Shown: piece after piece, positions 1-64,000 of the stretch | How positions within the stretch are numbered: the stretch's first letter is position 1 | How the letters are laid out: each line of letters opens with the position of its first letter | Source: Balanoglossus misakiensis | Lineage: Eukaryota; Animalia; Hemichordata | DNA: 64,000 nt | Reading direction: 5' to 3' | Assembly: GCA_040954595.2 (NCBI GenBank) | Contig: CM082597.2 | Location: 10,013,778 to 10,077,777, forward strand | The notes under the pieces: model-generated | What the model was told of the DNA's origin: nothing | Seen by the model: only the letters and a program-made list of their open reading frames with translations | The model's database searches: none | Translations under genes and position numbers: made by a program

Positions 1-690
1 TAAGCACATTAATGCAATCTGCAAGTCAATGTTCTTCCATCTGCATCAAATTAGCCATATTCATGGCTTGCTCTTCATCAGCAAACAACAGTTTTGCAAG
101 CTTCTGCATTTGCCACAGGGACTGTTCAAATTTAAAAAAGCCAGTGGAAGACTTTCGTTTTGTTTTGCCACTTCTTTGGCTTCAAGCCAGCGCGCCGGCA
201 ACACCGCATGTTTTTCCATGTTTATTACCTTTTTATCTCGTTCAGTTAGTCCAGTACACTCGCTGAAAAATTTTCTGCACGATGTTTCTCAGTGGCATTC
301 GTATTTGGGCATTGAATTCCCGCTCTAGAGAGTTTCCACGTCAACAGACCTTATGAGGTCTCCAGCGACTGGAAATCGTTTGCTTATTTGCGTTACATGT
401 CAGCCCACAAAAGTGCTGCTCCGTCACCACACTTATGCAAGAGCATTTGCGTTCCCACTATAAGCAGTCTTTGTCTTGAAGCTTTCACATTTTTTATCAG
501 ACGTGTTAGGTATCTTTCTTGCAAGTTACTACGCAGTTTCGTATCTTACGGGCTATGGGAACTCCCTGAATGCTTCCCCCCTCTGGTTTGGCTGCTTGGA
601 GCTGGTTTTGTCAAACTCCTTTCATCTGCGTATTAAAGAGTTTCCGCCAACCTTTGAGTGTGTCGCATTCTGTTCCTTCCCATTAGCCCA
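1..690 (-). pseudogene. Decayed protein-coding-like stretch of unknown origin (possibly TE-derived)
   Basis: The minus strand reads as long protein-like segments broken by stops and frameshifts (e.g. SNLQERYLTRLIKNVKASRQRLLIVG; FFSECTGLTERDKKVINMEKHAVLPARWLEAKEVAK). Family not recognised. Confidence 0.3.
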
Positions 691-792
691 CTAGCTTTCA
701 AACATTTCCACAGTTTGAGTATCTCATGTGTATTTACATACGTCAGCAATTTACCCACTACACATGTGTTTTCCTATACAATTCCTACATAA

Positions 793-1548
793 GGCTGCAT
801 TCACAAACACCTCTGGGGGGGAGAATTGATGGGGGGGATTTGAAAAAATTGAGGGCATGTAAGGGGGGATTTGAAATAATTTAGGGACTGAAAGGGGGGG
901 ACTTGAAAACTTTGACGACTAAATATTTATTTTGAGTCCACAAAAATGCAGTTTTGCGCCCTTTATTTTACAAAATTTTCCCACACCCACCCCCTCCATT
1001 CATCAACACCTTTCAATCATTGACTGGTTTATCTTTTGTCCCAGGTCAGGGGACTTGCCCCCACCGCATGATAACTTTGAGCGGCGACAGTTAAATTTGT
1101 CCTCCCCAACATACCGGTAGTTGAGTTAATTTGCTTTTGCCGGGTTCATTAAAATGCAGCTTTGAGCTCTGTATTTTATAAAATTTTCTTACGTGGGAGG
1201 GGGACACCCACACCCACCCCCTTCAATTCTCGGTTTACAATGTCTCCCAACACAGAATACAAATACTTAAAAAATAAAAACAAAGTTCAATTTTAATACC
1301 CACTGATGAGGGGAAACATCAGTTTCAAATTCTTTTCATGGGAGCGCTGTTTTTCTTTTTTACAAGATAGATAGGTGATGTGTTTTGCTCTGTGAAAGAA
1401 AATGGGGGGGGGGGGGATTTCAAAATGTTGGCAGTTCGGAAGGGGGGATTTGAAAATATTTTGGGTTATGCATGTGAAAATTAGCGGTAAAAAAAATTGA
1501 ATTCTCCCGCCCCCCCCCCCCCCTCCAGAGGTGTTTGTGAATGCAGCC
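793..1548 (-). mobile_element. PIF/Harbinger-type MITE family H1, copy 1
   Basis: TIR GGCTGCATTCACAAACACCTCTGG, TAA TSD. Inverted relative to the copies at 6278 and 55736. Confidence 0.85.
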
Positions 1549-1639
1549 TAAGTGGAGTTCCAGAAAGGCAGCCACTAATTACCTCTGCAAACAATGAATG
1601 CTTTCTATTGATTGATTTTTTCATTGCTTTGGTTATCCA

Positions 1640-2290
1640 TAAACTGGTTACCAGTGGTAAATGATCAGATTTATCTGCAGCAATAGTACCATAATATATT
1701 GGACAATTATCTATATTGGTATATACATGATCAATAATGGTTTGGGAAGTATTAGTGATTCGTGTACGCGTCAATACAACTTGATTCAAGCATTATATCA
1801 AAGTTGTGTGAAAATTATCTATAGCACCCTTCTGAGTCGAAAGGTCAGTTTAAATCAACCTTAAAATACAGTGTTTTTTATCAAGTTTGATGCTAGTGAG
1901 TACATTAAGAAGACTGTTTTCAATTTCTAATATACCGGTACTAGTATTTGGATTTCTGTACATGATTCCTACTATTAAGGTCTCATTTATATAAATTACT
2001 TCAAGCCAAAGTGTCTCAGAGTGTAGTACATGAAAAGGAAGTATTTTATAATTGACAGAACCATGAATGTAAGCTGAGCAACCCCACAACCCCATCCAGT
2101 TTCTTGAGTCCTGGATTCAAGATTGTAAGAATCAAGACTAAAAAGTCACAGTTACTCATATTTCAAGTTTCAGAGATGACTTTGAACTTTTCAGAGAGTA
2201 AGTCTTCATACACTAGTTTGAACTCTTCAAAATTTCTGTTCAAGGAATGTGTATTAATATGAGAAACCTGCAATGAGTTATGAATACTTG
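1640..2290 (-). mobile_element. LINE (CR1/L2 group) APE endonuclease relic
   Basis: Frameshifted ETLWLEV...LIVGIMYRNPN...TRITNTSQTIIDHVYTN...SDHLP motifs. Confidence 0.8.
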
Positions 2291-2519
2291 GGCTGAAAGT
2301 ATTCTCAAAATCAGATTTTGTGGTTACGATAAAATTTGGAACTATTTTGTGAAAAATTAAAGATCGATGTTATGCAGTCTATCTGTCAGGTGACTCAGGT
2401 CACGAACTGGACAATTCTGGTTTTGACGAGGACCCGTCTGTCGCGAATCAGCTCAGTGGATTTCATCATCCGTCAAGGTTTCACTAGAGCAGGAAATCTT
2501 AGTTTCTTGTGCCTTTTGC

Positions 2520-3011
2520 GGATCTGGTGCTCTCTACGGCGCTAACGATACCCCCCGGGCGATACCATTATTTCTTAGGGGAGGCCGAGGGGGGTGTGAG
2601 GGTGGATGTGAAAGTGGTAATTGAGTGTGACCAACAATAAAAGACTGTGTCGTCTATATATATGTGTCGAATATTTTATTTAAAAAAATCCAACTATATA
2701 AATGTTTAGGGTTAGGGTTAGGATCAGGGTTAGGATTAGGGTTAGGGTTAGGATCAGGGTTAGGAATAGGGTTAGGGTTAGGATCAGGGTTAGAAATAGG
2801 GTTAGGGTTAGGATTAGGCTTCGGGTTAGGGTACAGTTTGAACACCTTTATCGGTATAAAATGTTCGGTAGAATTTATTTATTGTTGACCATGATAGCAC
2901 TGACGTGTTAACACACGCAATTATCCACCCAAACATTCACGCACACGACCCCCTAAGAAATAATGGTATCGCCCGGGGGGTATCGTTAGCGCCGTAGAGA
3001 GCACCAGATCC
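2520..3011. mobile_element. MITE with ~60-bp TIRs and 8-bp TSD carrying telomere-like repeats
   Basis: TIR GGATCTGGTGCTCTCTACGGCGCTAACGATACCCCCCGGGCGATACC at both ends. TSD CCTTTTGC (2512-2519 and 3012-3019). Superfamily uncertain (Merlin- or MULE-like). Confidence 0.9.
2706..2831 (+). repeat. Degenerate (TTAGGG)n array, 21 hexamers, with a 30-bp higher-order unit
   Basis: The unit ttaggg/ataggg-ttaggg-ttagga-tcaggg-ttagga is repeated about 4 times. Confidence 0.95.
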
Positions 3012-3424
3012 CCTTTTGCTTTATGATCAGATCGTTTTGCTCTAATCAAATCATTATTTTTGTTCGAATACTCAATTTTGTACCTATCGCTTGGTCAACG
3101 TCTGGGGTCGACAACTCGATGAGATTGGCTCAGCACTGCCGCCCTCGCGACAGTTCCTGAAGCGTATAATAATAGGTCTTGGTCTTGTTCTCTGATTTGC
3201 GCCGTCATACTGTGATTAAAACTATGAATGGCCAGTGTCCATCAATCACATTTTCTAGAGTTTAGGGGTTATATTAGTCTGAATGGGAGTGTTTATGGGA
3301 AAAACCCTTGGGATTTTAATAAGTTAAAAGTATGTTAGCTGTAACTTTTGGATTTATTTTCAGTATGTTTGTTGTGTGTGCCAAATGCAATTTCTTGTTC
3401 TACACCAAACAGCATGGTAACATA

Positions 3425-3633
3425 CTGAAAACACTTTATTTTCGCGTGCAATAAATTTTTGCGAAATACGTGAGAGCCAAAATAGCCTGAAAATAAAAAG
3501 TCGCGTAAATTTTTTTTTGAAGATAACGATGCGGTGAATGAAATTCGAGAACATGAAAATTAATACTCGCGAAACAGTGGCCTCTCTCGATATTGCAAAA
3601 AAATTTACTCGCGAAAAATAAAGTGTTTTACAG
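3425..3633. mobile_element. Tc1/mariner-type MITE
   Basis: TA-CTGAAAACACTTTATTTTCGCG ... CGCGAAAAATAAAGTGTTTACAG-TA. Confidence 0.7.
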
Positions 3634-4813
3634 TATCTAGTTCTCTGCTTGTCAACATAGCCCGTATGTGTTTAACTGGCTATTGTTATTGTTGACAAAT
3701 GAATTTTTTTCTTGACTCGAATTTAAATTTTGCACGATATCAATGCTGACAACTGGTATACATATCAAGGATGTGTTGGCAAACTGGGCATTTCATTCTT
3801 CTTCTGGAATATGAACTAGAAACTGCAGTACACAAAACAAAAATACACTGCAAAAAGTTACAGCTATAACGGCAAAAAAGTTACTTTTGTTTAGCATCCT
3901 AGCAAAATGTCAAAACTGATGTGGTGATGCAGTTTGTTTTTTGTTGTAATATTGGTTTTTTTTCCATGGGGGGGGGGGGGGGGGGGTTCTCGGAAACTAC
4001 TAACAAGCAAATGTTTATTTTCTTTTCATCTGTTTTACATGCATAAGTACAAGTGTTTGCTGTTCAGAGTCCAGTCTTCTTTATGGCTTCAACATTGCTC
4101 AGTGGCTCTGTGGGATATAATACCCTTGAAACCTATCAATTTGTTCATAGGCACTCTGAAGGCCTGATCACTGAAGTTCTGGCGATGGGGATCAATAATC
4201 AATTGACAGTCTCCCAAAGCAGGTCACAAATTGTTCACCCAAAGAGCTCATTTGTCTAGCACGTGTGACTGTGGTCAAACCTGTTGCAGTATGTACAGTA
4301 CGTCCAATGTTGTGACCCAAAGTGAGGCTTATGATGTCACTGTTCGTTCTAATGTACTTTCTAGACTCTTCCAAGATGGCGGGTTAAAAGCATCTCCTGT
4401 CTTTTGTCTATTAATGCCTCTGGCATTACAAACCCCAGTTTGAAACACAGCCTATACGGAGATCTTGTGTGGAGTGACCATACACTTGTATTCTAATTAT
4501 CTGTTGCAGCACTCCCTGACTGCACAAGGCATTATGCCTTGTTCTCACCATGGACGTAAAAAGAGTAGGGCGCCCTCTTGTGAAGCAAGAGCGGTACCTG
4601 ACCCCTTTCCCTTTAGCGTAGCGCAGCCAGCGGTGGGATTGGGGCAGGGAACCAGACTAGTATTCAAGCATGTAGGACTCAATGTAGCAATCTCAAACTT
4701 GGTACTGTGGACGGGGCCAATGTGTAGATGTGATCCCAACAATAAATAGTTAATTAGTCATGTGACCTAGCCATAGGCCTATACCTTTACAGTGAAGCTA
4801 TCATAATCACATC

Positions 4814-5196
4814 TATTATTACATATGTACTGTCGATTACTTGCACCGAGCGCGCGCGTAACATAGGTATTTGCACTCAGTGCAATACCAAAAACATTAT
4901 GCCATACCTGTATGCAAATGAGTGGCCTGTTCACGAAACAAGCAATATCATTCTGCGGTCTCATTTCTTTCATTTTTGGTCTTGTTTTCAAAATGGGATG
5001 AACATATGTAATAAAAACAGAACCCCATGGCTCAATCGTGCAAGCACGGCGTATCGGTAGTATTTGCACTCGTGCTGGCGGTGTATTCTTGCGGTGTATT
5101 CTTGACGGGCGCAAGAATACACCGCCAGACACTCGATGCAAATACTACCGTTACGCCGTGCTTGCACGATCGAGCCATGGGGTTCTGTCATATTAT
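4814..5196 (-). mobile_element. Crypton-like terminal-hairpin element (family X1)
   Basis: TATTAT direct repeat at both ends. Inverted pair TTATTACATATGT/ACATATGTAATAA. ~180-bp hairpin at about 5012-5196 with CTCG in both arms on the + strand. Confidence 0.65.
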
Positions 5197-5219
5197 GGCA
5201 TTCTGGTCTATATAAAGGT

Positions 5220-5690
5220 CCTGGACAGCTAGTGTTCACTACAGCTTGCCAGCGATCAGCATGGGGCAGAAATGAGAAGCCAAATTTTGGGTGACCCCTT
5301 AACCTTTGACCCACCTTGAAAAACACATCTACTTCTACGCTAACAAATACACCAAGGGAGTTGATTTTTGGTGGACAGGTACAATTATCGGACCAAATCA
5401 TTTCGCCGCAATGTCACGTGACCTCAGTGACCTTTGACCTATATTTAACATAAATGCTCATAAGTACGTAACTATTAGACCTACAGACTTCATATTTGGT
5501 GGGATGAAGCATACACATGTACTTGTTACCCCTTGACCTTTGACCTAATTAATTATGTGCATACCTAATTCCAGGCGAACCAATAGGGCTGAAGGTTTGG
5601 TTTCTGATGGACCTGGACCAGTATGGGGTCAACATTTTTTGCCCAAATTCCGGCTTGGGCCCCGCCATTGCTGCTTGCAGCTACAATATT
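5220..5690 (+). mobile_element. 3' fragment of a Helentron-type HINE related to 21832-23101
   Basis: Shares the core aattatgtgcatacctaattccaggc and ends in GCTGCTTGCAGCT followed by a T-run. Confidence 0.6.
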
Positions 5691-5727
5691 TGTTTAAACT
5701 GTTTTTAGCGTAATGTCCAGATATATC

Positions 5728-5837
5728 CAATCTGATTAAAATCAGATGTAGGAAACGGCGACGTGTTTTTATGCTGTCGCCTCACACTACAGCATAAAAC
5801 CACGTCGCATTCCCTACATCTGATTTTAATCAGATTG
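5728..5837. mobile_element. 110-bp foldback mini-element, MULE-like (family M1)
   Basis: TIR CAATCTGATTAAAATCAGATGTAGG. 9-bp TSD AGATATATC. Confidence 0.85.
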
Positions 5838-5857
5838 AGATATATCGTGTGACAAAG

Positions 5858-6110
5858 ACTAGTTTCTACGATACAGCGAAACGACGAAACATGACGATAC
5901 CATTTTTAAAATATGGGCCAGTCATCAAGACGTTGGCTTATGATTTATTTAAGTAAGTTTCCAGATAAAAACGTAAGCCAGCCAAGACAACTACAGGTCA
6001 GATAAATTACTTTCTTTTAAATTCAACATTAGAATCAAACGCTCTTTGGCATTGGAAACGTTGGAACGGCGGGTCGCCAGTTCCTGGTCTGGGCATTAGT
6101 ACTAGTGGTA
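5858..6110 (+). mobile_element. Diverged partial copy of the element at 44342-45104
   Basis: Colinear similarity (cagcgaaacgacgaaac...gggccagtcatcaagacg...ccagttcctggtct). Confidence 0.7.
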
Positions 6111-6277
6111 GAGTCTTGTGCGTGCGTGCGCGTACATTCACTTTGTATATGTAGCAGTTTGGCATGAATCGTGGTAGGCCTACATGTTTTCTAAAACATG
6201 TCCCAGCACAGGGATTTATTCAGAGAAAGTGGAGAAATGTTTCAAGTGGGCGATCCCCGGCAATTCCCGGAATATAA

Positions 6278-7059
6278 GGCTGCATTCACAAACACCTCTG
6301 GAGGGGGGGGGGGGGGGGCGGGAGAATTCATTTTTTTTTACCGCTTATTTTCACATGCCCCCCTTTCGAACTGCCAATATTTTCAAATCCCCCCCTTCCG
6401 AACTGCCAAAATTTTGAAATCCCCCCCCCCATTTTCTTTCACAGAGCAAAACACATCACCTATCTATCTTGTAAAAAGAAAAACAGCACTCCCATGAAAA
6501 GAATTTGAAACTGATGTTTCCCCTCATCAGTGGGTATTAAAACTGAACATTGTTTTTATTTTTTAAGTACATATATTTGTATTCTGTGTTGGGAGACATT
6601 GTAAACCGAGAATTGAAGGGGGTAAGAAAATTTTCTAAAATACAGAGCTCAAAGCTGCATTTTAATGAACCCGGCAAAAGCAAATTAACTCAACTACCGG
6701 TATGTTGGGGAGGACAAATTTAACCGTCGCGCGCTCAAAGTTATCATGGGGTGGGGCAAGTCCCCTGACCTGGGACACTAGATAAACCAGTCAATGATTG
6801 AAAGGTGTTGATGAATGGAGGGGGTGGGTGTGGGAGGGGGTGTCCCCCTCCCACATTAGAAAATTTTGTAAAATAAAGGGCGCGAAACTGCATTTTTGTG
6901 GACTCAAAATAAATATTTAGTCGTTAAAGTTTTCAAGTCCCCCCCCCTTTCAGTCCCTAAATTATTTCAAATCCCCCCCTTACATACCCTCAATTTTTTC
7001 AAATCCCCCCCTCAATTCTCCTGCCCCCCCCCCCTCCAGAGGTGTTTGTGAATGCAGCC
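6278..7059 (+). mobile_element. Harbinger-type MITE H1, copy 2
   Basis: Same TIR as copy 1, TAA TSD. Confidence 0.88.
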
Positions 7060-7267
7060 TAACTAGCCTGCAGTGAAAAATACTGTCTCTGTACAAAATA
7101 GTAATGAAAGGGAATAGTCATTGCCTTCCCCATGTCCCAAGCAGTATGGAATATAAAATTTAAATTATAAAAATGCTTGAATAGGCATACAGTACATAGT
7201 GACAAAGGAAATGAAATCAGAAATCAGATATTAATTTATGACGAACGTGTCATATTGGCTTCCATTT

Positions 7268-7742
7268 TTGGTGAAACATGTAATCATGTAGCAGCCTTAC
7301 TCTTCCGGGTTGAAGCAGCATGTAGGATAACCCTGCGTACATGTCTAGGTCTGTGTGTCCTAACGTCCGAACCGCTCGCTTCTAAAACTTTCATGTTTAC
7401 CCATGGAGATAAACTCGCTGTAATTAGCCTTATATTTAATATGGCGATCTCAACATGTAAACACACAAAAATAAATCAAACGCGAGTGGTTCGGACGTTA
7501 GGACAAGTTAAATGCATCATATTTGGAGTCGGTTAGGAGGCAGAAGTAGACAGGGAAAGGATTTTACTTCGATAAAATCGAATTTCGGCCGAAAAAGCTG
7601 CGGTCCGGATCCGGACCGCAGAAGCACCAGTTTTTTCTATGGCGCCTTGCAGGGCTGTGGTGGAGGCCGTGTAACGCCGGGAACACACAGACCTGTACGC
7701 AGAGCTACATGTAGGAGAGGTTTGACAAACCGACCGTGTACT
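7268..7742 (+). pseudogene. SWIM zinc-finger fragment of a transposon accessory protein (ISL2EU/Kolobok YqaJ-type), split by a MITE
   Basis: Removing 7328-7716 restores GETCNHVAALLFRVEAACRRGLTNRPCT. Confidence 0.6.
7328..7707. mobile_element. MULE-like MITE family M2
   Basis: Ends TAACCCTGCGTAC / GTACGCAGAGCTA. 9-bp TSD CATGTAGGA. Relatives at about 26590-27325, 50413-51997 and 55345-55418. Confidence 0.8.
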
Positions 7743-8390
7743 ACGGCGCGCCAAGTGTTTCAAAATTATTTATCATTATTTTATAGAAAATTGATGTTTT
7801 TAACAAAAAATACGTAAAAAAACACAAAAAACTGATTGGTGGTTCAAAAAACAACGAGTGTAAAAAGTAATCCGTCGTGGAGTCAAAAACAAAACACACA
7901 CACACACACACAAAAACTAACACACACACAAGAAAATCTCACCTGTTGTCAAAAAAAAACCCACCAAGCTTACCCCAAAAAAACGTCCACAAGGCAGTTG
8001 CACAAAAAAAAATCACTCATTTGTCACAAAAAAACCACGCGCACATTTTTCACGAAAAACGCACACTTCACTCCCACAAAAAATACACATAAAGTATTAA
8101 AAAGAACACTCTTTGAAAAAAAGAGAGACTACAACTTGAAAAAAATGAACACCCCCAGAACAAACAACACAGGCAAAAATAGAAAAAACACGAACATGTT
8201 AGCCATAAAAAAACGGAGATATTTGTCACCGAAAAAACCCGCACTCATGTCACCCCAAAACTAACGGGCCACTTTAAAAAAAACGCAGATGCACTGAGGT
8301 TGCAAAAATAATCCCCCGAAAAAAAAACACAGGCAATTTGAACAAAAAAAACCCAGAGCAATTTGCAAAAAAAAAAAAAAAAAAATAGAG
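7742..8390 (+). mobile_element. One arm of a probable IS3EU-like element with A/C-rich subterminal repeats
   Basis: Begins TACGGCGCGCC (compare TATGGG..CCC at 54768), followed by degenerate aaaaaacac repeats. No second end found. Confidence 0.35.
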
Positions 8391-8704
8391 GAACATTTGT
8401 ATCCATACCCCAGTGTGTCTCGGCTAGGCTATTTTCATACCATTGAATATGTTCTTTACCGGAACAGTCAAATAAGTTCACAAGGTTCTAGCTAGAAAGT
8501 CATATTTATAGTCAATGTGGTGATAATTTCTTATTATTAATCACTAATTATCGTAATTTATCATCCCGATATTATCAATGTTCTCTTTAAATACATATTT
8601 TTTCAGCGGGGGGGGGGGGGGGGGGTGCTGCACAGCGCAGCCAACGACAGTAACAAGACATGAACTACCCGGTCAGCATCGTCCTTGTCATCCTATCATA
8701 CTTA

Positions 8705-10538
8705 CAGTCAGATCGCACGGTATTCATTAACATATGCAAATGAGGAAAGTACTTCAAACCATGTAGCCGTTAGAGTGGGCCCCGCTGACTGGTCGCGAAA
8801 TATGCCATTTTTTTACTCGATATTATAGAGCTGTTTTCAGGCGATGTGGATTATTTTAAGACAAAACCGTGGATTCACTTGAAGGTAGGTATACTGGATT
8901 GTTACTGAATGATTTTTTGGCAACTTCTGTCGAGTAGTTTCTTTGTAATCACGAAATTTCTGACGACTGTGAAAAAACACATAGCGTTGACATCCTCTCG
9001 ATTATTTTTAAGCTGACCGTTACAAATGGATTTTGCCACGAAATTTCAAACTTTTATCAAAATATAGACATCAAACTCACTCTCTTTGAGTTTTCATTCA
9101 CTTCCAAGCTTTGATAGTGACGATATGACCAGTTCAATTTTGTTTACCTTTCAACCTGTGAGCGCCATTTTGTTTACTTTTCAACCCGTGAGCGCCACTT
9201 CTTCTGCAAAATGGCGGGAGAAGACAGCATGCATGTGTACGTATATACGCTGGCGCAGGCTTGATCCTGGGTTGTACCAGCTGCGTAGTTTTCCCACCTC
9301 TCGTGCGAAGAAATTTTGATTCCTGATATGTAATCCCGAGTTTTACTAAACCCTAACAATTATTTTATGAAGGTTTGCCCGTCAAGGAAACTCACTTTTT
9401 TTAATTTTATTGTTCTTTCAGATTGATGAAGACTGATTTTTGTGGTGGTGGTGTTGCAGTTGACTGTTTTATTTTAGCTGTCTGAGTTGACAATTTATTC
9501 TGTATTTTGTTGTATTTTTAACTCTTTATCCTGTATTTTGTAGTAGTATTTTGAACACTGTTTAATAAATAAATTACTATTATTATTATTATTATTTATC
9601 GACCCAATGCAATGATGACAAATCGCTCGCCTTCAGACACAAATGTTGTATTTATTGCATATATCATCGGCGAATAAAGGGAAGTGGTTTCGAAGTTACA
9701 CTTGACATTTTCAAAAAGTCTATTTATATCCCACGATAAGGAGAGAAAAAATAAAAACACGCCAGCTGAGCTCCTCACACGTAGTCACGAACGGTAAACC
9801 TGGCATTCTGTGCATGGGTAATCAAATATTTGTTTGTAGCCCAATGTAGGCGTACGGCGTGGAGCACCCGGGCGCGGCACTCGTGCGATTGATCGATGTT
9901 GTGTCGAAATCAGGCCAGTAATTAAGTTAAAACTTGGCTGATATGTTACCTTAGAGTGTTATACACTATCCAGTAATTTTTACTTGACAAGTGTCTTTTA
10001 GAAACTGTTTTCCCCACGATAAACGTGTCGTTTCACGAGCAACGCAACACTTCCGTATTTACAAGCCGAACATTGAGAGGTCAACGTAGGGCCTATACTT
10101 CCGGGTCATATCGTCGAACTGCATCGATTATTTTTAAGCTGACCGTTACACAAGCATTTCGAGTTAATTTCTTTTCACGGATGTTGGGACCGATATTAGA
10201 CCTATCTGTCACGAAAACTTGGTTAACTTCCGAGGTCGTCTTCAAATGATTTTTGGCACGTTTGTGGACGTCTCTTCCGAGGTCACCAACATACCACCGA
10301 AAACACGCTAAAAACTACTACTATTACCGACAGATTCTCATAAAATTTACGTCTGCAGTGCAAAATAGGAATCACTTTCGAAATTTATCGAGCTGGCATG
10401 GTATTTTATTGTACCACGGAGTGTAAAAATCAAGTTGAAAATCACCTTGAAAACTGGCCTATTGCCGTCTGTTTGAAAATTAACGGTCGCTGGCTTGACG
10501 AACTTTCATATGCAAATGAGCACCGTGCGATCTGACTG
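8705..10538. mobile_element. 1.8-kb non-autonomous TIR element with 4-bp TSD (Sola-like?)
   Basis: TIR CAGTCAGATCGCACGGT..., TSD CTTA. Internal direct duplication (cgattatttttaagctgaccgttaca at about 8999 and 10124). Confidence 0.8.
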
Positions 10539-10826
10539 CTTAGTACCTGTATTCATTCATCATTATATTCACTACTTTAGGTTACTGGTCTAACCTGCTG
10601 AGCACCACGACCACACCGACTCGGCTCAGCTCAGCTCTACTGACTGTCAGCATGCAATATCCGGCGGTTTAGCCACCGCGCACATTGATTGATAGGGATT
10701 TGAAGTTGAATATGAATCTGAGAAAGTGATCACAGCACGATTCCAGACTGTCGACGTTTGGATCTGCAGTCTACATATATTGAAATACATTGTTCATAAG
10801 CCATAGAGAACAAAAGTCTCGGCATT

Positions 10827-11027
10827 ATGGAACGCGTTTTATGGACATTCGTGTTATTTTTGTTTATGTTCAGAGCATGTTTTTGTCAACTTGTGGTGAA
10901 TGTTAAAAATGATGGCGGTGATCTCAGCCAAGAAAGCATTCAGGCGGACACAACGCAGGACATTATCACGCTCAAATTCCCCAAGTCGGATGGCACGCTG
11001 ATTTTGATGGTAATAGATTTTAAAGCG
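10827..11027 (+). CDS. OAF: Out at first (OAF) homologue, coding exon 1 (signal peptide plus N-terminal domain)
   Basis: ATG at 10827. Translates MERVLWTFVLFLFMFRACFC-QLVVNVKNDGGDLSQESIQADTTQDIITLKFPKSDGTLILMVIDFKA: a hydrophobic leader followed by the OAF-type LxVxVxxxxGxxxxE...D.IxLxFxxxDGT...xDF motif. 201 nt, then a GTGAGT donor (phase 0). Confidence 0.9.
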
Positions 11028-11368
11028 GTGAGTATTCCTTAGATTTGTTACAAATGGTAAACCATTACACCTTCGTTTTGTACCCAACTTGACTCAAGAA
11101 TTGGCAACTGTATTGCTGCGTTACGGTAGCACTAGCAGATAGCCATACCTAGTGTGTGTATCTTAGTGAGTTCTAAATAGGTAGCAGAAGTCCCCAAAGG
11201 TTCTCTAACATTGCAGATTTCGGCTCCAGTCGTTTCGGCCCCTAATTTTCACGACCCAAGTCGGTTTGGCCCCAAACTTGCTTAGTCGAATATGGAAAGG
11301 GGGGGGGGGGTCACTGGTCGAACAGCAAGCACACACATAGCTGCAAAGCTTGTAGCGGGTGCTGCTTA

Positions 11369-12060
11369 GGGACAGTTCAGTTTTTACGGTTGGGGGGGGG
11401 GGGGCAAGTTTGTTTCATCGGTTTTCAAAATCAGGCCGACCCGCCCCCCATCACCAAGGACAAAAAATGATGACCCCCCCCCCTTTGACAGGCCGAAAAA
11501 TATGATGACCCCCCCCCCACGTCTAAAACATTCGCTGTCCTAATCTTATGTACACTGTATGCAATACAGGGAAAGAGGCTCCTCACATCTTAATTATAAA
11601 TTTGTTAAAGAAATTTATAATTGAAGTATATAATAGTATATCGTTGCAATAACGAAATCTAAGAATAAATTAAAATGACAAGTCAATACAATAGTTGCTA
11701 GAATTGGTAAAAAAAGTGGTGGGTGTGGGAGGGGGATTTTGTAAAATACAGTGCTCAAAGTTGCATTTTAATGAACTCGAAAGCAAATCAACTAAATGGT
11801 TGGGAGGACCAATTTTACTTTTGCCACTCCACTCAAAGTAAGCGTCGATGGGGTGGGGTGGCAAGTAGTCTGCCCTGGTACACTAGACAAACCAGCCTAT
11901 AAATGAAATGTGGCGAGGAATGGAGGGGGTGGGTGTGAAAATTTTGTAAAAAAAAAGGGCGCGAAACTGCAATTTTGTGGACTCAAAAGCAAAAGTTCGG
12001 TGGCAAAAGTATGTGACCCCCCCCTAAACGTTTACAAAAAAAAGATGACCCCCCGCTTTA
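11369..12060 (+). mobile_element. Diverged Harbinger-like MITE related to H1
   Basis: Starts TTA-GGGACAGTTC and shares internal blocks with H1 (aaatacagtgctcaaagttgcattttaatgaac; tgtggactcaaaa). Confidence 0.55.
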
Positions 12061-12417
12061 AGACATAGCCGAGATAGCATGACTACAGAGGTCAGTTAGA
12101 TTATGGAGCTCCATGGTTATGTGTAGGTCATGCATTTATAACAGCATCAGGAAAAAATACATACATTTTACTCAATTTAACTCAAGGCTGTGTGTAAGCT
12201 AGCTTTGGTATGCAGCTGTACCGTTGGGGTGGGGGGAGCTGATTACCCCACGGACAGCTGCGGGACGACCCCTATACTAAACGTGCAGTTGCCCCGCCGC
12301 GACTGGCGTCGGAACATTTGAACGGCAACAGAAAACAAACTGAGCGTAATTCAATAAAACGCCCTATACAAGCCTGAACTCTGAATATTTCTGGTCCCAA
12401 ATCTCCTTTCGTGAAAA

Positions 12418-12636
12418 AAATCACTGGTCTGTTTACGTATGTCAGCCGATTTTCCAAGGAGTACTACCCGCTGGAAGTGACTGCCATTGATATGCTAATG
12501 AGATCTCGCACAACAGAAGTGAGTGAGGCCTGAGGGTCAAAGTCCGTGCGCTGCCGGAGTGTTAACCTACCGTGTACTCGGGTAGTACTCCTTGGAAAAT
12601 TGGCTGAATGAAATATGTAAACAAACTAGTGATTTT
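12418..12636. repeat. Inverted repeat (~55-bp arms), probable MITE remnant
   Basis: tcagccgattttccaaggagtactacccg / cgggtagtactccttggaaaattggctga. Confidence 0.65.
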
Positions 12637-12929
12637 ATGTATGTATGTATGTATGTATGTATGTATGTATGTATATAGAAAATCCACATCCAAAACTTTA
12701 AAACCTCGATATTTCATGTGCAGATGTAGTTGGCCGGGCTGTAGATTTGTTCAAATGAAGTTGTCATTGCAAAAAATATGCAAATTTATAGCTGGGAAAA
12801 ATGTGAAAATGATCAAAACTCGGCCAAAACAGCCAGCGGTGGGATTGGGGCAGGGAACCAGACTAATACGTGTTTAAATACCTCATGCACATATCTAATT
12901 CCAGGCTATACAATAGAGCAAGAGGTTTG

Positions 12930-13290
12930 GTTTTTATTAGCTCTGCTGTCACTTGTGTCAGCCGAGCTGTAGCAGTAGGTTGATAAGTGTCCGTCCGTCG
13001 TCCGTCCGTCCGTCGTCTGTCGTCCATCAACTTTTGGTATTTCAATCTTCTTCTTTAAAACTACTTGGCATATTTAGCTGAAATTTAGTAGGAATGTGTG
13101 TTATAGTGCCCTTACCTGATTTTGTTAATTTGGATTTGATGGGGTCATGAATATGCAAATTAGATCTATAAATATTAGTTTTGGTAACAATCTTCTTCTC
13201 CACAACTACATGTACAATGGAGCTGAAATTTAGTAGGAATGTGTGTTATGGTGCCCCTACCTGATTTTGTTAATTTGGATTTGATGAAAT
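12930..13290 (+). mobile_element. 5' part of HINE family N3 (same family as 39818-41955)
   Basis: TTAGCTCTGCTGTCAC start, GTCC microsatellite, 145-bp core units. Confidence 0.8.
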
Positions 13291-14955
13291 TCTGTTACAC
13301 TTTCGCGGTGTCGGACACATCAGGAAATTTCTTAACAAAGCAACATGTCAAACAGTGATTCATGCTATTTTGGCAGCGAAACTCGACTGTGGTAATGCAT
13401 TACTGTATGGCCTACCAGAAAGCAGTCTCAACCTTCTACATCGCACACAAAATACAGCTGCAAGAATCATAACTCAGTCCACGAAGTCTGCCCATATAAC
13501 GCCAGTTCTTCAACTTCTTCATTCATTGGTTACCAGTTCGCTACAGGATCGATTGCGAAATTATTCTGCTGACATATATTAAGCCCTATTACAGTGTTGC
13601 AGCCAGGAATTTTATAACAGGGGACACTCCCCCCACTATTTATTTTTGGGGACATTTTGCATATTTTGGGGACAACATAAACCATGGACATATGTCCATG
13701 CATAAACGTTACACGTACACATACATACAGAATGACATACCACATAAAATTGTATAATTTGATGTTTTTAATAAAACACTCAGACTCTTTGGTCTGTGTC
13801 ACAATGACCATAACCTGCATTTTGTACAAATTGTACAAATCACGTGTTCACAACAGTCAAGATCTGAGCACTATTGTTCTGATAATTAAATTCACTGCTG
13901 ATTACTGTTTATGCATCTTTGTTTTACTTTTCTGATTTTGATTACATTTAAGATCTTTTAAATCTGCTTCATTTCTAAATTTAGAGTTTTTACCAAAATA
14001 TCAGAAAGATGAATAATCCCCCTTTTTCTACAAATAAGGATGAAAAACAGACTTGTTATTGACAAGAATCCTGGCCTTATTCCAAATAACCTGCTCAGCT
14101 GGAGGGGTGGAGGAAAAGCTAATTTAAATTATTTCAAGTCCTTTATTATTTTAGGAGTAAATTTGAGAAAACTTGTTCCCCATTATATAAAATCCATAGG
14201 GTATTTCTAAAAGCTAGGGAATTCATTCCAATTGCAAGATCAACGGTTGTCTGGCTAGGGGTCCTAAAGCATGTAATAAGGAGTATACTCTCCACTCTGT
14301 CTTTTTGGAGTCTTATCCAAGAAATTAGCAGTTGAATCTACATTAAAAGTTCAATGGGAGGGTTTGCAACAAAACTGAGACTGTTGGTACTCATGGAAGG
14401 AGTTGGTTTCAGAAGCAATTGGAGTCACGGTAGTTCACTGCCTGCACAGCTGAGTTCGATATAAAGGCGTGATATCACAGTGTATTACTATTACAATTCC
14501 CAAGAGGGTGGCTGCGTGTATGTAAACTGTATCAAATTCAACAATAAACCAAGTTTGCTACTACTTTGCTATGAAGATGTTATCAGTATCGATTACAGGT
14601 CGTAAGGTCATAAACTGTGACAAGTGAATCTCTTTGTACGGACATGTGTGTTAGCGCCTGCTATTTTTACACTCAGAGTGTGCCCGACTGGTGGTGAACC
14701 GCAGTATGCCAGAAAGTGCGCCCGTGGCTTCAGTTTTGGGGACATTGTCGCAAGGGCGCAGTCTGGCTGCAACACTGCTATTAAAATAATCTTGCCCCGA
14801 ACTATATCTGCGATCTCGTTCGGACATATTCCTTCTCCTGGTCGCAGTCTTCGTTCAGCTAATAAGAGTCTGTTATGCACTACAATGTACAAATTATCAT
14901 CATACGGTGGCCGAGCATTCTCTCATGCTGCACCGATACTCTGGAACTCTCTGCC
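13290..14955 (+). mobile_element. L2 LINE 3' coding relic, interrupted at 13592-14777
   Basis: KLDCGNALLYGLP..LHRTQNTAARII...HITPVL..LH-WLPVRYRI, and RSLRS...GGRAFSHAAPILWNSLP after the insertion. Confidence 0.85.
13592..14777. mobile_element. TIR element with 6-bp TSD
   Basis: TIR CAGTGTTGCAGCCAG, TSD CTATTA. Confidence 0.85.
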
Positions 14956-16059
14956 ACAATTCCCCACGCTGATTCGACTCGGAACGTACCGGACTTGCGT
15001 CTAGCCTAGGCTATGACATGTACCCGACCCAGAACTTTGACTGCCACGATCGTCCATGATCGTTGCATCGACTGTCTTCTTTCCAAATTCCACCTTTCTG
15101 TTTTGAGCTTACAAAGCGATATTGTCATGGAACCATCATTTTTTAAAATTTCATTTCTATATTGTAAATGTCGGTACACGTACTTTTTCTGTTTGACAAC
15201 AAAGCTACGGCGAATCGGTGGAAATAGTTCCGGTTGATGACGTAACACAGGGGTGATCTGGATTTTTGATCTGTCCTGGTCTACGTCACACAGGTCGTGA
15301 TCTGGGCCAATTCATGTGATAAATGATTATATCATATCTGCTTGCCAATGTGTACCTGTAATTTTAATTCTGGTGTACAAATGTATACCTATTTCTTTGT
15401 AATCTCCAAATGGGACCACAGTGTCCTTGATGCTATTTTTCCGTCACTGTAGTGCTTATGATTAGACAAAGGTCTGAGAACAGTGGCATACCCAGTATCT
15501 GGTGCCTCAAGGTTTGCTTTCAGAAACAGCAACAATATTTACTAAATAGCACAGAAGACTGAATATTTTCATATACAATGTGTAAGGTGCCTATACACAT
15601 CCGCTGCCATTGCATGTTGTGTACTGCTTGCAATGCGTAGCCGTAGCCTAGCCGGGCCGAGTAGTGTTATTTTTTCATAATCACATCTCCCCTAGATGAT
15701 ATGGTATATATGTACGTTTATTTTGAAGGGAACGGGGGATCCAGAGTTGTACCGAGGCTGACCCAGCAAAGCTGTTAAGATCACAGACATGTATGATTGC
15801 AATTCAACCACTGCAATGTACAGTCTTGCAAACGTAAATGGGTTCCTCTTGTGACGTCACGGGAATGGGCGTGGCCCAAACAGAAGTTTTTTCTCAGGCC
15901 CTGAACATTTTTAAATTTAACATTTATTTATCCATATGAAATAAGTAAAAGGACACCAGCATTTAACACACAAGCCCAATTATTATTTATCCTCAAAAGT
16001 GTGTTTCGAGCCAAGATATGCTCTTTAATGTCTCCTTATTCCTTTTTGTTTGTTTGTAG

Positions 16060-16194
16060 GAAGTCCAACTTTTTAAGGCATTGGTCCTTGGAGAAGAAGA
16101 ACGTGGACAAAGTCAATATCAAGTCATGTGTTTTGTAACAAAATTTACCAAATCTGAATTCATTTCATCAGATGCCATGTCCAAATTAAGACAG
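16060..16194 (+). CDS. OAF: OAF coding exon 2
   Basis: Polypyrimidine tract and TAG acceptor. Translates EVQLFKALVLGEEERGQSQYQVMCFVTKFTKSEFISSDAMSKLRQ, the highly conserved OAF block. 135 nt, GTAAAC donor (phase 0). Confidence 0.95.
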
Positions 16195-17114
16195 GTAAAC
16201 CCATACATCATACATGTACATGTGTTAGATAAAATTTAAGGCCAAAGCTATTGACAGGGGGAGACTTTATTCTCAAATTATTGCCAATTTTTGAAAACCA
16301 AAGCAAATTTCACATAGTCCATTAAACCCTGGGGCGGAAAATCCAGGGATTCGGATTAACGTGTGTTTGTACGATAGTTTATTTGGGAGTGATTGGGATA
16401 GGTCGTCATGCATAATGACTGTGTAACTAAATGTCGGAAAAGTTGGCAGTTTATCTGCGTAATCTGTTTGACCAGGTGGGCTAATCGCACTGACTAGTCT
16501 TGGAACTTGAGCTACATGTAAGATTAGTTTTAGCAGTCGACTGTTTACATTGTAGAGATGAAGTGTGATCAGCAGTGCACAATCGACGTATTCTGGGGGT
16601 TGTCGGTAAAGTTCTCCTAAGCGATTGCAATAAACCGCAGCCGAGTTTTAGACATCGATCTGACAAGCTATAAAACCCAGTGACAGAGTCAAACTTGAAG
16701 TATTGACAGATATAATATTTTCCACACTCTCATCATTAGAGAATCGTTGTCGAATGAAATTGTAATGTCAGAATAGTAGACCATATGTGAGTCGGTGCTT
16801 GTTACTGATTTAATTACTCGATAGGGCCCCTGCACGATTGCCGATTGCACTCATACTCGTGACTGGTTTCGATACTCCCTAGTCAGGTCAACCATCATTT
16901 GCTGTAACTACAAGCCCATTTGTCCAAACTGACGTAAATCAATTTTCCATAATCGTTGCTCTTCGCGAGTCCCTTACAGTGTACGCGGTGCGAGTTTGTG
17001 CCTTGAAGTTGAACTCACGACCAGCAACATGGAATCAATGGCATGGCGTACGCTGTGGTCGCCAGTCGGACACTCTCGCAATACGTAGGGCTATCAGCAC
17101 AAATATTTCGTAGT

Positions 17115-17542
17115 GAACACCTATTGCCTGGCCATGAGGGCCATAGCGGCCGTTTATTACACCCGAGGGACTGTGAGTTACCAGAATCATATGCTAAATA
17201 GCATATGATTCTGGTAACTCACAGTCACGAGAGGGTAAAAACGGCTGCTATGGCCCGAATATAGGCCAGGCTATAGGTGTTTTATAATAAACCTCATGCT
17301 AACAGCTGGGAAAATCTTGCAATTTTCTCTTGAGGTTGGCAGACGACATCTTCAGCGGTGGCCATTGTGTCAGACGACGCGACCGTGATTGACGTGGGCG
17401 AGTCTGCGCACTCACGCTGGTCACGTGACCGGTTTATATTTTTTCTGCTATTTCCCTAGCGGTTCATAGTCGATTCTATTTTCCTATCACGTGACGGATT
17501 CTGGCGAATCACGGCACAGTATTAGCATGAGGTATATTATAA
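17115..17542 (+). mobile_element. Crypton-like hairpin element family X2, copy 1
   Basis: Near-identical to 53276-53721. Hairpin at 17115-17287; inverted pair ACCTCATGCTAA/TTAGCATGAGGT; ends in TTATAA. Confidence 0.75.
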
Positions 17543-17989
17543 AGTTAGCTATAGCGAGACTGTTCATTGTCACTTTATGTTTTTCATATATAATACTAGT
17601 ACACATGTACATGTTGAAGAAGTAGAGTGGCTATTTTTCTGTAAGTGGAGTCAAAATTTACCACAAATTGTCAAACGTGGCGACAGTCCTATTGTTTCTT
17701 TTCTTCTGTGGCTCACTTGCCAGAGGACGTTTATTCAAGTCATTTGCGACTGTCATCAAAATGTCATCGTCTCTTCATGCTGCTGGCCATGATTGCGGCA
17801 AAGCTTGGCAAAGTTCAGACAACTAAGACCTCTGAAAGCATATATACTCTTTGTTTTTAGTGTAATTGATCCCGTGTACATAGCAAATGTTTGAACACTA
17901 CACCTCTGCGCGTCTCTGAAATATAGACAGCTGTGTGAATTGCATGGCCATTGTTTCCCAGGGATGCAATCTACAGTATGTGTCCAAAA

Positions 17990-18100
17990 AAAGTACAGTA
18001 CGGTACGGATACTGTTCGGTACGGTTTGGGTACTGTTCGGTACAGTTTTGGGTACTGTACAGTATGGATTTGATGCGGTACCGTTCAGTACGGTTGGTAC
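17990..18100 (+). repeat. Degenerate ~10-bp GTACGG/GTACTG tandem repeat
   Basis: gtacggatactgttcggtacggtttgggtactgttcggtacag... Confidence 0.6.
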
Positions 18101-18227
18101 AATGACTCTCTCACAGCCCCTCTCGTCATCCATGCAGGCTTATGGACTCATTGCATGTGTGCCCGGCGAGAGGTTCGCTACACAACACCACATGAGGCTT
18201 CTCTTTTGTCGATCATCTCCCAAAGTT

Positions 18228-18822
18228 TCTTCAGTATAGGGTGGAATAGAACATTTTAATTTCATTGAGAATATCCTTGGGTTCGTTTAAGGTCAAATCA
18301 TTCCGTGTACGAAGTTGTTTTATGGAAGACTTCTTTTTGTTAGATCTTTCCAGACCCAAAAAGTACCTGTTATTCTTTTCCCCTTTTTCATACCACTGTG
18401 CTCGTGATCTAACTATTGATCCCTCTGTCTTTTAGTCATGGAACTCCACCAACTCACGTTAAAATTGTTCTAGTTCCGCATAATTTGTTTCACTGGGGTC
18501 TTGGGAGCACTTTAACTGAGCATGTTTAAGCCTATCTTCCACCTGAACAAGTTTTGTCTCCTCTCTTTTGCTTTTTTTGCTATGATTAATTCTTTGATTT
18601 TAACTTAACCCAGTCCCAAAGTTTTCGTTTGTCTTGGGTGTCCCCAAATTCTTTTACCCATGTCTTAATTTGACCTTTCAGCAACTCATTATAAACAGGG
18701 TCTTTTGCCAAGGTCAAATTAAACCTCCAGTAGGCTGGGCCTTGTTAACAAAACTTATTTTGCAGTTTCAGAAATACTGCAGAGTGGTCTGAACCCAAAC
18801 CTGGCAAAATATCTAGTTTTTT
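18228..18822 (-). mobile_element. Tx1/L1-clade LINE ORF2 relic (part 2)
   Basis: DILPGLGSDHSAV...YWRFN...WDWVK...GSIVRSRAQWYEKGEKNNRYFLGLE...FYSTLYTE. Confidence 0.85.
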
Positions 18823-19871
18823 TGTTAGGTCCCATTGGTATGTACCATGGGACCTTATGGGATCGGTTGCGTCTGTATGTATGGATGGATGGATGTATGG
18901 ATGGATGTATGTCTGTAGGTCCGTCCACATCAAAAACTTGAAAACCGCAGCGCGTATGACCTCGATATTTGGTGTGTAGATGCAGGCAGGGCTGTAGATA
19001 TGCAAATTAGCTGGGAAGATGTGAAATTGGTCAAAACTCAAAAACTCGACAACCACTGGTCATATTGATTTGAAAATTGGTATGCATGTACATTGTACCT
19101 TATGTCAACCTCATACAGTCCTGTATGTTTTGAGCTAATAATAATATTATCGATTTCCTATTTTTTATGCATTTTTTTTTTGTATTTTTCCATGTTATTG
19201 GTAAAAAGTCTTCATTTCTGAAAGTGATGGGCTTACTTTAGTATGAAGCTTCCTAATGGTTGTCTGAGTAACCATAGTTTTGTTCAAATTGTTGCAAAAT
19301 TTGCATATTTATAATTTTGAGCAATATTTGCCATTTTTGGTCAATTTTTTTTTTTCTTTAAAACCGCATGCCAGATTGCTTTGCAATTTGGTAGGCATGT
19401 TCGTAGGGGTAACCAAAGTAATATGTTGTAAAAAAAGGTGATATTTGCATACATGTGTTATCGGGGAAACTTTTGCAATTTTTGTCAAAAATTGTTTTCT
19501 CTGAAACCGCTTGTCATATTGCATTGAACTTTGGCAGGCATGTTCCTTGTAGTGATTGATGTAAGATATTGTACAATTTTGGTGATATTTGCATATTTGT
19601 GTTTGTGTCACCTTTGAACAAATATTTTCTGTAAAACTGCTGGTTGGATTGCTTTGAAATTTGTTTTTTCTCTGATAAGATTGCTTTGAAATTTAGGATG
19701 TTATTTCATAACACATAATGTATATGTGCAACTTTTATTCAATTCTGATATCAGAAATATTCAATATTTAGCGATTTTTAGGTCCCATTGGTATATACCA
19801 ATTACCATGGGACCTTATGGGATTGGTTGCGTCTGTATGTATGTATGTATGGATGGCCATTGATGGATGTA

Positions 19872-20491
19872 CCGTAGTTGCCCGGGTAAGAACCCCTGCT
19901 CGGACAAACGCCCCCCTTGGTTTTAGGGCCCATTTGTAGATCGAGGCCATATCCGGTCTAAAGCCCCCCCCCCCCCCCCCCCCCCCCCGGCCGAATATCC
20001 ATTAAATTCTTGGAAATTTAATACAGCGCAATGCAAAAAAGGCGGATTTTCATCCCCAAAGTCACTAAAAGTGAAAAAAAAAATGTATGATGATTTACTT
20101 TCGCGCTGATTATCGTACCCACCGCGGCCGACTGGCCACGCTGAGTTATATATAGCCGCTCTAGAAAACATGACCTCAGACAGGTCCCTCGGGACCGTGC
20201 CTCGAATTCAACGATCACGTAGATGGATGCGCTGCCGCGTGTGAGGTCACCGGGGAGCTTTCCAAAGCGGCCGCGTGGAGCTGCTTCAGTCCGTCCTCGA
20301 CGCGAAACACCCAACATTGGAAGATCCCGACTTGGACTCGGAGAATGAACAACTCAAAAATTTGCATAAAAGTCGAGGTGGCCATCCCTCATTTGCATAA
20401 ATCTCGAGGCCATATCCGGGCTAAAGCCCCCCCCTGTTTTTTCGCTAATCTGTTGGCCCAGCACCCGGGGCTCTTACCCGGGCAACTACGG
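19872..20491. mobile_element. Tc2/pogo-like MITE inside a HINE microsatellite
   Basis: TA-CCGTAGTTGCCCGGGTAAGA ... TCTTACCCGGGCAACTACGG-TA. Confidence 0.85.
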
Positions 20492-21831
20492 TATGTCTGT
20501 ATGTCCGTCCACATCAAAAACTTGAAAACCACTGTGTGTATCACCTTGATATTTGGTGTGCAGATGCAAGCTGGGCTGTAGATGGGAGTTTGTTCAAATG
20601 AAGTTGTCATTGCCAAAAATATGCAAATTAGCTGGAAAAATATGAATTTGGTCAAAACTCAGTAACTCAAGAACTACTGGTCAGATTGCTTTGCAAAGTG
20701 GTGTGTATTTACTTTATTGAGTTGTTTATATACACAGCAAATTCCTGAATGATTACATAACTGGCCAAGTTTTAAAGAGGCCAGCTGTTCTACTTAGTGT
20801 ATGTACAGTACATATGCCATTAGCAGCTTATGGGTCAGTCAGTGCTTGCCCATTGATCTCTCGCTATGTGTGTGTGTGTGTGTCTGTCTGTCTGTCTGTC
20901 TGTATATGGCCAAGTACTCCGGTGTAGACTTTTTCTTGTGTAATCCCTCAATGGGACCACTGTGTCCTTGACGCGATTTTTTTTGTAAGTTTCTTTGTTT
21001 TTGGTTAGCAAATCTTCTCATAAACCAATTGTCCAGTTGTTTTTAAAGTTACTATTTACAAGGAGTTGTCACCCCGAACTAAAACATGTTTACATAACTT
21101 TAATAGGCCAGCTGTTACAGAGACCACCAGCTATTAAATTTTTAATTACCAGTGGCAGGTCAGTGTGTGTGTCTGTCTGTCTGTCTGTGTGTCTGTTCCA
21201 GGGCTGACTGAAAGAAGTTGCTTCTCATATGTGTTTTTACAGACAATTTTTGGTCAATTTTTTTTCTAGCATCACTTGTAAGACTGCCATGACACATGAC
21301 AGTTTATTGGGCATGTTCCTTGTTAATTTTTTTTACATTCCATATTTCTACATGGTAAGATCATATCTGCTTGCAATGTCACCTGTAATTTTTATTCTAG
21401 AGTGTCACTGTTTCCACATAATCCTCAAATGGGACCACAGTGTCCTTGACGCTATTTTTAGGTCCCATTGGTATAGGCATATATACCATGGGACCTTATG
21501 GGATCGGTTGCGTCTGTATGTATGGATGTATGGATGGATGTATGTCTGTATGTCTGTCCACATCAAAAACTTGAAAACCGCTGAGCGTATCACCTCAATA
21601 TTTGGTGTGTAGGTGCAGGCTGGGCTGTAGATGGGAGTTTGTCCAAACGAAGTTGCCAGGTCCAAAAATATGCAAATTAGCTGGAAAAATGTGAAATTTA
21701 TCAAAACTCTGAAAGTCAACAACTACTCGTCAGATTGCTTTAAAAATTGGTATGCATGTACCATATGTCAACCTCACATTGACCTGTAAGTGTTAAGTTA
21801 ATATCATCGATGTTTTATTTTTTATGAATTT

Positions 21832-23101
21832 TTGGGGGCACAAGCGCCCTCAGGCGGCTTGTGCCCCCATTGTTATTGTTGGAATTTTTCTTTATTATTA
21901 TTATTATTCTTCTTCTTCTTCTTCTTCCGAGAAATTCGGCCAGGTAGATCTGGAAAACCGCAGCACCTAGGGGGCTGAAACTTGGTAGGGTGATAGGGGC
22001 CAATGAGTAGACGTGCAGTGGCCCGTGAATATTTAATTAGTCATGTGACCTGGCAGCCATATTGGATTTCCTGAAAACCGTTAAATGAGTCCTTCTCAAA
22101 AACTACAAGGCCGATCGAGTTCAAATTTGGTTTGCAGGTAGCCTACCTTCTGTCCATCATTTTACCCCATTGAAATCATGACGTCACACATAAAGTTTTT
22201 TGGCTACAATTGTTTTTCTTAAAAAATACTTAAAACTTTAAAAATCTTCTTCTCCAGAACCAGCGGTTACCGATTCTCGGGATTTGGGATATGTGGTCAC
22301 CTAACCTATGTCTATCAAGTTTGCGAAGCGCACTGTGATTGGTCGATCATTATGGCGGCCATGTTGGATTTTCGGAAAACCATTGAAAAGTGATAATTCC
22401 GTTTTGTAGCCAAAATGTTGACAGCACGGAAATTCTTTTTTTGGATATGAGTCATCATATGACCGGAAGTTGTCACAATTTTTCGTGGCAATTTTCACAT
22501 GACCTTTGACCCAGTTTTAAAAGAACTAATTATATATGCATATTCCCCATACCTCCTCTTGTAAAAGCACCACATTCATGAATTTTGTGGACATGGGTAC
22601 CAATGCTGCCAGGACATGACACAAATATTTTGGTAATTTTGGCAATGACCTTTGACCTATTTCTGCATATCTAATTCCATGCTACCCAATAGGGCTAGAG
22701 GTCTGGTATTGGTTGGACATGGCCCAGTCTGGGGTCAAAATTTTATGCCCTAATTTTGGGTGACCTTGGGTGACCTTTGATCTACTTTCCCATATCTCAG
22801 CATCCAGAGCAGTTAGAGCCCTGGCTGTTATGGGTATTGAGCACATAATGGAGTCTTACACAAGACCTCATTAATTATGTGCATACCTAATTGCAGGCGA
22901 ACCAATAGGGCTAGGGGTCTGGTTTTTTGTTGGATCTAGACTAGTATGGGGTCCAATTTTTTTGCCCAAATTTGGGGTGACCTCAGGTGACCTTTGACCT
23001 ACTTTCCCATGTCTCGGTATCCCCAGCAGATACAGCCGTGGAATTTGCTGGTCACCATGGGAACCGCTTGTGCCCCCACAACGCTGCTTGCAGCTTTAAT
23101 T
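21832..23101 (+). mobile_element. HINE family N1 inserted in an N2 copy
   Basis: 5' GGGGGCACAAGC..GCTTGTGCCCCC palindrome, (ATT)n(CTT)n, 3' GCTTGTGCCCCC plus GCTGCTTGCAGC hairpin. The host T-run is intact in the copy at 32841. Confidence 0.8.
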
Positions 23102-23290
23102 TAGTCTTTTTATTAAATCTATACCTTTACTTATACATGTACCTCTATGGTTAAGCTATGTCCACGTCTTATTGTGGAATTCTGGTCTGTGCAATAGTCC
23201 TGTACAGTGACTGTCTATTGGTCAGTGAGCACAATGGGGCCAAAATAAAAGGCAAAATTTTAGGCTCACCTGTAACACCTTATTAACACA

Positions 23291-24400
23291 TTAATTATGT
23301 GCATACCTAATTCCGGGCTAACTAATAGGGCTAGAGGTTTCGTTCTTGTGGGACATGGACCAGTATAGGGTCAAAATTTCTTGCCCAAATTTTGGGTGGC
23401 CTCAGGTGACATTTGACCTACTTTCCTATATCTCGGCATCCAGAGCAGGTACAGACTTGGCGTTTGGAGGGTTGAGACTAAAATTGAAAAGCCAAAGTAT
23501 TGGTAACCTGTGACACCTGCATATCTCATTTATTATGTGCATACCTAATTCCAGGCTAACCAATAGGGCTATAGGTTTGGTTTTTGTTGAACATGGACCA
23601 GTATAGGGTCAAAATTTCTTGCCCAAATTTTGCATGACCTCAGGTGACCTTTGACCTTCTTTTCCATATCTTGGCATCCAGAGCAGGTACAGACCTGGCG
23701 TTTGGAGGGTTGGGACTAAAATTGAAAAGCCAAAATATTGGTAACCTGTGACACCTGCATATCTCATTTATTATGTGCATACCTAATTCCAGGCTAACCA
23801 ATAGGGCTATAGGTTTGGTTTTTGTTGAACCTGGACCAGTATAGGGTCAAAATTTCTTGCCCAAATTTTGCATGACCTCAGGTGACCTTTGACCTACTTT
23901 ATCATATCTTGGCATCCAGAGCAGGTACAGACTTGGCGTTTGGAGGGTTGGGACTAAAATTGAAAAGCCAAAATTGGGGGTCACCTGTGACACCTGCATA
24001 TCTCATTAATTATGTGCATACCTAATTCCAGGCTAACCAATAGGGCTATAGGTTTGGTTTTTGTTGAACCTGGACCAGTATAGGGTCAAAATTTCTTGCC
24101 CAAATTTTGCATGACCTCAGGTGACCTTTGACCTACCTTATCATATCTTGGCATCCAGAGCAGGTACAGACTTGGCGTTTGGAGGGTTGGGACTAAAATT
24201 GAAAAGCCAAAATTTGGGGTCACCTGTGACACCTGCATATATCATTAATTATGTGCATACCTAATTCCAGGCTAACCAATAGGGCTATAGGTTTGGTTTT
24301 TGTTGAACATGGACCAGTATAGGGTCAAAATTTCTTGCCCAAATTTTGCATAACCTCTGGTGACCTTTGACCTACTTTTCCATTTCTTGGCATCCAGAGC
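23291..24400 (+). repeat. ~239-bp tandem array (about 4.6 units) inside HINE N2
   Basis: Unit starts at about 23291, 23530, 23768, 24006 and 24246. Confidence 0.95.
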
Positions 24401-24558
24401 AGATATGCTTATTGCTATGTTGCTATGTGCTATGTTGGCTTGGGCCCGATATTGCTGCTTGCAGATCTGCTTGCAATGTCACCTGTAATTTTTATTCTGG
24501 TGTGTCACTGTTTCCGCATAATCCTCAAATGGGACCACAGTGTCCTTGACGCTATTTT

Positions 24559-24890
24559 TATATTTTGTAACTCATCTGAGATGATGAAAAAATCTAACGT
24601 ACTTTGTTGAATAACGGGACGTCGCCTCCGCCAAGTATACTGCCTTTTGTTTTCATTCCTAATACGCCAAATGTCCACTAAACTGAATCGCTCCTGTATT
24701 TCATCAAAAGTATCCAGTGATTTTTTCCAAGTCCTGGAGTTTTTGTACGATCTGTCTAGGCTGTTGTTTAGTGAAAGTTAAAATCTCCCACCTGAACAGT
24801 CAGGGTCTGGAATTTGATCTGTGAGCGTGAGTCTGTTACCTATGTTCTTGAGATAAGGATGATGCTCCATTTCAATGTTAGGGGCATAAG
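24559..24890 (-). mobile_element. Tx1/L1-clade LINE endonuclease relic (part 1)
   Basis: LVDIWRIRNENKRQYTWRR...STLDFFIISDELQNI, which joins directly to KKLDILPGLGSDHS at 18822. Confidence 0.85.
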
Positions 24891-24933
24891 TGTTAAAGGG
24901 GAAGTCCGGCGTAGCTGATTTCTACATAATTTG

Positions 24934-25303
24934 GTAGCTTTGATGTCACTCTTTCAGAAAAAAACATATTCGCCATGTATAGGTCGCGCGCTATTTTTTA
25001 CAAAATCTAGGGAAAGTTGGCAGAATTTCCAATATGGCATTTACTGTAATTTGAATCATGGGAAAAAAGCGCCAGGACCAACTTCCGCCCACCTTAGTGT
25101 GGGTGACACCAATCGGAGAATGGTATCACCCATACCATGGTGGGCGGAAGTTGGTCCTGGCGCTTTTTTTCCCATGATTCAAATTACCGTAAACGCCATA
25201 TTGGAAATTCTGCCAACTTTCCCTAGATTTTGTAAAAAATCGCACGACCTATACATGGCGAATATGTTTTTTTCTGAAAGAGTGACATCAAATTCAAAGC
25301 TAC
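24934..25303. repeat. ~370-bp near-perfect palindrome, preceded by a Kolobok-like end TTAA-AGGGGAAGT at 24893
   Basis: Arms pair throughout; loop at about 25110-25120. Confidence 0.9.
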
Positions 25304-25322
25304 TTGACCATTAACGTTTGTT

Positions 25323-25412
25323 TATGGGCGAGGGTGTGGGGAAAGCCAAAAATTTATGGGCGAGGCTTCCGAGCCCATGAATTTTTGGCTTTCCCCTCGC
25401 CCTCGCCCATAT
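25323..25412 (+). repeat. Hairpin with CGAG/CGAG (Crypton-like terminal hairpin, family X3)
   Basis: atgggcgaggg...atggg-CGAG-gcttc-CGAG-cccat...ccctcgcccat. Confidence 0.6.
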
Positions 25413-26589
25413 TACCAAAGTTTTGTTTAAATTGCTGCAAAATGTGCATATTTTGGAGCAATTTTTGCCTTTTTGATCAATTTTTTCCCCTTATAAAACC
25501 ACTTGTAAGATTGCTTTGAAATTTGGTAGGCATGTTCCTTGGAGTACCCCAAGTAAGATTTGCATGTATGTTTTTCAAATCAACTTGAATAATTCAATAG
25601 TATATTTTTGGGGTGATTTTTGCCATTTTTGGTCAAAACTCTTTCTCAGAACCCTCTACCCCATTGTTTTTGAAATTGTCATGAAGATTTACAAAACCTA
25701 TGATGAAAGTGTCAATGTTTTGAGTGGGCAATATTTTGTATTTTTGGGACATATTTTCCAATTGTGATAAAAAATTATATTTCTCAGAAAGTGTATGGCT
25801 GATTACTTTAAAATTTGAGTTGGAAGTTAATGGGATTGGCTTCTGTAGAACTATAATGGAATCAAATCATAGGTAATTCGGAACTTTTATATTTTGTCAT
25901 ACCACAAAAAATTTCATCTCAAGAAGAGCAATGGGATTGACCAATCGGCGATCGCCATTGCGATACGTCACGAATATTAACTCACCAAAGTTTATCACCA
26001 TTTGCGCGAAGCTTTTACGGTGATTTTCGGTGATTTTTGACCCTTAAGTTTGATGCATTAGGCAGTTTGGCTATATAAACAACATCCACGTCGTCTGTCA
26101 TGGCGACTAACACGAGCTGTAAATGAATAAGACTGACGATTTTTTCAACTTTGCCTGTCGTGTATGCCACCCCAAAATGAGATTTTACGAGAAGGATTTT
26201 AGAGTCTGAGATTTAACACGTAGTATTCTCTATTTACATGCGACTTATCAGAATCCATTTTGATTGTACGGCAGAGAGCATTTTCTGACTCTTAGCTTCC
26301 AATGAGGGGTCAAGGTTTCAAATAGGTGAATGGTACGCGATGGTACGTGTTTTTCCGATATCAATGCATAATGCATAGCAATTGTTTCAGTTGTCAATGT
26401 AGATACTCTGTTTATGTGTAGTCGGCCAGCTTCGACACTTGCGGGAGTTTTAGTTCTGAGAAGCTGATAGCTCTGTCACCCTGTTTCTACTTCTCTTATG
26501 CTAAGTTTTACTCGGAGTTTTATTTCACTATATGGACTCCCTTGGCTAAATTATCGTGTCTTGTAAAAATCAAGCATCTCCAAGCATGG

Positions 26590-27325
26590 CCCTGTGTACC
26601 GACTGTGTGTTCGCGGTGTTACACGGCCTCCACCACAGCCCTGCACGGCCTGTCCTGCAAAGGTCCGATAGGTCCATAGACAACACCGATGCGTGTGCGG
26701 CCCGCAGCTTTTCGGCCAAAATTTGATTTTATCGAAGCTAAATCCTTTGCCTGTCTCCTTCTACCTCCTAACCGACTCCAAATACGATGCGATTAAAGGC
26801 CCTTCTCAACAGTGGGTCAAATCTTTTGTTTCCAATTTACAGTTACGTGCTAACACAAAGGATTTCTTATTTGCCTTAAGGGGACAAAGTCTCTCTCTCG
26901 CTGCCCTTTTTCCATGATTATGTTTGATACAAGACACTGTTTATGTTATTCTGCACGTGGATATATAGTGAATCAATGTTCGACAACACACAACTTCCAT
27001 CCCATTTGTAGGATATGAGAGTAAAAACTCGCCTTAAATGAATAAATGGTAAAGACCGATTATTCATTTTGGCAAGTCTTTTCACTCTCGTGTCTACAAG
27101 CGGGGTGGAAATTGTGTGGTCAAACATTGATTCACTATATATCCATAAGTAGAATAAAATAAACGGTTTCTTGTATCGAACATAATCATGGAAAAAGGGC
27201 AGCGAGAGAGAGACTTTGTCCCTTTAATTGTTCTGCCCTAGGATCGAGAAACTGGCCTTTAACTTCTCCTAACGGAGGTGGAGGCCGTGTAATGCTGTGA
27301 AAACACACAGCCGCGTACGCTACGC
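26590..27325. mobile_element. Diverged M2-family element
   Basis: gttacacggcctccacc / ggtggaggccgtgtaa ends. Confidence 0.6.
26880..27223. mobile_element. Kolobok-like foldback MITE
   Basis: TTAA TSD; TIR RGGGACAAAGTCTCTCTCTCGCTGCCC, arms >100 bp. Confidence 0.8.
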
Positions 27326-27544
27326 TGGGCCCGGGCCTGGGGTTACTCCATGCATGGCATTGAAACGACCCCGAAGACCTCCATATATTTCTTATATTTA
27401 GTCCAGTTGCCAAATACAGATTAATGCCCTATCCCAAAATAACAGTCAGCACAATTGTTTTTTGCATTTTACTCAACCATAGCATGTCCTTAACCCAAAT
27501 CTGAATGATGCCACCTTGGCACCATTGAGGGTTTTGAGAAATCA

Positions 27545-27930
27545 GGGATGGCCACCAAGATAGCCACCAACCATGAATCAAGGCATAATTTTGGTAATAA
27601 TTGAACTACGTGTCTGCTTTTTTCTGACTATATTTGTGTTTCGGGGGCCAGTGAATCCATATTTAGCATTGGATGATGTTTAGAGTAAGGGTTTAACCAT
27701 TTAATACATGTAGTTGGGGATGTCTAGATTAAGGGTTTAAATCCAAGATGGCCGCCGAGATGGCCACCAACCATGAAACAAGGCATAATTTTGTATTAAT
27801 TGAACTACGTGTCTGCTTTTTTCTGACTATATTTCTGTTTTAGGGGCAGGATGATGTCTAGAGTAAGGGCTTAACCATTTAATAGTTGGGGTGTGTCTAG
27901 AGTAAGGGTTTAACCAGTTAATATTTGGGG
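27545..27930 (+). repeat. Two ~200-bp tandem units plus short sub-repeats
   Basis: gccaccaaccatgaa..aaggcataatttt..ttgaactacgtgtctgc at about 27562 and 27762. Confidence 0.7.
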
Positions 27931-28473
27931 GAAACAGTTTGACAAAAACAATTCTGCTTACCTTTAATGTGAAAATTGTTTATAGAAAATGATATAAAAC
28001 CAGAATTTTATTTCATCGTTATATTACAGGTGGTGCCCTGTGTAATGTCTCCGACTATGAATTAAATAGACTGATTCGCAGTTGTATGGCTTCTAACAGC
28101 TCGCCTAGTTAACTTTATTATCAACAACACAACTACTGCGCATGGGTAGATAACGTACTGCGCATGGGTAGATAACGTACTGCGCATGACATGTACAGAA
28201 TGCAGCTGGCCATACTGAAAGTACATTGTATGTTTTGTTACACGTATGGATATTACACCCTGCAAACTTTTTTTAAATTAATTCTGACCCCCCCCCCCCC
28301 CCATATATCAAATCGTCTAGCTCTAACTTGAAATAACTGTAAATGTGACTATAAATAGGCCTCATATCTTAATCCGTTCATTGTTAGGAATGAGTGATAC
28401 AAAGAAAGAACTCCGCGGCAATTTCAGAAAACATGCGTTTTACAGTACCATACCAAGGTATAACGTTTATGAA

Positions 28474-28632
28474 TGTAATATATTGCTATATATTATTGTG
28501 GGCTTATTCCTAGAGAGATTAGACAGACACAGGACATGTTCAACTGAACAACAGCCATGCTGCTTCTTTATTGCTAACTGCGCATGCTCACAAGCACAGC
28601 CTCGTACACAGCACTTTTACCAATACATAACA
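28474..28632 (-). mobile_element. 3' LTR (159 bp) of the Gypsy element
   Basis: The minus strand reads TGTTATGTATTG...CAATATATTACA and contains AATAAA. It is preceded by the PPT AAGGGGGAAGCAG (28633-28645). Confidence 0.85.
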
Positions 28633-28699
28633 CTGCTTCCCCCTTGAAATTTGGGTAGCTTATATGGTAACACAACTCAACAGGAAACACTTCACAGAT

Positions 28700-31180
28700 C
28701 AAGTCTTACAACAGGCTTTCTCACTCTCTGAGACCTTCTAAGAGGTACACTTTCTGGAGTAGTATTTGAAACCTCTGTACTGACTTTTCTGTTTTGAAAC
28801 TCTCAATAGCAACATTTGAACTTTGTTTCACTGGTGAATGATCAATGCTTTCAGAAGGAATATTTCCCTTAGTGTGAACAGCATCATTCTCAATGAACTC
28901 GGGTACAACAACTTCTGGTTCATTAACATAATCAGGTATTTTGTCATGTGCTCTAATCAAATGATCAGTATGAACAAATCTCATCGAATGACCAATTCTA
29001 ACAACATAACGTCGTGGTCCACATACTTTCACAATAGTGCCTGGGATCCATTTCTCCAGCTTCGAATTTTGTCTTTTGTTTCGTACACGAACTCTATCAT
29101 ACATCTGAAAGGTTCTATCATTGGCAGATGTGTCATGATATTGCTTTTGTTTCTCTTGTTTCTTTTCAACCATCTGTGCAAGATTTAGGTTTAACCAAAC
29201 TCAATCTGCTTCGCAAAATTCTCTTTACCATCATTTCAGCTGGACTGACACTAGTAACACGATGTGGTGTTATTCTATATCTCAGTAAGAAATTTGCAAG
29301 TCGGTGTTTCATGGACATTCCCTTTATACCATGAAAAACTTGTTTCAACAATGCCTCCGTGACAATTCTCACTGATCTCTCTGCTGCCCCATTTGACTGT
29401 GGGTGGTAGGGCGGAACTAAAGTATGCTTTTTATACCATTCTTACTCATAAACTCTGCAAACTCTGCTGAAGTAAATTGTGGTCCATTATCTGACACAAA
29501 TTCTTCAGGCAGACAATGATTCGCAAAAATCAAACGCAACTCGTCAATTGTACGATCACTTGTGGTTGAAGTCGTATGTTTCGCCTCAATCCACTTTGAG
29601 TGACTGTCAACTAATATCAAAAAGTAATCAGTGCCTTTCTGACAGAAATCAATATGTACACGTTGAAATGGGCGTGTTGGCCATTCCATGGTATCAATGG
29701 AGCACTAGATGGAGCACTCCTCACACTCTGACAAACAATGCAAACTTTCACCGTTTTCTCAATTTCCTCATCCATTCGAGGCCACCAAACACATGTACGC
29801 GCAATTGCTTTCATACTACACACACCTGGGTGTTCCCAGTGTAATTCACTCAACATTTTCTCTTGGAAAACTGCTGGAATTATAACCCTGGTTCCCCAAA
29901 GTACACAGCGTTGTCATGCCGTCTACTGTGATATGGTTTCATTGACTCATCAATACAATGCTCAGGCCAACCAGTCATTACAAACTGATGAACTCGACTC
30001 AACACTGGATCAGTGCATGTTGCCTTTGCAATGTCAGCTGCTGTAATTGGAAAATCATCATCCACAGCCCTTACTGTATATATCCTACTCTCACTAGCTA
30101 CATTGGAAATGTCATGTGGTAAACGTGAAAGAGCATCACAATTTGCATGATCTTCTGATCTCCTATACTCTATCTCATAGTCGTAGGCTGATAATATCAA
30201 TGCCCATCTCTGCATGCGTGCTGCAGCTAAAGTAGGAATAGCTGATTTTGGACCTACATGTAAAAGTGCCAACAACGGTTTATGGTCAGTAATCAAAGTG
30301 AACTTACGACCGTATAGCAACTGGTGAAATTTCTTCACTCCAAATACAATAGACAATGCTTCACGTTCGATCTGCGCTTAATTCTTTTCGCTAGCGTTCA
30401 AGCTGTGCGATGCATATGCAATAGGTCTCTCTTGACCATTATCCATCACATGGCTAATCACGGCACCTAGTCCATAACTAGACGCGTCACAGGCTAGTCT
30501 CAGTTCGCGATTTGTATCATAATGCACTTATAAAGCATCACTGGACAGACCGTTTTTACACGGATCATACGCCTTCTGGCAATCAGATGTCCATTTCCAC
30601 TTGACATCCTTTCTGAGCAACACGTGTAATGGTGCTAGTATAGTAGCAAGATCTGGCAGAAATGAATGGTATATTGAACCATGCCTAGGAAAGATCTCAA
30701 CTCGTGAACATTTCTGGGAATAGACAGCTTCAGATTTTAGGAATTTACATTTATCCAATTTCAGATGAATATTGTGTCGATCCAATCTTTGCAACACTTC
30801 ATCAAGGATATGGAGGTTTTCTTGCCAATTTTCTCCGCCAAGAAGTATGTCATCTTGTTTACATACACATTTTTCAACTCCTTGCAAAATTTGATCCATT
30901 TTTGCCTGAAATATCTTGGGTGCGGATTTTACCCCATAAAGCAATTTGGTATATGAATACAACCCTTTATGAGTGTTAATTGTGAGGTACCCCTCCCTGA
31001 CTCTCCTTATCAACACTAAGTTGTGCGTATGCATGTGACAAATCAAGTTTTGTGAAAACTTTGGACCCAGCTAATTCAGCATACAAATCTTGAGTAGTGG
31101 GAAGTGGATACTGCTCATCCTCTACAGCTTGGTTTATGGTAACCTTGTAGTCACCACATATTCTCACAGACTTGTCGGCC
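28700..31180 (-). mobile_element. Ty3/Gypsy pol (RT-RNaseH-integrase), frameshifted
   Basis: RICGDYK, KLDLSHAYAQL, YGVKSAPKIFQ, QDDILL, TDHKPL, HANCDALSRLP, HPGV...VWWP...C..C, HIDF, SDNGPQF, GP(R)RY. Confidence 0.95.
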
Positions 31181-32451
31181 TTTATTATTATTATTATTAT
31201 TATTATTTTATCTTTATTTCAGATTATAAAATAATCCATAGCAAAACAAAACACCATAAAAACATCAAAACAATCGTCTACTCCAAACCTTCCAAAGTTT
31301 ACTATTTGAGAACACTGATAGTGATAAAACACTGGCTACAAGTGGATTACTTGAGAGGTGGAGTCTGCTTAAAAAGCTGAATAATTTTTTCCGGAGTATT
31401 TCATCAAAAGTTAAAATACAAAGATTAACAAACATCGCACTGTTGCTCTGAATAAAAGAATGTTTAAAACCAGACAATTTACGGAAAACCTGGGAGTAAG
31501 CTCTCCTAACTGCATTGAAAATACACACAGAAAAAGCACTCCATAAGTAAGAGCAATACGGGATATCACAAAATACAGAAAACAAATGACATTTAACAGA
31601 GATAGACGCAAATTTAAAATCACGAATAATAGCATTACCGCGAACATAAAATTGTCGAGTTTGAGCTAAAATGTCCGCATTATCCCTAAGGTCACAAGTG
31701 ATAAGGTGACCAAGATATTTATAAACATTGACATAATTCAGCATTCAGCCGTTCAGATAAATTGGAACGTGTCTGAGCCTGCGCATACTGGTAGAGTTGA
31801 CTTTTCAGAGCCCTCTGACTCAGAGCCCCTCAGAGCCCTCTGAAGTTTCAGAACCTCAGAACCCGGACCTCAGAATTCTTGTTGACCTCAGATATAACCC
31901 AAAAATGTACCTGTATAATTAAATATAACGATTACAAATGGGTATATTATATGTCATGTTGCTAAAATTACTCCCGCTGAAAATACGACGTACTACATTG
32001 TATGGCAAGTGCGAGGTCGTGACTGCCTATTGCCATATTTGTTTTCGAAGTTTATGTCGATTTCAGATTCGGATTCAGCCACTGATTCCGATTCACCAGT
32101 AACGCGTTTTCTTTTCTTATTTCCTTGCAAATATGAAAGTATTTTGTAGCACACGACAAACTAAAAAACAATTAATACATAGATAATAAAGTTCCTTCAC
32201 TTGCAGTGATCTTTCACCGCCAGGCATTTGTATTCAACCTGTCCCCCATTATATATCAGTGGGAAGGGCAATGTTATGATTTATTTGTGCAGCGGTGAAT
32301 TATCATTGTGGTAATATTGATCATGCAGATATGATGTGGCTATTATAACAAGAAAACTTTCTTCAGAAACTTGTTTTCATTGCCTAGATTATTTTTTATC
32401 AAAAGTGATTTGATATTATTCATGTTTACATATTATGTATGTATTTATTGT

Positions 32452-33975
32452 TTTTAGGTCCCATTGGTATAGGCCTATATACCATGGGACCTTATGGGAT
32501 GGGTTGCGTCTGTATGTATGTATGGATGGATGGATGGATGGATGTATGTATGGATGTATGGATGTATGTCCGTCCACATCAAAAACTTGAAAACCGCTGC
32601 GCGTATCACCTCAATATTTGGTGTGTAGGTGCAGGCAGGGCTGTAGATGGGAGTTTGTCCAAACGAAGTTGCCAGGCCCAAAAATATGCAAATTAGCTTG
32701 TAAAATGTGAAATTGATCAAAACTCTGTAAGTCAACAATTACTGGTCAGATTGCTTTGAAAATTGGTATGCATGTACCTTATGTCAACCTCACACCGACC
32801 TGTAAGTGTTAAGTTGATATCATGGATGTTTTATTTTTTATGAATTTTTTAGTCTTTTTATTAAATTTATACCTTTACTTATACCTCTATGGTTAAGCTA
32901 TGTCCACGTCTTATTGTGGAATTCTGGTCTGTGCAATAGTCCTGTACAGTGACTGTCTATTGGTCAGTGAGCACAATGGGGCCAAAATAAAAGGCAAATT
33001 TTTGGGCTCACCTGTAACACCTGCTTAACACATTAATTATGTGCATACCTAATTCCGGGCTAACTAATAGGGCTAGAGGTTTCGTTCTTGTGGGACATGG
33101 ACCAGTATAGGGTCAAAATTTCTTGCCCAAATTTTGGGTGACCTCAGGTGACCTTTGACCTACTTTCCTATATCTCGGCATCCAGAGCAGGTACAGACTT
33201 GGCGTTTGGAGGGTTGGGACTAAAATTGAAAAGCCAAAATATGGGTCACCTGTGACACCTGCATATCTCATTAATTATGTGCATACCTAATTCCGGGCTA
33301 ACCAATAGGGCTATAGGTTTGGTTTTTGTTGAACATGGACCAGTATAGGGTCAAAATTTCTTGCCCAAATTTTGCATGACCTCAGGTGACCTTTGACCTA
33401 CTTTTCCATATCTTGGCATCCAGAGCAGGTACAGACCTGGCGTTTGGAGGGTTGGGACTAAAATTGAAAAGCCAAAATTGGGGGTCACCTGTGACACCTG
33501 CATATCTCATTAATTATGTGCATACCTAATTCCAGGCTAACCAATAAGGCTTTAGGTTTGTTTTTTGTTGAACATGGACCTGTATAAGGTCAAATTTTCT
33601 TGCCCAAATTTTGCATGACCTCAGGTGACCTTTGACCTACTTTATCATATCTTGGCATCCAGAGCAGGTACAGACTTCGCATTTGGAGGGTTGGGACTAA
33701 AATTGAAAAGCCAAAATTGGGGTTCACCTGTGACACCTGCATATCTCATTAATTATGTGCATACCTAATTCCAGGCTAACCAATAGGGCTATAGGTTTGG
33801 TTTTTGTTGAACATGGACCAGTATAGGGTCAAAATTTCTTGCCCAAATTTTGCATGCCCTCAGGTGACCTTTGACCTACTTTTCCATATCTTTGCATCCA
33901 GGGCAGATATGCTTATTGCTATGTTGCTATGTGCTATGTCCTCAAATGGGACCACAGTGTCCTTGACGCTATTTT
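32452..33975 (+). mobile_element. HINE N2 copy with ~3.6 x 239-bp array
   Basis: Same termini and core as 21455-24558. Confidence 0.85.
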
Positions 33976-34209
33976 TTCTTGTTTTAGAATAAACTCTTTG
34001 AAATTTAACTGCTTGTTTGTAAATTTTTAGCAAGAAATATATACGCATTTGACATACAGCAAACCTATAGTAATAATCCTAATGGAAGGAGAATAAGCGC
34101 AGTGTGTGAGGACACAAAGTTTGTCAAAAAGTCATTAATTTGAATGCCTGGCAAATCCAAAATGTTTTCCATGGGCTTTATTCTGATGGACAAATAATTA
34201 AATTCTTAA

Positions 34210-36781
34210 AGGTGGCATTGCATGAAAAGTTGTGATTTTTGCCAAATTTACTTTTTTAGGTCCCATTGGTATAGGCATATATACCATGGGACCTTATGGG
34301 ATCGGTTGCGTCTGTATGTATGTATGGTTGTATGGATGTATGGATGTATGTCTGTATGTCCGTCCACATCAAAAACTTGAAAACCGCTGCGCGTATCACC
34401 TCAATATTTGGTGTGTAGGTGCAGGCTGGGCTGTAGATGGGAGTTTGTCCAAACGAAGTTGCCTGGCCCAAAAATATGCAAATTAGCTGGAAAAATGTGA
34501 AATTTATCAAAACTCTGAAAGTCAACAACTACTCGTCAGATTGCTTTAAAAATTGGTATGCATGTACCTTATGTCAACCTCACATCGACCTGTAAGTGTT
34601 AAGTTAATATCATCGATGTTTTATTTTTTATGAATTTTTTAGTCTTTTTATTAAATTTATACCTTTACTTATACCTCTATGGTTAAGCTATGTCCACGTC
34701 TTATTGTGGAATTCTGGTCTGTGCAATAGTCCTGTACAGTGACTGTCTATTGGTCAGTGAGCACAATGGGGCCAAAATAAAAGGCAAAATTTTGGGCTCA
34801 CCTGTAACACCTGCTTAACACATTAATTATGTGCATACCTAATTCCGGGCTAACTAATAGGGCTAGAGGTTTCGTTCTTATGGGACATGGACCAGTATAG
34901 GGTCAAAATTTCTTGCCCAAATTTTGGGTGACCTCAGGTGACCTTTGACCTACTTTCCTATATCTCGGAATCCAGAGCAGGTACAGACTTGGCGTTTGGA
35001 GGGTTGGGACTAAAATTGAAAAGCTAAAATTGGGGGGTCACCTGTGACACCTGCATATCTCATTAATTATGTGCATACCTAATTCCAGGCTAACCAATAG
35101 GGCTATAGGTTTGGTTTTTGTTGAACATAGACAAGTATAAGGTCAAAATTTCTTGCCCAAATTTTGCATGACCTCAGGTGACCTTTGACCTACTTTATAA
35201 TATCTTGGCATCCAGAGCAGGTACAGACTTGGCGTTTGGAGGGTTGGGACTAAAATTGAAAAGCCAAAATTGGGGGGTCACCTGTGACACCTGCATATCT
35301 CATTAATTATGTGCATACCTAATTCCAGGCTAACCAATAGGGCTATAGGTTTGGTTTTTGTTGAACATTGACCAGTATAAGGTCAAAATTTCTTGCCCAA
35401 ATTTTGCATGACCTCAGGTGACCTTTGACCTACTTTATAATATCTTGGCATCCAGAGCAGGTACAGACTTGGCGTTTGGAGGGTTGGGACTAAAATTGAA
35501 AAGCCAAAATTGGGGGTCACCTGTGACACCTGCATATCTCATTAATTATGTGCATACCTAATTCCAGGCTTACCAATAGGGCTATAGGTTTGGTTTTTGT
35601 TGAACCTGGCCCAGTATAGGGTCAAAATTTCTTGCCCAAATTTTGCATGACCTCAGGTGACCTTTGACCTACTTTATCATATCTTGGCATCCAGAGCAGG
35701 TACAGACTTGGCGTTTGGAGGGTTGGGACTAAAATTGAAAAGCCAAAATTTGGGGTCACCTGTGACACCTGCATATCTCATTAATTATGTGCATACCTAA
35801 TTCCAGGCTAACCAATAGGGCTATAGGTTTGGTTTTTGTTGAACATGGACCAGTATAGGGTCAAAATTTCTTGCCCAAATTTTGCATAACCTCAGGTGAC
35901 CTTTGACCTACTTTTCCATATCTTGGCATCCAGAGCAGATATGCTTATTGCTATGTTGCTATGTGGTATGTTGGCTTAGGCACGATATTGCTGCTTGCAG
36001 ATCTGCTTGCAATGTCACCTGTAATTTTTATTCTTGTATGTCACTGTTTCCGCATAATCCTCAAATGGGACCACAGTGTCCTTGACGCTATTTTTTACAT
36101 AAATCGGTAGGTCTAATACTGTTTCACATTCTGACAAATGCGTCTTGGCGGAAATGGTGCATAATCACCCAAAAATAGCACTTTTCTGAATGAGTCCACA
36201 GCTTAAGAAATCGGTGTCAACAATGCAAATTGCCATTTTTCTCAGTTTGCATTTTCGCTGCTCTTAACAACTTTTTAGTTGTCAAGAATTTAGCTTCGCT
36301 CTGCGTTGGCCGAATTTGCTCAAATTTTAACAGGGGATTGTGTATGACCCATCTAACAAAACAATTTTTTTTAGTCGATAAAGTGTCCTTGGCGGGAATA
36401 AAATCTGATTCAATACAACTCATTGTGAATTTGATCAAAAATCTAACTTGCAAACACTGTTACTCCTCAATGGAAGCAGATAACGCTAAACTAAATTTTG
36501 TTTTTTTGCATGTGTACTCTAGTTTCGAATGACATACTAAGATGCATGATGCATGGTCAACCGTTTTACCTAATTTCAATTGAATGACATAATATCAAAA
36601 AAATGCTTTTTTTAACCCAAAAACGCCACCATTTCCGGGGGTCAATGAAATGTGCAACTCAAACAAAAGTTCAAAAACTCAGCTTCCAGAATATGTATGG
36701 TTTATAGGGGTTTTAAAAATTATTGTCTTTGAAGAGAAATAGGTCTCTGAAAAAGTCTTGATGGTTTCGTGCAATACCACA
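34210..36781. mobile_element. Kolobok-like element hosting a HINE
   Basis: TTAA-AGGTGGCATTGCA ... TGCAATACCACA-TTAA. The right part recurs at 63820-63962. Confidence 0.6.
34253..36095 (+). mobile_element. HINE N2 copy with ~4.6 x 240-bp array
   Basis: Same termini and core as the other N2 copies. Confidence 0.85.
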
Positions 36782-37223
36782 TTAAGTATTGAATTGATTT
36801 CCAAATTCTCTTCTTTTGGTGTTTCTTCTTGCGATTTATTTTGTCGTGTGCTACAAAATACGTTTATATTTGTAATGCAATGCAAGCAAAAAAAGAAAAG
36901 TAACGCGTTACTGGTGAATCGGAATCCCTGGCTGAATCGGAATCTGAAATCGACATAAACTTTGAAAACAAATATGGCGGGTAATAGGCAGTCACGATCT
37001 CGCACTTGCCATATAACGTAGTACGTCGTATTTTCTGCGGGAGTAATTTTGGCAACATTGCACCTATTTGTAATCGTTATATAATTATACAGGTAAATTT
37101 TGGGATTATACCTGAGGTCAACAAGAATTCTGAGGTCCGGGTTCTGAGGTTCTGAAACTTCAGAGGGCTCTGAGGGGCTCTGAGTCAGAGGGCTCTGAAA
37201 AGTCAACTCTACCTGCGCATACT

Positions 37224-37930
37224 TATATATAATTCCCCCGTATTTCGAACGAGTGTGCCTGCGTCGCGGACGAGTGATTCCCCGTATAGCGGCCGTACAG
37301 CTATACGGGGAATCACGAGTTCGCGACGCAGGTACACGAGTGAGGAATACGGGGGAATTATATGTTTATCACATACATATATCCGTCATTTTGATTTTCA
37401 AATAAATCTCTTTGTGGTTGCGATAAAATTTGGAACTATTTTGAGCAAAATTGAAGATCGATGTTATGCGGTCTATCTGTCAGGTGACTCAGGTCACGAC
37501 CTGGACGATTCTGGTTTTGGCGAGGACCCATCTGTCGTGCGTCAGCTGGATTTCGTCGTCCGTCAAGGTTTCACTGGAGCAGGAAACCTTTCTTATGCCT
37601 TTTGCTTTATGACTAGACCGTTTTGCTCTAATCGTCGCATCAAAATTTTGGCGAATACTCAGTTTTGTACCTGTCGCTCGTTCGACAATGCGACGACATT
37701 GGCTCAGCACTGTCCACCTCGCGACAGTTTTGGTGCCGGTTGGTGCGATAAAAATGTACATAAAACCAACAATTGCACTGAATTTTGTCGCCCTAAGGGG
37801 ACTTTGTTTACAAGTTTAAAATAGTTCCGTTTGGTGACGTCAGAGGGATGGGTATTACAATAACGCTTGGTGCAAATTTACCTACGTCTGACGTCATACT
37901 ATGGTATATGCGGAGCTATGTATATGATAA
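37224..37930 (+). mobile_element. Crypton-like hairpin element family X4 with putative recombinase relic
   Basis: Hairpin at 37226-37363 with CGAG/CGAG twice. Inverted pair TTATCACATACATA/TATGTATATGATAA. Minus-strand relic AKRSSHKAKGIRKVSCSSETLTDDEI. Confidence 0.65.
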
Positions 37931-39329
37931 AATAACTAAAATCATCAGCGTAAATTAAATGATTAACCTTATAGTCCCCTACAAGGCAGCCATACGGAAG
38001 AGCGGAAAGATTTTTGCTAATTTCATCGAAGTAAACTGTGAAAAATATAGGTGACGTAATTCCCCCCTGTTTAACCCCATTCTTTGAGTGAAAAGGTTTA
38101 GATAACAACCCATTCCATCTCACCACAAAATCTTGGTGCCTATACATGTATGACAAAATCTTAATGAGATAAGGATTGACACCCCTCGCCAAAAGTTTTA
38201 CAAAGAGAATATCGTGACGAACATAATCAAAAGCTTTGGATGCATCCATAAAAGTGACAAAAACAGGAGTGTTACAACGCTTGTAATAGTTCAAAATTTC
38301 TTTAAGCACAAAAATAGACATATCGGTACCATGGCCTGGTTTAAATCCAAACTGGTGCTCGCTAGTCGTTAGACAATCCATGCAGCAATTTAACCAAACT
38401 CTCTCTAACAGTTTAGATATCGTTGTTGCAACGGCAACAGGACGGTAGTTAGATTTGTCACAAATGTCACCACCTGGGTTTTTTGGAATGGGAACTAAAA
38501 CCGTAGTCATCAATTGTTTGGGAACAATGCCATGAATTAAAATAGCCGTGAAACAGAGGGAAAGTAGAACAATGACTCTGTATGGCGCATACTTCAGGTG
38601 CTCAGGTGACACCATGTCGATACCCAACGATGCACCTGTCTTAAGGTTCTTAATTAATTCACAAATTTCTTCATGGTGTACAATCATGTCATCACAGTAC
38701 TCAATGTTCATAAAATCAGGTGCTGACTCTTTTCCAGTTTTTGTCAAAATATTCTCGTAATGGTCTTTCCACATATTAACCACTTCAACATCACCCGTAT
38801 GACCATCAATAGATCATATGATGGAGATATTGATCTACCTTTCCGTTTACTGACATCTTTCCAGTACGCCTTGGAGTTTTTCTTTAATTTTACAGCCAGG
38901 GCATTTGCGCGCATTTCTTTTTCTGCCTTCTTACAATTTGCTAACTGCCTTTTAAATGGAGCTCTGGACCTGCGCATAAGTTCAAAGAAGGGACCAAATT
39001 TAGGGGAGCCATTATCCTTCCAGATTAAAAAAATCAGTGCGAGCTTTGTCATAATAATCTTTGACTAGAGCATTCCAACCAGGAATTGCATGCTTATTTG
39101 AGTGTGTAATTTTAGGAAGAGTCCTATCCGCTGCGGTTAATAGTACAGATATAATATCATTGTAAAAAGTGTCAATCAACTCTGAATGTATACAGCAGTC
39201 TGGATCAGTACATGCCAGTGCTTCAACAGGAATATAAACTTCAGATAAAAGTCTATCACAATACACTTTATAGTTTTCAAGTTGACAAGAGGACGCTTTG
39301 TTCCAACTAGGACTATGTTTGAAACTTCT

Positions 39330-39815
39330 ACAATAGGACTGGCCCAATCCGACCTATCGGTTTTTACAATGACGCCGTTTTTCTCGAGTTTTTCCAACTC
39401 TTTTTCGACTGCATCTTTCAGAGCATAAGGAACTCTACGTGGCTTGATAAACACATGTTTTGCATTATCACGAACAGTGATGTGCGCTTCAAACCCTTTC
39501 ATACCCTCATAGCTGTCATCAAACAACTGTGCATGTTTTGACAGAAGCTATCAAGTTGTTTCTTTGCATTGCTCTGATTCGAGACACTTGTGGCAGATGA
39601 ATTGATGACACTGAATATCTCACCCCAATTCAACCTGATCTTATTGAGCCAATTTCTGCCCAATAAAATAGGTTTTCTCACAACATTAGCCACTACCATG
39701 GGCAATATGACCTTTTGGCCATTGTATTCTACTTTGCAGCTCATTTCACCACAATTATCGAGCATTTCACCTGCATGTCGCATGTGACATTGTTTACTGA
39801 CATTTTTACTGTGTA
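39330..39815 (-). mobile_element. Upstream part of the same Gypsy pol (protease end to RT start)
   Basis: ILLGRNWL, PRRVPYALKDAVEKEL...SDWASPIV; resumes as KADKSVRICGDY at 31180. Confidence 0.92.
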
Positions 39816-39817
39816 AC

Positions 39818-41955
39818 TTTTTAGCTCTGCTGTCACTTGTGTCAGCCGAGCTGTAGCAGTAGGTTGATAAGTGTCCGTCCGTCGTCTGTCGTCCGTCAAC
39901 TTTTGGTATTTCAATCTTCTTCTTTAAAACTACTTGGCATATTTAGCTGAAATTTGGTTGGAATATGTGTTATGGTGCCAAAAAAAAAAAAAAGTTTTGT
40001 TTAGCGTCCTCGCGTGCGTCACTTTTAAACATGCGCGTCAAGGCTTTTTTTTCGTAATTTTCGAACCTGGAAATCAACTTGCAGTGTTTTCTCCAGGACG
40101 CGCAATCGCGCGATTCCCCCTCTTTTACACTTGAAGCGCCCCTTGTAACAAGTTCAGGGGGGCGACAATCGCCCCTTCTTGAGCAGCCCACCCGGCCAGT
40201 ACATGCACGTCCAAGCCTCCATAGCAGGCACCGTCAGTCAAAACACTGGGAAAACGGCCGATATTACTGCGTGCTGGCCTATATATTTTAACTTCCCACC
40301 CCCCAAAACTATGTTGTAGATGACTTTCACATTCATTTACGTGTAATTTAGCTCCAGGGCTATAGTGTGCAATTGTTGGAACAGCCTATCTGGATACTGT
40401 CTAAATTTAGAGCACACACTCTGCACTCAAGTGAACTTGTTGTTATGGCGACTTTTGAAATTGGGTTGGCAGAACGTAACAATTTTATGCAAATTAAAGA
40501 AACTGCGTTCCTGTCATGGCGAATGTATCAGTTTTCCATGACCTTGTTTTCTTACTTAGGAAGGAAAGTCATTCAATATGTACAGAGACTGTTTATTTGA
40601 GTAGTGTGCCTAGCCACAGATGGGGAAGTGTAGGCAGAAATCTGAAGAAATATATACCACTTCAATTTATTTAACTATTAATGGTTTCACAATCTAATAT
40701 TTTGGCAGCTAAACTGAAACTTTTAAAATCAAACAAGAAATTTTTTTCTCAGGTATAGTATTAAAGAAAGACACTATTGTCATTTCACTCTACTTGCCAG
40801 GGGAGCAGTTAATCAGTCACTCTCCTACCACTTGTGTAATTAATTTCAGGAGAGTTATTTTCAGCTCTCCAGCATTTTTTAAATTACATGCCCTGAAAGT
40901 TATGCAAGCTGGTGTCTTCTGTAACTGTTAATATGTTGTCAAGTTCACATGTAAAATGTTGTAATTTACTTATGCTGTTTTTAATATGGAATGAAGGCAG
41001 TTAGTAAGTTAACATTCAAAATTGTCATTCCTTGATGTTTACCTAATTAACATAAATTAAGCAAATCATGATTCCCCCCTTCTTTGACCAAATCCCCCCC
41101 CCCCCTTAATTTTGGACTATTAAAGAAATATTTGCTGTTCTTGTTTCGCAGAAAAAAAAAAAAAAAAAAAGAAGCCGCGTCACCGCATCAATTTTGAGAT
41201 TTTGCTTGGACGCTAAACAAAACCCTTTTTTTTTTTTGGCCTTACCTGATTTTGTTAATTTGGATTTGATGGGGTCATGAATATGCAAATTAGATCTAAA
41301 AATAGAAGTTTTGGTAAAAATCTTCTTCTCCACAACTACATGTACAATGGAGCTGAAATTTAGTAGGAATGTGTGTTATGGTGCCCCTACCTGATTTTGT
41401 TAATTTGGATTTGATGGGGTCATGAATATGCAAATTAGATCTAAAAATAGAATTTTTGGTCAAAAATCTTCTTTTCCATAACTACATGTACGATGGAGCT
41501 GAAATTTGGTAGGAAAGTGTGTTATGGTGCCCCTTCCTGATTTTGTTAATTTGGATATGATGGGGTCATAAATATGCAAATTAGATCTAAAAATAGAATT
41601 TTTGGTAAAAAATCTTTTCCCTAAATACATGTACGATGGAGCTGAAATTTGGTAGGAATGTGTGTTATGGTGCCCCTACCTGATTTTGTTAGTTGGAATT
41701 TTGATGGGGTCATGAATATGCAAATTAGAACCTTGGTGCTTCCTTTTGATGTTGTTCTTTAGGAATAAATTCTTTCTTTCTTTAGCACAATGAATCAAGC
41801 TGAATTTGGATATTAAATACTTGTGATGTCTATGTTTGGTTTTGTTTAATAGAATACAATTGTTATGATTAAAACCTAGGGTATTCATATCATTGCCCAG
41901 CTATAGGTTTCACTGTTAAAGTCAGCAGAGCTCTTTTGACCGATAGGTCACTTTT
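39818..41955 (+). mobile_element. HINE N3, full length, 145-bp array, interrupted
   Basis: subTIR AGCTCTGCTG/CAGCAGAGCT; 3' TGACC-GATA-GGTCA hairpin plus T-run. Confidence 0.8.
39977..41241. mobile_element. Zator/Harbinger-like TIR element
   Basis: GCC-A(n)-GTTTTGTTTAGCGTCC ... GGACGCTAAACAAAAC-CC-T(n)-GGCC-TTA. The left TSD has been lost. Confidence 0.7.
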
Positions 41956-42812
41956 TTTATCTTTAAAACCGCATGCCAGATTGCTTTGCAATTTGGTAGG
42001 CATGTTCGTAGGGGTAACCTAAGTAATATGTTGTAAAAAAAATGTGATATTTGCATAAATAGGCTATTGGGAAAACTTTTGCAATTTTTGTCAAAAATTG
42101 TTTTCTCTGAAACCGCTTGTCATATTGCATTGAACTTTGGCAGCATGGTCCTTGTAGTGATTGAAGTAAGATATTGTACAATATTTGTGTTTTTGCCACT
42201 TTTGAACAAATATTTTCTGTGAAACTGCTTGTGGGATTGCTTTGAAATTTGTTTTTTCTCTGATTGCTTTGAAATTTTGGATATGATTTCATAACACATA
42301 CATGTATATGTGCAACTTTTATTCAATTCTGATATCAGAAATATTCAATATTTAGCGAGTATTTTTGTAAGTTTCTTTGTTTATGGTTAGCAAATCTTCT
42401 CATAAACCAATTGTCCAGTTGTTTTTAAAGTTACTATTTACAAGGAGTTGTTACCCCGAACTAAGACATGTTTACATAACTTTAATAGGCCAGCTGTTAC
42501 AGAGACCACCAGCTATTAAATTTTTAATTACCAGTGGCAGGTCAGTGTGTGTGTGTGTCTGTTCCAGGGCTGACTGAAAGAAGTTGCTTCTCATATGTGT
42601 TTGTACAGACAATATTTGGTCAATTTTTTTTCTAGCACCACTTGTAAGACTGCCATGACACATGACAGTTTATTGTTAATTTTTTTACATTCCTTATTTC
42701 TATATATGGTAAGATCATATCTGCTTGCAATGTCACCTGTAATTTTTATTCTGGTGTGTCACTATTTCCGCATAATCCTCAAATGGGACCATAGTGTCCT
42801 TGACGCTATTTT
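41954..42812 (+). mobile_element. 3' part of HINE N2 subfamily A
   Basis: Matches 19357-19775 joined to 20975-21457. Confidence 0.8.
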
Positions 42813-43265
42813 TAAAGATGGTATCTGATCTTAGACGCTTCAGAACCGTCTTAAAGGTGTGTGTGTGACCCCCATATATAGTATAGTTCTATACATGTAG
42901 TTAAGCCATTAAGCCTAAATGAGTTTTTAATACTTGAATAGCATCTGTGAAGAGGAGCCAGTAAAAATTCCCTTGTGGAGTATCAGACTGAGAAGAGACT
43001 TCTTGTGGTCGAGGTCCTGGGATCATTTCCCAGCATGTCTCTTTGCAGTTTTTTATCCAGTGAAGACCAAGTTTGTACATCAAAGTTCACCAAATCTTTG
43101 AATGTGTCGGTTTACTAGTAAATCTTACTGTTTCTAACAAAGTGTCATGACGAGAATATCAGTTATGGGGAAATAAGAAGTATGGTTTGAACAATGGGCA
43201 CAGGGCAAAGAGTGGTATAACTGTGTTTAATATTGATATTCTAATATTGCTGTATTGCCACACAG

Positions 43266-43443
43266 AAAAATCCTGGAGCAATTCGGAACCCTGAAGAAGA
43301 CAAAGGTCAAGAATATTTGCTGATGGATTTGCAAGTGGACCTGAAAGAGTCAGACAAGTTCAGTAAACACATCCACAATGCCTGTATAGAAGCACAGGAA
43401 TCAACATACATTAGAGAAAGTGATGTGAGAGCTTTGTCTAAAG
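43266..43443 (+). CDS. OAF: OAF coding exon 3
   Basis: CACAG acceptor. Translates KNPGAIRNPEEDKGQEYLLMDLQVDLKESDKFSKHIHNACIEAQESTYIRESDVRALSK, which continues exon 2 as the conserved KLRQ|KNP..IR.PEE.G. 178 nt, GTACAG donor (phase 1). Confidence 0.92.
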
Positions 43444-44341
43444 GTACAGTATATATGTTTAGTCTAGGTCAATTTGACACATTATATGCAACTACCTGTA
43501 AGCCAATATGATATTACATGAAAATATTTCATGATACTTGATGTTCAGTGATAGTGATGTAAGGCAGATCCCTTTTGAAGTCACCATAAACTTCAAATTT
43601 GAAAGTAACTGTTAACATGTTTGAATAATGACATAAAATGTTGGCTTAAATGTTGGTTTGCAGAGATAATTTAAACCCATAAAAGCAGATGCATACAATG
43701 TATTGTTGCTACCATTGTAATCCATGTGGATGAAATCTGGCTCTAGGAATTATGGATAAGATCAAATCCATTCTTCCATCACATGTCATTTTTCAGACAC
43801 GTTAAACTTATTTTTACAAACTGAGTTCAAAGGTTGCACTCTAAGGCAGTTCCAGGTTGATTTTTTGTGATATGATCCAATACATTCACCAGAGCTATTT
43901 TTGTGACATATGGATTTTTCTGATTTTGCTGCTGGAATTCATCTGGTAGTGAACTCTAACCTTCAATTATTTATTCTGAATTTAAATCTAAAATTAAGTT
44001 TGATATAATTGTTTGTTTATCTGTCTTATTTCTATCATATGAATTTTTATGAGATAATATTTCTTCTCATTTACAAGATAACAGTTACTGTGATGAGGTT
44101 CACAGTGTATGTAGTATTCAGTGAATGTAATAATTCGTCGTCGGTCGTCACTATTACCTTTATTTTTCATTGCTTTTGAGGTTTCATTTCCAGTGCGGCT
44201 CGGCACGTCATAAATGTGAGACAAGTACATGTAGTTTACATTTGCTAGTCTTTGTATAGCCATAACTGTGATCAGAAAATGAACTGTGCAAAGTTTTAGG
44301 TCACTGGCTAGACTTGCTCAAAGTCTAAGGGCTTCGTTAGT

Positions 44342-45104
44342 GGCTAGTTATACTTTGCGAAACAGCGAAACGACGAAACCATTATTAAAATAGGGGCCAG
44401 TCATCAAGACGGTGGCGTATGATTTTTTTAAAAGTTTCCAAATTAAAACGTAAGCGAGCCAAGAAAACTACAGGTCAGATAAATTGTTTTCTCGGAAATT
44501 CAACATTAGAATCAAATTTGACGTTGGAAACAAACGGCGGGTCGCCAGTTCCTGGTCTGCGGCCTGGTACTATGTAGTGGTAGATTCGACGTCGTGTGTA
44601 CGCAAACGATTCATGCCAAACTGCTACATATACACAGTGAATATACGCGCGCGCACAACGAAACCACAAAAGATCGAAACCTCAAAATGCGGCAGCAACT
44701 GTCACTATTTCCTTAAATACCACAAGGCGGGGAGGCATGAATTGCAATTAAGATAATAAAGAAATTTCGACAATGATACTGTGTTGTGTGAGTTACATGT
44801 GTTTCTATATATAACTACTACTCTTACCCCCCATCAGTGTTTGACCCTCGAAAGCTTACGGACACTACTGCTTTGTTTCAACTAATCCTTAGCCCTGTGA
44901 ATATACTCGTACATTGACCTTTTGGGGCGGGATTCTTTTTTGGCGCGCAACCACTAGTACCAGGCCGCAGACCAGGAACTTTTTTGGAAACTTTTTAAAA
45001 AATCATACGCCACCGTCTTGATGACTGGCCCCTATTTTAATATTGGTTTCGTCGTTTCGCTGTTTCGTTTCGCTGTTTCGTTGTTTCGCAAAGTATAACT
45101 AGCC
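44342..45104. mobile_element. TIR element with 8-bp TSD
   Basis: TIR GGCTAGTTATACTTTGCGAAACA, TSD TCGTTAGT. Confidence 0.88.
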
Positions 45105-45124
45105 TCGTTAGTTCATACATTTAA

Positions 45125-45564
45125 ACCCCGGTGCGGGGTATAAAAGACCCCCCAAATCAGTGGCGAATCTTAATGCCGTTTGACTGACAACAGACAACAC
45201 CAACGATCTTGGCTCTATGAAAATCGGCCCAAACAGGTCCAAGCATAAAGAATTACATCACACAATGACAGTAGTTGGCTTAATATAAACACACACAACA
45301 TAAAGTTATCGACGAAAAAGTACACGAGCTTTTGAAACAACGATGATTTTGGGAGAAATCTGGTTTCAGTGCTTTTAAGAAGCGTCCCTGGGAAACAATA
45401 ACCACGCCATTCAAACAGCTGTCAATCGCGTAGAGGTGTAAAGTGTTCAATTATTTTCTATGTACATGAGATCAATTACAGTCATTATGCACTATGACCA
45501 CTCCCAAATAAACAACTATACAAATAAACGTTAATCCGAACCCCGGTACTTTCCGCCCTGGGGT
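45125..45564. mobile_element. piggyBac-like MITE (a related single end at about 16325)
   Basis: TTAA-ACCCCGGTGCGG ... CCGCCCTGGGGT-TTAA. Confidence 0.65.
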
Positions 45565-46252
45565 TTAAAAGCAATTTGTTCCGAGTCTCCCTATGTAGCG
45601 TATGTGGAGTAAAAGACAGCGAGTTCAGCGCGTGTGTCTAGGAAATGTGTAGGCCCATAGACTTGTACACCTTGCTGCTTTCCAGTTGCTATGAATTATT
45701 GTCATCTCATGAATATGTATTAGCTAATTTAAATAGTCAGCGGAGTTTCAACGCATGACCTCGCGTACCCGAAATTCATACCTACGAAATATGTGTGTGC
45801 CTTGTTATCTCTTGGAGCTAGTGATAAACGCAAAAGGGTTTATTTCTTTTCAGTCATTCAATGTGAAATTTGGTCATCAATTTGTATGTTCGCCTGACGT
45901 CTGAAACCATAGTTGCAGCACAGCGACATTGTGTAACTATGTACATGCTTAAATTTTGAATACAGATTGCGGGTGCCACACAAACAGACTTGAGATGAAG
46001 CCAGATGCTTTCCACCTGAACATCTACACGCGAACATGGGTTCTACGCATTCACGTTATGTTTATATCTCTTTATGCTTATTGGCGCATGGGATCGACGC
46101 CCCTGTCAATCATTCTCGACTATGTCAACAAACTGCCTGAGCATTTGTAGATTTTGCAAGGTGTACTAGTCGCTTGGTCGACGCTACCCAAAACCATGAG
46201 CTCAGTCCCAAATTCGAAACTCGCCTCACTACCAGAAACACGCTCAAGGCAA

Positions 46253-46564
46253 GGTAGAGTTGACTTTTCAGAGCCCTCTGACTCAGAGCCCCTCAGAGCC
46301 CTCTGAAGTTTTAAAACCTCAGAACCCGGACCTCAGAATTCTTTTTGACCTCAGATATAACCTCAAAATTTACCTGTATAGTTAAATATAACGATTACAA
46401 ATACAATGTAGGTGTAATGTTGCCAAAATTACTCCCGCAGAAAATATGACGTACTACATTGTATGGCAAGTGCGAGATCGTGACTGCCTATTACCCGCCA
46501 TATTTGTTTTCGAAGTTTATGTCGATTTCAGATTCAGATTAAGCCGGGGATTCCAATTCACCAG
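46253..46564 (+). mobile_element. Solo TIR of the 31790-37213 family
   Basis: Colinear with 31790-32100. Confidence 0.88.
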
Positions 46565-47350
46565 TTCAACTCCATATACGCACTCGCTATCGCTCGTGCG
46601 TATATGTCGTGAACTGGTCAAAATCTCGTGGTATACCATGGCTGGGGGTGTTTTATTGCTATTATATTATGCCAGTATATTGAAACTTTGCATAAAATAT
46701 TTTAAAAAGGCATTTTCTTTGACTATGATATATGACTGTGGTATATGACTAATATATCACAGTCACGTGTCGTGTCTCGACCAATAAAATAGCGTGATTT
46801 ACACCATCAATATACTGGTATAATATAATTAAGCAATAATGCACTGCTGGCAGTGCTAAAACGGGCCCCTGAACTAGCATACGGCAACAAAAATGTGCGG
46901 TTAAACCACAGTCGTGCGTGTTTAAACCAAATAAATAAAACAAAAATACTGTTGAATTAACGGACGTTTTATTTTGGAACTGCTCTGTGGAAATATTTGT
47001 CACTTTGCCACGCGCGATGCCCGTCTTGTCACTTGTTGTCGTCTGCTTCATGTTTAATGCTCGATCCCGGCTGGATCGCAGCCGCTCGTGTTTACATTCA
47101 TCGTCGCCATGTTGGTTCACGATCGTAATTTCTCTTTCTGACGCCGTTTCGGTAAGAAAATGACACTGATATGCCACAAAAACAGTTGTTGATATAATAT
47201 AATAGCAATAACCCCAGCCTCAGTCGGGTATACACTCGATTTGGGTACCATTCGCTCCATATAGCACTCGCCTGACGGCTCGTGCTATATGTCTCGAATT
47301 GTACCCAAATCTCGTATATACCCGCCTGTGGCGGGGGTTATTGCTTAATT
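46560..47350 (-). mobile_element. Cluster of Crypton-like hairpin elements (family X5)
   Basis: Hairpins at 46560-46660 (partial) and 47202-47347 with repeated CTCG in both arms. Inverted pair CCAGTATATTGA/TCAATATACTGG. Confidence 0.6.
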
Positions 47351-48030
47351 ATTTAACAGTGATTATATTATATCAGTGTAACATGGCCACAATTACAAAT
47401 ACAGTGTTGTGATTGGTTGAGAGCCTGTGTTAATTTATGCAAGCCACGGTTAAAATGTCTGCGTCATGCCCTTGATTTCCAGTCAAAATCTCTATCATAG
47501 GAGCATTTTCAAACACTGCCTACTGTGTTGATTAAAAAAAAAAACATGTACGCGGCGGCAAAATTCTTAACACATAACAGGTCTTGCAATTTACACGCCA
47601 AACCAGGTAGTGGACCTTTGCCTATAGGGCAAAACTGTATTAACCGCCATTTTGAAAACCGCGTTGCATTGTAGGAACGGCTCGATGATAATAATACTTT
47701 TCAGAACAGTAGACGACTATTAGAACTAAAATCTGACCTTGAAATGAGAGTTTGTCGGGAAAAAAATGCTTGGAAGGAGCAGAGTGTCTCGGTAGGTGTC
47801 TACATTACAACGCTGTGGGTCTTCCGGGTACTCAATGCCCCCCCCCCCCCCCTCAATTGTTCCACAATGCAACACAGTTTTCAAGATGGTGGTTAATACA
47901 GCTTTGCCCTATACTGTCCTTCATGACTGGAACGGCCTAATTGCATAATCTTCCCCAAAAATAAAGCCAGCTATGTCAACAGTCACAGACCATTGGTAAA
48001 CACTTGTAATAAAGCTTTCTGCAGTAAATA

Positions 48031-48724
48031 GGGCGTTCTCACTGGCACGTTTACACCGGTTCTACACCGGTGTAGATTTGACACCGACGGAAAAAAACAA
48101 GTGAGAACGCTTTACACCGGTGCTGGGCCGGTGTAAATTTGCGACGGCGATGGGTGGTGGGTCAGGGCCAGTGCTGGGCCAGCGCTCCGACGCAAATAGT
48201 CAGTGAGAACGCAAAGATAAACAAACACCGTTCAAAAGAGCCACCCTGCTGTGACTTTTGGGTATGTTTATGAGGTATAGCCCATTGTCTTTGGTCAGTT
48301 TCCATTGTGAAGTCAATCACACTGGACGTGAGTGGTTTTCAAACCATTCGCGGTTTGCCAGGTCTGCAACACTTCTGTCTACCACCAACTTACAGAAGGT
48401 TCTCTCGATCACCGAAAAGCCAAGGCATTTTCCATTTATGGATTAACATTCATTTACTTCTAAACGTTATCAAAACTGTCATGAAGACGACAAAGTCGTC
48501 TAGAACGCATTTGCAGGTATAGAAACTGAAACTTGTTGCTGTAATGTCCTCAATTTTGTCAGTTGCCGTGTTGCTAAATTTGCCATTTAGACGGTGTTTA
48601 TTTCAAAACAGTGGCCAAAAGTTTAGTGTGTGGACACACAGAGATTCTGTGGGCTAATCCCCTGTGTTTGTAGAGAGTAAACACTGGCATAGCACCAGTG
48701 TCGAAAGTTTTAGTGAGAACAAGC
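48031..48724 (+). mobile_element. Harbinger-type element H2, copy 1 (others at 61550-62221 and 63077-63780)
   Basis: TIR GGGCGTTCTCACT/AGTGAGAACAAGC. Minus-strand relic NREWFEN resembles a Harbinger transposase N-terminus. Confidence 0.75.
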
Positions 48725-49261
48725 TTAAACATAAGCAAGGTCACTCTACACATCCGAATTAAAATAAGCTGTAGCTTGAAGTTCGGAAAGGTGGAAAAAG
48801 TCGACTAGACAGGCTTTGGGGTACACGCTCACCTGGCACTTTTGCTTGAAAATTATCAAACCGTGATATGAGATTGAAGACTGCAACAAGCCTCGACTTC
48901 ACCACCCAAAGGGTGATTTCACGTGTTGTGGGTATAGGCATGTCGTAGACCCTTTAATAGAACATAATGCACTGATGCCCCTGAATATGAATACAAGTTG
49001 GATACGTAATCAAACAACAGGGAAGGCAAGATATGATATCATGCAAACCATTTCTGGCATGCACTTCAAAATAACATTTATTTGACAATGTTATTAAAAA
49101 TTTTGATTGTCTTCCTATTTGGAGGACGTGAGTATTTCTAGAGAGGGTTAAAATACTGGTACTCAGGCCCATTTCATTTAACCACTGTTACTAGGAAACA
49201 CCATTCTTTGAACGTGGGCCATTCTTATTAATTTTAATGTCTAGAAAATAACAAAGTGAAG

Positions 49262-49417
49262 ATTATATAAAATAATAGCAATAACCCCCCGCGGAGGGTG
49301 GGTATACCTCTCAATATTGCACAATTCACTCCATATATGCACATGCCTGCGGCTCTTGCATACATGTCATGAATTGTGCTATTGTGGTATACCTGCTCTC
49401 AGCGGGGGTTTATTAAG
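49262..49417 (-). mobile_element. Diverged X5-like hairpin
   Basis: aatagcaataaccccccg...ggtatacc...ggtatacc...cgggggtttatt. Confidence 0.55.
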
Positions 49418-50412
49418 ATCTTGATTACCTGGTACTCCTGGGGTATATCATTGTAGTCATTGTATAGATCAGAGTAATTTATTGAAACAACCTACTTTTC
49501 AAACTGCATTTTTACTTTTACTGTTATTGATGAAAAGTAATGCTTTCTTCTGTAGCCTAACTTTCACCGCTTTATAGTGTACATAACTAACAGTCCTGCA
49601 GGATGGTCACATGGGGGAGGCACAGTGTCATTCCTGACACTCATTCTATGAGAATTTTCTTCAATGACAGAAAACTAAATCTTTCCAATAGTATGGAGAC
49701 TCAAGGGTTGTCTTCATCATCATGCATGTATCTTTTTGCCCGTTGCTATGGGCCTTTATAGGACACTACACTCAATTTTGAACAAAACCGAAATATACTT
49801 TTAGGGGATTCTGAGCTCGACAATTAACAGAGAAATATTTATTTCAATTCATTTTGAGTGAATTTCTTAGGTCGTATCCTGAACATAAACTAACATAATT
49901 GTGTGCAATGAAATGGGTGTTCGAGTAAGGGCAGGTTTTATTACTGAAATTGTTCACATTGCCACTGAGGCATCAATCTGATTAAAATACAGGGAACGGC
50001 GACGTGGTTTTTTGTGCTATTGCCTCACACTACATCTGACCAACTCTCACTGGAGCTCCCGTTGAAATCTTCGGGATTTACTGGGCCATTTATAAACCAA
50101 TCAAAAGGTGCCTTATAGGGAACGATTGGTATCCCAATTTGCACATGACCTGGCCCCTTGCGGCTGTTACCATGGAGCTACCACAGACATATATCCCGGG
50201 CGCGAGAGCTGAATCAACATGGGGAATGGTTTCAAGCAAGTTCAGCATGATGACTGAACCTCTATAGTCCACCGGCCAACGAAATGTATAAGACGTGGCA
50301 ACAAGTCGCAGTAAAATTGTTAGAGAATTGATTACATTTGTGAAAGGCCGTCCCAGGGTGAGATTCTGTCGCCACGATCGTTTGTATTTCTGCAGAAACG
50401 TGTACCGACCGA

Positions 50413-51997
50413 TAGCTCAGCGTACAGGTCTGTGTTTCCGGTGTTACATGGCCTCCACCACGGGTTAGCCTAATTCAAGATTCACGTTTCAAGTTTCACG
50501 TTCCACGGCCCAAGATTCAGCGGTGAACTTGGATTCACGATTCACTTCCAACACTAAACTTATATTCTGATTCAGATTCGAGTCTTGTCACATCCTTTCG
50601 CCAGGGGGGGGGGGGGGGGGGGGGCGATTTATGAACGCTGCCCTCTAGTGGCTACTAAATTGACCAATCAGAGTGCGGCATTCTGGAAATTAACAGCTCA
50701 CTCATATGCGCGTCTTGTCGACATTAGAGGCTCGAAAAACCCCGTTTTTAAACGGAATGTGATCATAGAAATAAAACACGATCACAAATTTAGAAATTTA
50801 CATTATATGTGAAACACCAGACATTTTTTCCGTATGATACTACATCTGTGTTTATTTTACGGAGAGTTGAAATTGATATACCCAATCTTAAAGTAGGACC
50901 TTAAAAAAGTTGATTAGCTGTGTTTTGGGCATTATTGCATGAAAACGGTTGGGGCGATATCCATTTAAAAAACATTTTTGAGTTTTTCTTCATCATAACA
51001 GTTTAAAAATATAATAGCGCCTGTAAGCGCCTCTTTCTAAAACCCTGTATGACCGTGTTGAATTCCACGCCCGAAAGTGGGTAGTATTTCTGCGACTCCC
51101 ATAGACAACGTGTTTGGCACACGGTCATTACAGTGTACGCTGCTCTAGTTGACAGATACAAACAGGCGCAAATTATTTTGTCTACGCAATATTCTAAGAA
51201 TCGTAATCAAGTATCTTACAAAATACCAAAATCAGTCATGGCCCTGCGTTAGACCAAGCTATATATCCACCATAGGAACAGAATATTTGGGGAACCTTGC
51301 TTGGGTGTGGATCGAGGACAATAAACAATCGTACGCACCCCTGGTTACGGCAGCATAAACATATTAGACAAGACTCGAATCTGAATCAGAATATAAGTTT
51401 AGTGTTGGAAGTGAATCGTGAATCCAAGTTCACCGCTGAATCTTGGGCCGTGGAACGTGAAACGTGAATCTTGAAACGTGAATCTTGAATTAGGCTAACC
51501 CCTCCAACCACAGCCCTGCAAGACAAAACTGGTGCGTCTGCGGTCTGGATCCGTCTGCGGTCCGGATCCGGACTGCAGCTTTTTCGGCCGAAATTTGATT
51601 TTATCGAAGCAAAATCCTTTCCCTGTCTACTTCTACCTCCAAACCGACTCCAAATATGATGCGATTAACTTCTTCTAACATCCGAACCGCTCACTTTCTA
51701 AAACTTTTATGTTTACCCATGGAGATAAACTCGCTGTACAAGCCTTATATTCAGTATGGCAATCTCAACATGTAAACACACAAAAATAAACCAGAACGTG
51801 AGCCGTTCGGACGTTAGGACATATTTGGAGTCGGTTAGGAGGTAGAAGTATACAGGGATAGGATTTTGCTTCATAAAATCGAATTTTCGCCGAAAAGGCT
51901 GCGGTCCGGATCGCAGACGCACCAGTTTTACTTTCGTCTATGGAGCCTTGCAGGGCTGTGGTGGGGGCCGTGTAACGCCGCCGGGAACGCACAGACC
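50413..51997. mobile_element. M2-family element nested in M1
   Basis: TAGCTCAGCGTACAGGTCTGTG start; internal sequence matches 7328-7707. Confidence 0.75.
50462..51501. mobile_element. MULE-like element with ~125-bp TIRs nested in M2
   Basis: TIR GGGTTAGCCTAATTCAAGATTCACG. TSD CTCCACCAC/CTCCA(A)CCAC. Confidence 0.85.
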
Positions 51998-52970
51998 GAC
52001 TGCACTGACTTGACCTTCCTTAGCCAAAGTTAGCGTTATTTTAAAAATCATGTCACATCATTGGTTTTGGGATACATGGCAGTGGAAACTGGTTTATTTT
52101 TTATAAACTTTTACATGAAGTACGTTGTTTTTCCCAACTGGCGGCATGACTATGAGGGCGACCATGACGAGATTTTATGAATGATCAGTAATTCATCATT
52201 TGTATATGGCTACAGCTTGACATTGCACTGCTCTGCGAAAACAACTCGTATGTCAAACAAAGAAAGATATTATGGGATTATATGTAATTGTTCACAAGAG
52301 AAAGCCAGTCTGTCGTGTTCTGTGCGGTACTCGAAGTCAACAACAAAATTTCTCCCATTTTCCCTGTGCAATTCTTGGGTTTTGTTTCCAACAGTGCGGT
52401 CGACGTTACATGCAATCTGATTGGCCGGGTCGGAATGCGCGATTTCAACAGGATCAGCTCCAGTGACAGTTGGTCAGATGTAGTGTGAGGCGACAGCATA
52501 AAGAAAAAAAACACGTCTCCGTTCCCTACATCTGATTTTAATCAGATTACTAAGGCATAGACCAATTTGAAAATTGTTTCCAATTGTTGGAGAAGACACA
52601 TTTTCCACTATGCTTTGTCATGATGGAATGTCACATGTGCTTGGATTTGAAGGCTTATCGTGGTAGGGAATAAGGGAGTTTGTTGCTCACATAACGTTAT
52701 GCATACTGGTTCAAAAGCAGGAGTAGTCAATACTCCAGAGTTGAAGAAATTATTTATGCCATGGCCAATTTCAAAATATAAATTATTTTCCCCCATGAAG
52801 GGGCGACTGTGTTGAATCTTAGAATAAATACACTACATTATCAGTATTGGATGTAATGTTTACAGTTTGGAAATGAAAAAAGTTCTTTATTAAGGCAGTG
52901 ACATGGTACATTATCAGAAATGGACTAATTTTATTGTGATATTCACATATGAAAAGCTTGGTAGTGCACA

Positions 52971-53281
52971 TTATACACATGATGACTGACAATGAGGGCA
53001 ACAGTGTATTTTGATGACCGAGGGTGCTGCTAGTCAACTAAAACGGTCTTGTTTTGGTGTGACTGGCAGTCCCGAGGTCATCAAAAATACACTATTGCCC
53101 AGATATGTCAGTAATCATGTGTTTTATAACACATCAAACACGACACACACCACATCCAGGCAACAGTACCGGGCAGAAACCGATCGAACTGATGCCCTAG
53201 GGAAAAGTTCGAAATGACTAAGGTCACGTGACGGCGTTTTTACGAATCACGATCGAGGGTTCGCTGCATGGTGTGTTATAA
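52971..53281 (+). mobile_element. Crypton-like hairpin element family X6
   Basis: Hairpin at 52975-53122 with CGAG/CGAG; internal site TGTGTTTTATAACACATC; right end GGTGTGTTATAA. Confidence 0.7.
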
Positions 53282-53721
53282 TGAACACCTATTGCCTGGC
53301 CATGAGGGCCATAGCGGCCGTTTATTACCCACGAGGGGCTGTGAGTTACCAGAATCATATGCTATGCTAGGTGAAATAGCATATTATTCTGGTAACTCAC
53401 AGCCACGAGGGGGTAAAAACGGCTGCTATGGCCCGAATATAGGCCAGGCCATAGGTGTTTTATAATAAACCTCATGCTAACAGTTGGGAAAATCTTGCAA
53501 TTTTCTTTTGAGGTTGGCAGACGACATCTTCAGCGGTGGCCATTGTGTCAGACGACGCGACCGTGATTGACGTGACCGAGTCTGCGCACTCACGCTGGTC
53601 ACGTGATCGGTTTATATTTTTTCTGCTATTTCCCTGTAGGGTTCATAGTCGATTCTATTTTCCTATCACGTGACGGATTCTGGCGAATCACAACACAGTA
53701 TTAGCATGAGGTATATTATAA
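53276..53721 (+). mobile_element. Crypton-like hairpin element X2, copy 2
   Basis: TTATAA at both ends (53276-53281 and 53716-53721); hairpin to about 53466. Confidence 0.78.
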
Positions 53722-54767
53722 TATGTTGCCCACTTAGGGTGTGCACTTTGCCAATATCTGACTGCTATAAATACATTGACCTGTGATATTTCCTATAGTT
53801 TACTAGAATTATAGCTAGAGTAGCACTATTTTTCATTGCCATCTTCGACGATAAAATAGTTACTAATTATGGCCTACTATGGTGTCCATCTTTTTTTTAT
53901 GTCTTTGTCCATAGGTTACAGAGCTTCCTATCTTTATCCACACTACTTAACATCCCAAGGTATATTATATAATCTAATTTGTTTTATCAACTAATGCTAA
54001 TGCTCCACTAATATGCCACTTATGTATGCTCTCTCCTATTCAAAACTTACACATGATGTACATTTGTATCTGCTGTCCTGTGTTCGCCCCTGATAGTTTC
54101 CCATCCTATCCTTTACATCAGCATGTTTTAGCTATATTAACTGGCTCTAAGCTGACAACACTTGATGTTTGTGAATGCATCTCATGTCATGTAAAACCAT
54201 TTTGTTTCAATAAAATTGCTACTCATATTGCTTTCTCAGAATCCGCTTATCAGATTGTGTTAAAATGTGTAGGTAGGTCCTTTGGTGTGATGTAATACAG
54301 ATTTGTTTAAATTATGATGGCATCTGCTATATTGTCATTTTTGGGCAATATTTACCAGTTTGGTAAAAAAATCTTCTTAGAAACCATTTAAATGATTGCT
54401 TTGGAATTTGGTATGCAAGGGGGGAGGGGGGGGGGGGGGGCTAATCTTCCAAATCAGTGTGTTTTAAGGCACATGCAGATGTAGGCACTGAACTATATAC
54501 AAGTATTATAAACCCTGAATATGAATTATGAGTGCAAATGCAAAAAGCTTTGCCGCAAAGGAATATGTCACCACCTTGGGAAAAAGCAAGAAACAATGAA
54601 AACGTTGCATTTCCCACTATGAAATTTCATAAAAAGAGCATAAGAACTCGTGGAAGTAAATGTACTATGCTGAGACATTACATTTTCATTTTTCATTACA
54701 ATATTGCACTTTTTGGCTCCGAATTGTAAACAGAGGAGTCTTTGGTATTGGCAATTCAGCTCCTTCC

Positions 54768-57223
54768 TATGGGGGCCCGTTCTGGTCAAAATTGTAGTTT
54801 ATTAATAAAACGTGTTAGAATTAATTTTATAGAGCCTGGAATTAATTTTACCAGTACATGTATATAGAATTATTTTTTATGTGCTTTAATTATTTTTTGT
54901 AGTCATGCAGAATTAATTTTATGTGTTCTAAATAATTATTTTAGCTTATCTTTGTTAGAAATAATTTTGCCAACATCTCGAATTATTTTTACGTGTAGAC
55001 TCGAATTAATTACAGGTGTAGTGTCGAATTAATATCACGTGTTTGGTCGAATTAATTTCACGTGTTGTGACGAATTAATTTTACGTTGTGTCGAATTAAT
55101 ATTGCCCCCACAATCCTTTGCGCGTAAATCAAGATGGCGGCGGCTGAGCATTTCTTTCTCGCCGCATAAAGTTCGAAAAGGGGCCGTTGTACAAGTTGTG
55201 AGACGCTTTGCTGTCCAATATAAATGCAGTGTACTCGATAACGGCGATCGGTGCACGAGTTTTGGTCTACAGACGGAATTTTCTAGTCAAACCACTCAAA
55301 ACCACTACCAGTTGGTGTAATCGCCAGCCTTGCTATGGTATAGCCCAGCTCTGCGTACAGTGTTCTCGGCGTGGAGGCCGTGTAACGCCGGGAACACACA
55401 GACCTGTACGCAGAGCTAGCTGTTGCCCCGTGTTGCCAGTTCGCCTCGATCGAATAAATTTTGACATCTGAACATACGAAAATTGTGTTAATTTGTTATT
55501 TTCCGAACTAAGAAATAGCTGTAGGGCCCAGATCCCGGGAAACGCCGAATAAAATATTCCTTAATATTTCCCTGTAAACTCAAGTTTTGTTTAAATAAAT
55601 TTAAATTAAAAGGACAAAGTCTCTCTCTACATAACCATATTTAATGATAGCTTGCATTCTAAATTTATAACTGATAAGATAGGGTGTGGGGCATAGACAG
55701 TAGAGGGGCAGACCCCGAAGTCTCCACCTCCTCTAGGCTGCATTCACAAACACCTCTGGAGGGGGGGGGGGGTGAATTCAATTTTTTTACCGCTAATTTT
55801 CACATGCCCCCCGTGCACAACCCGAAATATTTTCAAAACCCCTTCCGAACTGCCAACATTTTGAACACCCCCCCCACCTCCATTTTCTTTCACAGAGCAA
55901 AACACATCACCTATCTATCTTGTAAAAAAAGAAAAACAGCGCTCCCATGAAAAGAATTTTAAACTGATGTTTCCCCTCATCAGTGGGTATTAAAACTGAA
56001 CATTGTTTTTATTTTTAAGTATTTGTATTCTGTGTTGGGATACATTGTAAACCGAGAATTGAAGGGGGTGGGTTTGGGAGGGGTTTCCCCCTCCCACGTA
56101 AGAAAATTTTATAAAATACAGAGCTCAAAGCTGCATTTTAATGAACTACCGGTATGTTGGGGAGGACAAATTTAACCGTCGCCGCTCAAAGTTATCATGG
56201 GGTTGGGGCAAGTCCCCTGACCTTGGACACTACATAAACCAGTCAATGATTGAAAGGTGTTGATGAATGGAGGGGCTGGGTATTAGAAAATTTTGTAAAA
56301 TAAAGGGCGGGAAAATGCATTTTTGTGGACTCAAAATAAATATTTAGTCGTCAAAGTTTTCAAGTCCCCCCCCCTTCAGTCCCTAAATATCAAATCCCCC
56401 CTTACATACCCTCATTTTTTTTTCAAATCCCCCCCCCCTCAATTCTCCCGCCCCCCTCCAGAGGTGTTTGTGAAAACAGCCCTACTGTCTAAGTACAGAG
56501 ATTGTTCAGCAAGTAATGTTTATTGTAGAAAAAGTATAACGGAACAGCGTTAATGCAAAGTTCCTCAAGAAAGGGGGACTTTAGTGCTTTATGTTAGCAG
56601 CTCCTTATGGTGTAACTCGGCCTTTACCGATACCGGCGATGCCTCCACACCACAGCTTACTATTGCCATAGGCAATGCTGGCGATTATCCCAACTTCCTA
56701 GTGACTAGGAAATTCCGTCTGTAGACCAAAACTCGTGCTCCGATCGCCGTTATCGAGCACACTGCATTTATATTGGACAGCAAACCTCCCCAAAACGTCT
56801 CACAAATTGTACAACGGCCCCTTTTCGAACTTTATGCGGCGAGAAAGAAATGCTCAGCCGCCGCCATCTTGATTTACGCGCAAAGATTGTGGGGGCAATA
56901 TTAATTCGACACAACGTAAAATTAATTCGACACAACACGTGAAATTAAGTCGACCAAACACGTGATATTAATTCGACACTACACCTGTAATTAATTCGAG
57001 TCTACACGTAAAAATAATTCGAGATGTTGGCAAAATTATTTCTAACAAAGATAAGCTAAAATAATTATTTAGAACACATAAAATTAATTCTGCATGACTA
57101 CAAAAAATAATTAAAGCACATAAAAATAATTCTATATACTGGTAAAATTAATTCCAGGCTCTATAAAATTAATTCTAACACGTTTTATTAATAAACTACA
57201 ATTTTGACCAGAACGGGCCCATA
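54768..57223. mobile_element. IS3EU-like foldback element, ~515-bp TIRs, 6-bp TSD
   Basis: TATGGG(GG)CCCGTTCTGG ... CCAGAACGGGCCCATA. TSD CCTTCC. The arms contain gaattaattt sub-repeats. Confidence 0.88.
55736..56481 (+). mobile_element. Harbinger-type MITE H1, copy 3
   Basis: Same TIR as the other copies, CTA TSD. Confidence 0.85.
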
Positions 57224-59799
57224 CCTTCCGGTGTCCGTCAATATCCGTCAAACTGTCAAGAATGCATACCATTTACTGGCGGGGGTGTGTAGCTTTGAGT
57301 TTTGAGGTGTTGAGAGAGAATTGAAACAGTGACCGAAATTGGAACAGATTAGCCAGTTTTATTCAAAGTATCCGAGTTTGGAATACCCAGCTGATGTTGT
57401 AGTATTACTCGCTTTGTGTTTGTGTGATAAATGTCATCGATCTTGGCATGGTGTAGCTGGCCTCTTATGTCGCAACTGAACATGGTATGACCCTTTATGA
57501 TGTGATACGTGAGGTATGCAGCTCAGACGCAGCTCAGACGTACATAATGTAATGTAAGGGGCCTTCTGCTGTTGACTGAGACTGTCACACTCACTGTTGC
57601 TTGTTTTGTATGTGTTGGTGTTGCTACATTTGTCATTTGATATGCCAGAAACAGTTGCCATTGTTGTATGAGATGGTATGCAGTGTTACTGTGGATAGGT
57701 GTAGTCTTTGTGTTCAGTTACTGCATTTTAATACTTGCATTGCCGTTCATGACGATACACAACCAAGCTGTTTGGTTCAAGCAGCTCTTGTACTCGGAGT
57801 ATGCATTTTGAGGTATAGAATACCTCAAAATGCATACTCTGAGTATAAACACCAACTTGAGCATCCTAGTATTTGGACTTGCATACATTGATGACATGCA
57901 TTGCCTTCTTTGACTTTTATCGCCGTATGTGTCAAAGAAGTTTGACTAAATAAATACGTTTTAAGAATGTACACACAGAACATACACCTGTAAACTGCTG
58001 ACTCATCAGTTTTCGCCAATTATTAATTAAATTCACAGCCTTGTATTTCAAAAACAAGCCAAGTGATCCCTTTATTTCATTACAGATTTTTATTATGCTT
58101 ACAAAGGGGAAAACAAAACTTCACAGTTAAAAGAAGTGACAATTCTTTTAATTTTACTGATCGCAATGTTGACTACTCAATCAATGTCAACCCGCATATG
58201 TTCACGAATGTGATTCGGCCTATTGATAGTATCGTGATTGTATGTGATCACACAAGACTACTAGACATCTCCATTCAGGATGTCAAAAAATCAGAGCTAA
58301 CTATAAATTATTGTATTTAATTATTATAAAAAATATTGACTTAAAACAAGTAAACTTGGGGTAATTTAAGTCGTTGCATTTCCATGCAGTAAAACCATGA
58401 TTGTACTACATGTATGTACCTCCATTATAACAAACTCACTCATAATGAAAACATGGTTACAATGAAATATCATCAGGTCCCAATAGCCAAATTTTTTTCT
58501 ATGCAAGATGCATTTAAAATGAAATCCGACTTACAAGGAACTGATTTGTCTCAAAAACAATGGATGTATAAAACATTTGGTTTTAATCTTGACATCGTAA
58601 TAATCAGTAAAAAGGAACACCATCTTGAAAATTTGCAAAAATGTATTATGGGACACTTGGGTTCCGTTTTTTTTTTTTTTTTTTGGGGGGGGGAGGTCTC
58701 AGTTGAGAGTCAGTCTTCACTTCAATGAAATCAGCGGAGAGTACTAGTATTTAGTAAACTATCACTCTGCACTTGCTTTACCACCTCTAGGGGCAACTAT
58801 GGACGTAAATCGTGAAATACTGATTTGTTGTAGCACGGTTAGTAACCGTGGTTGTAGTTTTCATAATGCTTCAACAAGTTAGATTTCCAAAGCATTCGAA
58901 ACAATGGTTTTACTGTCATTTGCAAAAACGTGTGAATGAACCACAGTCGCCTGGGAGTTGGGTTGTATACATGGCGATCGTATGTACACAGAAAAAGGAC
59001 AAGTCATGAAACCAGACCTCCATTTTGACAGATGCATTGCCAAGTTCTGTAGATGTTTTCACTCACACAAAGGCGAAATTTAATCAATAAATCGGCATCG
59101 ATACCACCCATTCCATGTCTAAATACATACTTGCTATCCAGCATGCCCATTTATAACGATCTTCCGTGTGTTATGGAGTGATTTCTGAGTGGTACTATGC
59201 GTTCTACATGCTCTGAAAATCCAGTTTCCAGCTACCTTTACATTCACATTTAAATGTTTCAAACGAACGCATATTTTAGGTGGGCAACCAATCACAGCCC
59301 CGGTACTTTCCAGCTGTCAGCTGAAGGTAGCTAGAAACTGGATTTGAGCCTACCCTACCCTACCCTAACCCTAACCCAATTGCGCAGTTGAAGTTAGGAC
59401 TTTTTATAACAAGGTTTACTAGTAACCTCGGAGTAATGAACAAGTCAAAGTGTACATCACGTTTGAAACTTTGGGCTTTTTGGAATGTGAAATAGCGGAA
59501 CAAGAACAACACGGCTATAGTTATCATGAACACCAAACAAACGTTGAAAAAGCCAGATTGGAAAAATTTCTCAAAGTACGGTTTGAAAAATCCAGACCTG
59601 AAATAGTTCACAAAGTCCGTTTGAATAATCCAGACCTGAAAAATTTCACGAAGTCTGTTTGTAATAAAAAAACATCTGAAAATTTCACAATGTACACTGA
59701 CTGTTTGAAAAATCCAGACTGAGTCAAGACATTCATTATACAAATATTTCTATGTTTGTCATCATAGAAAGGCCTCAGACACCTTTCATGTACTGTCTG

Positions 59800-60260
59800 G
59801 CAGCCAGGGCGGGATATCCGACTGCGGTGCAGCTCAAAGTGGTGTTGGAGCCTCGTTCGGCGGACACAGTGGGCGTTTCGCTGGTCATGTTGGGAACAGT
59901 GCAGCCAGCCCGTGAATCGGCTTCCCGCACTTTCATACCCGCCGGCGTGCGGCAATCGGGCTTGGGTCGTTGCTGGACCCGTTCTTTGATCTCAGCCACC
60001 AAGACAGCCACAGAATTCAAAAGTCGCATCTCCAAGGGTTGCCGTCCAGTTTCACTTCAAGGCTTGCTTCTGGATCTGTCAACGCACCTTCTTGGAGCGC
60101 CCGGAGAGCGCCTCCTGACAAATCGACAGAACTCATGCAGCTCTGCCAATCCTCTTTATCTATTAAATGTTGACGTTGTTACACTAATAGAGATAGCGTG
60201 TTTAGGTCATCAAAGAAAATACGGTGTTGCTAGTTTGGTGGCTGTCGCAACTTAAATTGA
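59800..60260 (-). pseudogene. Decayed LRR-LRRCT-Ig (LIG-type receptor) gene fragment
   Basis: SVDLSGGALRALQEGAL..LEVKLDGNPWRCDF*ILWLSWWL, then a frameshift to DCRTPAGM...CTVP...VSAERGSNTTLSCTAVGYPA. Locally GC-rich. Confidence 0.75.
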
Positions 60261-60772
60261 ATTTTTTCGTAAATGATACTGTAACTTGAAAGTTCATTTG
60301 TGTTGGGCTCGACTGGAAACGAGCGAGCTAGAATTCAACTGAAAGCCTCATGCTGGTCTACTGTTACTCTGTTGCATGTAATTCAAATACAAATTTACGC
60401 AATTTTTTAGCGTGTGAAATATCAACCGCAACCCTAGGGTCCTGTGAATAGTACTAAACCACTGGAAAATTGAACAGGTTGTGGACGCTTGTTGTCATAC
60501 CCGCCCCCCCCCCAAGTGTCCGATAATGCATTGCGAATTTTCAAGATGGCTTTAACACAGTTTATCCCTATACTGCAATACAGCACTGCCTGGTTTTTTG
60601 TCCTGGAAAATGGAAAATCACTGCGTCACCACTGCACTAACATGCATGATCTTTGTTTTGTTGTGGAGAACCCAACTCATCTGCCAAGTCTTTACTACTT
60701 GGTAGTCTCCAATACTGTAGTCTTTTTTTAAAAACAATGATTATTTATTCTATCAGTTTGTTTGATAAGAAG

Positions 60773-61440
60773 TGCCTTTCTCACGTGCCGTCAACGCCGC
60801 CCCAGCGGCTGCCCTAGGGCGGCGTTAATTTGTAAGTGCCACGTGTGAAAAGGTGAGAGCGGCCCTGCGCCGCTCTTTTTTTGTGACGGTGTTGAGGGGT
60901 GGGACCTGGGTCGGGGCGCCGCACTAAGCAGCGATTCAAATCACATGTGAACAGAAACACCGCACTAAACGCCGATCTAAACGCACTCTGCCGACGCGGT
61001 TTGTCTCATTAAGCGCTGCATTAAGCGTTGAGGTTCATTTTACTAAAACAATGGCCGAAGCTGTGTCTCGAGGCAACAATTGGAGTGACGCGGAAATGGC
61101 CAAGGCACATACAAAGGAATTGCAAACTCGACCTCCGACAACGATTTTGTAGCATGGACTGCAGTCTTCCAATCGCAACCTCCAATGAAAGGTTACCATA
61201 AACGGGTATCGGGTCATTCAAATGCCCATAAAATCGGCGTCGACACGTTTAAAAAGCAAATTCAAGAGTACCATATACAGTAAACACACGCTGCTGTGGA
61301 CGCGCATAGAGGGCGATGACCCCGTCCCTTTTATACACATGTGAAAGCAAAACTATTTGAGTCGCTGATAAGAAATGTTTACCAACTTTTATAATCCCGA
61401 AAAGGGCGGCCTAACCATGGCACATGTGCAAGCGACTAGA
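60773..61440. mobile_element. Harbinger-like MITE H3
   Basis: Imperfect TIRs (ctttctcacgtgcc / ggcacatgtgcaag). Myb-like stub MAEAVSRGNNWSDAE at 61050. Confidence 0.55.
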
Positions 61441-61549
61441 GTGTCCAAGCTTATGCCTAATCTCTTGGGCTAATCTTTTGTGGGTGCATTGTAAACACAT
61501 TCCTGATGTAATGACCCACCCAAGTTTGCATCTAGGAAATATATTATAA

Positions 61550-62221
61550 GGGCGTTCTCACTGTACACCAGTGCTACACCGGCCCATATATGACTGCGAC
61601 GGAAAAAAATAAGTGAGAATGCTTTACACCGGTGCTGCGCCGGTGTTAATTTGCGATGGCGATGAGGGGTGTTTCAGGGCCAGCGCTCCGATGCAAATAT
61701 GCAGTGAGAACGCAAAGCTAAACAAACACCATTCAAAAGTGCCACCCTGCCGTGACTTTTGGGTAGGTTGTTGAGGTATAGCCCATTGTCTTTGGTCAGT
61801 TTCCATTGTGAAGTCAATCACACTGGACGCAAGTGGTTTTTTAACCTTTCGTGGTTAGGTCTGCAACACTTCTTGTCTGTCACCAACTTTCAGAAGGTTC
61901 TCTCGATCGCTAAAAAGCTGAGGCATTTTCCATTTATGGATTAACATTCATTACTACTTCTAAACAATATCAAAACGGTCATGAAGACGACGACAAAGTT
62001 GTCTAGAACGCATATGTACCGTAGGTATAGAAACTGAAACATGTTGCTGTAATGTTCTCGACGTCCTTAATTTTGTTAGTTGCTGTGTTGCTAAACATGC
62101 AGGCCATTTAGACGGTGTTGATTTCAAAACAACATTCAAAAGTTTAGTACCTCCATGATGTGTGGACGCACTGAGATTCTGTGGGTTAATCCCCTGTATT
62201 TGCAGAGAGTAAACACTGGCC
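61550..62221 (+). mobile_element. H2 copy 2 (3'-truncated)
   Basis: Colinear with 48031-48690. Confidence 0.8.
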
Positions 62222-62250
62222 CTGCAGGTGTGGAAACATACATATATGCT

Positions 62251-63069
62251 GGGGTTACACGTGAATAATTTTAAACCTGAGTTGATCGGATTTGTTGCTC
62301 TGTAAACATTCCTTATCAGCGACTTACGAGAACGCTCGTTTACACGTCAATTTACAAGCTCTAAATTTAGTTCGGGTCAAGCGCCCTCAGCGGTATTCAC
62401 TGGGCTAACTCAACTTTACCACAATCGCCAAAATGGCCGACGTAAACATCGCACAGCTGTTCTCCACGCTCTTTTTGTGTTCAATCAATCAATCGAGACG
62501 CTTTCGGCGAAGATATTTACTAGGAGAGAATTTTGACGGCCTAACCTACCACGCCAACTGGCATTTCCTTCAATTTCACCGTAAGGCTATGTGCACACGA
62601 ATGTTGTTTAACCACGGTTAGGTTTAACCCATTTGTCTTACAAGGCATTTCTTTGAAGTTTCGATGCCATAACTGGGATCGAACTCTGAAGTTTCCGAAT
62701 AGATCGTGATGCCAACTAACTGATTAGAATGGTGAAATGTTTTCGTCTTTCCAGATTAAAATCAGTAGTTTGACTTCGTCATCTGACCAATTGTTGCCGC
62801 GATCGCGGGAGCATCTTGCTTGAACGCTGTCCATCGTGGTAATGACCGCGAGCCGGAAGACAAGATTTAGTGCGGTGTTTAGTTCGGCGATCGGGTCACA
62901 CGTGTGAAGAGGTCATTGTTTAAGACGGTGCACCGTACCTGAACCCCCCTCCAACTCCGGATTATTTTAATGCGGTGTTAGTCCGGAGTTGTCTGGTCAC
63001 ACGTCAAACTGACACCGGGTTAAATTTAATCCGGTGTCAGGTCCGGAGTAAACAGGCACGTGTAACCCC
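62251..63069. mobile_element. Internally deleted Harbinger H4 with stubs of both ORFs
   Basis: TIR GGGGTTACACGTG. The + strand reads MADVNIAQLFSTLFLCS..RRFRRR; the - strand reads MDSVQARCSRDRGNNWSDDEVKLLILIWKDENI (Myb/SANT-like). Confidence 0.75.
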
Positions 63070-63076
63070 CCCTATA

Positions 63077-63780
63077 GGGTGTTCTCACTGGCACGTTTAC
63101 ACCGGTGCTACACCGGTGTAGATTTGACACCAACGGAAAAAAACAAATGAGAACGCTTTACACCGGTGCTGCGCCGGTGTTAATTTGCGACGGCGATGAG
63201 TTGGTGGGTCAGGGCCAGCGCTGGGCCAGCGCTCCGACGCAAATATGCAGTGAGAACGCAAAGATAGACAAACACCATTCAAAAGTGCCACCCTGCAGTG
63301 ACTTTTGGGTATGTTTATGAGGTATAGCCCATTGTCTTTGGTCAGTTTCCATTGTGAAGTCAATCACACTGGACGCGAGTGGTTTTCAAACCATTCGCGG
63401 TTTGCCAGGTCTGCAACACTTCTGTCTGCCGCCAACTTTCAGAAGGTTCTCTCGATCAATGAAAAGCCGAGGCATTTTCCATTAATGGATTAACATTCAC
63501 TTACTTCTAAACATTATCAAAACTGTCATAAAGATGACAAAGTCGTCTAGAACGCATATGCAGGCATAGAAACTGAAACATGTTGCTGTAATGTCCTCGA
63601 CGTCCTCAATTTTGTTAGTTGCTGTGTTGCTAAACATGACCATTTAGACGGTGTTTATTTCAAAACAGTGGCCAAAATTTAGTGTGTGGACGCACAGAGA
63701 TTCTGTGGGCTAATCCCCTGTGTTTGCAGAGAGTAAACACTGGCATAGCACTGGTGTCGAAACTTTTAGTGAGAACAAGT
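63077..63780 (+). mobile_element. H2 copy 3
   Basis: Colinear with 48031-48724. Confidence 0.85.
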
Positions 63781-63819
63781 CTCTGCTGGGTTCACATCTA
63801 GGCCCAAATATTTTATTTT

Positions 63820-63962
63820 TTTAACCAAAAACCGCCACCATTTCCAGTGGTCAAAAATATGCAACTCAAACAAAAGTATGGTTTATAGGATTTTTTAACA
63901 TTTTCTTTGATGAGAAATAGGCCTCTGAAAAATCTTGACAGTTTAATACAATACCCCCTTAA
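63820..63962 (+). mobile_element. Right end of the Kolobok-like family seen at 36610-36785
   Basis: Colinear similarity, ending CAATACCCCC-TTAA. Confidence 0.55.
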
Positions 63963-64000
63963 AAACATGCTAAAAGTGGCAGCTATTGGGGCTTTAATCA

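Follow-up and report, generated by a model that had tools for sequence, protein, structure and literature searches.

The attP site of the CTX phage is a folded single-stranded DNA substrate of a recombinase, and is one case with which the elements described here can be compared. Cryptons belong to the tyrosine-recombinase elements; their terminal direct repeats, if present, are short (4-6 bp), and they are modelled as circles, while the animal Cryptons were reported by Kojima and Jurka as lacking terminal repeats in the available text (PMC3212892). The mechanism given for them in the literature consulted is a model drawn by analogy. Within this group, CryptonA is found widely among invertebrates, and non-autonomous elements derived from it are abundant (PMC3212892). 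In the attC sites of integrons, G:T pairs and a purine skew favour the recombined strand (PMC5027507), in line with the premise of an earlier note on this DNA that imperfections in the attC hairpin select the strand. DIRS elements are eukaryotic tyrosine-recombinase elements with single-stranded intermediates, in which an essential internal complementary region (ICR) is complementary to both joined termini and single-stranded cDNA is integrated by the tyrosine recombinase (PMC7192593). The CGAG block, in which CGAG is placed opposite itself, is a stable DNA motif with sheared G.A pairs that has been solved by NMR (PMC10085684), and the stability that the earlier note had assumed for tandem GA/GA pairs is thus supported.

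The window, a stretch of 64,000 nucleotides from the hemichordate Balanoglossus misakiensis, consists of repeat-rich animal DNA with about 40% G+C. The earlier note had described a long hairpin at 37226-37363 and eight others, including a degraded one at 49270, as palindromes that are interrupted by tandem G.A mismatches on one strand. All nine hairpins are present. Each is one end of a small, non-coding element that consists of a hairpin and a tail; these hairpin-and-tail elements are about 300-700 bp long, dispersed and multi-copy, and were sorted into families A to F (Table 1).

Table 1. Positions and strands of the hairpins, tails and elements in the window.
Feature	Positions	Strand	Remarks
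Family A hairpin	37224..37363	+	~64-bp arms, variable loop, 3 GA/GA loops, 3 G.T wobbles
Family A tail, non-coding	37364..37907	+	Hairpin and tail are joined in contigs, e.g. X2 record 37275-37569
Family A tail end	37908..37934	+	Inverted copy of the sequence just past the tail-side arm; 0/400 background windows reach the score
Family B element	17111..17543	+	Hairpin 17115-17287 (2 GA/GA), tail, mirrored tail end 17517-17543
Family B element	53280..53721	+	94% similar to the 17111 copy; both junctions TTATAAT; lies on the 52972 element's tail end
Family D element (remotely related to B)	52972..53280	+	Hairpin 52975-53122 (one GA/GA intact, one broken); tail short; both junctions TTATA
Family E element	4816..5197	-	Hairpin 5012-5196 with a single GA/GA on -; tail probably extends towards 4816; both junctions TATTAT
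Family C copy	46557..46829	.	Left arm truncated; two GA/GA on -; tail rightward, mirrored end 46807-46829
Family C copy	46825..47352	-	Hairpin 47199-47352: 2 GA/GA and AGA/GAG on -, GTCA loop
Degraded family C hairpin	49275..49416	-	One GA/GA still kept
Family F short hairpin	25323..25411	+	One CGAG/CGAG two pairs below a 3-nt loop

The arms of the family A hairpin are formed by positions 37227-37290 and 37300-37363. On the + strand, a CGAA/TGAG loop places 37247-8 opposite 37342-3, and two CGAG/CGAG loops are located at 37251-2/37338-9 and 37272-3/37317-8. The G.T wobbles lie on the same strand, as had been claimed, together with a single G.A that adjoins the loop. The predicted DNA fold has an energy of -61 kcal/mol on the + strand and -54.5 on the - strand, each far below that of shuffled sequences (z -14.1 and -12.5). 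The gap between the strands is larger when the hairpin is modelled as RNA (-20.9 kcal/mol) than as DNA (-6.5), and an RNA stage may thus be possible.

Copies of this hairpin were taken from contigs of one sample of the same organism, perhaps the source sample (runs X1-X3), of which 148, 132 and 1 records align on 37214-37392; sequencing runs from a second organism gave no coverage of the hairpin. In the contig comparison, which yielded 16 variant rows at a 1% threshold, the absence of a variant row is not proof of identity, nor is depth a measure of copy number. Among the 12 motif positions, only 37317 is variant (0.5% and 1.4% of depth), and five of the six wobble positions have no variant, while a T to C change at 37333 (4% and 9%) restores the pair. 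Since the contig copies keep the motif and wobble positions, the family A consensus is not the perfect palindrome that, according to the earlier note, would speak against its proposal, and the GA/GA loops are the majority state in other copies. The mismatches common to the family A copies may possibly reflect shared descent within a young family. By hand count, CpG-type changes affect six of the 12 CpGs that lie outside the motifs and none of the five within them, which is at most suggestive. The hairpin loop varies between contig copies, and a depth step and loose contig ends place the left edge of the family at about 37223-37228. In one X2 contig, 37229 and 37408 are joined in opposite orientation, which hints weakly at a flipped copy. 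A part copy of family A without the hairpin is located at 2317-2519 and 3012-3155; an element at 2520-3011, whose perfect inverted ends of 62 bp enclose TTAGGG-like repeats, is inserted in this tail copy.

Beside the family A hairpin lies a 5.4-kb element (31790-37213) with terminal inverted repeats of about 380-420 bp and a perfect 10-bp target duplication (31780-31789/37214-37223), which is probably MuDR-like. In the 46560 hairpin, a cut copy of the end of this element (46252-46565) has taken the place of the left arm. Pieces of a LINE reverse transcriptase on the - strand (31268-31744 and 37902-39353) flank the nest at 31790-37934, and some of the LINE between them is apparently missing. 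Broken pieces of LTR-retrotransposon pol (RT, RNase H and integrase) are found on the - strand at 28724-31218 and 39179-39942, and a unit of 238-240 bp forms three arrays (23128-24560, 32870-34025 and 34660-36096) as well as scattered single copies.

The ladders of the nine hairpins, read by hand, contain 15 tandem GA/GA loops and one AGA/GAG triple. The statement that CGAG or YGAR stands opposite itself in both arms holds for 13 of the 15 loops, but not for two loops in the family of 46560 and 49270, which are not YGAR. GA/GA and TC/TC never occur together in one hairpin. The earlier note had proposed to test whether GA/GA and G.T mismatches are enriched on one strand relative to ordinary palindromes. 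In an automated and strand-neutral count, 12 of 15 2x2 loops in the named hairpins are of the GA type, compared with none of 21 in 16 other inverted-repeat loci of the window, with the caveat that the named set was picked for the motif and that part of the control loops derives from inner regions that align weakly. G.T pairs outnumber A.C pairs on the GA strand by 13:3 (hand count, one-sided p 0.011). Further nulls are independent of how the named set was picked. Short chance stems, taken as a background, contain GA/GA in 2 of 284; a strict motif-neutral scan, which requires four Watson-Crick pairs on each side, misses real motifs and is usable as background only. Over all loops, 12/36 against 2/144 corresponds to p ~5e-14, although the loops are not independent.

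The GA strand folds better in all nine hairpins, partly by construction. Both strands fold well, and the strand gaps of five control palindromes (2.2-6.3 kcal/mol) are similar to those of the named hairpins (0.4-6.5). The energy difference was therefore rejected as a diagnostic. The GA strand is the + strand in five hairpins and the - strand in four, and a role in host transcripts is therefore unlikely as a general explanation. A classification as ordinary MITEs of DDE transposons was also rejected; the elements have a hairpin at one end and a tail, and their mismatch spectrum is unlike that of the 16 other inverted repeats.

The families were originally described as unrelated in sequence, which is an overstatement. 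The elements with hairpins at 17115 and 53276 are 94% alike over 440 bp (family B), and those at 52975 and 5012 are remote relatives of these, with ladder alignments that score above 60 shuffles and in which the inner CGAG/CGAG is aligned. For family A, no convincing alignment to the other families was obtained, and only one of seven comparisons was marginally above the shuffled null. Between 53276 and 52975, 13 of 56 shared Watson-Crick columns are changed on both sides with the motif retained. The hairpins at 46560, 47202 and 49270 belong to one family (C), in which the middle G.A tandem outlasts differing closing pairs. The loops of this family are GNNA tetraloops on the GA strand, and its end presumably resembles the ends of Eulor5/6.

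The mismatches recur across diverged stems, survive compensatory changes in the stems and are the majority state in copies, which supports the conclusion that they are not the product of decay. They could also persist without selection if the arms were homogenised by hairpin-templated repair and the tandem G.A loops escaped it, G.A mismatches being poorly repaired. Arm homogenisation could by itself account for the compensatory changes, but it should also erase the mismatches. Each loop moreover requires two transversions, and simulated neutral decay of the 37226 arm produces GA/GA in only 2 of 5943 2x2 loops when CpG hypermutability is included and in 25 of 5256 when it is not, and never two such loops in one hairpin (0/6000). 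Ordinary palindromes in the window have no GA-type loops, and this explanation, which we consider highly improbable, predicts no link between the mismatches and the polarity of the tail. The GA/GA and G.T mismatches probably reflect a fold on one strand that is maintained by selection.

The tail-side arm of the hairpin is complementary to the free end of the element and, just beyond this, to the far end of the tail. The mirrored tail end is significant in four of the six elements tested, namely family A, both copies of family B and 46560 (0/400 background windows each), but not, taken alone, in families D (52975, 59/400) and E (5012, 34/400). No mirrored tail end was found at 25323, 47202 or 49270, and no tail end was found within 1.3 kb of the family F hairpin at 25323. 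In family B, the mirror falls where the homology between the two copies ends. Joining the tail end to the free end is predicted to stabilise the modelled stem from -61.0 to -71.9 kcal/mol in family A, from -82.8 to -92.1 in family B and from -52.3 to -59.9 in family D. These three models gain 8-11 kcal/mol and have a small bulge where the two ends meet. The junctions carry the repeats TTATAAT, TTATA and TATTAT in three of five elements, and imperfect repeats in two. These AT-rich words are partly a product of the mirror design and not independent of the mirror, and are weak evidence for a Crypton-like repeat of 4-6 bp.

The GA strand is the strand that runs from hairpin to tail in five of the six elements with an assignable tail. 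The exception is the copy at 46557-46829, the polarity of which is opposite to that of the other families. Its neighbour at 46825-47352 is bounded by a perfect 15-bp inverted repeat (46825-46839/47338-47352), so that the 47202 copy looks as if it has terminal inverted repeats and family C is a poor fit to the hairpin-and-tail scheme. In A, B, D and E the ends are not inverted copies of each other, as would be expected of Cryptons, which should have no terminal inverted repeats. A small perfect hairpin is located just inside the inverted end of this unit (46841-46856). As side observations, the words CACGTG or TGACGT occur in several tails (17390-17493, 53225-53230, 53568-53672, 46764-46769 and 37835-37896), and families B and D have a conserved block in common near the tail end; both may be sites for host factors.

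The arrangement of the ends bears on two alternatives in which the hairpin would act in a single-stranded intermediate. The elements could be non-autonomous rolling-circle transposons of the Helitron2/Helentron or another HUH type, in which the intermediate is recognised through its hairpin; the hairpins at Helitron2 termini show compensatory changes, and these elements make no target duplication (PMC3627910). However, the 3' ATIR of Helitron2 pairs with the 5' ATIR and is followed by the 3' hairpin, and the described examples insert after TTTT (PMC3627910), whereas in the present elements the pairing partner of the tail end is the inner arm, adjacent to the free end, and tail end and free end share one sense; a distal hairpin was not seen, and the flanks of five elements are not T-runs. 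Two defining features of Helitron2 are thus lacking, although another rolling-circle enzyme may act on the elements; overall, a rolling-circle origin is very unlikely. The elements could alternatively be non-autonomous partners of DIRS-type elements that fold as RNA or single-stranded cDNA, the inner arm being the ICR that splints both ends. They are like DIRS in that one internal stretch is complementary to both termini (significantly so in the four elements above), and the large strand gap in RNA would agree with such a stage. Unlike DIRS, they lack a reverse transcriptase, no long inverted LTR pair was seen at the ends of A, B, D and E, and no DIRS coding remnant was seen in 249 frames of the window. 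The complementary stretch is also the arm of a terminal rod, and the ICR is not described as part of such a rod in the available text of PMC7192593. We consider a DIRS-type origin quite unlikely.

A third alternative is that Crypton-like elements recombine as ordinary double-stranded DNA, and that the hairpin is a cruciform, a replication-origin signal or a promoter signal, or that proteins bind to the CGAG words, which stand in direct orientation. A double-stranded circle is the standing model for Cryptons (PMC3212892), and several of the motifs (ACGAGT, CCGAGG) are small palindromes, to which a protein could bind in a duplex. Yet G is kept opposite A although the flanking context varies (CGAG, TGAG/CGAA, CGAC/GGAG, AGA/GAG), and a duplex model leaves unexplained both the G.T bias and the mirror of both ends. 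On balance this alternative is unlikely, if credible.

In the preferred reading, the elements are of the Crypton type and the hairpin end, with its one-strand mismatches, stabilises a folded single DNA strand that is used as a site by a tyrosine recombinase. They resemble the descriptions available for non-autonomous CryptonA (CryptonA-1N1_OL and Eulor5/6; PMC3212892, PMC5753468) in being short, gene-less, dispersed elements of an animal host with a similar size (353-554 bp in medaka) and no target duplication past a short shared word. They differ from these descriptions in the terminal hairpin, the mismatch code and the mirror at the junction, and no recombinase is linked to them. Like the attC sites of integron cassettes, they have an imperfect hairpin with G:T pairs and a purine skew on one strand, a small bulge near the crossover and a variable loop (PMC5027507), and the elements at 52972 and 53280, the second of which sits on the tail end of the first, are tandem head-to-tail neighbours as in cassettes. 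Unlike integron cassettes, they are eukaryotic, with longer rods, tandem sheared G.A loops and no integrase gene; an unsystematic look did not bring out the RYYYAAC/GTTRRRY core of attC. Their motif is the same four bases opposite themselves as in the CGAG block, which is a promoter repeat in the published case (PMC10085684) and here lies within long Watson-Crick stems of mobile elements.

Under the Crypton-type reading, the two ends of an element would be joined into a circle or a single-strand intermediate, and the joined ends would pair with the inner arm and complete the long stem, leaving the small bulge at the junction. The sheared G.A and G.T pairs would favour one strand and thereby determine which strand recombines and in which direction. 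Strand exchange at the AT-rich junction word could then be carried out by a recombinase provided in trans, and the product would be resolved by replication or repair in the host. We infer both the Crypton label and the single-strand mechanism from the comparisons above, and judge the mechanism as a whole to be about equally likely right or wrong. A broader proposal, which we put forward tentatively and with some doubt, is that animal Crypton-type transposons recombine as folded single-stranded DNA, with the inner arm splinting both ends into an attC-like site and the tandem sheared G.A pairs serving as a strand-selection code; they would then correspond, in eukaryotes, to integron cassettes, with recognition resting more on shape than on sequence.

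A Pfam scan of the 249 stop-to-stop frames of at least 65 aa in the window identified no tyrosine recombinase or HUH family. Its matches are limited to two exons (frames 10800-11039 and 43245-43508, + strand) of a gene of the OAF family, pieces of LINE and LTR-type reverse transcriptases, and weak noise. Searches for known structured RNA families with Rfam at the gathering score and with a tRNA scan gave no matches. Pattern scans gave 0, 0 and 1 matches in viral contigs, the single one a chance match in a phage, none in prokaryote genomes, and 30 loci in metagenomes, none of which is a rod hairpin (28 are variants of one low-GC gut-type locus and two are copies of a very AT-rich stretch). These viral, metagenome and prokaryote collections thus yielded no animal copy and no autonomous partner.

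The proposal of the earlier note, that selection maintains a one-strand fold that is read by a mobile system based on single-stranded DNA or RNA, is supported in part: the mismatches are not decay, and the elements are dispersed and multi-copy. Formation of the fold in vivo, its reading by an enzyme, its action as DNA or RNA, the recombinase and the Crypton assignment belong to the conjectural part. The structural feature is real and probably selected, and is located in non-autonomous elements of a probable Crypton type, with a mechanism that is deduced by comparison. No description of the structural code was found in the open literature, including the available text of a 2026 CryptonA paper (PMC13465315), in which the terms "hairpin", "palindrom" and "single-strand" do not appear; Repbase, Dfam and subscription papers, which lie outside this search, may describe the hairpin. 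If true, this would be the first case of a recombinase of a eukaryotic DNA transposon that acts on folded single strands, and it would give a natural role to the well-studied CGAG block. A conserved hairpin code that is flexible in sequence would supply a testable substrate for Cryptons, and a way to find these elements and to define their boundaries.
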